NCBI GenBank assembly: GCA_963675755.2
Contig: CAXXMD010000002.1
Coordinates: forward strand, 992,001-1,056,000
Length of the DNA stretch: 64,000 bases
Source: a bacterium
GTDB lineage: Bacteria > Zhuqueibacterota > Zhuqueibacteria > Residuimicrobiales > Krinioviventaceae
Reading direction: 5' to 3'
Shown here: positions 1 through 64,000 of the stretch, one piece after another
Numbering within the stretch: position 1 is the stretch's first letter
Layout of the letters: every line of letters starts with the position of its first letter
Notes under the pieces: model-generated
What the model was told of the DNA's origin: nothing
Databases searched by the model: none
The model's input: the letters and a program-made list of their open reading frames with translations, nothing else
Program-made: the position numbers and the translations under genes

Positions 1-348
1 AAAACATTTACCGCTAATCCTGATAAAGCCTATAAAATCAAATTGAATGATTGGCAGGGAACTGTAGTTGAGATCAAAGTAAATGACAATCATGCTGGTA
101 TAATTGGTTGGGAACCTTGCGATCTGGAAATTACTCAGTATATTAAACCAGGAGAAAATAAAATCTCGGTTATTGTATATGGCTCATTAAAAAACACACT
201 TGGACCACATCACAATTATAAACGTAACGGCATCGTATCACCCGGTAATTTTAAATCATCACCAGATGAGCAGCCATCCGGAACCGAATATGATCTGTTA
301 GATTATGGTTTATTAGAAGATTATGAAATTCTTTCCGCAAATAAATAA
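1..348 (+). CDS. C-terminal fragment of a carbohydrate-active enzyme (glycoside hydrolase-type beta-sandwich domain), 5' truncated
   Basis: Frame is open from base 1 (KTFTANPDKAYKIKLNDW...). 'WEPCDLEITQYIKPGENKISVIV' resembles GH C-terminal sugar-binding domains. Convergent with a sugar porter. Confidence 0.5.
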   Translation, partial: KTFTANPDKAYKIKLNDWQGTVVEIKVNDNHAGIIGWEPCDLEITQYIKPGENKISVIVYGSLKNTLGPHHNYKRNGIVSPGNFKSSPDEQPSGTEYDLLDYGLLEDYEILSANK

Positions 349-349
349 C

Positions 350-382
350 AAAAAAAGGCTGATTAAAATCAGCCTTTTTTTT
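350..382. terminator. Bidirectional intrinsic terminator
   Basis: AAAAAAAGGCTGATT-AA-AATCAGCCTTTTTTTT inverted repeat with A/T tracts between convergent genes. Confidence 0.9.
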
Positions 383-399
383 ATCTATAAAACTACAAA

Positions 400-1788
400 T
401 TAATGTATTAATGTTTTTTCAATTTCTTCCAATGATTTACCACGTGTTTCAGGGAGTTGTTTGTAAATAAAGAAAAATCCTATCACACAAATAACCGCAT
501 AAATCCAAAAAGTAAATGATGCACCCAGATTCTTATTTAAAATAGGAAACGTATAGGTAAGTACAAAACAAGCAGACCATAAGGCAAAAACAGCAACAGA
601 CATGGCAGTACCCCTGATCCTGTTTGGAAAAATCTCGGAGATAATAACCCAGGTAACTGGCGCAAGTGACATGGCATAGCAGGCAATAGCAAGTACAACC
701 AGAACCAGCATATGTACTCCCTGGCTGCCAATAAAGTAACCGCTGCCTAACAATAAATAAACTCCGGCTAATCCCGCTGAACCGGTAAGCATCAACGCAC
801 GTCTCCCCCATCTATCAACTGTATAAATTGCGACAAAGGTAAACAAAACATTCACCGTACCGGTAATAACAATATTTAGCAATATATCACTTACACCATA
901 TCCGGCTTGTGAAAATATCTCTTCAGCATAATTAAAGATAACATTTATACCACACCATTGTTGAAAAACCGCAAGAAAAACACCAATACCCACAATTTTT
1001 AGCACACTCGGTTCTAACAAATCCTTAAACCTTACGGTTTTAATCTCATCTTTTAAAGATACCTGAATATCTTGTAATGAAGAATCGGCATACTCTTTAC
1101 CACCAATTTTACTTAAAATAGCAAGCGCTCGTGATTTATTTGCATTTTTCACCAACCATCGGGGACTCTCTGGTATAAGAAACATGAACAGAAAAAACAA
1201 AATTGCTGGAACGGTTTCCGCTCCAAACATCCAGCGCCACCCTGTTTGTCCGTTCCATGAATTCATGATATATTCAGCAGATGCATCTTGAGGTACAGGT
1301 TGGGCGATTAACCAATTGACAATTTGAGCACCCAATATACCAAGCACAATGGTTAACTGATTTATAGAAACAAACCGTCCCCGCATTGAGGCAGGTGATA
1401 TTTCCGCAATATACATGGGAGAAAGATTAGATGCCAAACCAATTCCAACCCCACCAATCAATCGAAAAATTATAAACTGATTAAAGGATTGACAAAGCGC
1501 TGTGCCTATTGCAGAAAGAGTGAATAAAAAGGCAGCGATTAGTAAAAGAGGTTTGCGGCCGTATTTATCACTCAAACTTCCGGAAATCAAAGATCCTGCC
1601 AGACAGCCGGCGAGCGCACTGCTCATTGCCCAGCCAACCTGAAATGAAGTTGTTAAATTGAAAAATTTTTCATAGAAAGGTTTTGCCCCGCCAATAACCA
1701 CCCAGTCGTACCCAAACAGTAATCCACCCATTGCAGCAGTCAAAGAAATCAGCCAGACATAGTGCAGGTTTATTGATTTTTCGTTCAT
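400..1788 (-). CDS. MFS sugar porter (XylE/GalP-like sugar:H+ symporter)
   Basis: GGLLFGYD, DKYGRK, PESPRWL, QQWCGIN, DRWGRR and PETRGKSLEEIE motifs; about 12 TM segments. Confidence 0.93.
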   Translation of the reverse strand: MNEKSINLHYVWLISLTAAMGGLLFGYDWVVIGGAKPFYEKFFNLTTSFQVGWAMSSALAGCLAGSLISGSLSDKYGRKPLLLIAAFLFTLSAIGTALCQSFNQFIIFRLIGGVGIGLASNLSPMYIAEISPASMRGRFVSINQLTIVLGILGAQIVNWLIAQPVPQDASAEYIMNSWNGQTGWRWMFGAETVPAILFFLFMFLIPESPRWLVKNANKSRALAILSKIGGKEYADSSLQDIQVSLKDEIKTVRFKDLLEPSVLKIVGIGVFLAVFQQWCGINVIFNYAEEIFSQAGYGVSDILLNIVITGTVNVLFTFVAIYTVDRWGRRALMLTGSAGLAGVYLLLGSGYFIGSQGVHMLVLVVLAIACYAMSLAPVTWVIISEIFPNRIRGTAMSVAVFALWSACFVLTYTFPILNKNLGASFTFWIYAVICVIGFFFIYKQLPETRGKSLEEIEKTLIH

Positions 1789-1854
1789 AAATGCATCCGT
1801 AATTTTGAGTTATAGGGAGAATATGATGGATACATTAAACAAAAAAAATCAAAT

Positions 1855-1885
1855 AAAAAAGGGCAAAATGAAATCATTTTGCCCT
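1855..1885 (-). terminator. Intrinsic terminator after the M16 protease
   Basis: AGGGCAAAATGA-x2-TCATTTTGCCCT stem followed by a T-run on the minus strand, just past the stop at 1892. Confidence 0.8.
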
Positions 1886-1891
1886 ACTATC

Positions 1892-4705
1892 CTATTCCTT
1901 TTCAGGAAATAGCGTTACTTTAATATAATGATCTTTGTGTAAATATTGTTGTGCAGCTTTTTGAATATTCTCAGCTTTTAACGCTTTTATTCTATCTTCT
2001 TGCTTTAGCATATCGGTAAGCGGTAATTGATCTAAATGATAACTGAACATATTGCTTAACCAGTAACCATTTTCTTTTAAATTGACTTCAAGATCTCTCA
2101 AATCCGTTTCTCTGATCTTAACCAGATATTTTTCATCAGGGCCAAAGGATTTAACGCTGTCAAGTTGGGTGAATATTGCCTGGGTTAATTCATCAACACG
2201 TTCAGGATCACATCCCAAACTGATGGTAAATTGGTACCGCTCTTTGGGTATACGAGCAGTACTTGCAGATACACGCACACCATAAGTACCGCCCTTGTCT
2301 TCGCGAATGACCTCACGGAGTTTGATTCTCAGCATATCAGCAAGCGCACCAATTTCAAATTGATTTTGTTTAGACCAGTCAATATCACCTGTAAAGACAA
2401 TGGCTACACGACTCTTGGGTTCCAGTCCTTTATACACCTCTTTTTCTACAACTCCCTCGGGAGCAGTAACGCCTTTATCTTCCCAAGTTTCAGTACCGGG
2501 TTTTGCGGGTAGATTTGCCAAATAAGTTGCAGATAATTCCTTTAAATGATCAAGATCTATATTCCCTACAAAAAAGAACACAAAATCATCTGTATCTGCA
2601 AAGCGTTCTTTATAAAATTCCATAGACTTGTCAAGGTCCATTTCGTTCATCAAATCGAGTGTCCAGGGACGCGCACGATAATGATGGTTAGCCAAAGTTA
2701 CTTGCAATGTATCCTGATAGGCTGCTTCCGGCTGTGCACTTCGGTTTTCAAGATAACCCTCCATTTTGGTTTGATACGCCTGAAATGCGGTTGTGTCTTT
2801 GCGGGGCGCCGTTATATGTAAATAAATCAACTGGAACATGGTTTCAAGATCTTCAGGAGAAGCGCTACCCGCAATACCTTCAGCATTGGTACCTATCCAC
2901 GGTCCCACACTTACCACTTTACCGGCAAGCATTTTTTGTAATGTAATCTTGTCAAATTTACCGGCTCCTCCCTCTGTCACAACGGTTGTAGCAGTAGACG
3001 CAGATACAAAATTATCTTTATCCGAATGAGAATCACCGCCATAACTATACGCGTTAAACTGAACTTCATCATTTTTAAAATCTGTTTTCTTGGCATAAAC
3101 CGTAATACCATTAGAAAGCTTGAAAACATCTATTCCCAGTTCATCTATTCTACTTTCTTCAACAATTTTTCCTGGTTCAGGAAGATCAGAAACCAATGGC
3201 TCATCAGTAACATTGTCTACATATGCTTCTAGCTTTTGAGAATCTGTTTTCTCAAAAATTGTGGACAATTGTTCTTCAGAAGGTATGCTTAACTCAGATT
3301 TTTCAGGTGCGTCTACAAGAACTACACGGTTATTGTTAGTCAACCATTTCTCAGCAATAGCATTTACCTCTTCAAGTGTTACATCATCAATATACTTTTG
3401 AGCAAGAGCATATTCATACTCTATACCGGGGATGGGTTCTCCCTGCAAAAAATTGCGTGTATATTCCTGTGCGTAACGGGATGATTCAGTTTTGTCTCTT
3501 TCGAGATATGTTTTTTCAAGATAACGTAAAATATCTTTTTTTGAACGTGCAAGTTCAGTGTCAGTAAAACCAAACTGTCTTACACGATTCGCTTCAGTGA
3601 GCAAGGCTTCCATACCCTTTTCAATACCATCTTCTGAAACAAGGGCGCCTAAAAAGTAAACACCTTTGGTACGAACCATTTTCCCCTCGGATGAAAATCC
3701 ATATAAAAAGGGTGGTTCAGCCTGTTGTGTTAGTTCTTCAAGGCGAGTATTTAACATATTGTTATATAAAGATTCAACCAATCCCTGGCGATAATCCTTA
3801 ACAGTGTTTTCTGTTTCCAAATCATGCTTGTAATACAACCTTACAATTGTGCGTGTAGCTTCAGGATCAGTTGCAATGGAAAACAAGGTTTCCGAATGAT
3901 CAGGAATTTGGGACAATTCTCTCTTTTTCTCATCCCTTAATGGAGGTATATTGGAAAAATGTTTTTCAATTAATTCTTTAATCCAGGTTTCATCAAAATC
4001 ACCAACAGCTATAACCGCCATTAAATCAGGTCTGTACCAATCTTTGTAAAAGGAAACAAGTTTTTCATGTTCAAAATTTTCAAGAATATCCAACTTGCCT
4101 ATGGGTAAACGGCTGGCGTACTTGGAGCCTTTATAAAGAATGGGTTGGTGTTTATCAAACATTCTCGCATTTGCACCTCTACCCAGGCGCCATTCTTCAA
4201 TTATAACCCCTCTTTCCTTGTCAATTTCTTCCGGTTCAAAACTAATTTTTTGTGACCAATCATGTAAAATTTGAAAAGCGGTTTCCACAATTTCTACACT
4301 ATCAGTTGGGATATTGAGCATGTATACGGTTTCATCAAAACTCGTATAGGCATTTATTTCAGGCCCAAACTGCATTCCAATGGATTCAAGGTAATCTATT
4401 AATTCGTGCTTTTTAAAATTTTCAGTTCCGTTGAATGCCATGTGCTCACAGAAATGAGCGAGTCCCTGCTGATCATCAGTCTCAAGAATAGAGCCTGCAT
4501 TTACTACCAGGAACAATTGTGCTCTGTTCTCGGGTTTTTTATTATTACGAATGTAATAGGTTAAACCATTATCAAATTTACCTTTTGTTATAGATGGTTG
4601 AACAGGAATTTCATCATCCAGATTAAATGTGTAGGTATCTAAAGATTGAGAAAACACAATCCCATACATAAACAATAAAACAAACAATAGTACAAACTTT
4701 TTCAT
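1892..4705 (-). CDS. Secreted M16B zinc protease (PqqL-like insulinase)
   Basis: Signal peptide, inverted zinc motif HFCEH, NAYTSFDETVY, REDKGGTY; 937 aa. Confidence 0.92.
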   Translation of the reverse strand: MKKFVLLFVLLFMYGIVFSQSLDTYTFNLDDEIPVQPSITKGKFDNGLTYYIRNNKKPENRAQLFLVVNAGSILETDDQQGLAHFCEHMAFNGTENFKKHELIDYLESIGMQFGPEINAYTSFDETVYMLNIPTDSVEIVETAFQILHDWSQKISFEPEEIDKERGVIIEEWRLGRGANARMFDKHQPILYKGSKYASRLPIGKLDILENFEHEKLVSFYKDWYRPDLMAVIAVGDFDETWIKELIEKHFSNIPPLRDEKKRELSQIPDHSETLFSIATDPEATRTIVRLYYKHDLETENTVKDYRQGLVESLYNNMLNTRLEELTQQAEPPFLYGFSSEGKMVRTKGVYFLGALVSEDGIEKGMEALLTEANRVRQFGFTDTELARSKKDILRYLEKTYLERDKTESSRYAQEYTRNFLQGEPIPGIEYEYALAQKYIDDVTLEEVNAIAEKWLTNNNRVVLVDAPEKSELSIPSEEQLSTIFEKTDSQKLEAYVDNVTDEPLVSDLPEPGKIVEESRIDELGIDVFKLSNGITVYAKKTDFKNDEVQFNAYSYGGDSHSDKDNFVSASTATTVVTEGGAGKFDKITLQKMLAGKVVSVGPWIGTNAEGIAGSASPEDLETMFQLIYLHITAPRKDTTAFQAYQTKMEGYLENRSAQPEAAYQDTLQVTLANHHYRARPWTLDLMNEMDLDKSMEFYKERFADTDDFVFFFVGNIDLDHLKELSATYLANLPAKPGTETWEDKGVTAPEGVVEKEVYKGLEPKSRVAIVFTGDIDWSKQNQFEIGALADMLRIKLREVIREDKGGTYGVRVSASTARIPKERYQFTISLGCDPERVDELTQAIFTQLDSVKSFGPDEKYLVKIRETDLRDLEVNLKENGYWLSNMFSYHLDQLPLTDMLKQEDRIKALKAENIQKAAQQYLHKDHYIKVTLFPEKE

Positions 4706-4824
4706 AATCTGTCCTTATCTTTATTATTCTATAGAACAAAGGTGTTAACAAAATAATTTAGAAAAATATTTATTAATTAAATGGCAGAAACAGTAAATTG
4801 TTTCATCCCCGGATCAATTAATTA

Positions 4825-5001
4825 TCAACTTTTTTTCTTGGGCGAATGCAATACACACGGATTGCCGGAAGATTGCAAGACTTCCATTGATGGAATCTTT
4901 TTTGATTTTATTTTAAATGCTTTACAGCCATAAGGGAACTGTTTGTCCCAGGTAATATAGAAATGAATACATTGGTAGCAGTTGGGAGATTTTTGATTCA
5001 T
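4825..5001 (-). CDS. Small Cys-rich protein (58 aa), probable metal-binding; absent from the ORF track
   Basis: Manual translation: MNQKSPNCYQCIHFYITWDKQFPYGCKAFKIKSKKIPSMEVLQSSGNPCVLHSPKKKS*. CxxCxH...C...C pattern. RBS is weak. Confidence 0.75.
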   Translation of the reverse strand: MNQKSPNCYQCIHFYITWDKQFPYGCKAFKIKSKKIPSMEVLQSSGNPCVLHSPKKKS

Positions 5002-5015
5002 AGCTTTATTTAAAC

Positions 5016-5051
5016 AAAAAAACGCCCAGTCAATTAAATTGAGGGCGTTTT
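5016..5051 (-). terminator. Intrinsic terminator closing the flagellar cluster (after flgM)
   Basis: Minus strand AAAACGCCCTCAATTTAATTGACTGGGCGTTTTTTT: hairpin plus U-tract. Confidence 0.8.
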
Positions 5052-5077
5052 AAAAATTTAATTTATGTAAACAACCA

Positions 5078-5470
5078 TTAGATATTATGGTCAATTTTCT
5101 TTACATCGTTAACCATCATTTTTGATACAGAATTTAATACATCATCCGTATCATAAAATCCCTGGCTCACTTTTTCTTTAATCTCTTCAATACGTTCAGC
5201 AGAGACAGAAGCCTCTTGTGAAACATTTGTTAAAACGGGTGCTGAGGTATCTTCACTTGTGTTAATATGAAGACTATAGGCAGACGTTACTCTATTGGTA
5301 TTAGCCTGTCTACTGGAAGTATTACCGCTAATCTCAACACGATCTTGTAATGAAGACGATTTGGGAGCATCTTCACTATTGCTGGTTTTCTTATCCTTGA
5401 TATCATTATTATTCGTGTTATCAGGATTAAAAATGCGAGTGTTATTGGAATTAATTTTCATAATATACAA
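5078..5470 (-). CDS. flgM: Anti-sigma28 factor FlgM
   Basis: DRVEIS and ERIEEIKEKVSQGFY motifs. True start may be the MKIN Met. Confidence 0.85.
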   Translation of the reverse strand: MYIMKINSNNTRIFNPDNTNNNDIKDKKTSNSEDAPKSSSLQDRVEISGNTSSRQANTNRVTSAYSLHINTSEDTSAPVLTNVSQEASVSAERIEEIKEKVSQGFYDTDDVLNSVSKMMVNDVKKIDHNI

Positions 5471-5479
5471 CCCAAATGA

Positions 5480-5914
5480 TTAAACATTAAACTCTATAGA
5501 TGGTTGCTCACCATTTAAAGCTTTAAAGGTCTGCATCATTTTGGTACCGGTCCGTGCCTGTTTCAATGAATGAGCATTTTGTTGTAACAATTGTTTCGAT
5601 GAGACAAAAAGTTTATCTAATTTCATTTTATTCTTATTTGTCTGATCTTTTATATCTTTGAATAAAGATAATATATATGAATTAAAAATACCAGTATTAT
5701 TTTCATAATTTAATTCAATAAATCTTTTAATATCAGTATCGGCACGAACAACCATAACTTGAGTTTTTTTTATTGAATTAAACAATGAATTTAATTTTTT
5801 TAAATTCTCAGTACCCAAACAAACCATCAACTGATCATTTAAATCCAAGAGTTGTTTAATATTTCTCAATTGTCCTTCAAGCAATAAGGACAACTGCTGA
5901 TCATGTACAGACAT
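5480..5914 (-). CDS. Helical flagellar export chaperone-like protein (FlgN/FliT-like)
   Basis: All-helical 144 aa with an FlgN-like pattern; lies between flaG and flgM. Confidence 0.45.
   Translation of the reverse strand: MSVHDQQLSLLLEGQLRNIKQLLDLNDQLMVCLGTENLKKLNSLFNSIKKTQVMVVRADTDIKRFIELNYENNTGIFNSYILSLFKDIKDQTNKNKMKLDKLFVSSKQLLQQNAHSLKQARTGTKMMQTFKALNGEQPSIEFNV
5736..5762 (-). promoter_or_regulatory. Putative sigma28 promoter for flgM, inside the upstream CDS
   Basis: TCAAGTTA-N11-GCCGATAC versus consensus TAAAGTTT-N11-GCCGATAA. Confidence 0.6.
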
Positions 5915-5939
5915 ATCGAGTCCGCTTTAAAATTATTAC

Positions 5940-6344
5940 CTAGTATTCCTTGTCAAACAAGACACCAATAACATCCTGCATTTTTGAAGCAATTCTCAAA
6001 ATCTCTTCACTTGGAATCTGTCTTACAACTTCATCCGTTTCTGAATTGATGATTTTGACAACTGTATCACCCGTTGATTCATCTTTCGAGAAATTCAAAT
6101 GGGTTTCAAAATGCCGATTCAAATCTTCCAGTGCAACAATAGCTGCATCGATCTCATTTTGAGATACTGCAGAATCTGTTTCTTCTTCCGGTGGAGATTG
6201 AAGCTTTTGTTCTTCTTTTTTGGTACTTTTGGTCAAATCCTTTGTTTCTTTAACCGTCGGTACCGGGTTTTTCTCCACGGATGGCACAGAGATTTGACTA
6301 TAGGTGCTGAAATAACTGGCATTGTCAATACTTTCTACCATCAT
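5940..6344 (-). CDS. flaG: Flagellar protein FlaG
   Basis: LNFSKDESTGDTVVKIINSETDEVVRQIPSEEIL...GVLFDKEY signature. Confidence 0.92.
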   Translation of the reverse strand: MMVESIDNASYFSTYSQISVPSVEKNPVPTVKETKDLTKSTKKEEQKLQSPPEEETDSAVSQNEIDAAIVALEDLNRHFETHLNFSKDESTGDTVVKIINSETDEVVRQIPSEEILRIASKMQDVIGVLFDKEY

Positions 6345-6375
6345 TGCTTACTCCTGTCAATTAGACAGTCTTTCT

Positions 6376-8172
6376 TTAACTTGTATAGGAAGCAACTGAG
6401 GAAAGGATACTATCCATAAGAGATTGCTGCTGAATAACTGCATTATATGTATTTTGTAAAGCAGCGTATTTTTCGATATAGTATTCTTCCAACCTATCTA
6501 AACGTTCTTCCTGTCGTTCAATGTTATTATCAATTGATTCAATTTGACTTTCAATACCCTCTTTACTGACATCAATAATACCATCAGTTTCAAGATACGG
6601 TTCTATCAACTCTGCAACTCTTGTTGCAATACCGTCTGTTGAATTAAATAGATTTTGAACAGCCTGGCTATCATTTTCCAAATACTCTTCAAGCAGATCA
6701 GAATCTTCAATAGACAGATTCATGTCTTCGTCAAATTCAATACCAATTGCAACTAATGTTGATGGATCGCCCTCGGTTATATTAGTTAATGTACTTGTAG
6801 CAATATTAATCAGTGAGAAACGAACATCACGAAAAACAGTTTCTCCGGTTAATGCACCTCGGGTATAAGTATCCATATCAATTTCAGAATTTGTTTTAAC
6901 AAATTCAAGGATATTATTAAACTTTGAAATAAAATTTTCAATATTCTTTTTAACCTGGGACGTATTCTTTGTTGATGAAATCTGTACTGACGTTGTATCT
7001 GAATCTGTATAATCATTATTTGCAACGGTAACATCATTCAAGGTAATTTCCAATCCATTCAACTCGAATGTATTGCTGGATTTTGTTATCTCGTTTGAAG
7101 AATCAGTACTATTGATTGTAAAGATTGCATCTTGTCCCAAATTCTGTACAACACTATCAAATTTTAATGATTCAGACAGAAATGTACCTTCAACATCTTC
7201 GAACTGAATTTCACTACTTCCTTGTGTATTCGAAGTAATCATTACTTTATCCAAAGAATCGTCATAAAAAGCAGTAACACCTGCTTCAGATGAATTGATA
7301 CGGGAAATAATTTCATTCAAAGTATCTTCCCCTGCATTCCACTCAATGGATATTCCATTAATTTTGAAACTGCCTGTATCCGATTCGTCAAGCTCTGTAT
7401 CGAAATTCACTTTATGTAATAATACATCTGACTGTAAACCAGTGGAAACTGGTGAAAGCTGAGATGGCAAATTGCCATATTCACCGGTTTCCATTTTGAT
7501 TGCTGTAAAAAATCCTACACCACTACTCCCTGCTGTTTCGGAAATAGTTAAATCTGATGCAGAAGGGTCATCATTTTCAATAAAAAATTTATCTAGTGTT
7601 TCATTGTAATAAATATTAACATTTGCTGTACTATCATTTCGAATAGCTGTCAACATATCGCTGACAGTTTCATAATCAGCAAGATCAAATTCTTTACCAT
7701 TAATGGTGATGGTTCCTGTGGCTTCTGTTTCAAAACCAGCATCAGCAAAACTCTCATAAATATCCAGTTCATCAGAACCGGCAACAACCTGATATGCACT
7801 TTTAGTTGCAATAGATGAATTCAATTGCGATGTACTTATCATTGAAGTAGAAGTTGCCAGTTGCTTGACACGAATATTAAAAGTTCCGACAGCAGCATCA
7901 TCATTAGCTTTAACAGAAACAGTATCACTGTCACTGGAAGATACAGAAACAGCATTAAAGATAGTATTATCTTCTGTGTCTGTAAAATCTTCAGCCAATT
8001 CCTGCAAGTCTTCCAAGTATGTTGCCAGCTTGTCGTAATACCCAGATTTGGCACTAACTCTGTCTTTACGGTCTTCCAACTCGTAAATAGGTTCGCGTTC
8101 AAGAGACATTAGCTGACTAACATAACTTGTCAAACTACTGCTGGAATAAGATGATGTACTAATGGTGGCCAT
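6376..8172 (-). CDS. fliD: Filament cap protein FliD
   Basis: LMSLEREP, VKQLAT, GQDAIF...SSNTF, coiled-coil C-terminus. Confidence 0.92.
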   Translation of the reverse strand: MATISTSSYSSSSLTSYVSQLMSLEREPIYELEDRKDRVSAKSGYYDKLATYLEDLQELAEDFTDTEDNTIFNAVSVSSSDSDTVSVKANDDAAVGTFNIRVKQLATSTSMISTSQLNSSIATKSAYQVVAGSDELDIYESFADAGFETEATGTITINGKEFDLADYETVSDMLTAIRNDSTANVNIYYNETLDKFFIENDDPSASDLTISETAGSSGVGFFTAIKMETGEYGNLPSQLSPVSTGLQSDVLLHKVNFDTELDESDTGSFKINGISIEWNAGEDTLNEIISRINSSEAGVTAFYDDSLDKVMITSNTQGSSEIQFEDVEGTFLSESLKFDSVVQNLGQDAIFTINSTDSSNEITKSSNTFELNGLEITLNDVTVANNDYTDSDTTSVQISSTKNTSQVKKNIENFISKFNNILEFVKTNSEIDMDTYTRGALTGETVFRDVRFSLINIATSTLTNITEGDPSTLVAIGIEFDEDMNLSIEDSDLLEEYLENDSQAVQNLFNSTDGIATRVAELIEPYLETDGIIDVSKEGIESQIESIDNNIERQEERLDRLEEYYIEKYAALQNTYNAVIQQQSLMDSILSSVASYTS

Positions 8173-8188
8173 GGTTCATCTCCAAAAC

Positions 8189-8530
8189 TCAGGCAGCTTT
8201 TTGCTGCCGTAAAGCCTCAATCCAGGTATTTCGCAAGTCCGATAAAATTACTTGGGCTTTGCTGTATTCCTGTTTTTGAATTAATTGCATTGAATATTCA
8301 TATAATCTAAACAGACCAGTAGCGATCTCTTTATATTTAAAATCAAGTGAATCTATTAATTGAGCAACAGCTTTGGATGCTTTACGGTTATCATTCGCTT
8401 TACAGCCTACTATTGCTTGATCATATAAAAACAATACTAATTTCTCAGGTGATGAAGACATTACTTCATTTTCCTGATATGTATTTATTTTCCTCAACGT
8501 GGTACGTTGTGACACGTCTGAATATAGCAT
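8189..8530 (-). CDS. fliS: Flagellin chaperone FliS
   Basis: SPEKLVLFLYDQAI, LIDSLDF, LFRLYEY, LRNTW. Confidence 0.93.
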   Translation of the reverse strand: MLYSDVSQRTTLRKINTYQENEVMSSSPEKLVLFLYDQAIVGCKANDNRKASKAVAQLIDSLDFKYKEIATGLFRLYEYSMQLIQKQEYSKAQVILSDLRNTWIEALRQQKAA

Positions 8531-8563
8531 CTCATAACTCCCATAACGAAAATCATCCCATCA

Positions 8564-8599
8564 TTTTTGGCACGTCCACAATAAAAGACGTGCCAAAAA
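8564..8599 (-). terminator. Stem-loop between fliC and fliS (stabilising or partial termination)
   Basis: 13-bp perfect stem TTTTTGGCACGTC/GACGTGCCAAAAA. No U-tract follows on the coding strand. Confidence 0.6.
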
Positions 8600-8612
8600 T
8601 TATACCAAACTA

Positions 8613-9839
8613 TTAACCAAACAGTGACAATACAGCTTGTGGCTGAGTATTTGCCTGAGCCAACATTGCTGTAGCAGTCTGTTGTAAGATCTGGAACTTT
8701 GTAGCTTCTAACTGCTCTTCTGCCATATCTGCGTCCATAATACGACTGTATGAAGATTGAGTGTTAATTTGAGCTACTGACAATGATTCTTCCTGGAAGC
8801 TGAGTCGGTTGAACTGACCACCAAGATAAGCCAATGCTTCCTGAACACCATCAATTGCAGAGTCTACTTTGGACATAAATGCCTGAGATGACTCTTGATC
8901 AGAAACACTGCTACCACCTTTTGAATAGTCAAAACCGATAGATAAGGATTGTGCTGATGCTGTAGAAATTGCACCCAAGTCAATTGAAATACCTACTCCG
9001 AGATCAATTACTGCAGGATCTCCACCACCAGCAACTGTTGTTGTCAGGGTGTTGCCCACGTAATTTGTAGCACCATCAGTATCAGAATTGATATCCATCA
9101 GATTTCCTTCATCATCACGGATTTCAATACTAATTGTACCATTTGTAGTTACGCTAGCATTCATTGTATAGTGACCAGTTCCCAATTCATCTGTTAAAGT
9201 ATTGAATGTTGAGGAAGCAGCAAGTGATCCACTAATGCCGCCACTGGCACTATTATTTGATTCAGTTACAGAACCGGTAGCTGTTGCAGCTGCAACAACA
9301 TCAAGACCTGAAGAATCCAACCCGGTAACACTAACATTACTCAATACATCCATTACCAGTTCGTCTTTAACAGAATCATTTCCTACACCAATCTGGAAAT
9401 TCATGGTGCCGGTAAGCATATTGGTACCAAACCAGTCAGCTTGTCCTACTTCTGCGTCAATCTGGGAGTTAAATTTTTGCAATTCTTGTAAAATTGCGGT
9501 TCTTTCACTTGTTCCAAGTGTATCGTTTGCAGCCTGAACAGCTTTGGTTTTCATCTGGTTCAAGATTTCCAAAACATTATTCAAGTGACCTTCAGCGGTC
9601 GTCATAACGTTTTTAGCATCACCAATGTTATCAATAGCCTGTCCAAGACCACGGGCCTTTGTATCAAGACCACCTGCGATGGCGAGACCAGCCGCATCAT
9701 CAGCTGCAGAGTTGATGCGTTTACCGGTAGCCAAACGTAACTGATGTGTACCCAGTTTTGAATTGATCGATTTTAACGAATTGAGTGCGCTCATCGCGCC
9801 TATATTCGTGTTAATACGACTAAAATCTGCAGTTGCCAT
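8613..9839 (-). CDS. fliC: Flagellin
   Basis: RINTN, RLATGKRINSAADDAAGLAI, SRIMDADMAEE, MLAQAN...VLSL. Confidence 0.98.
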   Translation of the reverse strand: MATADFSRINTNIGAMSALNSLKSINSKLGTHQLRLATGKRINSAADDAAGLAIAGGLDTKARGLGQAIDNIGDAKNVMTTAEGHLNNVLEILNQMKTKAVQAANDTLGTSERTAILQELQKFNSQIDAEVGQADWFGTNMLTGTMNFQIGVGNDSVKDELVMDVLSNVSVTGLDSSGLDVVAAATATGSVTESNNSASGGISGSLAASSTFNTLTDELGTGHYTMNASVTTNGTISIEIRDDEGNLMDINSDTDGATNYVGNTLTTTVAGGGDPAVIDLGVGISIDLGAISTASAQSLSIGFDYSKGGSSVSDQESSQAFMSKVDSAIDGVQEALAYLGGQFNRLSFQEESLSVAQINTQSSYSRIMDADMAEEQLEATKFQILQQTATAMLAQANTQPQAVLSLFG

Positions 9840-9863
9840 AATATACCTCCTTGTTAATATTAT

Positions 9864-9881
9864 TTAGGCGTCCATGCCTAA
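9864..9881 (-). promoter_or_regulatory. CsrA-binding hairpin in the fliC 5' UTR
   Basis: TTAGGC-ATGGAC-GCCTAA has ANGGA in the loop. A second GGA lies in the SD (ACAAGGAGG). csrA and fliW are in the cluster. Confidence 0.8.
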
Positions 9882-9934
9882 TGGTCTAAATTGTTCACTG
9901 CATCATGAATAATTATTTGTCCTTTCAATAATAT

Positions 9935-9961
9935 TTATCGACTGGACGCATTAAAACTTTA
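9935..9961 (-). promoter_or_regulatory. Sigma28 promoter of fliC
   Basis: TAAAGTTT-N11-GTCGATAA, one mismatch to consensus. Confidence 0.9.
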
Positions 9962-10001
9962 ATTTATTACTTAAAAAAAGTAACAAATTAATGGAGGTAT
10001 T

Positions 10002-11729
10002 TTAAGAGGATTGTTGTTGTTCCAGGATATTCTGCAAAACCTGTAGGTTTTGCAATACGCGGGAATTGTAAGGATCGAGTTTTAATACATTCTTGTATCC
10101 TGTCAACGCAACATCATATCTACCGCTTTTGGCATAACAGGTTGCAATATCTATTAAAACGTCAATATTTTGAGGATCATAATGTAAATACTTGGTATAA
10201 CATTCAATTGCAAGATCATATAATTCAAATTTTATTGCAGAACCCGCAATTTTTTTCATAATTTGATAATCATCAGAATATCTGATAATATATTCCACAT
10301 GGTGAACAAAATTACCCTTTTCATCATTCACAGCACTAATAGTAGCAATTCCTACATGAGCGCCTTGATGATTAGGTTGCAGTTCTAAAATTCGCTTCCA
10401 TAATTCAACAGCTTGATGCTGATCTTTATTTACCAATTGGGTTGCAAGTAAATTCATGATATGAACATCATTGGGGAATTTTTCTAATCCCCTTTTTAAA
10501 ATATCAATTGGATTACCAAAATCACCATACTTTAGCGCAATACCAGCCCATTTTTCATAAAAAACGGGTTCAAGCGGTTTATGTTTTTCATAATCTAACA
10601 ACAAATTTTTAGCTTTTTCGGGATCATTCAGTTCTAATAAAAGACGAGCAAAAGCCGTATAATAAACGGGTATATCATCACGTAAAACAATGGCTTTTTC
10701 AAGGGCGGTCCTTGCATTTTCATATTCACCCAGGTAATAATAACAGTCAGAAATATTGCCCAATGCTCTATGGTCAAAATCAAAAGAGTCAATCAAAACC
10801 AGTGTGTGTTGAGGATTTTTCTTTTGCTCACGGTTCAATTTTATAAATCGATTAAACTCTTCAATAGCTTCCCTGTACTTTTGCAATCCCTGTAATACCA
10901 ATGCATGTGCAAAAACCACATCAAGATTACGTGGATTTTTTTGCAGTACTTTATGTATTAATACTTCTGCTTTATCAAACTGTTTTAAACTTATCAGACT
11001 ATAAGCAGTATCATTTGCAATCATTTGAAAATGTAAATCATTCATAGTTTCGCTGCAAACTTTGAACGCTCTGGTCCCAAATTCTACAGCTTTTCTGTAT
11101 TTATGCTGAACACGTAAAATCCTTATATAGTTCTGATATGCAAAAGCATTGTCCGGCTTTTCTTCAAGTTGCTTTAATAACAGAGCAGACGTTCTTTTAA
11201 ACTTGGCTTGCATTTGCTCATCTGTCAAATTATATCCATGATGATAAATACGTATATTGGTATGCAGCCAGGCAGAATTATGTACCAATTGGTTATGTAC
11301 TATGCCCTCATAATGTGCCTTTCCCTGTCGGAAAATTCGGTGAGAATAATTTTTAGAAACGCCATGAGGACTGGAGCTTAAAACTGCACAAAATATTACA
11401 TCATAAGAATCAGATTTGAGTGCATTTTTTAATAAAATTTTATCATTGGGGTCCAATTCTTCATCTGCATCAATTACCAATATCCAATCACTGGTGGCAT
11501 ATTGCAGACTTTGATTCCTTGCTTTACTAAAATCCCCTTCCCAGGGATGATGATATACTTTGGCACCAAAAGATTCTGCAATTTCTACTGTTTTATCTTC
11601 TGAACCTGTATCTACAATAATTATTTCATCTACAACATCTTGAACACTTGACAAACACTTTGGTAAAAAATGTTCCTCGTTTTTAACAATCATACATAGA
11701 GATAATGTGGGGTTGTCATTAACTGCCAT
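10002..11729 (-). CDS. GT2 glycosyltransferase with TPR repeats (probable flagellin glycosylation)
   Basis: LSLCMIVKNEE, DTGSED, DFSKARN, DADE, HHGY, then TPRs; adjacent to fliC. Confidence 0.9.
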   Translation of the reverse strand: MAVNDNPTLSLCMIVKNEEHFLPKCLSSVQDVVDEIIIVDTGSEDKTVEIAESFGAKVYHHPWEGDFSKARNQSLQYATSDWILVIDADEELDPNDKILLKNALKSDSYDVIFCAVLSSSPHGVSKNYSHRIFRQGKAHYEGIVHNQLVHNSAWLHTNIRIYHHGYNLTDEQMQAKFKRTSALLLKQLEEKPDNAFAYQNYIRILRVQHKYRKAVEFGTRAFKVCSETMNDLHFQMIANDTAYSLISLKQFDKAEVLIHKVLQKNPRNLDVVFAHALVLQGLQKYREAIEEFNRFIKLNREQKKNPQHTLVLIDSFDFDHRALGNISDCYYYLGEYENARTALEKAIVLRDDIPVYYTAFARLLLELNDPEKAKNLLLDYEKHKPLEPVFYEKWAGIALKYGDFGNPIDILKRGLEKFPNDVHIMNLLATQLVNKDQHQAVELWKRILELQPNHQGAHVGIATISAVNDEKGNFVHHVEYIIRYSDDYQIMKKIAGSAIKFELYDLAIECYTKYLHYDPQNIDVLIDIATCYAKSGRYDVALTGYKNVLKLDPYNSRVLQNLQVLQNILEQQQSS

Positions 11730-11745
11730 TATTTAAACCATTTTT

Positions 11746-14583
11746 TTAAGAAATTCGAATATTATTATTTATTACTGCGTCTAAAATTTGCACCAAACCG
11801 TTCAACAATGAAGCTTGATACCTGATAAATGAAGGAAAGGTATTGATTGAAATAGTGTTATCATTAAAATCAAGCTCCGAGATAAAACTACCGGATTCAT
11901 TGGTAAACAAATCAAACACAACGGGTAAGGTTTTATAAACTATGGGTATTACATCTGTTCCTTGGCTTGCCATATTGCCAAGTAATTTCAAAAAAAGCCC
12001 CATACTAAAAGTATCTATCATTGGCTTTTCTGAATTATTTTCAAAAGGAAATTCAAATTGGTTAAAGTATTTGTTGATAAAAGCATTAAAATAATGTTGG
12101 TACTCGTAGCTTATATCAACATCATTTAAAAAAGCTGAACAATTCAAAAGGGCATTCAAATGGTACAAATGGTCAGTCAAGGTTGCAATTTGATTTTTCA
12201 CTTTATCTTCATAGCCATTAATATATTTTTCAAGCAAACCATTGGTTGAAATATCACTCGTGCTGGCATATAGAGCTTTTTTGCCCAAAGAGATCCAGTT
12301 CTCATTCTTATTAATTTGGCCCAATTGGATTAGTAAATCTGCACAAAAAAGATTACTGCTATGGAGCTTGCCGTCATCAAATTGTGTTAAACCAAAACAG
12401 ATTTTATTTTCGCCCAGATCTGTTTTTGACAATGTTTTTTCTATAAAAACTGCAGCATCATTACATATTTGGAGATATTTATCATCACTAAAATAATAAT
12501 ATAAATTTAGAAATCCTTTAGTAACCCAATATGTAGTATGCATATCAGGTACGGCTGCGTGTACGTCTTGATGCAAAAATCTATCATAAGGATATGCCCA
12601 ACCAATACCTGATTGGGTTTTTATAGATTGCTTGACAAGTATTTCAGATAGATACTCTAAGCGACTGTCTATATTAACATTCTCAATATCTCTGGGTAAT
12701 TTACAGAATGAGGTTAGAAACATTCCAAATGAGTCAGGGAATACAACTTTGGTTATTCCAAGTTCATTACGAGAGGTTAAGGGATTTATATTTTTATTTT
12801 CAATATGATGTTTTTGTTCTTTGGAAAGTACCTGCCCCTTACGCTCCATTTCATTAACAATAGAATCAACATCAGAAATATCATATCCGGCAAATCCATT
12901 TAGTTTGATCCACTTGAAATGATTAATAATAATCTTTGATAAATTTATAACCAGGTTAGATTGAACAAGCGTTCGCGATGTCAAAACATCAATTGGAATT
13001 TCAATTTTATAATTACCTTCAGATATTGTATTGAATTGGTCATCATTTTTTATCAAGACATCTTGAAGTTTATCTGCAAACTTTTCCGACATGTTATTAT
13101 TATTTCGAATTTTTGCAGAATAAAATTCCGTCATTACTTTATCATATAATGATTCTAATCTGTATATTTGATCTTCATAAGTATATATGTATTCCTGTGG
13201 GTCAAATTTGTATTCATCTAAAAAACCATTATTTAAAATATCAAAAATTTCAGTCACAGAATTAAATGTTCTGCCAACTTTATTCGTTGTAAAAAAATCC
13301 TGATATGACTTTAAATTTGAAGTTAATACAGGTAAACCCGCAGCAAGATATTCAAAAAGCTTATTCGCAATTGTTGTTTCCAGAAATACCTTGTTCCCTT
13401 TTTCAAGATTAAAGGGGATGATCCCAATATCATACTGTGACATTTCTTTAATTATTTGTTTAGGCGAAACCGGATCATAAATATGAATATTGTTATAATT
13501 TGCAAATAATTTATCAATCTCATTATTTTTAAATGATGGATATAAATGAATATGTATTTTTTTATTCAATGCCAATTGTGTAAATAATTCATAAAAATTA
13601 CGATGAGGATTACTGCCAATGCCTCCTTCATATACTAAATGTATGTGCCCATCTTGAGTTGATAATTTAGGGAGGTTACTGGTTGGTAGGTCCTGTTGTG
13701 ATGAATAATTAAATAAAACAATTGAATGCTCTTTTATTCCATACTGCTTACTTGCAGATTGCAATTGATAGGGAGTAGTATATACTCTACCATGGGCTCC
13801 ATAGTTTGCAATGCTTTCAAAGTATTTCAAAGTTTCATTTTCAGGATCCCTTAAGGAGATCAAGTCGTGGGTATCATGAATTACCGGGCGTTTCCCTGCC
13901 AGGGCTGTAACTGTAAGAATATCGGGTTCATTATGACAATGCACAAGATCAAAATGTTCAATTAATTCCCAAAGTTCTTTATTAGATTTAATATGAAAAA
14001 TCTGTGTATATACAGAATCAGACAAATCTTTGTACATTTGACTTAATTTTGCTTTTGCATAAGCAAGAGAAACCTTATGCCCACGCTGAATAAGTGCAGT
14101 TGCTATTTTATAATTTCGTATACAGGGAGATTCTTGAACAAATAGGATATTGAATTGTTTTGCGGGTGTTCTATAATGATCTAACATGGAATCCAGATTA
14201 TTTTCCGCAACCAGGCTCTTTAAAAAATCAATTGATCGCTTTTTATCAGGATTCAGATTAATACTTTTTTCGGCATAGTCCCTGGCATTTTCAATATTAC
14301 CAAGTATTGCTAATACTCGTGCATAGTTATAGTTGGCATCATAATGAAAAGGTTCAAGATTTAATACACTTTTAAAATATTCTTTAGCCTGCTTGTATTC
14401 CTTGGTTTTAAATTTAATAATACCAAGTTTATTCATTACATCAGTACTATTGCTATTAATATCCAAAGCTTGTAAAAGATATTTTTCAGCATCCTGCAGA
14501 TTACCATTACGCAATGCAATATTTGCAGACTTTATGACATCTGCAAAATATAATTGAGATTTTTTTTGCAAAGCTGAAGCCAT
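11746..14583 (-). CDS. TPR + GT-B (GT4-like) glycosyltransferase + C-terminal putative (alpha/alpha)6-barrel domain
   Basis: N-terminal TPRs. VHCHN, IHDTHD and NKLFEYLAAGLPVL. C-terminal GYD...GWAYPYD helical domain. Confidence 0.7.
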   Translation of the reverse strand: MASALQKKSQLYFADVIKSANIALRNGNLQDAEKYLLQALDINSNSTDVMNKLGIIKFKTKEYKQAKEYFKSVLNLEPFHYDANYNYARVLAILGNIENARDYAEKSINLNPDKKRSIDFLKSLVAENNLDSMLDHYRTPAKQFNILFVQESPCIRNYKIATALIQRGHKVSLAYAKAKLSQMYKDLSDSVYTQIFHIKSNKELWELIEHFDLVHCHNEPDILTVTALAGKRPVIHDTHDLISLRDPENETLKYFESIANYGAHGRVYTTPYQLQSASKQYGIKEHSIVLFNYSSQQDLPTSNLPKLSTQDGHIHLVYEGGIGSNPHRNFYELFTQLALNKKIHIHLYPSFKNNEIDKLFANYNNIHIYDPVSPKQIIKEMSQYDIGIIPFNLEKGNKVFLETTIANKLFEYLAAGLPVLTSNLKSYQDFFTTNKVGRTFNSVTEIFDILNNGFLDEYKFDPQEYIYTYEDQIYRLESLYDKVMTEFYSAKIRNNNNMSEKFADKLQDVLIKNDDQFNTISEGNYKIEIPIDVLTSRTLVQSNLVINLSKIIINHFKWIKLNGFAGYDISDVDSIVNEMERKGQVLSKEQKHHIENKNINPLTSRNELGITKVVFPDSFGMFLTSFCKLPRDIENVNIDSRLEYLSEILVKQSIKTQSGIGWAYPYDRFLHQDVHAAVPDMHTTYWVTKGFLNLYYYFSDDKYLQICNDAAVFIEKTLSKTDLGENKICFGLTQFDDGKLHSSNLFCADLLIQLGQINKNENWISLGKKALYASTSDISTNGLLEKYINGYEDKVKNQIATLTDHLYHLNALLNCSAFLNDVDISYEYQHYFNAFINKYFNQFEFPFENNSEKPMIDTFSMGLFLKLLGNMASQGTDVIPIVYKTLPVVFDLFTNESGSFISELDFNDNTISINTFPSFIRYQASLLNGLVQILDAVINNNIRIS

Positions 14584-14603
14584 GTATTCATCCTGAAATG
14601 AAA

Positions 14604-15656
14604 TTAATCATCATTAGAAATTACAAAATCATCCAAGGAATCCAGATCAGTTGAGGTTAATAATAAATTCTTGTAATGATTCACCTTATTATCATTATTT
14701 GAACGATTGAAATAATCTACAAGATATTGACATACAGTATTAAATTGTTCCTGAAAATTTTTTGATTTAATCTCGTTATTTTCAGATTCCATTGTAATCC
14801 ATTGTTCATAGGCAGAAACAGCAGAATCAATATTTTTCTTTTTCTCATAAGCTTTGCCCAAATAATATAATGGATCTGAAAAATGCTGATCTAGTTTGAA
14901 TGCATTTGCAAGCAAGGGTATGGATTGATTATTTAATCCCAATTCAAAACAACAATATCCTAATTCATAATAAGCTCTGGAATTATTTTCATCCAGCATA
15001 ATTACTTTACGAAAATGGCCAATTGCGTGTTCATATTCTTTGGTGGTTTTATAAATATCACCTAATGCAAAATGTAATTCTTTTTGATCGGAATGTGTTA
15101 CCAATGCTATTTTCAAAACCTCAATCGCATCAGTATAATTATTATAATAAAGATACAACTGTGCAAGATTTACTGCACTATTTAAAGATTTAGGATCAAT
15201 ACGTAAAGCAGTATCATAAAATACTATAGCATCTTGAACGTTATCCAAAGCCTGGCAACATTCTCCCAGCAATTCATAGGCCTGACTGTCTTGAGGATTT
15301 ATCAAAACAACTTTTTTATAAAAGGTAGTAGCTTTTTCAAATTCATTTTCATTTTGATATAATAAACCTAAATTGTAATAAGCCTCAGCAAGGTTTTCAT
15401 CAATATGTACAGACTGCATTAATACTTTTTCAGCATCTGCATAATTTTCCCGTAAAATATTAATAACACCCAACTGACAATATAAAACAGCCGGCGAAGA
15501 AAAATCTGATTCCAGGGCATCAGATATTACTTTTATTGCCTGGTCAAATGCTTCATTTTGAATATGTTCTTTAATTGTATCTAAAATTTGCTTATCTGAT
15601 TCTGATTCAACATTTAATTCTCTGATCTTTTCAGACAGTTTATTTGCAGCATCCAT
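14604..15656 (-). CDS. TPR-repeat protein
   Basis: Repeated AYYNLG/AYELLG/LHFALG/AYYELG units. Confidence 0.88.
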   Translation of the reverse strand: MDAANKLSEKIRELNVESESDKQILDTIKEHIQNEAFDQAIKVISDALESDFSSPAVLYCQLGVINILRENYADAEKVLMQSVHIDENLAEAYYNLGLLYQNENEFEKATTFYKKVVLINPQDSQAYELLGECCQALDNVQDAIVFYDTALRIDPKSLNSAVNLAQLYLYYNNYTDAIEVLKIALVTHSDQKELHFALGDIYKTTKEYEHAIGHFRKVIMLDENNSRAYYELGYCCFELGLNNQSIPLLANAFKLDQHFSDPLYYLGKAYEKKKNIDSAVSAYEQWITMESENNEIKSKNFQEQFNTVCQYLVDYFNRSNNDNKVNHYKNLLLTSTDLDSLDDFVISNDD

Positions 15657-15670
15657 ATTACTTTATTACC

Positions 15671-15910
15671 TCATTTTTTAGATTGCTGTAAAGACATAAT
15701 TAAAGATGAATAATCAGCAGTCAGACTTTCATTTGCAGCAATTCGATTTTGTTCTTGTACTTTGAGATAGATTTCTTCACGATGAACTGGAATATGTTTT
15801 GGAGCATGTATGCCAATACGTATACTCTTCCCATGGATTTCGAGGATGGAAATGCGGATATCATTTCCAATAGCGATGCCCTCCCCTCGCTTTCTCGTTA
15901 AAATCAACAT
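15671..15910 (-). CDS. csrA: RNA-binding regulator CsrA
   Basis: [15 protein letters not shown]...[17 protein letters not shown] plus the C-terminal helix of FliW-regulated CsrAs. Confidence 0.96.
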
Positions 15911-15934
15911 ATGTATGCCTTCCTTAGCTTTTGT

Positions 15935-16396
15935 TTAGTTTTGGCTTCCTGCCAGTATCGGTTGTTTTAACGAATAATTACTCTCCGATAATATAATCTG
16001 TTTTCCTAATTTCCTTGACGGATTAATAACGATGGGACCTCTTAAATTAGCACTTACATTATGTATGCTTTTACCAACAGTTACAATAACAAACAGTTGC
16101 CCGCCTTTAATGTCATCCAGACCAATACTCTGCAGTTCGCGTAATCCCGATTGAGCAATATAATCTTCTTTTACCATCAATGGATCAATGATTGGTAATT
16201 GCAATGCAGGATCATCAACACAGATTAACCATTGAAATGGCTCAAATCCCTGTTTGTTAAATATAATAAATTTAGATTTATCTTCAAAACCTATAATGCC
16301 TTCAGGAAATAAAACAATATCAGATTCTGTATATGTCACATCTCCCAGTGTTGTCTTTACATAATACTTTTCCATCACTTGCGATGCCTCAACCAT
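15935..16396 (-). CDS. fliW: Flagellar assembly factor FliW
   Basis: FPEGIIGFE, FQWL, SANLRGPIVIN...GKQIIL. Confidence 0.95.
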   Translation of the reverse strand: MVEASQVMEKYYVKTTLGDVTYTESDIVLFPEGIIGFEDKSKFIIFNKQGFEPFQWLICVDDPALQLPIIDPLMVKEDYIAQSGLRELQSIGLDDIKGGQLFVIVTVGKSIHNVSANLRGPIVINPSRKLGKQIILSESNYSLKQPILAGSQN

Positions 16397-16427
16397 AGAA
16401 TTTCAATCTCCATAAATTTCTCGACTA

Positions 16428-17324
16428 TTAGGCCAGATAATCCATAAGACTCATTTGCAGGATACTGGAACTGAATTGCAAGTTTGCCTGATAAATCGTG
16501 TTCATTTCTTCATAATTAATTGCTGCTTCTGCAATATCCGCATCTTCAATTGAAGATTTTAAGCTTTGCATTTGTAAATCAAATTCACTCAATGTTTCTT
16601 CTATATTGCTGATATGCTCATATCTTAATCCGGCTACGCTTGAAAAACGGGTAATATCCGTTGTTACATCTTTGATATTCATATAAGCATCTTGAATAGC
16701 ATCGCCATCATTTGCTTCTAATGCGTCTCTTAATGCAATTAAACTTTCAAAAACACCGTCTTCACCCATAAAAACTTCTTCACCCGAAAAATTGATCTGA
16801 ACATCATCTCCTTTTGATATTTCACGAAGGTGAACACCATTTATAGCTGTCTCGTTTGTCATAACAATGGTTCCATCTTCCTGCTTTTCAAATGGAGGTT
16901 GATCAACAGCAGTACCACCATATAAATATTTTGAATCATATTCCCGATTAGCTTCAGCCAATACGCGATCAATAATATAATCTACCTGATCTGCTAATAT
17001 ACTTCGTGCGTCTTCTCCTGTTGAATCTGACGCACCTTTTAATGCAATTGTAACAGCTTCCTGAAGATTTTCATTTACAGCATCTAATGAAGCCTCAGTA
17101 GAAGTTAGAAAACTTTTTGCATCTTCAATGTTTTTTTGATAAATCTCATTCTGTGCTATCAACTGGTTTAATTGAATCACTTTGGCCGTGCCTGCAGGAT
17201 CATCTGATGGTTTTTCAATACGTTTTCCTGTAGACAATTGATTATAGTATTTTTGTCTCTGGGTATTGATTGTATTCAGATGCATCATTACTGAATTGTT
17301 TTTAACATTTTGTGTTATGCGCAT
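16428..17324 (-). CDS. flgL: Hook-associated protein FlgL
   Basis: MRITQ, QLSTGKRIEKPSDDP, YLYGG, SLMDYL. Confidence 0.95.
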   Translation of the reverse strand: MRITQNVKNNSVMMHLNTINTQRQKYYNQLSTGKRIEKPSDDPAGTAKVIQLNQLIAQNEIYQKNIEDAKSFLTSTEASLDAVNENLQEAVTIALKGASDSTGEDARSILADQVDYIIDRVLAEANREYDSKYLYGGTAVDQPPFEKQEDGTIVMTNETAINGVHLREISKGDDVQINFSGEEVFMGEDGVFESLIALRDALEANDGDAIQDAYMNIKDVTTDITRFSSVAGLRYEHISNIEETLSEFDLQMQSLKSSIEDADIAEAAINYEEMNTIYQANLQFSSSILQMSLMDYLA

Positions 17325-17336
17325 TATAGCACCTCA

Positions 17337-18707
17337 TTAAACCATATTGATCAGTGTTTCAGATATTTCATCTGCCAGAGTTATCAATTTTGACGCAGCC
17401 TGATAACTACGTTGATATTTTAATAAATCTGTCATTTCTTCATCCAACGAAACACCAGTAATCGATTGTTGATAAGAATATAAATTATCTGTAAAAATTT
17501 CCTGTCCCTCATATAACGTGATGGCTTCTTCTCGTCTGTTACCTTCAGTTGCAACAATTTCAGAATAATAATCAGTAAAAGTTGCTGTATTATCAGCCAA
17601 AACTTTGGAATCCTGAAGTTGAGACATTAACAAAGCATTACCACCACTACCTGCTTCCCCATCACTGGATGTAGCAAGTAATTGATTATTTGTATATAGT
17701 GAAGAATTTAACGCTATTGTATTAGCATCTACACTGTTGACATCAAAAAATACAACACCTGTACTTCCATCATAACCATAACCTGCTTTATGTTGTGTAT
17801 TTATTGTATCAACAATAGCTGATGCCAGATTATCCAGTTTTTCAATATTTTCAGGGATGATATTTTCACGCAGATCAATCAAGGCACCCAATTTACCACC
17901 TTGAGCGGTTGCACTGGTAGTACCATCCGACCAGTTCATTTCTGCCATATCGCCATCAATTTTTGAAGAATCAAGCTGAATGAAATGTGTTTTTTGTAAA
18001 AAGACCTTACCATTAAGTGATAAATTTACTTGTCCATCATCATTTTCTTGAATGGTAATATCAGCAATTTCATTCATTTTTTCTAAAAGAACATCACGGT
18101 TATCCAGCAAACTGGAATAAGAGCCACTGCGTTTATCTACATATAATAATTTCGAGTTAATTTCAGTTATTTGTTGAGCATAATCATTAAATTTTTCAAT
18201 TTCATCACTAATTTCATCAGTGAGTTCATTTTCCATATCTGTCAGGCGCTCATTCAAGCTATTAAATTTCTTAACCAATGCGTCACCCTGGTAGATCACA
18301 TTTTCACGTAAACTTGAATTTTCAGGAGCATTTGCCAACTCACTCCAGGATTCAAAAAAAGAATTCATAATACTTGAAAGCCCGGTTTCTCCAGGTTCTT
18401 CGTATATTTGCTCAATTAACAAATGTTTTGATTCCATGGTAGACCAATAGCTAAGGGTCTGTCTTTGTAAAGACAGCTGACTGTCAATAAATCGGTTTCT
18501 TACCCGAGTTACCTCATTAACCGTAACACCAGAACCAATCTGCAGCCCTCCTCCCAAATAGTTAACTGAAGCTTCAAAATTAGTAACCTTTCGGGAATAA
18601 CCTTCAGTATTAGCATTGGCAATATTCTGGCCTGTTGTATTCAAAGCTGATTGACTTGCAGCCAAAGCACTTTTGCCAATTTCAAATATATTATTCAGAC
18701 CCGCCAC
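17337..18707 (-). CDS. flgK: Hook-associated protein FlgK
   Basis: NIANANTEGYSR, GVSLDEEMTDLLKYQRSYQAASK. Confidence 0.96.
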   Translation of the reverse strand: MAGLNNIFEIGKSALAASQSALNTTGQNIANANTEGYSRKVTNFEASVNYLGGGLQIGSGVTVNEVTRVRNRFIDSQLSLQRQTLSYWSTMESKHLLIEQIYEEPGETGLSSIMNSFFESWSELANAPENSSLRENVIYQGDALVKKFNSLNERLTDMENELTDEISDEIEKFNDYAQQITEINSKLLYVDKRSGSYSSLLDNRDVLLEKMNEIADITIQENDDGQVNLSLNGKVFLQKTHFIQLDSSKIDGDMAEMNWSDGTTSATAQGGKLGALIDLRENIIPENIEKLDNLASAIVDTINTQHKAGYGYDGSTGVVFFDVNSVDANTIALNSSLYTNNQLLATSSDGEAGSGGNALLMSQLQDSKVLADNTATFTDYYSEIVATEGNRREEAITLYEGQEIFTDNLYSYQQSITGVSLDEEMTDLLKYQRSYQAASKLITLADEISETLINMV

Positions 18708-18721
18708 TCATAAACCTCAAA

Positions 18722-19255
18722 TTAAATGGTTTTTGTCAAGGTTGGTAATTTCACTTGTTTACCAAACTTGTTACTGTTACCATGATAATCGTACTGACCA
18801 AATTCACTGTATATCAATTCCAGATTTTTATTTACAAAATCCAATGATTTGTTCAATAGATAATGATTCAGTTGATTCGTACTTTTTATTTTTTGTAAAG
18901 TATCAAGGAGGCTTTGTCTCAATTCCTGCAAACGATTTACATACTGTCTTTTGCAGATTGGAATAACCTGTTCTATTGATTGCAATTCTTTACTTGGTCT
19001 AATATGTTTCGAAAGTTCTGTCAACTTTTCAATCCGTTTTAAAGACGCAGTTTGTGCTTCTGCCATATACTGTTCAGCATCATCAGTTAATTCAGTCATT
19101 TGCAAAACATCTCGGTCAATTATAGCAAACTTTTGAACTTCAAGTTTATTTAATAAACTTTTATAAGCACGGACTTCAACTTGAATTAAGGCAATAAACT
19201 CCTCAACCCAGGAATCTTGCAAATCATTATAAATATTTTCTACTACTGTTCCCAT
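18722..19255 (-). CDS. flgN: Export chaperone FlgN
   Basis: Helical, with a 'NQLNHYLLNKSLDFV...Y' pattern; directly upstream of flgK. Confidence 0.8.
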   Translation of the reverse strand: MGTVVENIYNDLQDSWVEEFIALIQVEVRAYKSLLNKLEVQKFAIIDRDVLQMTELTDDAEQYMAEAQTASLKRIEKLTELSKHIRPSKELQSIEQVIPICKRQYVNRLQELRQSLLDTLQKIKSTNQLNHYLLNKSLDFVNKNLELIYSEFGQYDYHGNSNKFGKQVKLPTLTKTI

Positions 19256-19269
19256 TTTTCTATTCCTGG

Positions 19270-20082
19270 TTAAACATCACCAAGCCGCTTATTAAATGTA
19301 TCGGCATAATTTTGTACTTTTTTAATATAATTTTGTGTTTCTTTGAACGGAGGAACCCCACCGTAGCGTTTTACGTTACCTGGGCCCGCATTATAAGCTG
19401 CTAATGCCAGATCTACATCTCCGTCAAACCTGTCAAGTTGCTCTTTAAGATATTTAACTCCACCTTCAATGTTCTGATGCGGATCAAAAGAATTTTTCAC
19501 ACCCATTTCATTGGCTGTACCATCCATTAACTGCATTAATCCTTTAGCTCCAACATGAGATTCAGCATTAGGATCGCCTGCAGATTCCTGAGCTATAACG
19601 CCATAAATCAAGTTTTCAGGAACATCATATTTTTGTGATGCTTTTTCGATGGTTGATTTAAATTTACCAATCTTTTCGAACATTGGTAAATTGGATAACT
19701 TTTTATATTCTGAATTAATAATATTCTTTAAAGAAACAGGCTGTTTCAAGGTTAATTCTTTTGAATTTTCATTTTGTCCTAAATCCCTTTGTGCTAATTC
19801 ACGATACAGGATCTCACCTATGCCCATACCTCCCGCACTCGCCATTTCTTTAGACATTTCAGTATCAAACAGATTCTGGTACATATCCGCACCCAGGCCA
19901 TCTCCCATTAATGAAGATTCATCAATAGTTTCACGCATGGATGAAAGCATTTTCTGCAAAAAGATAGATTCAAAATCAGCACAAACTTTACGAAGATGTT
20001 TTAATTTAGCATCCTTTTCATTCGTATTGTTGTTTGATTCTACCGGCGAAAACAAATTATTATTTACGGGTGTAAAACTCAT
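19270..20082 (-). CDS. flgJ: FlgJ: rod-binding domain fused to an SLT (GH23) lytic transglycosylase
   Basis: LRKVCADFESIFLQKMLSSMRET, then IAQES, GLMQLM, AAYNAGPG, PPFKETQNY. Confidence 0.9.
   Translation of the reverse strand: MSFTPVNNNLFSPVESNNNTNEKDAKLKHLRKVCADFESIFLQKMLSSMRETIDESSLMGDGLGADMYQNLFDTEMSKEMASAGGMGIGEILYRELAQRDLGQNENSKELTLKQPVSLKNIINSEYKKLSNLPMFEKIGKFKSTIEKASQKYDVPENLIYGVIAQESAGDPNAESHVGAKGLMQLMDGTANEMGVKNSFDPHQNIEGGVKYLKEQLDRFDGDVDLALAAYNAGPGNVKRYGGVPPFKETQNYIKKVQNYADTFNKRLGDV
19298..19324 (-). promoter_or_regulatory. Putative sigma28 promoter for flgN-flgK-flgL-fliW-csrA
   Basis: TAAA-N15-GCCGATAC within the flgJ 3' end, about 40 nt before the flgN start. Confidence 0.65.
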
Positions 20083-20092
20083 AGTATTATCT

Positions 20093-21202
20093 TTACATAA
20101 TTACCAATTCTGCCTGCAATGCTCCGGCTCCTTTCAGAGCCTGAAAAATTGCAATAATATCTCTTGGGGTTACCTGTAAATTATTAAGCATTGCTGCCAG
20201 ATCATTTACATTTGCCATATTATCTAAAACTGCTACGGTACCTGCCCCCTCTTCTATCACCTGAGTTTGAGTTTGTGGAACAACTACAGTATTTCCACCG
20301 GAAAATGGTGATGGTTGAGAAATAATAGGGTTCGATGAAATTCGAATAGTCAAATTACCATGAGCAACAGCTACAGGTGATAACCTTACATTACTACCAA
20401 CAACTACTGTGCCGGTTCTTTCATTTATCACAACTTTGGCCATTTGATCTGCTTCAATATCCAGTCCTTCTATTCTCGCAATTGTTGCAACCGTTTGAGC
20501 GGGATCTTGCATACGCAATTCTACCCGACCAGGATCTTTGGCAGCAGCTTGTTGAGAGCCCAATTCACTGTTAATAGCCTCAGCAATGCGCGTTGCGGAT
20601 GTAAAATCCGGTTCGCGAAGCAAAAGTTCAAGCACAGGTACTTGAGAGAAATCAAAACTAACTTCACGGGCAATCATTGCTCCATTAGGTACACGTCCAA
20701 CCAATGCAAAATTTTTACGATACTTTTCACCACTGGGTGTTTCAATATTAAATCCACCAATACTCAAAGGTCCCTGAGCATTTGCATAAACCTGCTTATC
20801 TGGTCCCATTAATGGGGTGGGTAGCAAAGTACCCCCTTCAAGGCTTGAAGCATCTCCAATAGAAGAAACCAAAACATCTACCTTACTGCCATGTTGTGCA
20901 AAAGGTGAAACTTTGGCTGTAACCATAACAGAAGCAACATTACGCAAGTTCAAGTTTTTATCTGGCAGATTCATTCCAAATTTATTCATCATATTTTTGA
21001 CTGCCTGAATTGTCATTTCAGAACGTCGGGAGTCTCCACTTCCATCGAGACCAACAACCAGACTATAACCGATCAATTGTTGATCCTGTAATCCCTTAAT
21101 ATCTACCATATCTTTAATGCGTGCAGCAAATAAAAATGAGGGTAATAATAAAAGTATGGCAATATAAATTAAATATGATTCAAGACTTTTTTTCAAGATC
21201 AT
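20093..21202 (-). CDS. flgI: P-ring protein FlgI
   Basis: RIKD, LIGYSLVVGLDGSGD, VVINERTGTVV, GALQAEL. Confidence 0.97.
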   Translation of the reverse strand: MILKKSLESYLIYIAILLLLPSFLFAARIKDMVDIKGLQDQQLIGYSLVVGLDGSGDSRRSEMTIQAVKNMMNKFGMNLPDKNLNLRNVASVMVTAKVSPFAQHGSKVDVLVSSIGDASSLEGGTLLPTPLMGPDKQVYANAQGPLSIGGFNIETPSGEKYRKNFALVGRVPNGAMIAREVSFDFSQVPVLELLLREPDFTSATRIAEAINSELGSQQAAAKDPGRVELRMQDPAQTVATIARIEGLDIEADQMAKVVINERTGTVVVGSNVRLSPVAVAHGNLTIRISSNPIISQPSPFSGGNTVVVPQTQTQVIEEGAGTVAVLDNMANVNDLAAMLNNLQVTPRDIIAIFQALKGAGALQAELVIM

Positions 21203-21215
21203 AATAAACTCCAGA

Positions 21216-21800
21216 TTAAAATAACCAACCTAAAAACCGACCAAAAAATCCGGGTTTTTGACCGCTATCAACCATGCCTTTTCCCTGATACGAAATTTTG
21301 GCATCTCCAATATTTACAGATAAAATCGTATTATCACTGTTTATATCCTGGGGACGTATAATACCTGAAATGGTAATTCTTTCTTTCTCACCATTTACAA
21401 TAACTTCACGTTCACCCTTGATTATAAAATTGCCATTGCCGGTAACATCTGTAATTGAAGCCGTAATATTACCGGTTAAACTTCCTTTTCGCGAAGTTTC
21501 AGCATCATTATCATAATTATTTTTCGTTTGACCATTCAACCCGAACAACGGCATATAAGTAGATGAACCGGTTCCACCGGTCATTGTTACCCCTTTGTTG
21601 TTTGTTCTTTTATTAGAACTGTTGGCTTCACTTTTGGCGCTTGACTGTTCAATGATTAAAACAGTTATAATGTCTCCAACTTTGTATGCCTTGTGATCAG
21701 TAAATAAGGATTGAGCCGAATAGCTATTTTGTGCCCAAACTGTATTGCTGAACAGCATCAACACGGCAAATAAAACGAATATTACTTTTAAAGACTTCAT
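21216..21800 (-). CDS. flgH: L-ring protein FlgH
   Basis: SLFTDHKAYKVGDIITVLIIE, GIIRPQDI, DAKISYQGKG. No lipobox Cys. Confidence 0.93.
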   Translation of the reverse strand: MKSLKVIFVLFAVLMLFSNTVWAQNSYSAQSLFTDHKAYKVGDIITVLIIEQSSAKSEANSSNKRTNNKGVTMTGGTGSSTYMPLFGLNGQTKNNYDNDAETSRKGSLTGNITASITDVTGNGNFIIKGEREVIVNGEKERITISGIIRPQDINSDNTILSVNIGDAKISYQGKGMVDSGQKPGFFGRFLGWLF

Positions 21801-21803
21801 GGC

Positions 21804-22532
21804 TTATCTCTTGTTTGTTTTAAATATAACTATTGACGCATTCTGTATTTCTGCATAATAATACTTGTTACTCATTGCATCTCTAACTTTGATTACATCT
21901 CCGGGCGCGCCTTTACCCTGGCAGATTACAGGTATTGACAAAGAAATATTTTTGTTTACAACATTCATATTTACCTGGTCACCACGTTTTATGACCGGTA
22001 CGGTTTCAATCATAGATTCTGTAAGAACTCGGCCTTGTGGGATATATCTTTTGGTTCTTTGTCCCACTGCTTTATTTAATGAAACAGGTGAATCATTTCC
22101 TCTCCAGGTCACCTCTACAAATTGAACAGCAAGATCAGCTTCACTTATAATATGATGTCGATCAACAGCATTTTTCAAAACCGGTACATTGGTAAATCTG
22201 GAAATATCTGCAACCACTTGAAATGATTCATTATTATTTTTGTCACTATAAGAAAACGTAAATACTGTTTTACCGGTAATTAACCCCTGTTTCCTACAGG
22301 ATATTGTTACCGGAGCCTGGATTATGTTATCATGAGATGCTGAATTAAAATTCACTTTAATTTTATTATCTGATTTTGAAATATTTCTATCAGATAAAAA
22401 TGTGTAAATATTATTTTCAATCCATGTAATTGTTTTTGTATCCGGTTTTGCGTGTACAATTGCAGAAAACACCAATATCAAAAACAGATATTTTATAAAC
22501 AGTTTAATTTTTGTCGGTATCATATTAATCAT
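21804..22532 (-). CDS. flgA: P-ring chaperone FlgA
   Basis: Signal peptide, SAF-like domain, VIKRGDQV, GAPGDVIKVR; lies between flgG and flgH. Confidence 0.88.
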   Translation of the reverse strand: MINMIPTKIKLFIKYLFLILVFSAIVHAKPDTKTITWIENNIYTFLSDRNISKSDNKIKVNFNSASHDNIIQAPVTISCRKQGLITGKTVFTFSYSDKNNNESFQVVADISRFTNVPVLKNAVDRHHIISEADLAVQFVEVTWRGNDSPVSLNKAVGQRTKRYIPQGRVLTESMIETVPVIKRGDQVNMNVVNKNISLSIPVICQGKGAPGDVIKVRDAMSNKYYYAEIQNASIVIFKTNKR

Positions 22533-22538
22533 TATAAA

Positions 22539-23327
22539 TCAAGATTTTAAATTGTTCACCAGTGCCATCATATCATCACTGGTTTGAATTGCCTTGGAAT
22601 TTAATTCATACGCGCGTTGCGCAACAATCATATTTACCATTTCTTCAACAACTTCAACATTAGAACTTTCGATATAGCCTTGATTCAGACCACCAAAACC
22701 ATCCAATTCGGGTACACCAATTATAGGTTCACCGGATGCACCAGTTGGCATTAACAGGTTTCTTCCAATATTTTTAAGTCCTGCGGGATTGATAAATCTT
22801 GCAAGCTCTAATTGCCCAATCTCTTGTGATTGAGTGGAATTTGAAAGTTCAACAGATACAATACCATCTCGGCTAATACTGATGCTTTGTGTATCAGTTG
22901 GAATTGTAATGTTGGGCTCAAGATAATATCCATCAGAGTTTACAAGCTGTCCATCACTCGATATTTTCAACGTTCCATCGCGAGAATAACCAATGGTTCC
23001 ATCGGTCATTCTGAATTGAAAAAAACCATCGCCTTCAATTGCAATATCCAGCGAATTTCCTGTCTGGGTAACATCTCCCTGTGTAAACAGTTTGGCTGTT
23101 GAAACAGGTTTCGTTCCACAACCAACCTGTAACTCTGTAGGATTTTGAATACCTTCACCAGTAAAGGAACCAGCAGGACGAATCGTCTGGTACAAAAGAT
23201 CCTGAAATTCAACCTTACTCTTTTTAAAACCAGTAGTATTCACGTTAGCCAGGTTATTGGCAATTGTATCAATATATAACTGCTGAGCATGCATTCCCGA
23301 TGCTGCAGTTCTTAGTGCTTTATCCAT
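22539..23327 (-). CDS. flgG: Distal rod protein FlgG
   Basis: ANNLANVNTTGFKK, FQDLLYQ, SNVEVVEEMVNMIVAQRAYE. Confidence 0.97.
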   Translation of the reverse strand: MDKALRTAASGMHAQQLYIDTIANNLANVNTTGFKKSKVEFQDLLYQTIRPAGSFTGEGIQNPTELQVGCGTKPVSTAKLFTQGDVTQTGNSLDIAIEGDGFFQFRMTDGTIGYSRDGTLKISSDGQLVNSDGYYLEPNITIPTDTQSISISRDGIVSVELSNSTQSQEIGQLELARFINPAGLKNIGRNLLMPTGASGEPIIGVPELDGFGGLNQGYIESSNVEVVEEMVNMIVAQRAYELNSKAIQTSDDMMALVNNLKS

Positions 23328-23347
23328 AAATTAACTCCAAATCAAAA

Positions 23348-24052
23348 TTATACCCTGCCAACATCATTAACTGCTTTATCAAGAGAATCATCTTGTGTAG
23401 TTAATGCACGTTGATTGGCTTCAAAATGACGATATACCTCAATCATATTAACCATTTCTTCCAGGGTATTTACATTTGAACTTTCGACAAAACCTGCTTT
23501 AACCTTGACATCCTCATTGGTAGGGCGCACAAAAGCATCTTCAGAAGCTTTAAAATATCCTTCTCCCACTCTTTTCAGCATATTGGGGTCATCAACTTGA
23601 ACTATAGAAAGATAATCTACAATGCTATCTTGAACCATAATTGCACCATCTTCTTGAATAGTAAAATCTTCATCAAGCAAAATGGGCCCGCCTTCACCCA
23701 TAACCAGATCTCCTGATGCAGTTGCAAGGTAACCATCATCAGTTAAAGTAAAATTACCCTGTCTGGTAAAGTAGGTTTCTGCTCCGCTTTGAACAGTAAA
23801 AAAGCCATTTCCTACCAGGGCCATAGACAAGGGATTTCCGGTTTCGCGTAATTCTCCCTGAGTAAAATCAACCTGATCAAGCGGAGTTGCTTCTTGTGCA
23901 GGAAAACGACTGGCCTGCTCAAGCGTTTGACTGAAAACAACGCTTCTCTTAAAACCTACACTATTAGCGTTAGCAAGATTGTTTGCAATAACATCAAGCG
24001 ATCTTGCATTTGTTTCCAACCCATTGTGGGAGTATATCATACTTTTTAACAA
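23348..24052 (-). CDS. flgF: Rod protein FlgF
   Basis: ANNLANANSVGFK, SNVNTLEEMVNMI; upstream of flgG. Confidence 0.88.
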   Translation of the reverse strand: MLKSMIYSHNGLETNARSLDVIANNLANANSVGFKRSVVFSQTLEQASRFPAQEATPLDQVDFTQGELRETGNPLSMALVGNGFFTVQSGAETYFTRQGNFTLTDDGYLATASGDLVMGEGGPILLDEDFTIQEDGAIMVQDSIVDYLSIVQVDDPNMLKRVGEGYFKASEDAFVRPTNEDVKVKAGFVESSNVNTLEEMVNMIEVYRHFEANQRALTTQDDSLDKAVNDVGRV

Positions 24053-24076
24053 AACACTCTCTCCTTTACTGTCGGA

Positions 24077-24451
24077 TTAAAAAATTGCTTTTCCGGCAAT
24101 TGCGTTTCTTACTACTCGAATCAGATCACGTGTATCATAGGGCATGGGAAAATAAGAGTCGTAACCTGCACTTTTACATTCTTCAGAACTATATACAGTT
24201 TCAAATGAGGTCATGGCAATTACACGAGTTTTGGGATTGTGATCTTTAATAACATGGCAAACTTTTTCACTATCAATATTATTATCTTGAACGTCTAAAA
24301 AGACAGCATAATAATTATTTTTCTGTCCCAACTCTACAGCACTCTCTGTTGTAAAGGCAGTATCAACTAAATACCCTTCATCACGAAAAGTTAATTGTAA
24401 AATTCTGCATTTATCCCTGTCTGGAATTACAACAAGAATATTTTCTGCCAT
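24077..24451 (-). CDS. Stand-alone atypical receiver-domain protein
   Basis: REC fold (AVFLDV, IAMTS) with a degenerate acidic pocket and Lys replaced by Met. ATG at 24451 with a GAGGA RBS is preferred over GTG at 24466. Confidence 0.75.
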   Translation of the reverse strand: MAENILVVIPDRDKCRILQLTFRDEGYLVDTAFTTESAVELGQKNNYYAVFLDVQDNNIDSEKVCHVIKDHNPKTRVIAMTSFETVYSSEECKSAGYDSYFPMPYDTRDLIRVVRNAIAGKAIF

Positions 24452-24502
24452 TTGAGTTGTCCTCACATTTCATCATTATAAAAAATAACTAAATGAGTCA
24501 AA

Positions 24503-24517
24503 TCAAATAGCATGCCA
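24503..24517 (-). promoter_or_regulatory. Putative sigma54 promoter for the REC-flgF-flgG operon
   Basis: TGGCATGCTATTTGA versus TGGCACG-N4-TTGC, with correct -24/-12 spacing. Confidence 0.65.
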
Positions 24518-24596
24518 CTCGCCTAATTATTTTGCTCATAAAAAACAAATACTTAGGCGAGCCAAAAATGTTTTATTTTGGATATAAATTTAATAG

Positions 24597-24633
24597 AGGG
24601 AAATATTTACCGGTTTTGGGTTCAAACTTACCT
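24597..24633. promoter_or_regulatory. Tandem putative enhancer (bEBP) sites
   Basis: AGGGAAATATTTACCG and GGGTTCAAACTTACCT, each 12/16 identical to the palindrome at 49287. Confidence 0.5.
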
Positions 24634-24649
24634 TTAGCCCAAATAATAT

Positions 24650-24676
24650 ATATCGGCAAAAATTTTAAAAACTTAA
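24650..24676 (-). promoter_or_regulatory. Putative sigma28 promoter overlapping the cheB stop
   Basis: TTAAGTTT-N11-GCCGATAT. Confidence 0.6.
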
Positions 24677-25725
24677 ATATCTTTTTGCAAATGTTCAATT
24701 AAAGCTGATGCACATTGATCCAAAGGTACAATTTTGTCTACAGCACCCATTTTTATGGCTTCTTTTGGCATTCCAAATACAACACAGCTTTTTTCATCCT
24801 GAGCAAAGGTATAAGCACCATTATCATGCATTGCCTGTAGACCTTTAGCTCCATCTGCTCCCATTCCGGTTAGTATCATACCCAAAGCATTAGAACCGGC
24901 ATTACGGGCTACAGAATGAAATAGAACATCTACACTGGGGCGTTGATGATGTACGGGGGGACCATCTTTTAAAGAAACATAATATTTAGCACCACTTCTT
25001 TGTAACAGCATATGACTATTACCCGGAGCAACCAATACCATTCCGGGAACAACATAATCATTATCCCTGGCTTCACGGACTTCGAGTTCACAAATACTAT
25101 TTAATCTGGCAGCAAAAGATGCTGTAAAAACTTCGGGCATATGTTGTACAATTACAATACCCGGCATTACAGATGGTAAATTTTGCAATACAACTTCAAC
25201 AGCTTTTGTTCCGCCAGTTGATGCACCAATAGCAATTACTTTGTGGGTAGTTTTAAGTTCAAATGATTTGGATTTTGATACCGCAATGGCTGCAGTTGGT
25301 GCAGCAGCTGTTTTGCTTTTTGGTATGGAAACCTTTGTATTTGCTGCGGCGGCAGTTCTTACTGCACGTACCATTCTATTAATATCAGGCGTTGAAAAGC
25401 CTGATCCTGGTTTACTGACAACATCAATTGCACCAAGCTCAAGTGCACGAAGAGCAGTCTCACTGTTTTCTGGTGTTAATGAACTAACAATAACAACAGG
25501 CATGGGATAATGTTTCATCAGTTTTTCCAGAAAAGACAAGCCATCCATTCGTGGCATTTCTATATCCAGGGTTAAAACATCAGGTTGCAATTTAACAATT
25601 TTCTCCCGTGCCATATATGGATCTGTTGCAGAGCCTACAACTTCAAAATCATCAATTTTATTTAATTCCTCAGATAATATTTTTCGAACCAGTGCTGAAT
25701 CATCTACAACAAGTATTTTTATCAC
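24673..25725 (-). CDS. cheB: Chemotaxis methylesterase CheB
   Basis: REC domain plus GASTGG, VQHMP, RPSVD, LTGMGADGA. Confidence 0.98.
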   Translation of the reverse strand: MIKILVVDDSALVRKILSEELNKIDDFEVVGSATDPYMAREKIVKLQPDVLTLDIEMPRMDGLSFLEKLMKHYPMPVVIVSSLTPENSETALRALELGAIDVVSKPGSGFSTPDINRMVRAVRTAAAANTKVSIPKSKTAAAPTAAIAVSKSKSFELKTTHKVIAIGASTGGTKAVEVVLQNLPSVMPGIVIVQHMPEVFTASFAARLNSICELEVREARDNDYVVPGMVLVAPGNSHMLLQRSGAKYYVSLKDGPPVHHQRPSVDVLFHSVARNAGSNALGMILTGMGADGAKGLQAMHDNGAYTFAQDEKSCVVFGMPKEAIKMGAVDKIVPLDQCASALIEHLQKDI

Positions 25726-25739
25726 TGCAATACCTCAAG

Positions 25740-26192
25740 TTAAATACTATTTTTATTATAATGCCAAAAAACTTTAACCAGACCTTCGTCAAAAGGTATC
25801 TGGACTTTGACACGTGCATATTCACTACCAGAATAATCACTTATAAAATCTTCTACAATTTCAGGCGCACTAAGACGGTATTGTTTATCCTTACCAGCCA
25901 ATTGCGGTAGTATATTACCACAAATAACATTTGCAACTTCTTTAAGTGCATCCAATTGTTGTTCCATAGGAATATCATCTTCTGCCAGAATATTCTGTGC
26001 CAATACAGGCAAAGCTCTATCTGGTATTTTTATGTAAAAACCACCATCTGTGTAACCAGTAAATCTTACCAGTGTCATTTTTGTGCTAACATCAGAATCT
26101 ACAGGTTCATCCGGAACCGGCATAAAAAAAGCTAATTCTTCAAAAGTTTTAACTGAGAAATCAAATAAAACCTGTTCTAACTTATCCATCAA
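25740..26192 (-). CDS. cheX: CheX-family phosphatase
   Basis: DALKEVANVICGN carries the ExxN motif. Confidence 0.8.
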   Translation of the reverse strand: MMDKLEQVLFDFSVKTFEELAFFMPVPDEPVDSDVSTKMTLVRFTGYTDGGFYIKIPDRALPVLAQNILAEDDIPMEQQLDALKEVANVICGNILPQLAGKDKQYRLSAPEIVEDFISDYSGSEYARVKVQIPFDEGLVKVFWHYNKNSI

Positions 26193-26565
26193 TATCTCCT
26201 AATAAATCAATTACAACCTGTTCAAGTTCTTCAGGTTGAAATGGTTTATGAATAAACAAAACACCTTTACTCTTTAATATATCAATTGTAGCTTCACTAC
26301 TTTCCGAAGAAATAACAACAATAGCCATATCTTCTGTATCCGGATTATTTCGAAGCTTGTCAATCATTACATCACCGCTCATAACCGGCATATTAATATC
26401 AACTAAAATGAGGTCTACCCAATTGTCATCTATAATATTAAGCCCTTCTTGCCCATTACTTGCTTCAAAAATGTTACGAATCGGGATGTCGCAAATGTTC
26501 AAAACGCGTTTTATCATTGCCCGCATTACTGAACTATCATCCACTATCAAAACATTTAACGACAT
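26182..26565 (-). CDS. cheY: CheY-like response regulator
   Basis: VDDS, DINMP, ISSE, KPF. Confidence 0.85.
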   Translation of the reverse strand: MSLNVLIVDDSSVMRAMIKRVLNICDIPIRNIFEASNGQEGLNIIDDNWVDLILVDINMPVMSGDVMIDKLRNNPDTEDMAIVVISSESSEATIDILKSKGVLFIHKPFQPEELEQVVIDLLGDIDG

Positions 26566-26584
26566 TTATATACCTCCATTGGTA

Positions 26585-27067
26585 TTACAATTCTTTATCT
26601 ACACCTTGAGACTTTACAATAACACTACCTGTATTGATATCTATAGAAATATTTCTGGTAATATTTGAACCAACATCAAAAGATTTTAACATAATTCCTT
26701 TTTTCCATAACAACTTGCGGAACATTGTAAAATTACGTTTACCAATTTCAAAAATATCATTCTCACCAGGTTTTTTAAAACTCGCTCCACCTGCAACTTT
26801 GACTACCAGTGTTCTTGGATTTGCGCCCAATCTCACACACTCATTTAACATTGCCTCAACCCCGGTATCTACAAACATATAAGGATTTTTTTTAGCTTTT
26901 TCTACATCAATGGAAGATTGTGGCAACATAACATGCAACAATGCTCCAACTTTAGTCCTGGGATCGTATACAGTAATCCCTAAACAACTTCCAAGTGCAT
27001 ATGTAATAAGTGTATCAGCTGGGTCTGTTGAAATTATCATTTCAGCGATACCCACAATCCGTTTCAA
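26585..27067 (-). CDS. cheD: Chemoreceptor deamidase CheD
   Basis: TYALGSCLG, HVMLP, KVAGGA, IGKRN. Confidence 0.95.
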   Translation of the reverse strand: MKRIVGIAEMIISTDPADTLITYALGSCLGITVYDPRTKVGALLHVMLPQSSIDVEKAKKNPYMFVDTGVEAMLNECVRLGANPRTLVVKVAGGASFKKPGENDIFEIGKRNFTMFRKLLWKKGIMLKSFDVGSNITRNISIDINTGSVIVKSQGVDKEL

Positions 27068-27086
27068 TACTTACTCCTCGGGTATT

Positions 27087-27920
27087 TCAAACACGTTTTT
27101 GATATACCGCCGGTTGAATATAGGTAAACTTGTGTTCCGACGATGTTAAACTTTCAGAATGCCCAACAAACAAATAACCATTATTAGCAATTAACGAATA
27201 AAAGCGATTGATTAAACGCTGACGGGTTTCTTTATCAAAATATATCATAACATTACGACAAAAAATTATATCAAAGGGGCCTTTCATTGGCCAATCTCCC
27301 ATCAAGTTCAAATATGCATATTTAACAAGAGATTTTATATTGTTTTGTGCCTGGTAAACAACCTTGTCTTGGTTTCGGGTTTTTGAAAAATATTTATTCA
27401 AACGTCCCGAGGAAACTTCGGTTGCAATATTTTCACTAAATTGGCCCAGTTTTGCAATTTCCAACATTTCATAAGAAATATCAGTTGCTAAAATTTTGAA
27501 ATCACGCTTTGCAATATCCGGAAATTCATCATGAAGAACCATTGAAATGGTATAAGGTTCAGCGCCCGATGAACAACCAGCACTCCATATACGCATTGAT
27601 TTATTATTATTTTTGAATTCAGGCAAAAAGGTATTTGTCATATAATCAAAATGCTGTTGCTCACGGAAAAAATTGGTTTTATTGGTGGTTATGATATCAA
27701 TCATCTGCTCTAATTCTTTTGAATTTGCTTCCTCTGAAACAAAATCAATGTAACTCTCAAATGAATCTAAATTGAGCAAACGCAATCGTTTGAGCAATCT
27801 TGACTTTACGAGCCCCAATTTATTAGGCGGTAAATAAATTCCAGCAATGTCATATACAATTTTGCTAATACGTTCAAATGAGGAACGTTTTAAATCAAGT
27901 GACAATAAATCTAATGCCAT
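27087..27920 (-). CDS. cheR: Chemotaxis methyltransferase CheR
   Basis: TTNKTNFFRE, IWSAGCSSGAEPY, IFCRNVMIYF. Confidence 0.97.
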   Translation of the reverse strand: MALDLLSLDLKRSSFERISKIVYDIAGIYLPPNKLGLVKSRLLKRLRLLNLDSFESYIDFVSEEANSKELEQMIDIITTNKTNFFREQQHFDYMTNTFLPEFKNNNKSMRIWSAGCSSGAEPYTISMVLHDEFPDIAKRDFKILATDISYEMLEIAKLGQFSENIATEVSSGRLNKYFSKTRNQDKVVYQAQNNIKSLVKYAYLNLMGDWPMKGPFDIIFCRNVMIYFDKETRQRLINRFYSLIANNGYLFVGHSESLTSSEHKFTYIQPAVYQKRV

Positions 27921-27948
27921 ATTCTAATTCCTTTTGATACTACAAAGG

Positions 27949-28632
27949 TTACAATCGTTTTTGTGTTTCTATGCTTATATTTTCAACCAGATTAAATAAT
28001 GGACTATCTGGGGGTATTTCTTCCTTTAATTGTTCAGCATAAACTGCAATCTTGCCCAATGCCTCCCGCTGTTCAATAATTGCACGTTCCCATTTCTTTT
28101 GAGCTTGAAAAAAATGATCAATTTTAGCATCAATTGATTTTAAATATGGATGAAGATCAGGATCATCAAGCATATCTCTTTTTTCAATCAAGTCGAGAAT
28201 TTCATTATGCAATGTTTTATATATATTAATCGTATTAATCGGATTAATAAAACTCTTGTAATCCAATACACGTTTAATTTTCTCACGTAAATCTTTGATT
28301 GAAAAGGGTTTGTAAAAATAATCAAAGGCGCCCAATTTCATAGCTTCAATAGCTGTTTCAATGGTTGCATAACCAGTTACCATAATCACTTCGGTATCGA
28401 TAGCTTCTTTTTTCACATATCGAAGCAAGTCCATACCACCTTCCTGATTATTTTCCAATCCCGGCATGTTTTTATCAGTAACCACAATATCATATTTATT
28501 TTCTTCAAGATATTTGATTGCATTTTGAACTGTTGCAGAACTATCTACCGTATATCCTGAATCAACAAGAATACCAGCAATTAAAGATCTGGAGTCATCT
28601 TCATCATCTACAACAAGAATTCTTATTTCCAT
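27949..28632 (-). CDS. Response regulator: REC plus ~100-aa helical tail of unknown function
   Basis: VDDE, TDKNMP, VTGY, KPF; no recognisable output domain. Confidence 0.8.
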   Translation of the reverse strand: MEIRILVVDDEDDSRSLIAGILVDSGYTVDSSATVQNAIKYLEENKYDIVVTDKNMPGLENNQEGGMDLLRYVKKEAIDTEVIMVTGYATIETAIEAMKLGAFDYFYKPFSIKDLREKIKRVLDYKSFINPINTINIYKTLHNEILDLIEKRDMLDDPDLHPYLKSIDAKIDHFFQAQKKWERAIIEQREALGKIAVYAEQLKEEIPPDSPLFNLVENISIETQKRL

Positions 28633-28676
28633 TTTTACACCTTACAAGCTTGTGGATCGGTTAATATTTTTTTAAA

Positions 28677-29495
28677 TCAGGCTGTTTGTACTTGAATGGT
28701 TTTATTTACATTTGACAGTATCTTTTCAATATCTAACAGAATTTTAACACTACTGTCAACCTTGGCCATTCCTAATATATAATCAGTATCAATATTAGTA
28801 CCAAATGCTGGTACAGATTCTATATCATCAGCTGCAATATTTAAAACTTCTGAGACTTTATCAACAATAATACCTTTTTCACCTAAACGGGTCTGTACAA
28901 CAATAATACAGGTTTCCTGAGTGGCTTCAATTTCTTCCATTAAAAATTTCAATCGCATATCAACAACCGATACAATTTTACCACGCAAGTTAATTACGCC
29001 TTTAATAAAACGTTTTGTGCGAGGCACCCGGGTAATAGGCAATAAACCCATAATTTCTTTAACTTTGGTAATTTCTATACCATAATCTTCACCGGCAAGT
29101 ACAAAAGTCAAATATTTACCTTCAAGTTCCAGATTCTTTTTAACAGAAGAACCTTTAGCATCTTGCTTTACATCACGATTTTTTTGCAACAAAGCTTTTG
29201 ATGCATTTTGTAAACCTGTTTCAACTTTTGGAGCCGATTTTTGACTGCTTGTCTTTTCCGGTTCAGGTTTTACTACCTTGGGTTCCGGTTCTTTTGGACT
29301 TTCAGCTTTGGGTTCCTGTTTAACAGGTTCTGCCTTGACATCAGCTTTGGGTTCGGTATTGACAGGTTCAGCAGCCTTGGGCTCAACTTTTTGAGCTGGT
29401 TTACTCTCTGTTTTCTCTTCACTTGATTTTGAATCTTGACTACTGTCGCCAATCCAACTTAACGGATCAGCTCCTAATCTATCTTTCTTTGCCAT
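28677..29495 (-). CDS. cheW: CheW with a long N-terminal extension
   Basis: C-terminal KYLTF...GVINLRGKIV CheW domain preceded by a ~125-aa peptide and K/E/P-rich linker. Confidence 0.9.
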   Translation of the reverse strand: MAKKDRLGADPLSWIGDSSQDSKSSEEKTESKPAQKVEPKAAEPVNTEPKADVKAEPVKQEPKAESPKEPEPKVVKPEPEKTSSQKSAPKVETGLQNASKALLQKNRDVKQDAKGSSVKKNLELEGKYLTFVLAGEDYGIEITKVKEIMGLLPITRVPRTKRFIKGVINLRGKIVSVVDMRLKFLMEEIEATQETCIIVVQTRLGEKGIIVDKVSEVLNIAADDIESVPAFGTNIDTDYILGMAKVDSSVKILLDIEKILSNVNKTIQVQTA

Positions 29496-29499
29496 GAAA

Positions 29500-30249
29500 T
29501 TATCCTCTGTTAATAATTTCCTCGGTTAATTTTCTATAATCTTCTGCTCCCCTGCTTTTGGGCTTGTAATCAAAAATTGACATTCCAAAACTTGGAGCTT
29601 CCGCAAGGCTTATATTTTCACGAATTACTGTTTTAAACATTTTATCTCCAAAATGAGATTCGATTCTTTCTGCAACCTCATTATGAAGACGTTTACGTTT
29701 ATCAAATTGCGTACAAATGATACCTGAAATATCTAATTGAGAATTCAATCGCTTTTTAACAATTTCTACAGTTTCCAAGAGTTTTGCCAAACCCTGCATG
29801 GGTAAAAATTCTGTTTGTAGTGTAATGTAGACCTGTTCAACAGTAGTCAGGGCGTTCAAAGTGAGTAACCCTAAAGATGGTGAACAATCAATTATCAAAT
29901 AATCATAATTTTGAAAATCTTCCAACTTTTCTTTTAAAATAAACTCTCTGCCGGGCATTGTTGAAAATTCTATATCTGCACCACTCAAACTAAGATTTGA
30001 AGGTACTATATCTAAATTCTCTCTTTGAATCAATATTTCAGATAGAGGGATATCTTGTTTTAAAACATCATATATTGTATAATCAAGTTCATGAGCCATT
30101 ACGCCTAAAGAATAGGTCAAGTTTGCCTGGGGATCAAGATCTACTAGCAATACTTTTTTTCCATACATTGCCAGTCCGGCACCAATGTTTACTGCTGTTG
30201 TGGTTTTACCAACTCCACCTTTTTGATTTAATATTGCAATTGAATGCAT
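29500..30249 (-). CDS. ParA/Soj-family ATPase within the che operon
   Basis: NQKGGVGKTTT, DLDPQAN, IIDCSPSLG, LAEAPSFG; no adjacent parB. Confidence 0.93.
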   Translation of the reverse strand: MHSIAILNQKGGVGKTTTAVNIGAGLAMYGKKVLLVDLDPQANLTYSLGVMAHELDYTIYDVLKQDIPLSEILIQRENLDIVPSNLSLSGADIEFSTMPGREFILKEKLEDFQNYDYLIIDCSPSLGLLTLNALTTVEQVYITLQTEFLPMQGLAKLLETVEIVKKRLNSQLDISGIICTQFDKRKRLHNEVAERIESHFGDKMFKTVIRENISLAEAPSFGMSIFDYKPKSRGAEDYRKLTEEIINRG

Positions 30250-30270
30250 TGATATTCCCTTAATGATAAT

Positions 30271-32031
30271 TTAAAACTCTTTCAAAGTGCTTTCATCAGT
30301 TCCATTTTGGGGTCTTTGTAAATCTTCATCAAATGGAATAAGGTTTTTGGGATCAGCTTCACCAACTGATTTAGCTGTCTTTACATTATATTTATTATAG
30401 GACGATTGACCGATAGAAAAGCTATCTCTTTGATTTCTTGAACTTGAAGAATTATATACTTTAGAAGTATGTGATGTAAGAATAAACTGTTCAACCATAC
30501 TTTTAATTTCTTCAGTCTGGCTTGATAATTCTTCAGCAGTACTTGCGGATTCTTCAGAATTGGCAGCATTTTGTTGGGTCAATTGATTCATTTGTTCTAC
30601 AGCAGTAGCAATTTGCCCAATACCTTCATTTTGCTGATCAGAAGCAGCGGTTATTTCTGCCATTACTTCATTTACTTTATTAACATTATCATGAATCTCA
30701 TGAAGACTGGTTAACACTTTATCATTCAGTTGAACACCTTGTTCTGCACTCTTGACAGAATCTTCAATCATCATGGCTGTATTTTTTGCAGCTTCAGCAC
30801 TCCGCATAGCAAGATTTCTAACCTCTTCAGCAACAACAGCAAAACCTTTACCTGCTTCTCCTGCCCTTGCAGCTTCAACCGCAGCATTCAAAGCTAACAG
30901 ATTCGTTTGAAATGCAATTTCATCTATGGTTTTAATAATTTTAAAAGTTTCATCTGATTTGGTTTTTATCATTGTCATGGCATTGGTTAATTCATCCATA
31001 CCAGACATTCCATTAGATGTACTTGTTTGAGCGTTCTCTGTTAAACTTTTGGCTTCTTTAGCATTTGCAGTATTTTGATTAGTCATTGACTTCATTTCCT
31101 GCAAATTACTGGAAACTTCTTCAAGTGAACTTGCTTGTTCAGAAGCACCTTGTGCAATTACCTGACTGCCAGTACTGATTTGATTTGTAGCATTAGCAAT
31201 TTGTTGAACACCTATTGAAACCTGTCCCAATCCATCATCAAGATTGTTCAAGGCTTTATTTAATGATTCTTTGATAGTAGCAAAATCTCCACTATAATCA
31301 CCATTCATGCGGATACTTAGGTCTTGTTCTGCTACTTTTTGCAAAATATTGGATGCTTTTATTACAGGCTCAGAAATAGCATTTAAAAGACCATTTATAC
31401 CTTTAACAATCTCTTGAAATTGACCATTATGCTGTAATTCATCGGCTCTGGCACTCAAATCACCTTTCTGACCTTCATGAAGGAGAATCTTTATTTCATC
31501 AACCAGCTTTTGGATATTCACTTTTAATTGCTGCATTGAAATACCCAGATAATCATTTTCAGATAATATATGAGTATCAACTTTAAAATTTCCTGCAGAC
31601 AATTGTTTTGCTATATTTTCTTTGGCGCTCAAAGTTTCACTGATAATATTGAAAACTTTAGCCAGGTCACCTAATTCATCATTACTCGCTTTTTCAAATG
31701 TTACATTAAAATCGCCTTTGGATATTTTTTCTGCTTTGCTTAATAGCATGGTAACAGGTGACACAAAACTCCGGACCATTAAAAGCATTACCAAAACTAC
31801 AACTGCAATACCTAATCCAAAGGAAATAATATAACTAGTTACATGCATTGATCTGGTTATACCAAAGATATAAGAGTCTACAGCAACAATAGCAATTGCA
31901 CTAAAAAGAAATATGAACAATTTAAATATTAAACTATTCTTCCAGATAATACGACTGGCAATTACCAAACTTGTCCAAGATACTATAACAAGTAATACAT
32001 GAATTAAAACAGGTTTTAAAAAAGATTCCAT
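30271..32031 (-). CDS. Methyl-accepting chemotaxis protein (TM bundle, HAMPs, signalling domain, C-terminal tether)
   Basis: [34 protein letters not shown] hairpin. Flexible tail ends TLKEF, a possible CheR tether. Confidence 0.96.
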
Positions 32032-32050
32032 ACTGCTACTCTCTAATTTT

Positions 32051-32530
32051 TCAGGCTGTTAATTGTTCAACATTTGACATTAAAGCATCAATTTCCTGAG
32101 TAATCACATTTTCAATATCAAGTAGTATGGTAACTCTGTTTTGCATTTTACCTAAAGCAAGAATAAAGTCTGTATTAATTGCAGTTCCAAAATCGGGTGT
32201 GCTTTCAATATTTTCATCGTGAATATCAATAACTTCTTTAACCTGATCAACCAAAAGTCCCATTCTAACTTTGGACGTTTGAATGATTATTATAACAGAT
32301 TCATCATCAACAGGCTTTGGAGAGATGCCAAAACGACTACGGAGATCCATAATGGGAATAACCTGATCACGCAAATTGATCAAACCCAGAATAAAATCAG
32401 GTGTTTGCGGTATTTCACGTATCTCCATATATTTAATGATTTCTACAATTTTTAATATTTCAATTCCATATTCTTCATGTGCAATTTGAAAAGTTAAATA
32501 TTTTCCGCTTAGAGATTCTTTATTTTCCAT
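32051..32530 (-). CDS. cheW: CheW
   Basis: [21 protein letters not shown]. Confidence 0.95.
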
Positions 32531-32549
32531 AATAAAACTCCATATATAT

Positions 32550-32669
32550 TAGTTTATTGGCAGATGGCATTCTTACCGCCATTTCTAATTTTTTGTCAAT
32601 TCCCTTTAATTCCCAAAAAAGTTACATTTTTCAAACAACCAATAAGAAAACTTGTCCACCAATAAACTA
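32550..32669 (-). other. Putative structured intergenic RNA between MCP and cheW
   Basis: 11-bp perfect inverted repeat, extended by G-U pairs on the coding strand only, enclosing two further stems. Confidence 0.4.
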
Positions 32670-32677
32670 TATCATCA

Positions 32678-34516
32678 TCATTGTGGTGTTAATTTAAATT
32701 TCTCAATCATGCTACGCATATCTGCAGATTGGCTAGCCAATTCTTCAGCAGAACTTGCAGACTCTTCAGAATTTGCAGCAGTTTGTTGCGTAACCTGATT
32801 CATTTGTTCAACAGCAGAGTTAACTTGATCAATACCCTGATTCTGTTCATTAGAAGCAGCAGCAATTTCTGCCATAACTTCACCAACTTTGATCACGCGT
32901 TCATTAATTTCCATCAAATTACTGAGCACTTTTTCATTCAACTCCACACCGTTGTTAGCATTCTTGACAGATTCTTCAATTAAAGTCGAAGTATCTTTGG
33001 CTGCTTCGGCACTTCGCATTGCCAAATTTCTTACTTCTTCAGCAACTACAGCAAATCCTTTACCTGCTTCACCTGCACGGGCCGCTTCAACTGCAGCATT
33101 CAATGCCAGCAAATTGGTTTGAAATGCAATTTCATCAATTGTTTGAACAATTTTTGATGTTTCATCTGATGAATCTTTAATCTTTTCAATTGCTATTGAC
33201 AAATCATTCATGCTGTCAACACCAGTTGAAGTACTATCCTGGGCACTTTGAGCAAGATTTTTAGCTTCATTTGCATTTGCAGTGGTACGGCTAATGCTTG
33301 ATGACATTTCCTGTAAACTACTTGAGACTTCTTCAAGAGAACTTGCCTGATCTGAAGCACCGTTTGCTACGGATTGACTACCATTACTGATTTCACGTGA
33401 AGCCACGGAAACCTGACCAACCATATTCGCAACTTTACCAAGACTATCATCAAGATGATCGAGTGCAACATTCAAGGTATTAATAATTTCTGCATGTTTT
33501 CCTTTAAAATCACCTTTAACGCGAACACACAGATCATGATTTGCTACCTGATTTAATACTTTAACTAATTCATTTATGGGGCCTAATAATGCATCCAGGG
33601 TATCATTAAAACCATGGATAATTTTTGCAAAGTCACCACCATGTTTGCTTGCATCTGCACGGTAATCAAGATCACCGCGAACAGCAGCATCAGCAAGTGT
33701 ATTGGCATCACTAACAACAGCTTGCACGCTGGCTTTCATTGTATTCATAGCAATACCCAAAGTATCATCATCAGATAATACATGAACATCAACATTGAGA
33801 TTTCCCTGTGAAATCTGATAAGCAACATCTGCACGTTGTTTCTGTGATGTGATCATCTCAGAAAAGGAATCTGCCAATTCTCCAATCTCATCGTTCCGTG
33901 AAATGTTAATCTCTGTGTCCAATTTACCTAATGCAAACTCTTTAGCAATTTTGGTAATTTTTTTAATGGGATTCACAATCATATTTGAAACTATAATAGT
34001 TATAGCAACAAATATTGCAATCATAATAATTGCTAAAATAATTGTAGTACCCTGAGCAGCAGCCAATGCTTTATTACGCTCCTCAAGATGGATACCAATT
34101 GTCATGTTACCTAATTCGGAACCTTCTTCACCAACAGCGCGTTGATAAAAGATTTCATTCTTGATTTTTTTCAATCCTTCTTCAGACTTGTCTGAAATTT
34201 CAGGTACACCTTCGTCACGATAAACAAAAATTTCCGTACCTGCTTTATTCGATACTGAAACATAAGAAATATTTTTTTGAGCGGTAAATGCTGTCATTGA
34301 ATTTCCTACTTCATCAGCATCATCAAATTCCAAACCCAAAGTAACTGCTTCACTGGCAATATCAGTCATCACTTGAAGTGATGATTTTAAATTTTTGTCT
34401 AATGCAGTTTTTGTAATATTAGAATTAATAAAAATAACTCCTAGCATCAAAACAATAATCGTCGCAATAAAGTACACCAGCATCTTTGATCGTAATCCAA
34501 GAGCATTCAAGTTCAT
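32678..34516 (-). CDS. Methyl-accepting chemotaxis protein (periplasmic sensor, HAMPs)
   Basis: Two TMs flank a ~120-aa sensor; conserved signalling hairpin. Confidence 0.96.
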
Positions 34517-34550
34517 TAATTTTCCTCCATCCTTTTTGGTAATAATAAAA

Positions 34551-37094
34551 TTATTCCTGCAACATTTTCGTATTTACAACCTTGGGGTCAACTTCACGCG
34601 CAAGCGTTGTCAATTCCGATGTATCAAGAATTAATCCTACTTGCCCATCACCTAAAATTGCACCTCCGGAAATTCCTTTACTACCGCCCATTTCTTCACC
34701 CAATGACTTTGTAACAACTTGTTGTTGACCCAATAATTGGTCTACCAACAAGGCGCAACGTCTATCACCATCACCAACAATGACCAGTAAACCTTCAGTT
34801 GGATCATGTATAGCATCCGGTATATCAAACAAATTATATAATCGGAAAATAGGAATAAGTTCATTTTGGAACATTACCATTTCCCCTTTTTCTGCAACCG
34901 TAAAAATAGCATCTTTTGCGGGTCTAAAACTCATATGAATATTGATAATAGGAACAATATATCTTTCAACACCTATTTTTACAAGCATACCATCAATGAT
35001 TGCAATGGTTAATGGGAATATCATTGTAAACGTAGTACTTTTTCCTTGAACGGTATCGATATCAATTCGTCCACGTAATTCTTCAATATTCTTTTTTACA
35101 ACATCAAGACCTACACCCCGGCCCGAAACATTTGTCACTTTTTCTGCTGTTGAAAAACCAGGAGCAAATATCAAGTTAAAAACATCGCTATCAGTCAGGT
35201 TTTTATCATTTTCAATAATACCTTTTTCAATTGCTTTGTTTAAAATTTTAACCCGATCAAGACCTCGGCCATCATCCTGGATCCTGATCATAACATTTCC
35301 ACCTGAATGAAATGCAGACATTACGAGTGTACCTACCCGTGATTTTCCCAAATTCTCTCTTTCATCTGCATGTTCAATACCATGATCAACAGCATTTCTG
35401 ATCATATGTACCAACGGATCTTTGATCAGCTCAACCATTTTACGGTCAATTTCTGTATCTTCTCCCTGGATTACAAGATTTACTTTTTTTCCGGTTTTAG
35501 TGGCTGTATCCCTAACAAGACGAGACATTTTTTGAAATGTACCCGCCAAAGGAATCATTCGCATAGACATACTAAGATCTTGAAGATCCCTTACAATTTT
35601 TCCAGCATGAATTACTTTACGGGTAAATTCAGCTTGTTTTTCATCTATAACAATTTCATCTTGAGAAATCATAGAATGGGCAATAACCAATTCTCCGATC
35701 ATTTCAATCAACCCATCAAGACGTTCAGTTCGCACCCTTACAAAATTATCTTTGGGAGTTGATGTAGATGCCGTATCTTGAATTGGAGTTGGCAATTCAA
35801 CTTTGGGGGGAGCTCCATTGCTTTTTGGTGCTGCAGCAACAGGAGCAGCTGCCTTTGGTGCATCCTGAACTTTTTCCGGTTCTACAGAAGGTGCTGCCTC
35901 TGAGGCTTTAGATGGGGATTGAGCAGCCGGTGCTTCATCACTATCAGAAGCTTCTGCATTTGCCAATTCATCTAAAAGTTCATCATAGCCTTGAGGTTTA
36001 ACTAATGGATTCCCATCAAGGGCCATTTCAACCGATTGTACTAATATTTTAACCATATCGATACCACGCAAAGAAAGATCTGCATTAGCACCGGTGCAGG
36101 TAATTTCTCCATCACGGATTCTACTAAAAAAAGATTCAGCTACATGTGCAAAGTGTGATGAAAGATCAAGCTGTAAAAATCCTGAAGTACCTTTGATTGT
36201 ATGAAAAGCCCGAAACACAACATTAATTGCTTCAGAATCATGCGGATTGTTTTCAAGCTGTAACAATGCGGATTCAGCATCTTCAAGATATTCATTAGAT
36301 TCAGCTATAAATTCGTTTATAATATCGCTATCAAAATCACTCGGCAATTCATAAACTTGTTGAGTAACCACTTCTTGTTCTGTAGATTTTTCTTTTTCCG
36401 GGGCTTTCTTTTTCTTTGTTGGCTGCACTTCTTCCAACACTTCAAGTGTATTGCCCAGTAAATCATTAATTTCGATCAATTCATCATCAGTTGTTTCATG
36501 CTTTTCATCCAGCATTAAATCTAATTTACTCAGAACAATATTTATATCTTCCGTTACCTGTTCAGGTACAGAGGAATCATTTTTCACCTTAACCAAAGAT
36601 TCATGAATATTTTCAAATTCTTTACGGTCATTCGGTCCAAGTTGCATTAGTAACGCTGCAACATCATTCAAGATCATTTCAGAAGTTTGATTGCTGAGTA
36701 ATTTTTCAGTTTCTGATAAATAAGGCGAGTGCTCAGGATTACGGCCTAATACAATCCATAATTCATGCCCTGATTGAAAGATTGAATTTTTAATTTTTTC
36801 TTCATCATCCGTATCCAAAGCCTTTGCAATAGCGTGTATTGAAGAACCTGCTTTAGTTTTAAATGCTTCAGGATCTTTATGCTCATTATTATATAAATCT
36901 TGCAATCCTTCAAGACACATGAGAAAAATTGCAATCAATTCAACAAAATCATCAGGAATTTGAGATTTTATTGTTTCAAGCTCCATCCCAACAGTAACAA
37001 TATCCTGTTGGTTTCCTGGATCAATACTTTCAAGTTGATCAGCATATTTGGAAATATCATTAACTAATTTTTCATCAAGCCGTACAATATCCAA
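34551..37094 (-). CDS. cheA: Chemotaxis histidine kinase CheA
   Basis: HPt [35 protein letters not shown]-terminal CheW domain. Confidence 0.97.
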
Positions 37095-37103
37095 AATAAA
37101 CTC

Positions 37104-37610
37104 CTATTTTCTTTTACCATGAAACTTGCCGGAGGTCAGGTTTAGTGCAAAACCGCCCAGGCTGGATTCATAGTGTAATTGTATACGTGGTAAACGGTCA
37201 GGAACATGTACTTCCATTTGACTGCCGCGTGCAACTGTTGGTAAAGACATATCTACAGAAGCGCCAATTGCATCCAGTTGAGCTACAATATCACCAGCCA
37301 ATACATTAATTAATTCACCGGTAACATCGTCCATATCCACAGAATCATAGTCAATATCAAAACCTGCAAATCTTTTTGCAAAATTAATTGCTGTATCTTT
37401 GGGCATACCTAAAGAAACTGACCAAGACAGGTCACCAATCAAAGAGATGATTCCAACAATTCCTTCAGACATCCACAAACCATCGCCTTGTTTTTCACCG
37501 GTAAACTTTAATGAACCATCGTCAATAAAGAAAAAAGAGATATCAATTGATTTTTTCAAACATTCGATATGCACAGCAGAAAAATCTTCAGAGTTATAAT
37601 TATCAGACAT
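37104..37610 (-). CDS. cheX: CheX-family phosphatase
   Basis: GIISLIG, DVTGELINVLAG, SLPTVARG. Confidence 0.85.
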   Translation of the reverse strand: MSDNYNSEDFSAVHIECLKKSIDISFFFIDDGSLKFTGEKQGDGLWMSEGIVGIISLIGDLSWSVSLGMPKDTAINFAKRFAGFDIDYDSVDMDDVTGELINVLAGDIVAQLDAIGASVDMSLPTVARGSQMEVHVPDRLPRIQLHYESSLGGFALNLTSGKFHGKRK

Positions 37611-37643
37611 TTTAATCCTCTTTACTTTTTTTTTTCAATTCAA

Positions 37644-38069
37644 CTAACCCAAGTTATGAAAAAAGCCTGCTGCTTTGCTGCCTTTATTCAATTTATCAAC
37701 AATAGGTACCAATTTTTTACGTAATTCAAGTGTGGTAAAGGGTTTACATATATAACTGTTTGCACCAGCATCGGAAGCATCAGTCATTTTCCCCATAGTT
37801 TTTTCACTGGTGATCATAATAAATGGAATAGATTCAGTTCCACCTTTGGCTCTCGCCTGGTTTACAAATTCAATTCCATCCATATTTGGCATATGGATGT
37901 CTACAAAAGCAATATCAAACTTTTTGGGACTAAACTTTCTTAAAGCATCTTTACCATCTGACGCCTCAGTAAAGACAAATTCAGCAAGCCCAGTTCGTTT
38001 CAGATTCTCCATCACCATATTTCTCATTACTCGTGAGTCATCAACCACCAGAGCTCTTAGTTTAAGCAT
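37644..38069 (-). CDS. cheY: CheY-like response regulator
   Basis: VDDS, DIHMP, ITSE, KPF; extra C-terminal tail. Confidence 0.85.
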   Translation of the reverse strand: MLKLRALVVDDSRVMRNMVMENLKRTGLAEFVFTEASDGKDALRKFSPKKFDIAFVDIHMPNMDGIEFVNQARAKGGTESIPFIMITSEKTMGKMTDASDAGANSYICKPFTTLELRKKLVPIVDKLNKGSKAAGFFHNLG

Positions 38070-38104
38070 ATTAAAAGTCTCCTATATTTATTTTTATTTT
38101 TATT

Positions 38105-38434
38105 TTATACAGAAAAATCCACCTTATTGCCAACATCTAATTCATCCGTTTTTCTATTTTGGCTTTGCAAAGATTGTTCCTTTTCATCGCTTTCACTGGA
38201 ATCTTTTTCTTCAGAATCATCATTTTTATTACTTTTTTCGTAATGATCCTGAAATTTCTTATTTTTATCTCGTTTTATAATTTGTTTCTTTTGATCAGGA
38301 CCCTTGTTGGTAAATTCCAAGGAAGAATGATCCGCAGAATTATCAGCCACATTGGTTTTTGGTGTTTCTACTACCTTTTCCAGATGTGAAACATGTATAT
38401 TGATATTTTGAGGTATGTCCACAGGTGTTGACAT
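38105..38434 (-). CDS. Hypothetical hydrophilic protein
   Basis: Co-oriented, has an RBS (AGGTGA), fills the fliA-cheY gap, ends GNKVDFSV. Confidence 0.6.
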   Translation of the reverse strand: MSTPVDIPQNINIHVSHLEKVVETPKTNVADNSADHSSLEFTNKGPDQKKQIIKRDKNKKFQDHYEKSNKNDDSEEKDSSESDEKEQSLQSQNRKTDELDVGNKVDFSV

Positions 38435-38461
38435 ACAGTCACCTTTAAATCATTTAATACG

Positions 38462-39238
38462 TTATACATGATGTAAATCACGCTTTATTATTTTCGTCTT
38501 TAAAAGCAATAAAGATTGAGCGTGAATTTGGCAAACACGAGACTCGGTAACATCCAGAACAGATGCAATATCCGCCAGATTCAGACCTTCATAATAATAA
38601 AGTGTTAAAACCAGTCTTTCTTTAGTGGGCAGATCCTTTAAAATCCCTTTTATCTGCTTTTCCAGTTCTTCTGTAGATTGGCGCCAGTAGTCATCGTTCT
38701 GTTGATTTTCAACAAAACTATCAAGGCTGGCGTTACCCTCCTCATGCTGAAAAACTATATCTTGTAAAGAAACAAACCTGTCGGTATAGACAGATTCTAA
38801 AATTTTCCTATACTCTTCAACAGATATATCAAGCTTTTCTGCAACTTCATCTTCAGTAGGGTTTCGTACCAACTTGTTTTGAAGCTCAGCAATTGCTTTA
38901 TATACTGATTTTACATTGCTGCGAACCTTGCGGGGCGCCCAGTCAATTTCTCGCAACACATCAAGTATTGCACCCCGTATCCTGAATGTAGCAAATGTTG
39001 TAAATTTAATATTCCGGTCAGGATCAAAACGATCAATCGCCTCAATAAGTCCAATAGTACCAGCGCTAACCAGATCTTCCCAATCGATAACACCGGAATT
39101 ATATGACTGAAATCCTTTTGCTACATAGCCTACAAGATGTTGGTAGTGATAAACCAACTTGTCCCGTAGTGTACGGTTCTTCGTTGCAGCATATTCTTGC
39201 CATAAATTATTTAAATTTTCTTCTGACATTACATTCAA
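38462..39238 (-). CDS. fliA: Flagellar sigma factor FliA (sigma28)
   Basis: GLIEAIDRFD, FRIRGAILDVLREIDWAPR, VTESRVCQIH. Confidence 0.97.
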   Translation of the reverse strand: MNVMSEENLNNLWQEYAATKNRTLRDKLVYHYQHLVGYVAKGFQSYNSGVIDWEDLVSAGTIGLIEAIDRFDPDRNIKFTTFATFRIRGAILDVLREIDWAPRKVRSNVKSVYKAIAELQNKLVRNPTEDEVAEKLDISVEEYRKILESVYTDRFVSLQDIVFQHEEGNASLDSFVENQQNDDYWRQSTEELEKQIKGILKDLPTKERLVLTLYYYEGLNLADIASVLDVTESRVCQIHAQSLLLLKTKIIKRDLHHV

Positions 39239-39262
39239 ATCCGGTTTTCAAGCATCCCGTAA

Positions 39263-39529
39263 TTATATATTCATTGCAGCCTTTTCAGACCCTACATTTT
39301 CAGTTTCCATAGATTCATAATCTTCTTCTGAATCCAGTTCTTCTTCATCTTCAGCAGTTTTCATGGTAACAGAAGTTAAACCCATTGCTGCATAACCAAT
39401 TAAATTTGTAGCAACAAAAATAACAACTGTCTTCCAGATTGTTGCTTCAAAATCGGCACCAGTAAACATGCAATACACCAAAATGAGTAATGCAATCAAT
39501 CCGCTTATCGATGTAATAATATCTTTCAT
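39263..39529 (-). CDS. Small two-TM hypothetical protein with an acidic tail
   Basis: RBS GAGGA; two hydrophobic segments; lies between flhG and fliA. Confidence 0.65.
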   Translation of the reverse strand: MKDIITSISGLIALLILVYCMFTGADFEATIWKTVVIFVATNLIGYAAMGLTSVTMKTAEDEEELDSEEDYESMETENVGSEKAAMNI

Positions 39530-39544
39530 GGCAGTTCCTCGCTT

Positions 39545-40360
39545 TTATACGGTTTGATTGTTTTCGACAGTATTTCCAATTAATATTTTTGCAACAGTTA
39601 GCATATTCTGACTAGCAACAGAATTTTTATTTAATAACATAAAAGGTTCTTGTTTGATTACCGATTGTCTGACAGCCTGGTCAAATAACAGATAACCGGC
39701 AATGCCAACACTCGTATCGAGGAAATGTTCCAAAACAAGCGACAACCGTTGGTATACATCAGTAACTTCTGACGGTGATGTAACCATATTTAACAAGAGA
39801 TCAATTGATATATTTTTTTTCATCGAATTTAAAATTTTAATCATAGCATAAGTATCATTAATAGCAGTTGGTTCCGACGTTGTTATTAAAATGACCTTGT
39901 CTGCTTTGATAGATATTTCAAGAGAAATAGGCGATAATCCGCCAGCAGTATCTATAATGATATAATCATATTTATTACGTAATTTGAAGAATAACTCGAA
40001 TATTTTTGAATTCAAGCTTTTATCAAGATCAAGCCAATTGCGATTACCAGAGCTGTTTGGAAGAATGGAAATTCCACTTGAATGTTTAATGATAATTTTT
40101 TCAACATTAATGTCATCAAGTATATAGTTTAAAAAATTGAACTTTGGGTTCATACCCAACAGAATGTCAATATTTGCAAGATTCGTATCTGCATCGATTA
40201 CCAGCACATTTTTGCCCAGTTTGGAAAGCGCAATTGCCAAATTTACAGATACATTTGATTTTCCAACACCACCTTTTCCACTTGTAACAGCAATGGTCTT
40301 AGCCTGAGTCTTGGAACTCGAGTTGATCATTTCTTTTATATGTTTCAACTGGTCTTGCAT
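39545..40360 (-). CDS. flhG: MinD-like ATPase FlhG/FleN
   Basis: SGKGGVGKS, DADTNLAN, EPTAINDTYAMIK; follows flhF. Confidence 0.92.
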   Translation of the reverse strand: MQDQLKHIKEMINSSSKTQAKTIAVTSGKGGVGKSNVSVNLAIALSKLGKNVLVIDADTNLANIDILLGMNPKFNFLNYILDDINVEKIIIKHSSGISILPNSSGNRNWLDLDKSLNSKIFELFFKLRNKYDYIIIDTAGGLSPISLEISIKADKVILITTSEPTAINDTYAMIKILNSMKKNISIDLLLNMVTSPSEVTDVYQRLSLVLEHFLDTSVGIAGYLLFDQAVRQSVIKQEPFMLLNKNSVASQNMLTVAKILIGNTVENNQTV

Positions 40361-40363
40361 GTT

Positions 40364-41821
40364 TTACCCTTTAAGAATCATGTGAGATAATTTACTTTCA
40401 TTCGCAAAATCAACATCATCAGGTATAATTGAACCATTGCCCAAATAAGAGAGGGGCTTTTTCATCAAATTTGATACACCAATTACCGTACCAATTTTTT
40501 TAATTTTATCCAGATGTGTTAAAATAATTGCATTATAATCAGTTTTTGCGTATTGCTTTGAAATGCTCTTAAATTCATCAAAAGCCATTTCCATTGACAA
40601 TGTTAAATATACCTGAGATTTTTTTATTTCTTTTAAATAGCTTTTTAAAACTTGTAAATCAGAAACAGCAAAATCAATCACAACCTGATCTTTATCAGCA
40701 TGGACCTTGAGTGCATTTTTAAGGTCCTCAACCCCTGAAATTATTGCAATTGGGAGCTTTGTAGCCAATGAAAGTTGATTTAAATGCTGAATTGATTTCT
40801 TTTGCTCATCACTTACCAGTATCATAGCAACTTTTTTATTCTCAAATAAAGCTGTTTTTAAAGCAATTTTCATACTGGTTATGGTTTTCCCACTTTTTTC
40901 AGGACCAATTAATGAAATGATTTGTGGTCCTTCATTTTTAGGATTATAAACTTTGATATTTTTTTTCAACTCTTCAATAATCAAGGTTTTCAGCTCTTGG
41001 ATTTCGGAAGAAGAATCAAAATTCCACTTGTTATCGGTACATTTTTTCTCAACAGTGGCAACAATTTCTTCTGCAGTCGCTTTATCTACTCCCCTGTCAA
41101 TCAAACGTTTATTGATATTTTTATAAAAAGTTTTTAACGATTCATCATCCTGAACCGTTTGCGGCGCAGCATTTTGTTCCTGTTTTTGTTTTTTCAGCTC
41201 ATCAGCACGTTTTTTGAGTTCACTCAATTCCTGACGTAATATAGATTCTTTTAAATCTACCAATTGTTTTTTGAGTGAATCCAACTGTTTTTCATGTTCA
41301 ATCCAGATCTTGCGCTGCTCATGAGTGGTCTTTAATTCTTCTTTTAATAATTGAGAAAACTCTTTTGCTGTCTGGGTTGCTTCTTCAATCTGCTGAATGC
41401 GTTGTTTTTCCAATTCTTTGATAAAAGCATCATCAACTTTTGACTCAGCTTTAACTTTTTCCGGCTCTTTACCAGCTTTTTCATCGGGGGCTGGTTTTTC
41501 TTCGTTTTCTTTAACCAGACTATTAATATCAAATGAACCCGCTCTACTATAAGATTCAATCTCTCCGAGTGTAGGAGAAGATTTTCGGGGTTTGGTTTGA
41601 GGTTTCGGTTGCAATTTAGATCGCAACTCTTGATCTTTTTGGATCACTTCATCAAGCCAGGAGTTTCCGGTCTTTTGTTGTTCCTGATCACGGGCAGCAA
41701 TAACCTCAATGCCCTCTTTGGTTGTTCGGGTATTTAAAATCACTGCATCATCACCTAATTTTAGTTTAATTTTATCTAATGCTTCACGCATTGTTGCAGC
41801 TTTAATTCTCTCAACTCTCAT
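40364..41821 (-). CDS. flhF: FlhF (SRP-GTPase family; GTPase motifs degenerate)
   Basis: N-terminal ATMREALDKIKLKLGDDAVILNTR; P-loop GPEKSGKT; position between flhA and flhG. Confidence 0.85.
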   Translation of the reverse strand: MRVERIKAATMREALDKIKLKLGDDAVILNTRTTKEGIEVIAARDQEQQKTGNSWLDEVIQKDQELRSKLQPKPQTKPRKSSPTLGEIESYSRAGSFDINSLVKENEEKPAPDEKAGKEPEKVKAESKVDDAFIKELEKQRIQQIEEATQTAKEFSQLLKEELKTTHEQRKIWIEHEKQLDSLKKQLVDLKESILRQELSELKKRADELKKQKQEQNAAPQTVQDDESLKTFYKNINKRLIDRGVDKATAEEIVATVEKKCTDNKWNFDSSSEIQELKTLIIEELKKNIKVYNPKNEGPQIISLIGPEKSGKTITSMKIALKTALFENKKVAMILVSDEQKKSIQHLNQLSLATKLPIAIISGVEDLKNALKVHADKDQVVIDFAVSDLQVLKSYLKEIKKSQVYLTLSMEMAFDEFKSISKQYAKTDYNAIILTHLDKIKKIGTVIGVSNLMKKPLSYLGNGSIIPDDVDFANESKLSHMILKG

Positions 41822-43889
41822 TATTCAGACTCACAGTTCCTAGTGATTGAATTTCCACCTGTGCTGGTATTTCAGCAAAGGACAAAATAATTAAAGATTT
41901 AAAAATCGGTTCTATTAAGCGTCTCAAATAGGGTCTAAGTGTTGGTGATGTAATTACAATGGGCTGTTGGCCTTCATCTTCAAGCTTATTAATTGATCCG
42001 GACAAAACGGTTAACAACCTTTGCAATACTTCTGTAGACAGTGCAAAACCTAATCCCTGTGTATTCATAACACCAGCTTTTTTAGCTTCCTGAATTGCAT
42101 TATTTAATGTCATTTCAAGCCTTTGATCAAGTGTTAATGCACTAATTTTTCCTTCAATATCAAGATATTGCGCAACAATGCTTCTGCCCAATGCCTGTCT
42201 TACATGCTCGGTTAATAAATCAAGATCTTTGACAGTTGTAATATTGTCTGCAATGGTTGTCAAAATAGTTGCAAGGTCGCGAATAGAAACGCGTTCACTA
42301 AGCAGGTTCTTTAATATACGCTCAATGGAACCCATGCTTACCAGGCCGGGTATCACTTCATTAACCAGAGATGCCTGATCACGTTTCAAATTTTCAATCA
42401 GTTCATGTACATCCTGTCTTGTTAAAATCAAATCAGAATGTGATTTTAATACTTCTGCAAGATGAGTACCCAGTACTGCACCCGGAGCGACCAGAGTGTA
42501 ACCGGCAATCTCGGCTTTGTCTTTTTCTTCTCCCCTAACCCATACAGCAGGCAAACCAAATGCAGGTTCTTTAACTTTAACACCACCCAAGTCATCAATA
42601 TCGCCGCCAGGATTCAATGCAAGATAATGACCCAGCTTGAGTGTATTACTTGCAACTTCGTTACCTCGTATTAATATCATATATTCATTTGGCTTTAACT
42701 GCATATTATCACGAATACGTATAGGTGGAATCACTATCCCCAAATCCATTGCACATTGCTTTCGTATTTGCGTAATACGGGCTAATAAATCGCCATGTTG
42801 TTCAACATCTACAAGGGGTATTAAATTATATCCAATTTCAAGCTCTACAGCATCTACATGTAAATAATCTTGAATTTCTGCTTCTTTATCCACTTCAACA
42901 GGAGGTTCTTCTTCAACAACTTCTTCCTCTGGACGGGTTTTAATAACCCAGCCGATAGCTCCCAAACTTGCAGACATTAATGAAAATGGCAGAAAAGGCA
43001 GTCCTGGTGTAATTGCGAGAAACAACAATACTCCCGAAGCGATAAAAGCAACACGAGGATTAATGAACAATTGTGTTGAAAGGTCAACACCCAAACTCTC
43101 TTCAGAGGCTGAGCGGGTAACAATCATACCGGCTGCGGTTGAAATAATCAATGCGGGAATTTGAGAAACCAAACCATCACCCACTGTAAGCATGGTATAT
43201 GTAGCAAGTGATTCAGTAAAACTCATATCCAGTTGCACAATACCTACAATAAATCCACCAATAATGTTCAACGCAGTAATAATGATACCTGCAATTGCAT
43301 CACCTCGAACGAATTTGCTGGCACCGTCCATAGCACCATAAAAATCTGCTTCGCGTGAAATATCTTCTCTTCGTCTACGGGCTTCAGATTCTTCAATCAT
43401 ACCTGCATTCAGATCAGCATCAATACTCATCTGCTTACCTGGCATAGAATCAAGAGTAAATCTTGCTGCAACTTCTGCTACACGTCCCGCACCTTTGGTG
43501 ATAACAATAAAATTGATCAATACAAGGATAAGAAAGATTATAAAACCAACAACATAATTACCTTTTACTACAAAATCTCCAAATGCGGTAATAATTTTAC
43601 CTGCATATCCATCACCCAAAATCAAACGGGTAGTTGCCACATTTAAAGACAATCGAAATATAGTTATAATCAACAATAAACCCGGGAAAACTGAAAACTG
43701 CAAAGGCTTGGTGATATACATGGAAACGAGCAAAATAACTATAGCCAATGTAATATTTAACGCAAGCATCAAATCCATTAAAACCGTGGGAATTGGCATC
43801 AACATCACAATCAGAATACCAATAACACTGATTGCCATTGCAACATCACTATTTTTTGCTAAAAATGATAAATTAAAACCCTTGGGCAT
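41811..43889 (-). CDS. flhA: Export gate FlhA
   Basis: RVAEVAARFTLDSMPGKQMSIDADL, FYGAMDGASKFV. Confidence 0.98.
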   Translation of the reverse strand: MPKGFNLSFLAKNSDVAMAISVIGILIVMLMPIPTVLMDLMLALNITLAIVILLVSMYITKPLQFSVFPGLLLIITIFRLSLNVATTRLILGDGYAGKIITAFGDFVVKGNYVVGFIIFLILVLINFIVITKGAGRVAEVAARFTLDSMPGKQMSIDADLNAGMIEESEARRRREDISREADFYGAMDGASKFVRGDAIAGIIITALNIIGGFIVGIVQLDMSFTESLATYTMLTVGDGLVSQIPALIISTAAGMIVTRSASEESLGVDLSTQLFINPRVAFIASGVLLFLAITPGLPFLPFSLMSASLGAIGWVIKTRPEEEVVEEEPPVEVDKEAEIQDYLHVDAVELEIGYNLIPLVDVEQHGDLLARITQIRKQCAMDLGIVIPPIRIRDNMQLKPNEYMILIRGNEVASNTLKLGHYLALNPGGDIDDLGGVKVKEPAFGLPAVWVRGEEKDKAEIAGYTLVAPGAVLGTHLAEVLKSHSDLILTRQDVHELIENLKRDQASLVNEVIPGLVSMGSIERILKNLLSERVSIRDLATILTTIADNITTVKDLDLLTEHVRQALGRSIVAQYLDIEGKISALTLDQRLEMTLNNAIQEAKKAGVMNTQGLGFALSTEVLQRLLTVLSGSINKLEDEGQQPIVITSPTLRPYLRRLIEPIFKSLIILSFAEIPAQVEIQSLGTVSLNNES

Positions 43890-43901
43890 AAATTACTCCG
43901 T

Positions 43902-44966
43902 TCAAGCCTTTTTCTTCATTTGATATACTTGTGCCAGAATCTCAGCAACGACCTGGTACAATTCTACAGGTATTTCATGACCAACTTCAGCGGTCTTGTA
44001 CAATAAACGAGCTACAATCGGTTTTTCGATTATAGGAATATCATTTTCTTTTGCTATTTCTCTTATCTTTAATGCTATCTTGCGCATACCTTTAGCCACA
44101 ACAACAGGTGCCGACATTTTTTCAGAATCAAATCGAAGTGCAACAGCATAATGAGTCGGGTTGGTTATAACTACATCCGCAGTGGGCACATCACTCATCA
44201 TACGATTTCTTGCCTGCTCACGTTGTATTGCACGAATTCGGGATTTAACAAGCGGATCACCTTCAGACTGTTTCATTTCTTCTTTGATTTCCTGCTTGGT
44301 CATTCGCAGGTTTTTCTCATACTCATATTTCTGGTATGCAAAATCAAGAATGGCAAGAAGAATAAAAACCATACCCACTCTGAAAATCAATTTCAAACTA
44401 AGACTACCAATAAAAGCTGTAATCTGGCTGATATCCTGATTTACCAGTTTAAAGAATTCATCCATTTCACCTTTAATGGTTATATAACCCACTATGACAA
44501 TAATTGTCATCTTTAACACATTCTTTATCAATTCAATAAATGATCTTAAAGAAAAAAGGCGTTTGAATCCGGCTATAGGATCAATCTTTTCCAGTTTGGG
44601 TTCAATAGAATGTGTAGAGATAGTAACTCCTGATTGAATGACATTTGCTGCTACACCAGCAACCATAATGGTTAATAGAAAAGGACCCAAAATAAATGCA
44701 AATGCAAGACCAGCGTCTTGAGCCAGTTGCGGCATATTGTTAACAGTCAATTCCATTGTACCAAAATCTCTAAAAACACTTGAAATAAAAACTTTGATAC
44801 TGTTGAACATATGTTTGCCATAGATAACAAAACCCAATCCCGAGATCAACAAAATTACTGCCGAGTTGACCTCGTTACTTCGGGGAATATTTCCTTTTTC
44901 TCGCGCCTCCTGCTTTTTCTTAGGAGTCGCCTGCTCAGTACGTTCTTGAAAGGATTCTTCTGGCAT
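43902..44966 (-). CDS. flhB: Export switch FlhB
   Basis: ERTEQATPKK, EGDP, NPTH autocleavage site. Confidence 0.98.
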   Translation of the reverse strand: MPEESFQERTEQATPKKKQEAREKGNIPRSNEVNSAVILLISGLGFVIYGKHMFNSIKVFISSVFRDFGTMELTVNNMPQLAQDAGLAFAFILGPFLLTIMVAGVAANVIQSGVTISTHSIEPKLEKIDPIAGFKRLFSLRSFIELIKNVLKMTIIVIVGYITIKGEMDEFFKLVNQDISQITAFIGSLSLKLIFRVGMVFILLAILDFAYQKYEYEKNLRMTKQEIKEEMKQSEGDPLVKSRIRAIQREQARNRMMSDVPTADVVITNPTHYAVALRFDSEKMSAPVVVAKGMRKIALKIREIAKENDIPIIEKPIVARLLYKTAEVGHEIPVELYQVVAEILAQVYQMKKKA

Positions 44967-44979
44967 TAGCAGTCTCTAC

Positions 44980-45759
44980 TTAGTTTTGCATTAATCGCAT
45001 TAATTGTAAAAAATCAGTTTGAAATTTATGGTAAACACTGGTAAAAAAATACGCAAATAAAGGCAATGAAATTGCCATTGCGGCCAGACCCATTGCAATT
45101 TTTAAAGGCATACCTACAAAAAACACGTTCATCTGAGGTACAGCACGTGCAACCAGTCCTAACGCCACACTTGTTAATAATAACGAAACAATAATCGGTG
45201 CACCAATCTTGATAGCTGCAACAAAAATATCTGCAGCCACTGACATGTGCAAATCAACAATACCTACCCTAAAAGTTGCTGTAGAAGGAGGAATAACCTG
45301 AAAGCTTTTATACAAACCTTCTATTAGAAAATGATGTCCATCAATTGCTAAAAAAACCATCATGGCCAGGTAAAGATAAAATTGACCAACAATGGGAATT
45401 TGTCTGCTGGTTTGGGGATCATAAACATTTACAATACCAAAACCCATTTGCATAGACACCAATTGTCCCGCTAATTCAACGCAAGCAAAAATCATCGAGG
45501 CTAAAAATCCCAAAACCAGTCCTACCAGCACTTCTTTTACAAGTACAAAAATAATTTGTGCTACTATTTCCGGAACAACCATTTGTGATGAAATAACCAA
45601 CGGTGAAATAATTAATGACAATACCAGGCTGATACCAATTTTAGCTGGTGTAGGAATATACAACGAATTGAACACAGGAAATACGATCATTGCCGAAGAT
45701 ATTCTCAGCAATATCATCAAAAAGACTACGATTTCATTTTGTGTAATTCCTAATAACAT
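44980..45759 (-). CDS. fliR: FliR
   Basis: QMGFG, DGHH, RAVPQMNVFFVGMPLK. Confidence 0.96.
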   Translation of the reverse strand: MLLGITQNEIVVFLMILLRISSAMIVFPVFNSLYIPTPAKIGISLVLSLIISPLVISSQMVVPEIVAQIIFVLVKEVLVGLVLGFLASMIFACVELAGQLVSMQMGFGIVNVYDPQTSRQIPIVGQFYLYLAMMVFLAIDGHHFLIEGLYKSFQVIPPSTATFRVGIVDLHMSVAADIFVAAIKIGAPIIVSLLLTSVALGLVARAVPQMNVFFVGMPLKIAMGLAAMAISLPLFAYFFTSVYHKFQTDFLQLMRLMQN

Positions 45760-45767
45760 GGATATTC

Positions 45768-46037
45768 CTATTTACTAATCATGGGTATTGTTGTAAATAA
45801 ATTGCTGGTAAAACCGACAAACTTGCCAATCATCCAGGGCAATAAAATCAACATGGTAAATACAATTGCCAAGATCTTTGGGATGAATGTAAGTGTCATT
45901 TCATGAATTTGTGTTACAGCTTGTAAAATTGAAACAGCAAGACCTACCAGCAAACCTGCCAGTAACATGGGAGCCGCTATTATCAAAGTTGTCATAATGG
46001 CCTGATTGGCCAATTCCAATACCATTTCCTGGGTCAT
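45768..46037 (-). CDS. fliQ: FliQ
   Basis: QAVTQIHEMTLTFIPKI. Confidence 0.97.
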   Translation of the reverse strand: MTQEMVLELANQAIMTTLIIAAPMLLAGLLVGLAVSILQAVTQIHEMTLTFIPKILAIVFTMLILLPWMIGKFVGFTSNLFTTIPMISK

Positions 46038-46049
46038 TGTATATTCCTA

Positions 46050-46802
46050 TTATTTAAATCCTGTGATGATAGATTCTACTATCAAATACCATCCATCCAC
46101 AAGTACAAAAAGCAATAGTTTGAATGGTAGAGAGATAGATATAGGTGGTAACATCATCATACCCATTGACATCAGCACACTAGCTACAATCATATCTAAC
46201 ATGAGAAAAGGTATGAATAACAGAAAACCAATTTGAAAAGCAATTCTAAATTCACTGATAATAAATGAAGGTATTAAAACCTGTGTGGGTACATCCTCAA
46301 AATTCTCAGGTTTTGATAAATTTGCCATTTTCATAAACAAACCTAAATCTTTTTCACGGGTTTGTTTGAACATGAACAACCTCAAGGGCTCCATGGCTTT
46401 TTGATACGCTTCACCCTGGCTGATTTGCTGATCAAGATAAGGCTGCAGCGCATTCGTATTGATATCCTGCCAAACGGGGGCCATAATAAAAATGGTCAAA
46501 AACACTGCAAGACCAATCATCACCTGGGTTGGCGGAGCTTGTTGGGTTCCCAAAGCCTGTCTTAAAAAGGAAAAGACAATCATAACACGGGTAAATGAAG
46601 TAACCATGATCAATAATGCAGGTGCAAGTGAAAGCACCGTTAACAAGAGAATAATCTGCAAAGTTACAGCAACATCACCCGGATTCTGAGCCTGATCTAA
46701 ACCAATTGTCACCTTGGGAAGGGGTTGTGCATTGGCAAGTACCGGCAAGAGAAACATTGTGATCAATACCAGTACATATATATGTTTATTCTTGATTCGC
46801 AT
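46050..46802 (-). CDS. fliP: FliP
   Basis: TSFTR, ALGTQQAPP, MGMMMLPP, FVLVDGW. Confidence 0.98.
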   Translation of the reverse strand: MRIKNKHIYVLVLITMFLLPVLANAQPLPKVTIGLDQAQNPGDVAVTLQIILLLTVLSLAPALLIMVTSFTRVMIVFSFLRQALGTQQAPPTQVMIGLAVFLTIFIMAPVWQDINTNALQPYLDQQISQGEAYQKAMEPLRLFMFKQTREKDLGLFMKMANLSKPENFEDVPTQVLIPSFIISEFRIAFQIGFLLFIPFLMLDMIVASVLMSMGMMMLPPISISLPFKLLLFVLVDGWYLIVESIITGFK

Positions 46803-46803
46803 T

Positions 46804-47301
46804 TTAATGTTTTACCGATCCGCTTAGTTTCGACACTTGTTCTGAAAGGGTTTTAGAAAATGGTTTGGCCTTTTCTTTTTTCTCTGCCAGTTCTTTTTTT
46901 TCATCTTCACCGAGTTCAAGCAAAAGGTTTATACCTGTTTCTGAAGCACCAACAAGTATAACCCGATTCATCACTTGTACAAGATGTAATTGACGTTTGG
47001 GGCCAATAGAAAGAGAATCTTGAATTGACATATTGTGGTATTTGTAATATCCGGATTGGGTTTTAGACTGCAGCCACTTTAAACCATAAACAAATAAAAC
47101 AAGCAAAACAATTACAACAGCCAATGATAAAATGGTTTTAAACAGCAATGCTGCAAAATTGAGGTTCCCGGTAACCGGGGCAGATATGACTTTGGTACTG
47201 TCAGATTGAACTTGTGCCAAACCAACAGAATTAACCAATACCAGTAATATAGAAATAAAACTGGTCAAAAAGTAATTGACTCGTATTTTCATGTTTCCCA
47301 A
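46804..47301 (-). CDS. fliO: FliO/FliZ
   Basis: TM segment plus LSIGPKRQLHLVQV...ILVGASE; precedes fliP. Confidence 0.85.
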   Translation of the reverse strand: MGNMKIRVNYFLTSFISILLVLVNSVGLAQVQSDSTKVISAPVTGNLNFAALLFKTILSLAVVIVLLVLFVYGLKWLQSKTQSGYYKYHNMSIQDSLSIGPKRQLHLVQVMNRVILVGASETGINLLLELGEDEKKELAEKKEKAKPFSKTLSEQVSKLSGSVKH

Positions 47302-47320
47302 AAAGTTGTATTAATAAAAA

Positions 47321-48199
47321 TCAAACGCGCAAAGAAGCAAACCTGTCTCGTTTGGCAACCAGCGATGTAATTCTAACTGCAAAGTTCTGATCGATAACCA
47401 CAACTTCACCTTCAGCAAATTTTTTGTTATTTACATACACTTCTACCGGCTCACCTGCAAATTTGTTCAGCTCCACAATACTTCCAGGTCCTAATGCCAG
47501 CATGTCTTTAAGTGTCATCGTTACACGACCCAATTCTACGGTAACCAACAGTTCAAGGTCATGTATAAAATCAATAGATTGTTGTGCGTCAATATGTTCT
47601 TCCGCATCAGAAAAATCTTCAAAGTCTTCGCTTTCAACTCCACCATTCTCACCAGCTTGATCCTGATCGAAATATTCAGCCACGATGTCGGCAGGAATCA
47701 TACGGACCAGAGTAATGTTGTTTTTTTCTCCGATCTGCATTTTGTAAAAAGTGAGAATGCTTTCACTGAAAATCATATCTATTGAACCATCCCATGCTGA
47801 TAAAGCTGGGCTGTCAAATTCTACACCCTTTGATAGGACTTCATCAAAACATTGTTTTTTGATCATAGATAATTGCTCAGATACATCCATAATCATTTGC
47901 ATGGAATCCGGAATATTGGGCGGATTATCACCGTCGTCAGACAAATATCCCGTTAAATCAGGTAAAAGCTTACCATTTGCAAAATAAGTGAGTCCTTTAT
48001 CTTTACCGGGAATATTAAAATCCAACCGTAGTGATGGAATACCCACAGAGTTTTTTAAAAGCTCGGGATTAAATACCTTGGAATTTTCAACAACAATGCT
48101 GACTTTTTCATTAAAAATCGTTTCAAGCAGGTTTGATGCCTGATTGACAAATGCATTATCGAAACTTTCCAATGTTGTAAAAACAGCTTCCTGATTCAA
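47321..48199 (-). CDS. fliN: FliN with a degenerate N-terminal CheC-like domain (FliY-like)
   Basis: C-terminal SPOA domain VTVELGR...GEVVVIDQNFAVRIT; ~190-aa N-domain. Confidence 0.85.
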   Translation of the reverse strand: MNQEAVFTTLESFDNAFVNQASNLLETIFNEKVSIVVENSKVFNPELLKNSVGIPSLRLDFNIPGKDKGLTYFANGKLLPDLTGYLSDDGDNPPNIPDSMQMIMDVSEQLSMIKKQCFDEVLSKGVEFDSPALSAWDGSIDMIFSESILTFYKMQIGEKNNITLVRMIPADIVAEYFDQDQAGENGGVESEDFEDFSDAEEHIDAQQSIDFIHDLELLVTVELGRVTMTLKDMLALGPGSIVELNKFAGEPVEVYVNNKKFAEGEVVVIDQNFAVRITSLVAKRDRFASLRV

Positions 48200-48238
48200 A
48201 ACAGTCTCCTCGAAATTTGTTGCAAGTTCTTTTTGATA

Positions 48239-49138
48239 TTACTGTTGTGTAATATCAGTAACCACATCAGTTATTTTAATAGACTTGTGCTTGCTTCGAA
48301 CACCTGGCACGCCTCTAAATCTGACAGATCCATCAACCAGAACATCCAGTGGTTTTTTCACCCATTGATTCAAAACCATCAAATCACCTTCTTCAAGATT
48401 CATCAACTCTTTAAATTTCAATTTGGTTTTGCCGAGGTTGACAATAACCGGAAAGTCAGTTCGAAGAATCGTTTCCCGCATCTGCTCACGCTGGTAAACG
48501 GCAGCTTCCTGACTTTTAATTGAAATTGACCATTCCTTAATTGCTTTGAAAAAGGGACCCATCATGGGAATGGGTAAACAAATACTAAGCTGATGTCTGT
48601 CATTCTGCATGGTCACATCATATACAACCAATATTGTTGGTTCACTACGACCAACAACCTGCGCCATGTATGGATTGGTTTCAAAAGATTTAACTGTAGA
48701 TTCTACTGCAATCATGTTATACCATGCACGATCTAACATTTGCAGCATACGATCCAGAACACGCGTAATAATGTTTTTTTCAATGGCAGTATTTGGTCTT
48801 TCAAGTACCTTGGGAATTCCTAATCCGCCAAATAAACGGTCAATTATCAAAAAGATAAATGTTGGTGGAAGTTCAAAAATACCGGGTTGATCAGATTTAT
48901 TGGTTGTAAATATACAAAGTCCATCTGGCTCAGTACGTGAACCAATAAAATCACCAAACATAACTTCATCAATTCTTGACAATTGAACATCAGTTAGAGT
49001 TCTTAACAAGGTCGTAAAATATGCACCCAGCAGCTTGGCATATGCTTCATAAACCAATGATAGTGCAGACCGCTGTTCTTTTGTTAAGCGTCTGGGATGA
49101 CGAAAATCATATAACGATACCTTGACATTTTTACGCAT
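48239..49138 (-). CDS. fliM: Switch protein FliM (N-terminally short)
   Basis: YDFRHP, IIDRLFGGLG, ETNP, C-terminal SPOA domain; follows fliL. Confidence 0.92.
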   Translation of the reverse strand: MRKNVKVSLYDFRHPRRLTKEQRSALSLVYEAYAKLLGAYFTTLLRTLTDVQLSRIDEVMFGDFIGSRTEPDGLCIFTTNKSDQPGIFELPPTFIFLIIDRLFGGLGIPKVLERPNTAIEKNIITRVLDRMLQMLDRAWYNMIAVESTVKSFETNPYMAQVVGRSEPTILVVYDVTMQNDRHQLSICLPIPMMGPFFKAIKEWSISIKSQEAAVYQREQMRETILRTDFPVIVNLGKTKLKFKELMNLEEGDLMVLNQWVKKPLDVLVDGSVRFRGVPGVRSKHKSIKITDVVTDITQQ

Positions 49139-49189
49139 AGTTTTTCAGATCCTATATTTATACAGTTGCATAGAAACACATGAATCTTT

Positions 49190-49204
49190 ACAAACTATGT
49201 GCCA
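49190..49204 (-). promoter_or_regulatory. Putative sigma54 promoter for the fliM operon
   Basis: TGGCACATAGTTTGT with correct -24/-12 spacing, about 50 nt before fliM. Confidence 0.7.
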
Positions 49205-49286
49205 GTAAATCAACATAGAAAAAGATGTCGTAACTTTATAATTTACAACAAGAAAGATGTCGGAAGGATATTATAGAAAATAAACA

Positions 49287-49302
49287 GGGTAAAAATTTAC
49301 CC
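49287..49302. promoter_or_regulatory. Palindromic putative enhancer site
   Basis: GGGTAAA-AA-TTTACCC, about 83 nt upstream of the sigma54 motif. Confidence 0.6.
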
Positions 49303-49362
49303 AATTCTTGGGATTTCTTTCCTATAAAAATTTAAACTACTATCCCCCTAATAAACAGTAGA

Positions 49363-49965
49363 TTATTGGAATAAATATTTGGTAAAATAAACGCGTAAAA
49401 CCTTGACATCACCCATTACGGATTCAATTAATAATTTAATTTCTTCACGCAAATAAGGTCGGTTATCAATATCAGACAACCAAAGCACTGTTTTACGGGA
49501 AATGAGTGTATTGACCGCATCATTAATTGCCGGCAATTTTGCATCCCACTTGCTTTGTACATCTTTACCATTAATAACAAGGTTCATAGACATAACAATG
49601 TACCGGGTTCCTCGCGTTTGAGCAGGATTGATAATCAAGTCATCTAGTGTTAATGTTATTGCACCTTTTAATTCTTTTTCTGGTATTTCTTCTTCCAGAT
49701 AATCTGATAATTCATTATAAAATTCAGCTTCTTTAATAGAATCTGCTTCAGCAAGCGCGGCATCCTCTTCGCTTCCTAGTGTTTCACCGGAACCCTCACT
49801 TCCATCTCCCTCCTGGACATTTGAAACAACTAATCCACCACTATCTGCAGCGGGTTGAACAGGTTTACTGGGAGGTAATATATAAGTAACCAGACCATAA
49901 GCCAGCCCAATCTGCAATATTATGATTGCAGCAAAAATACCAATTTTAGGAAGATGCTCTTTCAT
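49363..49965 (-). CDS. fliL: FliL
   Basis: N-terminal TM, LIINPAQTRGTRY, VYFTKYLFQ. ATG at 49965 follows a GGAG RBS. Confidence 0.9.
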   Translation of the reverse strand: MKEHLPKIGIFAAIIILQIGLAYGLVTYILPPSKPVQPAADSGGLVVSNVQEGDGSEGSGETLGSEEDAALAEADSIKEAEFYNELSDYLEEEIPEKELKGAITLTLDDLIINPAQTRGTRYIVMSMNLVINGKDVQSKWDAKLPAINDAVNTLISRKTVLWLSDIDNRPYLREEIKLLIESVMGDVKVLRVYFTKYLFQ

Positions 49966-49989
49966 TAAAAATCTCCAATATTCCAAAAA

Positions 49990-50760
49990 CTATTTTAAAT
50001 AGTTTCTTGATTCTATCAACTCTTGTCCACTTAGATACATATAATTTAAATATATTTCCACTCGACGATTCTTTGCACGATGTTCGGGTGTATCATTCGG
50101 AGCAACCGGTTTATACTCGCTCCTACCGATAGCAATAATAGTTTTAGGATTAACTCCCATCTTGTCTACAAAAAACCTCAATACATTCAGTGCCCTTGCA
50201 GATGAAAGTTCCCAATTTGATCCATATTGAGGAGTATTAATAGGGACATTATCCGAATGCCCTTCAACAACAACATGATAATCATACAAAACTATCATCT
50301 TTCCAATTCTGGCCAATAAATCAAACGCACGTCCTTTTAGCTCTGCTTGACCAGGTTCAAAAAGCATGGTATTACCCAGACGAATGATTAAACCATCATC
50401 AACTTTTTCAACAGCTATCTGATCGCTATCTGCTTCTTCCATATAACTATTTTCAACTTGTTCCAGAAACTCGTCAATAGCATCATGAGCTGATATTGTT
50501 TCTTTCATATCCGGACGCGGGATCTGTTTAGGCATAATGCTTGAACCGGGTGCGTCTGTCAATGCACCTGTAGATCCTTGCAATGCACCCATGGCTTGAC
50601 GAAACTTTATAAGTTCTGTATTCGAAAAAGACACAATCAGGATAAAAAAGGTCAACAAAAGTGTCATCAAATCCGCAAAACTCGCCATCCAACCGGGAGC
50701 ACCTTCCTCAGCAGGTTTTTGCTTTTTAGGAGGAGGACATTTTGGGGCTTCATCACTCAT
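49990..50760 (-). CDS. motB: Stator B subunit (MotB/PomB type)
   Basis: WMASFADLMTLLLTFF; OmpA-like domain GHSD, NWELSSARA, NRRVEI. Confidence 0.96.
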   Translation of the reverse strand: MSDEAPKCPPPKKQKPAEEGAPGWMASFADLMTLLLTFFILIVSFSNTELIKFRQAMGALQGSTGALTDAPGSSIMPKQIPRPDMKETISAHDAIDEFLEQVENSYMEEADSDQIAVEKVDDGLIIRLGNTMLFEPGQAELKGRAFDLLARIGKMIVLYDYHVVVEGHSDNVPINTPQYGSNWELSSARALNVLRFFVDKMGVNPKTIIAIGRSEYKPVAPNDTPEHRAKNRRVEIYLNYMYLSGQELIESRNYLK

Positions 50761-51541
50761 CTAATCGGTTCTCATCTACTCCTGCGGTCTGTTCTCTCTG
50801 ACTTGGTGAAAGAATGGACAGCAATTTATCGTTCAGCAATCTCGGGTTATCACCAGCTTGTATAGAATAAATGGCATTAACAATGAGTTGTTTTACAGCT
50901 ATTTCTTGTTCTGATCTTGCTGCTAACTTTGATGACATGGGTATAAAAATCAAATTTGCAAATATACTTCCATAAAAAGTAGTTACCAATGCAGTTGCCA
51001 TACCCACACCAATCTGTGAAGGATCACTTAATGATGAAAGCATCTGGATCAATCCAATAAGCGTTCCAACCATACCAAAGGCAGGACACAAAGCACCCAT
51101 AGTTTTGAACATTTGCTGGCCAATTTGATGGCGTTCTTCAATATGGTTCATTTCCATAACAAGAATATCATTAATTACTTCTTTCTTGATACCATCCACC
51201 ATTAATTGAATACCTTTTCTGGTAAAATTATCATTGGTTGCATAAATATCTTCTTCCAAAGCAAGTAAACCATCTTTTCTCGCTTTACGTGAAAGTACAT
51301 ACCAGAATTCAACAGTTTCCTGTATTGAATCCAGCTTTTCGGTGAATGCGTTTTTAGAAATTTTAATAACCTTAACAACATCACTTACCGGATGACTTAC
51401 AAAAGTTGCGGCAACTGTACCACCCATTACAATCACAAAAGAAGGAAAATTAAAGAAAAATTGCCATCCCTGACCTAAAAAGATCATTGCAAAGATCAAA
51501 ACAAAACCGGATGACATTCCAATGACTGTACCTTTGTCCAT
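50753..51541 (-). CDS. motA: Stator A subunit (MotA/PomA type)
   Basis: ARKDGLLALE, PAFGMVGTLIGLI, ALVTTFYG. Confidence 0.96.
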   Translation of the reverse strand: MDKGTVIGMSSGFVLIFAMIFLGQGWQFFFNFPSFVIVMGGTVAATFVSHPVSDVVKVIKISKNAFTEKLDSIQETVEFWYVLSRKARKDGLLALEEDIYATNDNFTRKGIQLMVDGIKKEVINDILVMEMNHIEERHQIGQQMFKTMGALCPAFGMVGTLIGLIQMLSSLSDPSQIGVGMATALVTTFYGSIFANLIFIPMSSKLAARSEQEIAVKQLIVNAIYSIQAGDNPRLLNDKLLSILSPSQREQTAGVDENRLDE

Positions 51542-51596
51542 AACTAACCATTTATTTTTATATAGTGACTATACAATTAAGTTTTATACATTATTA

Positions 51597-51623
51597 TTAT
51601 CGGTAAAACCCGTATAAACTTGA
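51597..51623 (-). promoter_or_regulatory. Sigma28 promoter of motAB-fliL
   Basis: TCAAGTTT-N11-ACCGATAA immediately after the flgE terminator. Confidence 0.75.
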
Positions 51624-51625
51624 AT

Positions 51626-51662
51626 TAAAAGAAAACGGGGGCGAGCTTTTTTACTCACCCCC
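51626..51662 (-). terminator. Intrinsic terminator after flgE
   Basis: GGGGGTGAGT-loop-GCTCGCCCCC followed by GTTTTCTTTT on the minus strand. Confidence 0.85.
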
Positions 51663-51670
51663 TATTTATA

Positions 51671-53707
51671 TTATCTTGTTTTCAATTGAACAATTTCATT
51701 CAACAAGGTATCACTGGTTGTGATAATACGTGAATTTGCCTGAAAACCTCTCTGAGAAATAATCATATTTGCAAATTCTTCAGCAAGGTCAACATTAGAC
51801 ATTTCAAGATTTTCAGGTGCTATTTCAGCCTGAATAGTTGAACCTGCCCAACCACGGACCGGCATACCACTATTGGCGCCAACCTGAAAAACATTTTCAC
51901 CAACTTGGTCAAAACCCTGAGGATTATTAACAGTTGCTACAGCAACCTGGGCGATTGTCTGACTTACACCATTGGTGAAATGTCCGGTAATTGTTCCGGT
52001 TTCATCAAATGAAAAGTCATAAAGTTCACCCATTCCGTAACCATCCTGCATACTGGGTACAGCAGAGGTAGTGCTGTTAAACTGGGTCAAGCCATTAAAG
52101 TAACCTGCTTCACCAGGATCAAGAACAACTTCCATTGTGGCAGAACCATCACCTGGTTCAAAAGTTAATGGATTACCATCCTCAATCTCAATTGCTGACA
52201 AACTACCATCAGGATTAAACTTACAATAGCCTCTGTTACCGGCGGTTGGTTCAATTGTACCATCATCAATAGTACATTCCCATTTCCACAAGTCAGGGTC
52301 AGTCAATGTTGAAATATTGGTGAACTCGATTTCCAATGTATGAGGCGTACCTTTGGAATCATAAATCAAAATACTTGTAGTATGTACACCTGCATCCTGA
52401 CCTTCAATTTGAGTATTGAATGTAGGAGTAGAAACAGAGTTGTAATTCTGGTCTGTCATACTGATAGCACAAGTACGCTCAGAAACACCAGCTTCTGCAT
52501 CTGATACAGTTACATTACCAGCAGAATCGATTGTAACTTCGGCACCAGGGAAAACGGAATCAATTGCTGCTAACAAATCACCAACAGTACTGGGGTTACC
52601 CATACCGTCAGCGTCAGCCTGGTAAACAAATACACCGGATTTACCATAACCATCTTTATCAGCACCGTTGATATTGATTTCATCACCATCAACAAGAACA
52701 CCGTCAAAAAATGGAACATCATTCAACGAAGTTGTTGCAGTTGTTCCATATTCAGTCCCGGTTATACCCAAAGTTGAACCTGCATCTGAAAAAGTACCGC
52801 CAATAGTAATAAAAGTATCAGCACCACCGGTATCAGTTGTACGGATTCTGAGATAATCCATATCATTTTCTGTTATAGATTCAGCAACAATTTCACTAGT
52901 TAACTGGCGTGTTGAATCTATCTGATTATTGATTTCAGCTACCAATTCTTTCAATGTACCATAAGTACCATTTGTAAGTGTCAAAGTAGCAGTTAAACTT
53001 TCATCAGCATCATCATCAATAGAAATCTCTATCTGATTATTTGTATCATCAATTACAATACCATTGGGATCAGCAGCCAAAACATCTGCCCAGGAATTCA
53101 CACTGGTTACTGCGGCATTCTTGGAATAGTCAGCAGCAAGAACTTTGGAAACTTTACTGGTATCAGAATTCAAATTACCTGTTAATTGAACCTGAGAAGT
53201 GGCCTGTGCAGGCGCTTTTTGGCCAAAAGGTAAAGCGATACTCGAAATATCTGTAGAATTGGTTAAATCGCCTGTAGCATCGGCTGTACGTCCCTGTACA
53301 CGAAGACCGGTATTTCCATATACCAAATAACCGCTGCTGTCAATGGTAAAATTACCTGCACGGGTAAAGTATTCCTGTTCGCCATCGCTGAGTAAAAAGA
53401 ATGCATCTCCATCAATAGCGAGATCCAGACTGCTGCCTGTACTTTGAAAATCTCCCTGGGTAAAAAGTTTATCAATACTACCTATTGACATACCAATACC
53501 AACATATTGGGGATTCACACCACCTGTAGCTGAAGAAGGTTGAGAACCAATGGTAAGAGCTTGGGAAAGGTTTTCTTCGAAATTTACACGAGCTGCCTTG
53601 TAAGCAGTTGTGTTAACATTTGCAATATTATTACCAATTACGTCTAACTGGACTTGATGATTACGAAGTCCAGAGACCCCTGCGTATAATGAACGTAACA
53701 TTTTCAT
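51671..53707 (-). CDS. flgE: Hook protein FlgE (large, 678 aa)
   Basis: MLRSLYAGVSGL, GNNIANVNT, LEMSNVDLAEEF...QRGFQANSRII. Confidence 0.97.
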   Translation of the reverse strand: MKMLRSLYAGVSGLRNHQVQLDVIGNNIANVNTTAYKAARVNFEENLSQALTIGSQPSSATGGVNPQYVGIGMSIGSIDKLFTQGDFQSTGSSLDLAIDGDAFFLLSDGEQEYFTRAGNFTIDSSGYLVYGNTGLRVQGRTADATGDLTNSTDISSIALPFGQKAPAQATSQVQLTGNLNSDTSKVSKVLAADYSKNAAVTSVNSWADVLAADPNGIVIDDTNNQIEISIDDDADESLTATLTLTNGTYGTLKELVAEINNQIDSTRQLTSEIVAESITENDMDYLRIRTTDTGGADTFITIGGTFSDAGSTLGITGTEYGTTATTSLNDVPFFDGVLVDGDEININGADKDGYGKSGVFVYQADADGMGNPSTVGDLLAAIDSVFPGAEVTIDSAGNVTVSDAEAGVSERTCAISMTDQNYNSVSTPTFNTQIEGQDAGVHTTSILIYDSKGTPHTLEIEFTNISTLTDPDLWKWECTIDDGTIEPTAGNRGYCKFNPDGSLSAIEIEDGNPLTFEPGDGSATMEVVLDPGEAGYFNGLTQFNSTTSAVPSMQDGYGMGELYDFSFDETGTITGHFTNGVSQTIAQVAVATVNNPQGFDQVGENVFQVGANSGMPVRGWAGSTIQAEIAPENLEMSNVDLAEEFANMIISQRGFQANSRIITTSDTLLNEIVQLKTR

Positions 53708-53725
53708 ATCTCCTTAAATAGAGTT

Positions 53726-53781
53726 CTAAAACCGCATCTGTCATTCAGCGGTTTAGAGCCTCCCACTTGGGGTCCGGCCCT
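53726..53781 (-). ncRNA. Candidate cis-regulatory structured RNA in the flgE leader
   Basis: Two adjacent GC-rich hairpins: GGGCC-GGA-CCC(CAAGT)GGG-A-GGCTC and AAACCGC(TGAATGACAGAT)GCGGTTT, just 5' of the SD AAGGAG. Confidence 0.6.
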
Positions 53782-53792
53782 TTTAATTCAAA

Positions 53793-54197
53793 TTAATTAA
53801 TTACTAGTGCACTATCGATATTTGTGAACACATTTTCACGTAAACCTTCACTGTCCATGGCAGTGATCACAGTTCGATTCGCAGCACTGACAACAAAGGC
53901 ATTGTTATCCATAAGAATCAGGGATTCATTTCCGCCTTTTTCAAGAATTTTGTCAATGCCGTTTTGCAATCGCATTCGGTCTTCATCAGATAATTGAATA
54001 TTCCTTTCCTGAATACGATTTTGCGCGTGTACGGAAAACTTTAGATCATCAGTCTGTTGACTGGTTTGTTGATCAAGAATTTCCTGAAAACTGGTTCCGA
54101 TTTGTGCCTGAGCATTAATACTTTTCTTAATTCGCTCAGCACCTGACGGTCCTCGGATACCAGAAATATTGTTTATGTTCTCAGGCAAAAAACTCAC
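53793..54197 (-). CDS. TIGR02530-like flagellar operon protein
   Basis: SFQEIL, LKFSVHAQNRIQERNI, NRTVITAMD, NVFTNIDSA; lies between flgD and flgE. Confidence 0.85.
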   Translation of the reverse strand: MSFLPENINNISGIRGPSGAERIKKSINAQAQIGTSFQEILDQQTSQQTDDLKFSVHAQNRIQERNIQLSDEDRMRLQNGIDKILEKGGNESLILMDNNAFVVSAANRTVITAMDSEGLRENVFTNIDSALVIN

Positions 54198-54216
54198 CTC
54201 CTTTCAAAGATTTTTT

Positions 54217-54912
54217 TTATGATTCAGTATCTGTATTTTCTTCACTTTCTTCTGCTGCAACAATTTCAAGTACTTCACTGATAGAAATCTCTGCATCTCC
54301 GACCATAAAAGTTGGGGTGCCATCATTATAACGCAATCCAGTGACCGTTCCACGGAAAACGGGAACAAAATCAACCTTTTCACCACTGTCGTTATATGCT
54401 GCAACATCCATATAATAAACACCTTCGCTCACAGTACCACCACCTAAATTGGTACCATCCCAGGTTGCGGTTACATTTCCAGCATTCTGGTAATCCAAAT
54501 CAATTGTTTTAACCAGACTACCATCTTCAGTGTATATGGATACAGTTACATCTGAAGCATCTTCAGCTAGAGTAAATTCGACCTCTTTTTCACCACTTCC
54601 TGACCAAATGACAGAATCTGACTGGGCAAGAATATCTTTACCAATTACCGAAGACACTATAGAGTTATGCATTGACTGTGTCAGGTATGCATCTGTCTCA
54701 AGCTGTTCATTCACTGTATATAACTGTTCAAGTGAACTAAACTGTGCCAATTGGGCAACATACTCTGTGTTGTCCATAGGGTCTAAGGGATCCTGATATT
54801 TTAATTCAGTAACCATCAGGTTCAAAAAAGCATCTTTATCCATTTCACTGGATGCCGAGCTATCTGAATTTACACTGTATTCGTAATATGTACCAACCGA
54901 TGAAATTGGCAT
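54217..54912 (-). CDS. flgD: Hook cap FlgD
   Basis: FLNLMVTELKYQDPLDPMDN...QLAQFSSLEQL; Ig domain with WDG. Confidence 0.96.
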   Translation of the reverse strand: MPISSVGTYYEYSVNSDSSASSEMDKDAFLNLMVTELKYQDPLDPMDNTEYVAQLAQFSSLEQLYTVNEQLETDAYLTQSMHNSIVSSVIGKDILAQSDSVIWSGSGEKEVEFTLAEDASDVTVSIYTEDGSLVKTIDLDYQNAGNVTATWDGTNLGGGTVSEGVYYMDVAAYNDSGEKVDFVPVFRGTVTGLRYNDGTPTFMVGDAEISISEVLEIVAAEESEENTDTES

Positions 54913-54927
54913 AATAAACTCCTAAAT

Positions 54928-57900
54928 TTAAGCAAGGGTTTCATATACAGATTGAAACTCTGTATACTGTTTATCCGAGTTTCTGCTTTTTGAAATGGCA
55001 GAATTGTTTTGATTATTTTGCTGTTCCTGTCGCTGCCTGTTAAATGCATGCTGTCTTGACGCATCCTGCTGATCTGAATTCTCTGAATAGACAATGCGTA
55101 ATTCCTGTACCTGGATCTGAGATTTTGATAATGTTTGTCGTAATTCCGGCATTGCCTGTTCGAGCATACGTTGTGACTGTTCGGACTGAACTTTTAACAC
55201 AACCTGCACATCATTGTCTTGTTTAGTTAATTCTATTCTTATCAAACCCAATTCTGCAGTGCGAGCGCTTAGAGACAATTTCTCGTCAGCATTACGAGTC
55301 AACAACATCTCATATCCTTCATGGATCTGTTGACTGAGATATGATAACTCAGATTTGGAAGCAACAAGTGTTGCATTCATCTGACTTGAAAATGTTGCAT
55401 TGTTAACAGCAGAATTTGAAAATACTGTCTGACCTTTAAAATTTGATTGATCAGAAAGATTCTGTTCATTAGAGCCCATATCTTTTTGAAAATCTTCTGT
55501 AACAGCTTTTTCAGTAACCAGAGTTACAGGTTTGCCTGTTTGGGACTGATTCGAATTTGATTGCGATTTATTAACCGCTACGGATTTATTTTCAGATGGT
55601 GCAACATATACATGTTTATTTTCAACATTTTCCTTATCACTATTTACCTGTGATTGGAATGTTGTTTGAGTAGATACCTGTTTTTTAGTTGTATTCACAT
55701 CAGATTGTTCAACAGTTTGAGATGTTTCATTTACATTTTTCTCAATTTTAGCTATCATACTGCCTGTTACCTGACTTTTAGCTTTACCTTCTGAATCAGT
55801 AGATGAAAGTTGATTATCAGTTTCTTTCAAATCCGCATTACTCGCTTCTATACTACGGGTATTGGGCACAGCAAGCCTGGATTGAATTGTTTTATTTGTA
55901 TCAACTTTTGTTTGAGGTTCAGTTGCAGTTTTATCAAGTATAGTATTTTCATTAGATTTTGTATTATCCTGATTGATTTCTGTAATATTCTGATTCTGCA
56001 AAACCGTTTTATTATCCTGACTCTGAATTTTATTGTATTTGCTTTCAGTTTTTGGTGCAATAATTTTTTCAGGTTTTTCATCCAATACAGAATTCGATTT
56101 ACCTTTAACCGATTCAGTTTCAATATGTGAAATTGTTTTATATTCATTTTCACTTTTAACAGATACTGTTGCTGTTTTTATGGAATCTTTAGTTGCAAAA
56201 GTAGTAGTGACTTTTTTGTTTGAAACAGTACTGGTTGCCTTTTCCGGTGTTGTTTTCTCAATAATAACAGACTCTTTCTTTTGCCCGGCTAAATTATCAA
56301 CAATGCTTGGGGATTTTTTAGGTTCAGTATTATTTTTCGCAATAGAATCAGCTACAGCTTTATCATTCTGGGTAGAAACTGCCAAAGATTCCTGACCTTT
56401 TGATGAAACTACTTTTTTATCACTTTTTTCATTAACAAGTGTATTTTTTTGTTTATGATTTTGAACAGTTTCATTAACAATCGGTTTTATTTCTCCATCT
56501 GTATCAGTTATTAACTGCTTATTACTCTCATCCACTTGAACACTGTTGTCAATAATTGAAGCATTATTAGCAACTTTGGCTGGATTTGATTTATTTAATA
56601 CAGTCAAAGGTTTCTGATTTTCAGAATTTGTTACATTAACATTAGTATTATTTGCAACAATCTGTTCTTTTGCTTCAGCAACGGTTTGATTTAAAGTAGT
56701 ATTGGAAACTGCATTATTTTTAACCTGTGCTGTTTTTGCTTTAACAACTGATTGTGCTGGTGTAGAAACATTTTGAATTTTATTTTCATCATTAATTACT
56801 GAACTTTTAATTACATTGCTGACCGAATCACTTTTACTCTCTACCAATGGTGTAGCTGGTTGTGTTTTGGCAACATTATCAGATTGATTAGATTTCACAA
56901 TAAATTGCTTAATCTTGGTAATCACATTCTTGGTATCTACACCTTGATCATTTTTAGAAACAGACTTGACATCCGTATTTTTATCATTAGTTTTGATAGA
57001 TTCAGGTTTTGAATAGGTCATCAACTTCATTTCTCTTTTTGCCGCAAGCTTGTTAATTTCCGTATCAGCAAAAATATTCGTTTTAATTTCTTCAGGTATA
57101 GATTCAACTTTAACATTTGAATTGTTGGATGTAACTGTATCGATCTTTTTACTTTCGACTGTGTTTTGTTGAACTGCTACAGGTTTTGTATTTACTGTCT
57201 TGATAGTATTGACTTTAACAGAATCTGTAACCGGTTTAACAGATTCTATTTGTTTATCAGTACTAACTGATTGTACTGATGATTTGTTTTCTGCAGGAAC
57301 CTGATTTTGTTCAGTTGCAGTTTTCTGTATAGAAGGACTGGTTACATCAGCTTTATTATTTACAGTATTTTTAACAGTAGGTTCTATATTGATTTTATTA
57401 TCAGCTTTTTGCACAATTTTTGAATTGTCAGGAACCAGAGTTTCCTTTTTATTTGCTGTTATTACATTCCGAGTTTTTGACTCTGAATTTGCCAACGAAA
57501 CTTTATCATTTCGGACAATAGATTTATTTCCATCTTGAACAATTTCTTGAATCCGTGCATTGTTCATATCAGTCGATTTAGCAGTTACATTTTCTGATTT
57601 ACTATAGCTAACAGATTCAATAGCAGGATCAGACATTCTCAAAGATTCAGCTTTAACTTCATTACGGCCATTGTTTTGCAAAATTTTTATTAACTCTTTT
57701 GTATCAGCAGATTTAATCTCTTTTGTTTCAAGATTATTTTGAGTCTGAAGCTTGTTCGATATTTGATTATCAACTATATTTTCAACTTTGGGTGATGCTT
57801 GCAAATCATTTTTTACTGTGGAATTATCTTGAACGGGTTTATTTACAACCACAGTTGTATCTTTTACATCTTTTGCATCAATAGTTTTACCGTTATCAAC

Positions 57901-59193
57901 TTTTACACTTGTTTCATTATCATTATTCTGTACAATTGGTGCAGAATTATTACGGATGCGTTCAACAACAGATACCGTTGAAGATTTTCTATTATTCTCG
58001 TTATTTATAAAAGCACTTGCTTCTTTAATGGATTGATTGTTATTGTTCAATACCGTTCTAGTTTCTTCACTTTGTGAATCAGATATCTTTTGTTCATTTG
58101 TAGTCAAAGAATCTTTGGGTATTGATTTTACCTTCTCATCGGTTTTCAAGTTGATACTGTTGTCAACGGTTTCAATAATAGTATTCTTAACAATAGTTGA
58201 ATTTTCAGATTGGTTCTGTTTTTGTGACAATGGGATACTTGCATTCGTAGTTTTTTTCTCGCCAGCATTGTCTAATTTTTCATCTGTAACTATTTTAGCA
58301 TCTGCTTTTACGGGCTGTATATCCTGATTACTTTTTTCAATTGTTGTTGCGGTTTTAACATTATTATTTATCACAGCAGTATTATTATCACTGTTTTGAT
58401 TTTCCTGTTTTATGACAGGAATTGAACTGGTTTTATTTGAATCACCTTTAATATTTTTTACTGATCCATGGGTATCATCAACTTTGACTGCTTGAAGCGG
58501 ACTATAACTTTTTTCAACAGATTTTGATTCTACTGTATCAATCATTTTTGCATCAGCATCTAATTGCTGTTTTTCAAAAATAGACACGGAATTCTTTAAA
58601 GTCACATCAGATTGTACCTGATTAGGTATACTAACAATATGTGGAGATTCAACAGTATTTGATTCAACATGAGCTTTTGATGATTTTTTAGGTTCATCTG
58701 TTGTTTGATTATTAGATTCATCAATAATTTCAGTTTTACTCAGTTCATCAGTTTTTACAGCTTTATCATTTGATGCAGATTTGGATTTATTTCCTGAAAC
58801 AACAGTTTTCGCATCATTTTTCACAACTGTTTTAGATTCATCTTTTCCTGTTTTAACTGAAACGGCTGGATTTATAATAAATTGTCTTACACGTTCAGTA
58901 TTTTCTGCTTTGAGTGCATTGGTATTGATTTCAGCAGTATTCGAATCAGAATTATTCACATTGCTTGTTGATATATCAATATTTTTAGTTTGTGTACCAT
59001 TAACATTTTTACCAAAAGTTGAAACTGTAGATTTCTGAACAGATTGAGTACTTTTAACATTACCCAACATCTGTTTGAAAACAGAATTACCGGCAGATTC
59101 AGCGGTTGCCTGTTGTTTTCCGGAAAATATTTGCATCAATCCACTGTTTTTAAATTTACTAAACAATTTCCCGATGCTTGTCATCTGTTTCAT
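54928..59193 (-). CDS. fliK: Hook-length control protein FliK, exceptionally long (1421 aa)
   Basis: Low-complexity body; C-terminal AELGLIRIEL...MLEQAMPELRQTL domain plus a Q-rich tail; immediately upstream of flgD. Confidence 0.85.
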   Translation of the reverse strand: MKQMTSIGKLFSKFKNSGLMQIFSGKQQATAESAGNSVFKQMLGNVKSTQSVQKSTVSTFGKNVNGTQTKNIDISTSNVNNSDSNTAEINTNALKAENTERVRQFIINPAVSVKTGKDESKTVVKNDAKTVVSGNKSKSASNDKAVKTDELSKTEIIDESNNQTTDEPKKSSKAHVESNTVESPHIVSIPNQVQSDVTLKNSVSIFEKQQLDADAKMIDTVESKSVEKSYSPLQAVKVDDTHGSVKNIKGDSNKTSSIPVIKQENQNSDNNTAVINNNVKTATTIEKSNQDIQPVKADAKIVTDEKLDNAGEKKTTNASIPLSQKQNQSENSTIVKNTIIETVDNSINLKTDEKVKSIPKDSLTTNEQKISDSQSEETRTVLNNNNQSIKEASAFINNENNRKSSTVSVVERIRNNSAPIVQNNDNETSVKVDNGKTIDAKDVKDTTVVVNKPVQDNSTVKNDLQASPKVENIVDNQISNKLQTQNNLETKEIKSADTKELIKILQNNGRNEVKAESLRMSDPAIESVSYSKSENVTAKSTDMNNARIQEIVQDGNKSIVRNDKVSLANSESKTRNVITANKKETLVPDNSKIVQKADNKINIEPTVKNTVNNKADVTSPSIQKTATEQNQVPAENKSSVQSVSTDKQIESVKPVTDSVKVNTIKTVNTKPVAVQQNTVESKKIDTVTSNNSNVKVESIPEEIKTNIFADTEINKLAAKREMKLMTYSKPESIKTNDKNTDVKSVSKNDQGVDTKNVITKIKQFIVKSNQSDNVAKTQPATPLVESKSDSVSNVIKSSVINDENKIQNVSTPAQSVVKAKTAQVKNNAVSNTTLNQTVAEAKEQIVANNTNVNVTNSENQKPLTVLNKSNPAKVANNASIIDNSVQVDESNKQLITDTDGEIKPIVNETVQNHKQKNTLVNEKSDKKVVSSKGQESLAVSTQNDKAVADSIAKNNTEPKKSPSIVDNLAGQKKESVIIEKTTPEKATSTVSNKKVTTTFATKDSIKTATVSVKSENEYKTISHIETESVKGKSNSVLDEKPEKIIAPKTESKYNKIQSQDNKTVLQNQNITEINQDNTKSNENTILDKTATEPQTKVDTNKTIQSRLAVPNTRSIEASNADLKETDNQLSSTDSEGKAKSQVTGSMIAKIEKNVNETSQTVEQSDVNTTKKQVSTQTTFQSQVNSDKENVENKHVYVAPSENKSVAVNKSQSNSNQSQTGKPVTLVTEKAVTEDFQKDMGSNEQNLSDQSNFKGQTVFSNSAVNNATFSSQMNATLVASKSELSYLSQQIHEGYEMLLTRNADEKLSLSARTAELGLIRIELTKQDNDVQVVLKVQSEQSQRMLEQAMPELRQTLSKSQIQVQELRIVYSENSDQQDASRQHAFNRQRQEQQNNQNNSAISKSRNSDKQYTEFQSVYETLA

Positions 59194-59204
59194 GCCAGTC
59201 TCCT

Positions 59205-60050
59205 CTACTGCACCATATACTTACAAATCTGTGTTGCTTTCCCAGGCTCCATTGCTTCAAGTATTTTGGCTGCCTGTCTCTCACGTATTTTCATTAACAT
59301 TTGCGCAGCGGTTTCAGAATCAAAATCAGCAAGAATCGTTGCTGCTTGTTTGGGTTTCATTGAACTATAAATTTTTGCACTATTTGCCAAAGCCTTATCA
59401 CGCTCTATCTTTTCCTGTTCAAGCTTGGCCAGTCTTGCCTGTTCTTTTTTAGCTTCAAGTTCCTGTTCAAGCTTTTTTTCTTCTATACTTGGAGTTGTAT
59501 CTTGAACAACAATTGTTTTGGGCTCTACTAACTTTAGTGAATCCAGTTCCTGTGACATCTGTTCGATATCAGCAGCTTGTTTTTTCAAATTTCTTAATTC
59601 ACTCCAGAGAAAATCAATTTCACGTTTCCTGCGACCATTTTCCATTTTGAGAATTTGCATATGATCTTCAACGGTTAAAAAACCTTCAGGAGGTACATAA
59701 TAGCCATTACCTTTTACGGTATCACCCAAAGATATTTCATGAATTGAATTTGAATCCACAGGGGCCATAGCCAAAGAATCAACATTCATGGTGGAATCCA
59801 CATCAACTACTGATTGATTTTGAAAAAGATCAAATGAATTTTGGTTTCGTTTATGAACTATAAAATACATAAATACAAATACAATAAAGAATGACCACAT
59901 TAGTGCAATACCCCACATGAGCAAATTCTTGGGGAGCCATTTTTTACCGCCTTCATCGTAATCATCAAAATCGGTAGGACCAAAATCCTCTACCTCTTCA
60001 TTCAAATCACTGGATTCATCATCAAATTGATTTTCGAATTCTTCATCCAT
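59205..60050 (-). CDS. MotE/YlxF/FlbB-like protein (TM, coiled coil, MgtE-N-like domain)
   Basis: AKIYSSMKPKQAATIL...AAKILEAMEP; lies between fliJ and fliK. Confidence 0.8.
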   Translation of the reverse strand: MDEEFENQFDDESSDLNEEVEDFGPTDFDDYDEGGKKWLPKNLLMWGIALMWSFFIVFVFMYFIVHKRNQNSFDLFQNQSVVDVDSTMNVDSLAMAPVDSNSIHEISLGDTVKGNGYYVPPEGFLTVEDHMQILKMENGRRKREIDFLWSELRNLKKQAADIEQMSQELDSLKLVEPKTIVVQDTTPSIEEKKLEQELEAKKEQARLAKLEQEKIERDKALANSAKIYSSMKPKQAATILADFDSETAAQMLMKIRERQAAKILEAMEPGKATQICKYMVQ

Positions 60051-60053
60051 ATT

Positions 60054-60506
60054 CTATACTCTGTTACGTTTTCTAATTGAATCAATTACTGCGACCTCGT
60101 CAATGAACTTTTGTTCTTCAGCTTCGGCCAATTTCATATAACTTTCATATTGTTTTTCATCAAGCTTTTCAAGTATCTTTTTGTCTTTTTGTGCAGATAT
60201 TGCTTGAATTATTTTTTCATTTACAACTTTTTGTGCCTTTTGAATATTTTCAACTTGTAACTGTTTAAGTAATTGTTTCCCATCAATATTTCTATAGACT
60301 GTATTTAACAAAACAGACGACTGATGTTGTTCTTTTAATAATTGAATTAAAGCATTAGCTTCCATCTCTTCAGCTTTTAGTTTTTCAAGCTTTTCCATTT
60401 CCTGGTTTAATTGCTGAAATGCCTCAGCCAATTCTTTTTGCTTTTCCTTTTCTCTAATCTTTCTGACTTTTAAGACTTGTTCAAGTGAAAATTTATATCG
60501 TTTCAA
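60054..60506 (-). CDS. fliJ: FliJ
   Basis: YKFSLEQVLKVR, KILEKLDEK, EEQKFIDE. Confidence 0.92.
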   Translation of the reverse strand: MKRYKFSLEQVLKVRKIREKEKQKELAEAFQQLNQEMEKLEKLKAEEMEANALIQLLKEQHQSSVLLNTVYRNIDGKQLLKQLQVENIQKAQKVVNEKIIQAISAQKDKKILEKLDEKQYESYMKLAEAEEQKFIDEVAVIDSIRKRNRV

Positions 60507-60523
60507 TATTCTATCCAGTCTGT

Positions 60524-61852
60524 TTATTTAAATATGGTCAACAATTGTTCTATAGTCTGACTAAAATCCGCTTTTTCATATTGACGTTGTTTTAAAAATG
60601 TACGTATGTTTTCAATATGATTTATAGCAAAGTCAATTTTGGGATTATTGCCTTTAATATATGCGCCAATATTGATCAAATCTTCAGCTTCCTGATAAGT
60701 TGCAAGCGCATCTCTTAATTTTAATGCTGATAACAAATGCTTTTCCGGGATAATATCATTCATCACACGGCTTACACTTTGCAATACATCTATAGCAGGA
60801 TAATGATTCTGTTCTGCCAAGCGTCTGGACAAGACCATGTGTCCATCCAAAATAGATCGTACAGTATCAGCTATCGGATCATTCATATCATCACTCTCAA
60901 CCAAGACTGTATAAAATCCTGTTATACTGCCTTTATCAGACATACCGGCACGTTCAAGCAATCTTGGCATTAAAGCAAATACAGAAGGTGTATAACCTTT
61001 GGTAGTTGGAGGTTCACCCACAGCTAAACCAATTTCACGCTGAGCCATTGCAACACGGGTCACTGAATCCATCATTAATACTACCCGGTTTCCCTGATCT
61101 CTAAAAAACTCTGCAATAGAGGTGGCTATTTGTGCGCCACGGATTCTTAAAACGGCTGCCTGATCAGATGTTACAACTACAACAACTGATTTTTTCAATC
61201 CATCTTCGCCCAGACTGTTTTCAATAAATTCATTGACTTCACGCCCACGTTCACCAATCAGTGCAATAACATTTACATCAGCATTACTGCTCCTGGCAAT
61301 CATTCCTAATAATACACTCTTGCCAACACCACTTCCGGCAAATATTCCCATTCTCTGGCCTTCGCCACAAGTGATCATGCTGTCAATAGACCTTATGCCT
61401 GTTGTTAAAGGTTCTGTGATTCTGGGACGCGACAATGCAGATGGTGGATCCTGATTGATGTTGGCTTTCTCTGTAGTAATGATAGGGCCCTTGCCATCAA
61501 TAGGATTTCCATAACCATCCAGTACCCGTCCCAACAGATTGGTGCCAACCTGAAGTGTCAACGTTTGTTTCTCTGTTGATACTTTACAACCGGCACTTAT
61601 GCCATTTGTATCTGAAAATGGCATAAGCAGCACATGATCTCCATCAAGTCCAACAACTTCTGCAGCTTTTTTTTCACCAGGTGTTGTTGTCTCTATCCAG
61701 CAGATATTACCAACTGATACATTCGGACCACGAGATTCAACCAAAAGGCCTTTAACACGAGATACCTGACCTCTAAACTGAATGGCATTGCATTCTTCCA
61801 GAGCCTTGATAGCATTGTTCATAATCAAATTGTTATATTCAATCATTGCCAT
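60524..61852 (-). CDS. fliI: Flagellar export ATPase FliI
   Basis: AGSGVGKS, LIGERGREV, MDSVTR, GEPP. ATG at 61852 has a GGAG RBS. Confidence 0.97.
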   Translation of the reverse strand: MAMIEYNNLIMNNAIKALEECNAIQFRGQVSRVKGLLVESRGPNVSVGNICWIETTTPGEKKAAEVVGLDGDHVLLMPFSDTNGISAGCKVSTEKQTLTLQVGTNLLGRVLDGYGNPIDGKGPIITTEKANINQDPPSALSRPRITEPLTTGIRSIDSMITCGEGQRMGIFAGSGVGKSVLLGMIARSSNADVNVIALIGERGREVNEFIENSLGEDGLKKSVVVVVTSDQAAVLRIRGAQIATSIAEFFRDQGNRVVLMMDSVTRVAMAQREIGLAVGEPPTTKGYTPSVFALMPRLLERAGMSDKGSITGFYTVLVESDDMNDPIADTVRSILDGHMVLSRRLAEQNHYPAIDVLQSVSRVMNDIIPEKHLLSALKLRDALATYQEAEDLINIGAYIKGNNPKIDFAINHIENIRTFLKQRQYEKADFSQTIEQLLTIFK

Positions 61853-62492
61853 CAGTATCTCCAAGAAAACTTTCAATGAGCGATTTTTGCAATATTTCTA
61901 GCTGCTTATCAATACGCGCGTCAATATCACCACTTTCAGTAGCAATTATGCAACTGCCTTTATCAATATCCGCATGTTCTTCAAGCTTGATTTTTTTGTC
62001 GAAATAATCTTTTTTAATTGCAGGTAAATGCTTTTCAAGAATTTTTTTATCATCAGGATTCACCTGAATCAAAAGTTCATCATCATTTCCGCTTGAACGA
62101 ATAGCATTATTTACAATATCTAGTATAAATGTATCATCAATTTCTATTTTATCATAAATTACTTTTTGTGCTACTGCCATTGCAAGTGTAGCAACCTTTG
62201 TATTAAATTCATCATAAAAGATAGCACGACTGTTCATGAAAAGATTCACCTCATGAGATAAAGCAGTCAGCAAAGCATTCACATGAGCCAGTTCCTGCAC
62301 TTTACTCTTTTCAATCTGCAGGTTATCATATTTTAATTTGATTTCCTGTGCAGCAAGATCAAGTTCTTTTTGCCGTGTCTCCATTTCGGCTTTTTTAATA
62401 ATGGTTTGTTTCGGTTTGAGTTGCTCAGCAACCCGCCTAACATCTTCCATTTCTCTAACCGGGAATGGCATATTTAATTTAAGATTATACAT
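61839..62492 (-). CDS. fliH: FliH
   Basis: IQVNPDD, DIDKGSCIIATESGDIDARIDKQL. Start moved to the ATG overlapping the fliG stop. Confidence 0.85.
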   Translation of the reverse strand: MYNLKLNMPFPVREMEDVRRVAEQLKPKQTIIKKAEMETRQKELDLAAQEIKLKYDNLQIEKSKVQELAHVNALLTALSHEVNLFMNSRAIFYDEFNTKVATLAMAVAQKVIYDKIEIDDTFILDIVNNAIRSSGNDDELLIQVNPDDKKILEKHLPAIKKDYFDKKIKLEEHADIDKGSCIIATESGDIDARIDKQLEILQKSLIESFLGDTDGND

Positions 62493-63498
62493 AAACTTCA
62501 CGATCCGATGTTGGCAGTGCAACTTCGCCAGCTTCAACAAGCTTTTTAATCTGCTGTGCAATTTGTTGTTGTACAGCTTCCACTTCAGACAACCTGACTT
62601 TACCAAGATATTCAACTTCTTCGTTAAGAATATTTTTAGCACGATCAGACATATTGTCAAAGATCCTGTTTTTCAATTCATCTGGTGATACCTTGAGAGC
62701 AAGTGCAAGATCTTTCATTTCAATATCACGCATGAGACGTTGAATTGCATTATCGTCCAATTGAATAATGATATCGAATACAAACATACGTTTTTCAACT
62801 TCTTTAGCCAGATCATCATCATAATCTTCAAGGGCTTTAAGAGCACTTTTCTCAGCTTTCTGACCGATAAAGTTAAGTATAGCAGCAACCTTGTCGGCAC
62901 CACCAGCTTTTTCATGCCTAATTCTCAGATCCATACTGGATGAGAGAGCATGTTCAACTTCACCAACAAGACTACTATCAATGGATTTCATAAGAGTAAG
63001 ACGGATGATAATCTCATTTCGCATATTCTCATCAAATTTTGAAAGAATGGAACCAGCTTGTTCAGAATCCAACTGCGAAAGAATAAAAGCAACTGTTTGT
63101 GGATGTTCTTCAGAAAGCATCTGAATAAATTGTTCAGGGTGCAATTTACCGATAACACCAATATCATGTACATCATTGGTACGACGAAGTTTATCGATAA
63201 TTTTCATTGCACGACCAGAATCAAGTGCTTCAACAAGTACGTCACGGGCATAATCAATACCACCCGCAACCATATATTTTTGACCCATGATTAAATTTTG
63301 AAATTCTTCAATCACCTGTTCAAATTGATCAGAGGGAACATTTTCAAGAATAGCCATTTCCCTGGTGATTAATTCAATTTCCTGATCATTGAGTTCTTTA
63401 AAAACAGCAGCAGCAGCTTTTGAACCTAATCCGATTAGTAAAATGGCTGATTTACGAATACCAACACCATGACTACTAAGTTTGTTTTCACCATCCAT
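62485..63498 (-). CDS. fliG: Rotor protein FliG
   Basis: GGIDYA, EEHPQTVA, MFVFD, NMSDRA. Confidence 0.97.
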   Translation of the reverse strand: MDGENKLSSHGVGIRKSAILLIGLGSKAAAAVFKELNDQEIELITREMAILENVPSDQFEQVIEEFQNLIMGQKYMVAGGIDYARDVLVEALDSGRAMKIIDKLRRTNDVHDIGVIGKLHPEQFIQMLSEEHPQTVAFILSQLDSEQAGSILSKFDENMRNEIIIRLTLMKSIDSSLVGEVEHALSSSMDLRIRHEKAGGADKVAAILNFIGQKAEKSALKALEDYDDDLAKEVEKRMFVFDIIIQLDDNAIQRLMRDIEMKDLALALKVSPDELKNRIFDNMSDRAKNILNEEVEYLGKVRLSEVEAVQQQIAQQIKKLVEAGEVALPTSDREVYV

Positions 63499-63501
63499 AT
63501 C

Positions 63502-63999
63502 TTAACCTTCCGACAACCAGGCACGGATCAATTGTGCCGTCATACTTGGATTATTAACTATATAATTTGAAATATCTTCATTACGCTGTAATGGGCCAGC
63601 AGTAGCTTTTTCAATTTCTTCTAAAAAGTCGATATCATCTTCCTCTGGTGCTTCAAGTGATCCTGCCATTTCAGAATCATAATCTCCACCTTCAAGTTGA
63701 GGAGTAGAATCTCCAAAAATCTCTCTTTTACCTCTGTTCATTCGAGCTCTGAATATTAAAAATCCTACAACTAACAGTAATACTGTTGCTGCTTTTTGAA
63801 TCAGGTCTCCCCATTTTTCCCAGAATGTTATTTGTTTGTTTAATTCTTCCAGGGTTAACCAGGTTTGGCCTTCAAAAGCAAGATTATGTACAACCAGCTG
63901 ATCGCCACGATCATCACTAATACCAATTGCATTTCGTGTTAATGTTTCAATCTGGGATATTTCTTCAGGGGTACGGGGGCTGTATTCAATAACCGTTTC
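63502..63999 (-). CDS. fliF: MS-ring FliF, C-terminal part (truncated by the window)
   Basis: Manual translation: ...PRTPEEISQIETLTRNAIGISDDRGDQLVVHNLAF...TM...NPSMTAQLIRAWL. Confidence 0.93.
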   Translation of the reverse strand, partial: ETVIEYSPRTPEEISQIETLTRNAIGISDDRGDQLVVHNLAFEGQTWLTLEELNKQITFWEKWGDLIQKAATVLLLVVGFLIFRARMNRGKREIFGDSTPQLEGGDYDSEMAGSLEAPEEDDIDFLEEIEKATAGPLQRNEDISNYIVNNPSMTAQLIRAWLSEG

Positions 64000-64000
64000 A

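Follow-up and report, generated by a model that had tools for sequence, protein, structure and literature searches.

The window, the whole 64,000-nucleotide stretch of DNA that was analysed, carries on its minus strand the genes flgD, TIGR02530 and flgE in that order, which is the placement expected of the TIGR02530 family (Table 1). The protein encoded by the middle gene scored 109 bits against TIGR02530 (cut-off 83.2) and 46.1 bits against PF12611 (cut-off 21.1). This family was listed as 'function unknown' in a 2026 survey (PMC13277936). As judged from the sequence, translation of TIGR02530 probably begins at TTG 54188, which has AGGAGG 8 nt upstream and gives 131 aa, the length of the database form. 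The flgE start is probably ATG 53701 (MLRSL..., matching relatives), and the spacer between the two genes would then measure 91 nt. The terminator-like hairpin directly 3' of flgE is only suggestive, because the consensus scan returned 5 such sites per 5 kb, near the level of 3.0 +/- 1.8 in shuffled sequences.

Table 1. Positions of genes and RNA features around the TIGR02530-flgE spacer.
Feature	Position	Strand	Remarks
flgD (hook cap protein)	54912..54217	minus	Pfam FlgD 84.8 bits, FlgD_ig 62.2 bits; 5' neighbour of the TIGR02530 gene
TIGR02530 / PF12611 'Flagellar_put' ORF	54197..53793	minus	listed from GTG 54197
Spacer, TIGR02530 ORF to flgE	53792..53708	minus	85 nt as listed
Two-hairpin RNA motif	53782..53725	minus	covariance-model match
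Hairpin H1	53780..53756	minus	GGGCC-GGA-CCC(CAAGU)GGG-A-GGCUC
Hairpin H2	53754..53729	minus	AAACCGC(UGAAUGACAGAU)GCGGUUU; 7-bp stem, sequence variable
flgE ribosome-binding site and start	53715..53699	minus	AAGGAG 53715..53710; likely ATG 53701..53699; alternative ATG 53707
flgE (hook protein, 678 aa, D2 insertion)	53707..51671	minus	Pfam Flg_bb_rod, FlgE_D2, Flg_bbr_C, LlgE_F_G_D1
Terminator-like hairpin directly 3' of flgE	51662..51637	minus	10-bp stem, then GTTTTCTTTT; consensus scan

Folding of the spacer recovered the arrangement described in the earlier note, with two hairpins, a GGA/A internal loop in H1 and a 12-nt loop in H2. In H1, an outer stem (GGGCC/GGCUC) and an inner stem (CCC/GGG, loop CAAGU) are separated by a 5' GGA bulge (53775..53773) and a 3' A bulge (A53761). 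The H2 loop (53747..53736) contains the conserved repeat GA-NN-GA-NN-GA. The hairpins had been said to end about 10 nt before the flgE Shine-Dalgarno (SD) sequence; the measured distance from the end of H2 to AAGGAG was 13 nt. The spacer had a minimum free energy of -24.1 kcal/mol, whereas shuffled versions averaged -17.6 +/- 2.9 (z -2.2) and 3 of 200 were equally stable; taken on its own, this is modest support for structure. A third hairpin that sequesters the SD folds in the window spacer and in two relatives, but it was not a general conserved feature of the loci compared, whose linkers are A-rich. The window motif scored 72.4 bits with covariance model R1 and 63.6 bits (E 3.4e-12) with model R2, by which it is the sole copy in its own 6.48-Mb genome.

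The two hairpins recur in 8 relatives, where the H2 stem shows compensatory changes. A covariance model built from 8 family-level (close-relative) sequences located the motif just 3' of the TIGR02530 stop in 59 of 80 distant loci from many phyla at E<0.01, and all matches of this model at the distant loci lay on the gene strand. One refinement of the model brought in 15 further loci, giving 74/80. Compensatory changes were seen across the distant loci in 14 of the 15 base pairs, all 7 pairs of the H2 stem included, and RNAalifold returned the same 15 pairs independently. Pairing was kept in 94.6% of the alignment cells, compared with 31-52% in slid controls. Since the structure is conserved and covaries in the 8 relatives and in most of the 80 distant loci, it stands far above chance. 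The proposal had been made to depend on a spacer that is conserved and covarying across phyla, and this is what was found: a conserved structured RNA element spans many bacterial phyla.

Conservation extended to the unpaired positions. The GG of the H1 bulge was invariant in 56 of 56 sequences, and the third base was A in 44, C in 10 and U in 2. The G and A positions of the H2 loop repeat were 93-98% conserved. The motif comprises 57 positions, and its end generally lies about 10-20 nt ahead of the SD and a median of 27 nt from the start codon (46 loci), with an A-rich linker in between.

The RNA was absent from Rfam 15. With cmscan against all 4227 families, Termite-flg (RF01729) and flg-Rhizobiales (RF01736) included, the spacer had no match at E<=10 and 10 motif-bearing loci had none at E<=1. 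Weinberg et al. 2010 (PMC2864571) describe those two families as candidate cis-regulators located ahead of flagellar genes. Both have a restricted taxonomic distribution, whereas the present motif occurs in many phyla; the Termite-flg seeds, of about 105 nt, have neither the GCYGG..CC/GG..GC core nor the GA-repeat loop. A literature search within openly accessible papers turned up no account of the RNA or of what TIGR02530 does.

We compared the distribution of the RNA with that of the TIGR02530 gene. Among 41 relatives, the same 8 held both. The 151-genome phylum sample contained 101 genomes with both, 1 with the RNA alone and 4 with the protein alone. In all four protein-alone genomes a weaker motif adjoined the gene once the filters were off, and the apparent RNA-alone genome (G156), an incomplete case, has its RNA copy before flgG. 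For the Bacilli, FlgD served as the marker of flagella, PF07559 (FlgE_D2) being unsuitable (found in 3 of 151 genomes); the 111 FlgD-positive genomes comprised 69 with and 42 without TIGR02530. The RNA was found in 65 of the 69 and in 0 of the 42, and these co-occurrence counts, like those above, include kin that are not independent and come from two large samples that overlap in some genomes. All 65 matches in the Bacilli were directly 3' of TIGR02530, with a gap of 0-28 nt in 64. A metagenome scan with the DNA pattern alone yielded 80 loci; where at least 420 nt of upstream sequence was available (74 loci), a TIGR02530 ORF ended upstream in 64 and had its stop inside the motif in 2. The pattern had 0 matches in viral contigs. 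An RNA that occurred irrespective of the gene would have spoken against the earlier note, and these counts show no such independence. Because the RNA is tied to genomes with TIGR02530, the two probably work together; their co-occurrence could also reflect inheritance as a block, as RNA and gene are adjacent. The H1 bulge base (A versus C/U) was associated with a D/K column of the protein, the 9 non-A cases coming from only about 3 lineages.

Additional copies of the motif were found in trans. Nine of 13 inspected preceded flgG (TIGR02488, 268-375 bits) and 3 of 13 had no flagellar gene downstream; copies ahead of flagellin genes were rare. The flgG-leader copies, remote from TIGR02530, were in TIGR02530-positive genomes, with the exception of the incomplete case G156. 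The description of the RNA as an flgE leader holds insofar as it precedes flgE, but it is too narrow, given that the RNA is likewise seen ahead of flgG and, now and then, of flagellin genes. A general role of the H1 inner stem (CCUC/GAGG) as an anti-SD mimic was considered and rejected, as the flgG-type copies carry CUG/CAG instead.

The window protein contains both motifs that had been noticed earlier, F54-S55-V-H57-A58-Q-N-R61-I-Q-E-R65-N-I67 and N107-R-T-V-I-T-A113. Across the TIGR02530 family, H57, R61, R65 and K87 vary little or not at all, and the C-terminal NVFTNIDS motif is invariant. The AF2 model had a pLDDT >90 for residues 50-134 and of about 50 for residues 1-35. In this model, residues ~50-125 resemble the RelE/ParE toxin fold. 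Eleven of the top 12 rows from VIA-align were RelE, ParE, YafQ, HigB, YoeB or other toxin-antitoxin toxins, and the RelE-like RNase domain of Cami1 ranked 4. The top rows had Z 5.0-6.1 and rmsd 2.7-3.7 over 61-75 aligned residues, in a range (Z<8) that can come from a common arrangement alone and in which unrelated models can reach 7-8. A control DUF4258 model matched the same solved chains at Z 5.7-7.2. With the TIGR02530 model, Foldseek against the PDB gave nothing at E<=0.001. By sequence, neither the single protein nor a profile query matched a solved structure, and the Protein Atlas returned TIGR02530's own family alone. The hhalign comparison of TIGR02530 with DUF4258 gave a probability of 92.8% (E 4.1e-7) over 24 columns only, those of the N-terminal FSxHAxxRxxxRxI helix. 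The window protein missed the Pfam DUF4258 (PF14076) threshold (12.2 bits versus 25, E 0.24); 30 of 44 family members touched PF14076 below threshold at E<=10, with a best E of 0.0055. The suggested likeness to DUF4258/RelE (BECR) folds is partly supported, by the resemblance of the predicted fold and a local profile match, but not at the level of the Pfam threshold.

DUF4258 (PF14076, Ntox49) has been placed in the BECR fold as a domain of unknown function (PMC11980606; bioRxiv 10.64898/2026.08.28.747851), and its catalytic residues are not established (PMC11980606). In its predicted model, TIGR02530 has the same order of elements as RelE, ParE and DUF4258 (a short strand, two helices and 3-4 strands), and the FSxHAxxRxxxRxI helix near the N-terminus is common to TIGR02530 and DUF4258. 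However, the second invariant His and the Tyr of DUF4258 are without an obvious counterpart in TIGR02530. Unlike the toxin genes, TIGR02530 is a single-copy gene fixed between flgD and flgE; no antitoxin or immunity gene stands beside it, its neighbours being flgD and flgE. The protein also adds a 50-residue disordered N-terminus and the C-terminal NVFTNIDS. Longer or fused forms of TIGR02530 were not found, which is weak evidence. Phage T4 RegB is a small RNase, related to the RelE fold, whose cuts in mRNAs at ribosome-binding sites reprogram expression, and it was among the weak VIA-align matches (Z 3.3). RegB is without sequence relation to TIGR02530 and cuts GGAG itself, whereas the conserved RNA described here lies upstream of the SD and any cleavage is hypothetical.

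The N-terminus of TIGR02530 is disordered over about 50 residues and includes SFQEIL (F37..L41). The gate-recognition motif of flagellar export is worded 'F-x-x-x-hydrophobic'. Of 120 homologues, 115 carry the pattern F-x-x-[ILVMFA]-[LFIMV], its position ranging from residue 29 to residue 44 (median 35), and F37 was invariant. According to PMC8983047, early flagellar export substrates have a disordered N-terminus tipped with small non-polar residues and, 30 or more residues away from it, a small hydrophobic motif for gate recognition. Judged by these sequence features, the N-terminus of TIGR02530 appears export-gate-like, in the manner of early (rod/hook-type) type III export substrates. Any link of TIGR02530 to protein export is one that we infer. 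An export-like signal of this kind could place the function of TIGR02530 outside the cytoplasm, and it was counted against the module reading set out next.

Our main reading, to which we give a probability of roughly 0.5, is that TIGR02530 and the RNA form a protein-RNA module in which the protein acts on the flgE/flgG leader and tunes hook and rod subunit synthesis. The spacer would encode a structured leader of the flgE mRNA, with the GG bulge of H1 and the GA-repeat loop of H2, and this leader would act in cis as the counterpart of the TIGR02530 protein, whose gene lies immediately 5'. The RelE/DUF4258-like (BECR) domain would recognise the leader, presumably directly, and the amount of hook protein would be set either through steric occlusion of the ribosome-binding site or through an endonucleolytic cut. 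In other genomes FlgG, the distal-rod protein, may be controlled likewise, and in rare cases flagellin. Repression is the favoured sign of the effect.

A more far-reaching idea, which we consider rather unlikely, is that TIGR02530 is a secreted post-transcriptional checkpoint and a mirror image of FlgM. In the FlgM/sigma-28 checkpoint, the level of the regulator is set by its own export, and FlgM, exported as a late substrate, acts at the level of transcription. On the checkpoint reading, the RelE/DUF4258-like domain would bind or cut the H1-H2 leader of the flgE/flgG mRNAs in the cytoplasm, and the N-terminal gate motif would dock the protein at FlhB, with its export, or its retention at the gate, limited to rod/hook mode. 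An active export gate would thereby license synthesis of the hook and rod subunits. Once FliK/FlhB had switched specificity, export would stop, the protein would re-accumulate and synthesis would shut down. In a variant, the protein would tether the flgE/flgG mRNAs at the export gate, where they would be translated locally. The likeness to FlgM, a small regulator whose cytoplasmic level is set by its own flagellar export, applies under this reading only; unlike FlgM, TIGR02530 would be an early-class substrate, by predicted export, and would act on mRNA.

The motif could be a cis-acting leader independent of TIGR02530, either a processing and 5'-stabiliser element through which the abundant message of flgE (and flgG) survives longer than the remainder of a long operon transcript or the site of another host factor. 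TIGR02530 would then be unrelated, possibly an exported hook-assembly protein, and its company with the RNA a mere consequence of their being neighbours. We regard this as possible but doubtful. The motif does precede highly expressed axial genes, and because a terminator-like hairpin follows flgE, the flgE message would be structure-capped at both ends. The likeness of the TIGR02530 N-terminus to exported early subunits is consistent with the same view, and an RNA-gene block as tight as that in the Bacilli is easily co-inherited. What argues against it is the lack of the RNA in all 42 flagellated Bacilli without TIGR02530, together with the confinement of the remote flgG copies to TIGR02530-positive genomes, bar the incomplete case. 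Furthermore, conserved bases in the bulge and loop are as expected at protein-recognition sites and would be needless for a mere stabiliser. A riboswitch-like sensor that controls flgE translation in response to a small molecule or ion is improbable. Highly conserved unpaired positions alongside covarying stems, a constant spacing from the ribosome-binding site and the wide spread over phyla would all suit such a sensor. The RNA is, however, small and made of two simple hairpins, with no multi-helix junction or pseudoknot detected; it is without a conserved expression platform, the linker being A-rich and unstructured, and without an Rfam match, and a strict tie to one protein gene is unexpected for a metabolite sensor.

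FliW-CsrA acts on flagellin mRNA leaders, namely hag in B. subtilis and flaA in C. jejuni. Control of flagellar mRNAs by CsrA-FliW is presented as established in PMC4894983, and the GGA of the window H1 bulge and the GGA within the SD (AGGAG) could make the leader a CsrA site, with the circuit extended from flagellin to the hook. Both cases would have a small protein on the 5' leader of an axial-protein mRNA near the SD, tied to assembly and secretion. Nevertheless, we consider a CsrA site very improbable. CsrA-binding leaders display an invariant GGA in hairpin loops, and one of its copies overlaps the SD. Here, 12 of 56 sequences have C or U in place of the bulge A, the GGA sits in an internal bulge and not, as in FliW-CsrA targets, in a hairpin loop, and the best-conserved element, the GA-NN-GA-NN-GA loop, is without GGA. 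The RNA also follows TIGR02530 and not flagella generally, the candidate protein has a RelE/DUF4258-like and not a CsrA fold, and the genes concerned are those of the hook and distal rod, where flagellin is the main target of FliW-CsrA. Equally little probability attaches to H2 with its U-run being an intrinsic terminator or attenuator within the operon, or to the spacer being a DNA element (promoter/operator). UUUU follows H2 in the window and in one other locus (L082), but the U-run is missing in most relatives, the 12-nt loop is beyond terminator norms and H2 was not flagged by the consensus scan, in agreement with the earlier statement that the spacer does not look like a plain terminator. 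Against a DNA element, the spacer is without a sigma-70-like site, and G-U pairs and strand-specific matches indicate RNA. A sigma-28 or sigma-54 promoter made of the conserved bases was also rejected, as the spacing and the -35/-12 elements misfit (by eye) and the stems covary.

The hook is built of about 120 subunits, compared with a few copies of the neighbouring proteins, and all are made from one long flagellar operon. To our knowledge, little is understood, beyond the enterobacterial transcriptional hierarchy, of how hook synthesis is tuned and how it is shut off after hook completion. An RNA that occurs in multiple phyla before the hook and distal-rod genes and is tied to TIGR02530 makes this question of hook dosage directly testable. 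If the link between the RNA and TIGR02530 is true, it would provide a function for the widespread TIGR02530/PF12611 family and a new RNA family for the catalogue, and it would mean that a toxin-type BECR domain has been domesticated for the control of a housekeeping gene.

The spacer between flgE and the upstream TIGR02530 gene was predicted to fold into the two hairpins, H1 and H2, claimed for it in an earlier note. H1 is GGGCC-GGA-CCC(CAAGU)GGG-A-GGCUC and H2 is AAACCGC(UGAAUGACAGAU)GCGGUUU. Taken alone, the spacer fold only modestly beat shuffled sequences (z -2.2; 3/200 shuffles were equally stable). However, both hairpins were kept in the spacers of eight relatives, seven of the same order and one distant. 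The H1 sequence was conserved among them, the H2 stem changed in sequence yet stayed paired, and the 12-nt H2 loop retained GA-NN-GA-NN-GA. The motif consensus was nnn-gGCY-GG(a)-CC ... GG-(a)(a)GCc followed by a free-sequence stem closing n-GA-MY-GA-nn-GA-n, in which the conserved nucleotides are unpaired and the stems are free to vary.

All genes of the flagellar region lie on the minus strand. The most likely starts, both differing from the mechanical ORF list, are TTG 54188 for TIGR02530 (131 aa, the form in the database) and ATG 53701 for flgE, 8 nt past AAGGAG. The hairpin 3' of flgE is strong and terminator-like, with 10 bp (7 GC) and then GTTTTCTTTT. As it directly follows flgE, the flgE message would have a structured element at either end, the leader 5' and this hairpin 3'. 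In the FliK-like ORF, the Flg_hook match (40.2 bits) is confined to the last ~70 of the 1421 residues (1305-1375), and the remainder is of low complexity, with many N, S, T, K and Q residues. So long a protein would point to an unusual hook or ruler, should FliK work as a ruler.

Features of the flagellar region by window position
Feature	Position	Strand	Remark
FliK-like gene, 1421 aa	54928..59193	-	ORF
flgD	54217..54912	-	ORF
TIGR02530 ORF	53793..54197	-	109 bits against the TIGR02530 cut-off of 83.2; also a PF12611 member
Spacer, 85 nt	53708..53792	-	between TIGR02530 ORF and flgE
Two-hairpin motif	53725..53782	-	H1 at 53756..53780, H2 at 53729..53754
flgE	51671..53707	-	ORF
Terminator-like hairpin	51637..51662	-	directly 3' of flgE, before motA
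motA, motB		-	after the hairpin 3' of flgE
FlhB	43902..44966		written 44966..43902; its C-terminal domain is FlhB-C

A covariance model (R1), built from only the eight order-level sequences, about five of them distinct, was searched against 80 TIGR02530 loci on one-genome-per-species contigs from many phyla. There were 69 matches at E<=1, and 59/80 loci matched at E<0.01, all on the gene strand and anywhere from a few bases to some tens past the TIGR02530 stop. Just two matches were on the minus strand (E 0.59 and 0.97). A refined model (R2), rebuilt from 56 matches, was run on the 13 loci without an R1 match and 8 weak ones, and 15 of these 21 matched at E<=0.003. Together, the models matched 74/80 loci at E<0.01, the E-values being rough and the models quickly calibrated. 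L027 and L058 had weak R1 matches only (E 0.034 and 0.07), and four of the 80 loci (L051, L060, L065, L081) had no match in either search. By record title, the positive loci belong to Bacillota (Clostridia, Negativicutes, Bacilli), Desulfobacterota (Geobacteraceae), Bacteroidota-labelled MAGs, Kryptoniota, Calditrichia, Cloacimonadota, Fibrobacterota, Eremiobacterota, Armatimonadia, Actinomycetota, Bdellovibrionota and Spirochaetia.

In a 69-sequence alignment, which was fitted to the covariance model and favours its structure, standard pairs made up 94.6% of cells versus 31-52% with the partners slid by 1-3 columns, 14/15 pairs had changes on both sides, and 0/500 shuffles reached any of five pairing measures. 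RNAalifold predicted the identical 15 pairs from the 56-sequence alignment, 13 of them with compensatory changes. The two-hairpin RNA is real and widespread, and the spacer is conserved and covarying; the lack of either would have refuted the earlier note. A clade-specific variant occurs in eight Bacteroidota-labelled, Kryptoniota and Calditrichia loci (L079, L066, L056, L007, L004, L010, L055, L061), where a long extra hairpin replaces the 5-nt loop of H1 and the bulge is GGC, not GGA.

The 3' end of the motif lies a median of 27 nt (range 10-123) from the start codon, which was located in 46/54 loci. A mini-hairpin pairing with the SD, predicted in the window, was rejected as a general feature, the linkers usually being A-rich and unstructured. 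At its 5' end the motif often lies right against the upstream stop: over 49 loci, stop and model start are a median of 12 nt apart, 20 loci having a gap of <=7 nt and 15 having the stop within the model span. A metagenome search by the DNA pattern of the motif alone gave at least 80 loci, 74 of them with at least 420 nt of upstream sequence. Among the matches listed, a TIGR02530 ORF ended upstream in 64/74, no more than 135 nt away in 63 and, past an inserted gene, 761 nt away in one, and in 2 further loci the TIGR02530 stop lay inside the motif. In the eight leftover loci among these matches, whose gene identities were read by eye from terminal sequences, the motif lay between flgF and flgG (three), was flanked by a hook-like gene and flgE (one) or by two flagellin genes (one), or lay before a short 277-aa hook/rod-like (flgE-like) gene with TIGR02530 downstream (metagenome contig locus L128:895-2203); one was an orphan with a good H2, and one lacked the H2 stem and is probably a chance match. 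We also inspected 13 motif copies away from TIGR02530 in whole genomes. Nine precede FlgG (TIGR02488 268-375 bits, cut-off 252.75), one precedes flagellin, one is unclear, and two lie after a rod gene and before cell-wall genes. Given the genes downstream of the pattern loci and these 13 copies, the motif is therefore an axial-gene leader, sitting mostly before flgE, often before flgG and rarely before flagellin.

The RNA did not occur independently of the gene, in keeping with the protein-RNA module proposed earlier; the following figures are descriptive counts rather than tests. The window's own genome holds a single motif copy in 6.48 Mb. Protein and RNA were present in the same 8/41 genomes of relatives, a count covering RNA and protein only. 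In 151 genomes from the phylum of one motif-positive genome, the RNA was found in 102 (149 matches, 1-4 per genome) and the protein in 105: 101 genomes had both, 1 only the RNA, 4 only the protein, and 45 lacked both. Once filters were off, each of the four genomes with the protein only had a weaker motif (21.8-34.2 bits) beside the TIGR02530 gene, and the RNA-only genome (G156) carries a copy between flgF and flgG. In 151 Bacilli genomes, FlgD was found in 111 and TIGR02530 in 69, all FlgD-positive. The RNA was present in 65 of these 69, always directly 3' of the TIGR02530 gene (65/65), versus 0/42 FlgD-positive genomes without TIGR02530; in the four TIGR02530-positive genomes lacking the RNA, the protein is divergent and scores under the cut-off (60-73 bits). 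The two samples overlap (e.g. G149, G277), and relatives are not independent.

One genome from the phylum sample, G207, has two TIGR02530 genes (G207:C1:828346-828734 and G207:C6:2435-2789), each followed by its own motif copy, and a third copy before flgG (L271). At L264:1466-1525 and L267:1489-1546, the motif follows a rod-gene stop and is followed by TagA-like glycosyltransferase/LCP transferase genes, with no flagellar gene; these copies may be remnants or otherwise used. Megaphage G reportedly encodes a TIGR02530-like ORF (ps41/gp136; PMC12484599). The motif DNA pattern had 0 matches in viral contigs.

The TIGR02530 family is strongly conserved, with invariant residues including F37, F54, S55, H57, A58, R61, G88, S92, N107, T112 and N122-S129. 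In the AlphaFold2 model, residues 50-134 were predicted with confidence, most of this domain having a pLDDT above 90, and the chain ahead of about residue 35 was disordered. Foldseek of this model against the PDB gave nothing significant. In an exhaustive VIA-align comparison, 11 of the top 12 rows were RelE, ParE, YafQ, HigB or other toxin-antitoxin toxins, with the RelE-like RNase domain of Cami1 at rank 4 (rmsd 2.7-3.7 A, 61-75 residues aligned); Z was 5.0-6.1, a range that, as the tool warns, a common arrangement can produce by itself. As a control, a true DUF4258 (PF14076) alignment from this phylum was folded (pLDDT 94.5). The chains matched by the TIGR02530 model were matched by the control model as well (Z 5.7-7.2), along with MqsR (9.6) and BrnT (7.5), and the two models share their order of secondary-structure elements. 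PF14076 was touched below threshold by 30/44 TIGR02530 members (best E 0.0055), and hhalign of the two family alignments gave a probability of 92.8% (E 4e-7) over 24 columns, the FSxHAxxRxxxRxI helix. The TIGR02530 domain thus likely has the BECR/RelE-like fold suggested in the earlier note and a distant relation to DUF4258. Membership of the DUF4258 family is not established, because scores stay below the Pfam threshold and the antitoxin context is missing.

DUF4258 is placed in the BECR fold, within the RelE/ParE superfamily according to Gerdes 2025 (PMC11980606) and in the colicin-like branch according to a 2026 preprint (10.64898/2026.08.28.747851). Its activity is uncharacterised, and flagella are mentioned in the main text of neither paper. 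Canonical DUF4258 genes occur commonly and in multiple copies in the window's phylum (61/101 sampled genomes, up to 11 in one; the tally takes in the unpublished genome G115, of which no sequence was used), and at E<=0.001 no such gene was found in the window's own genome.

Within the otherwise variable TIGR02530 N-terminus, whose first dozen residues are Ile/Val/Pro-rich, there is an invariant Phe in S-F-x-x-[IVL]-[LF]. F-x-x-hydrophobic-hydrophobic was found in 115/120 homologues, its median position being residue 35 (range 29-44), 13-25 residues ahead of the folded domain. In the account of Bryant et al. (PMC8983047), early flagellar export substrates carry a small hydrophobic gate-recognition motif (FlgD 36-40), which docks on FlhB-C and is separated by 30 residues or more from an N-terminus bearing small non-polar residues. 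Judged by sequence, the TIGR02530 N-terminus matches this description. Similar motifs are found in the window's FlgD (AFLNLM, 28-33) and FlgE (NFEENL, near residue 40 when counted from the MLRSL start).

We favour, at a probability of about 0.5, the reading that the RelE/DUF4258-like domain of TIGR02530 would directly recognise the leader RNA and repress by occlusion or cleavage. It is favoured because the bulge GG and GA repeats are conserved while unpaired and the stems are free, and because the motif borders the ribosome-binding region of axial genes that are highly expressed. In the main rival reading, possible but doubtful, the leader RNA would serve processing or stabilisation independently of the protein and would be inherited together with its neighbour, an assembly protein that may be exported. 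The motif exists only where TIGR02530 does, including copies far from the gene, and for this reason too we prefer direct recognition. Reading the leader as a riboswitch, through CsrA or as a terminator is unlikely. The Rfam check proposed in the earlier note was run, and Rfam 15 gave no match in the window spacer at E<=10 or in ten motif-bearing loci at E<=1; the Termite-flg (RF01729) seed sequences are unlike the motif, and full-text literature searches found no description of it.

The boldest reading that the data allow, and an improbable one, is a secretion-coupled checkpoint, the mirror of FlgM. TIGR02530 would then be an early-class exported regulator that lets hook and rod subunits be made only during the early phase of export.
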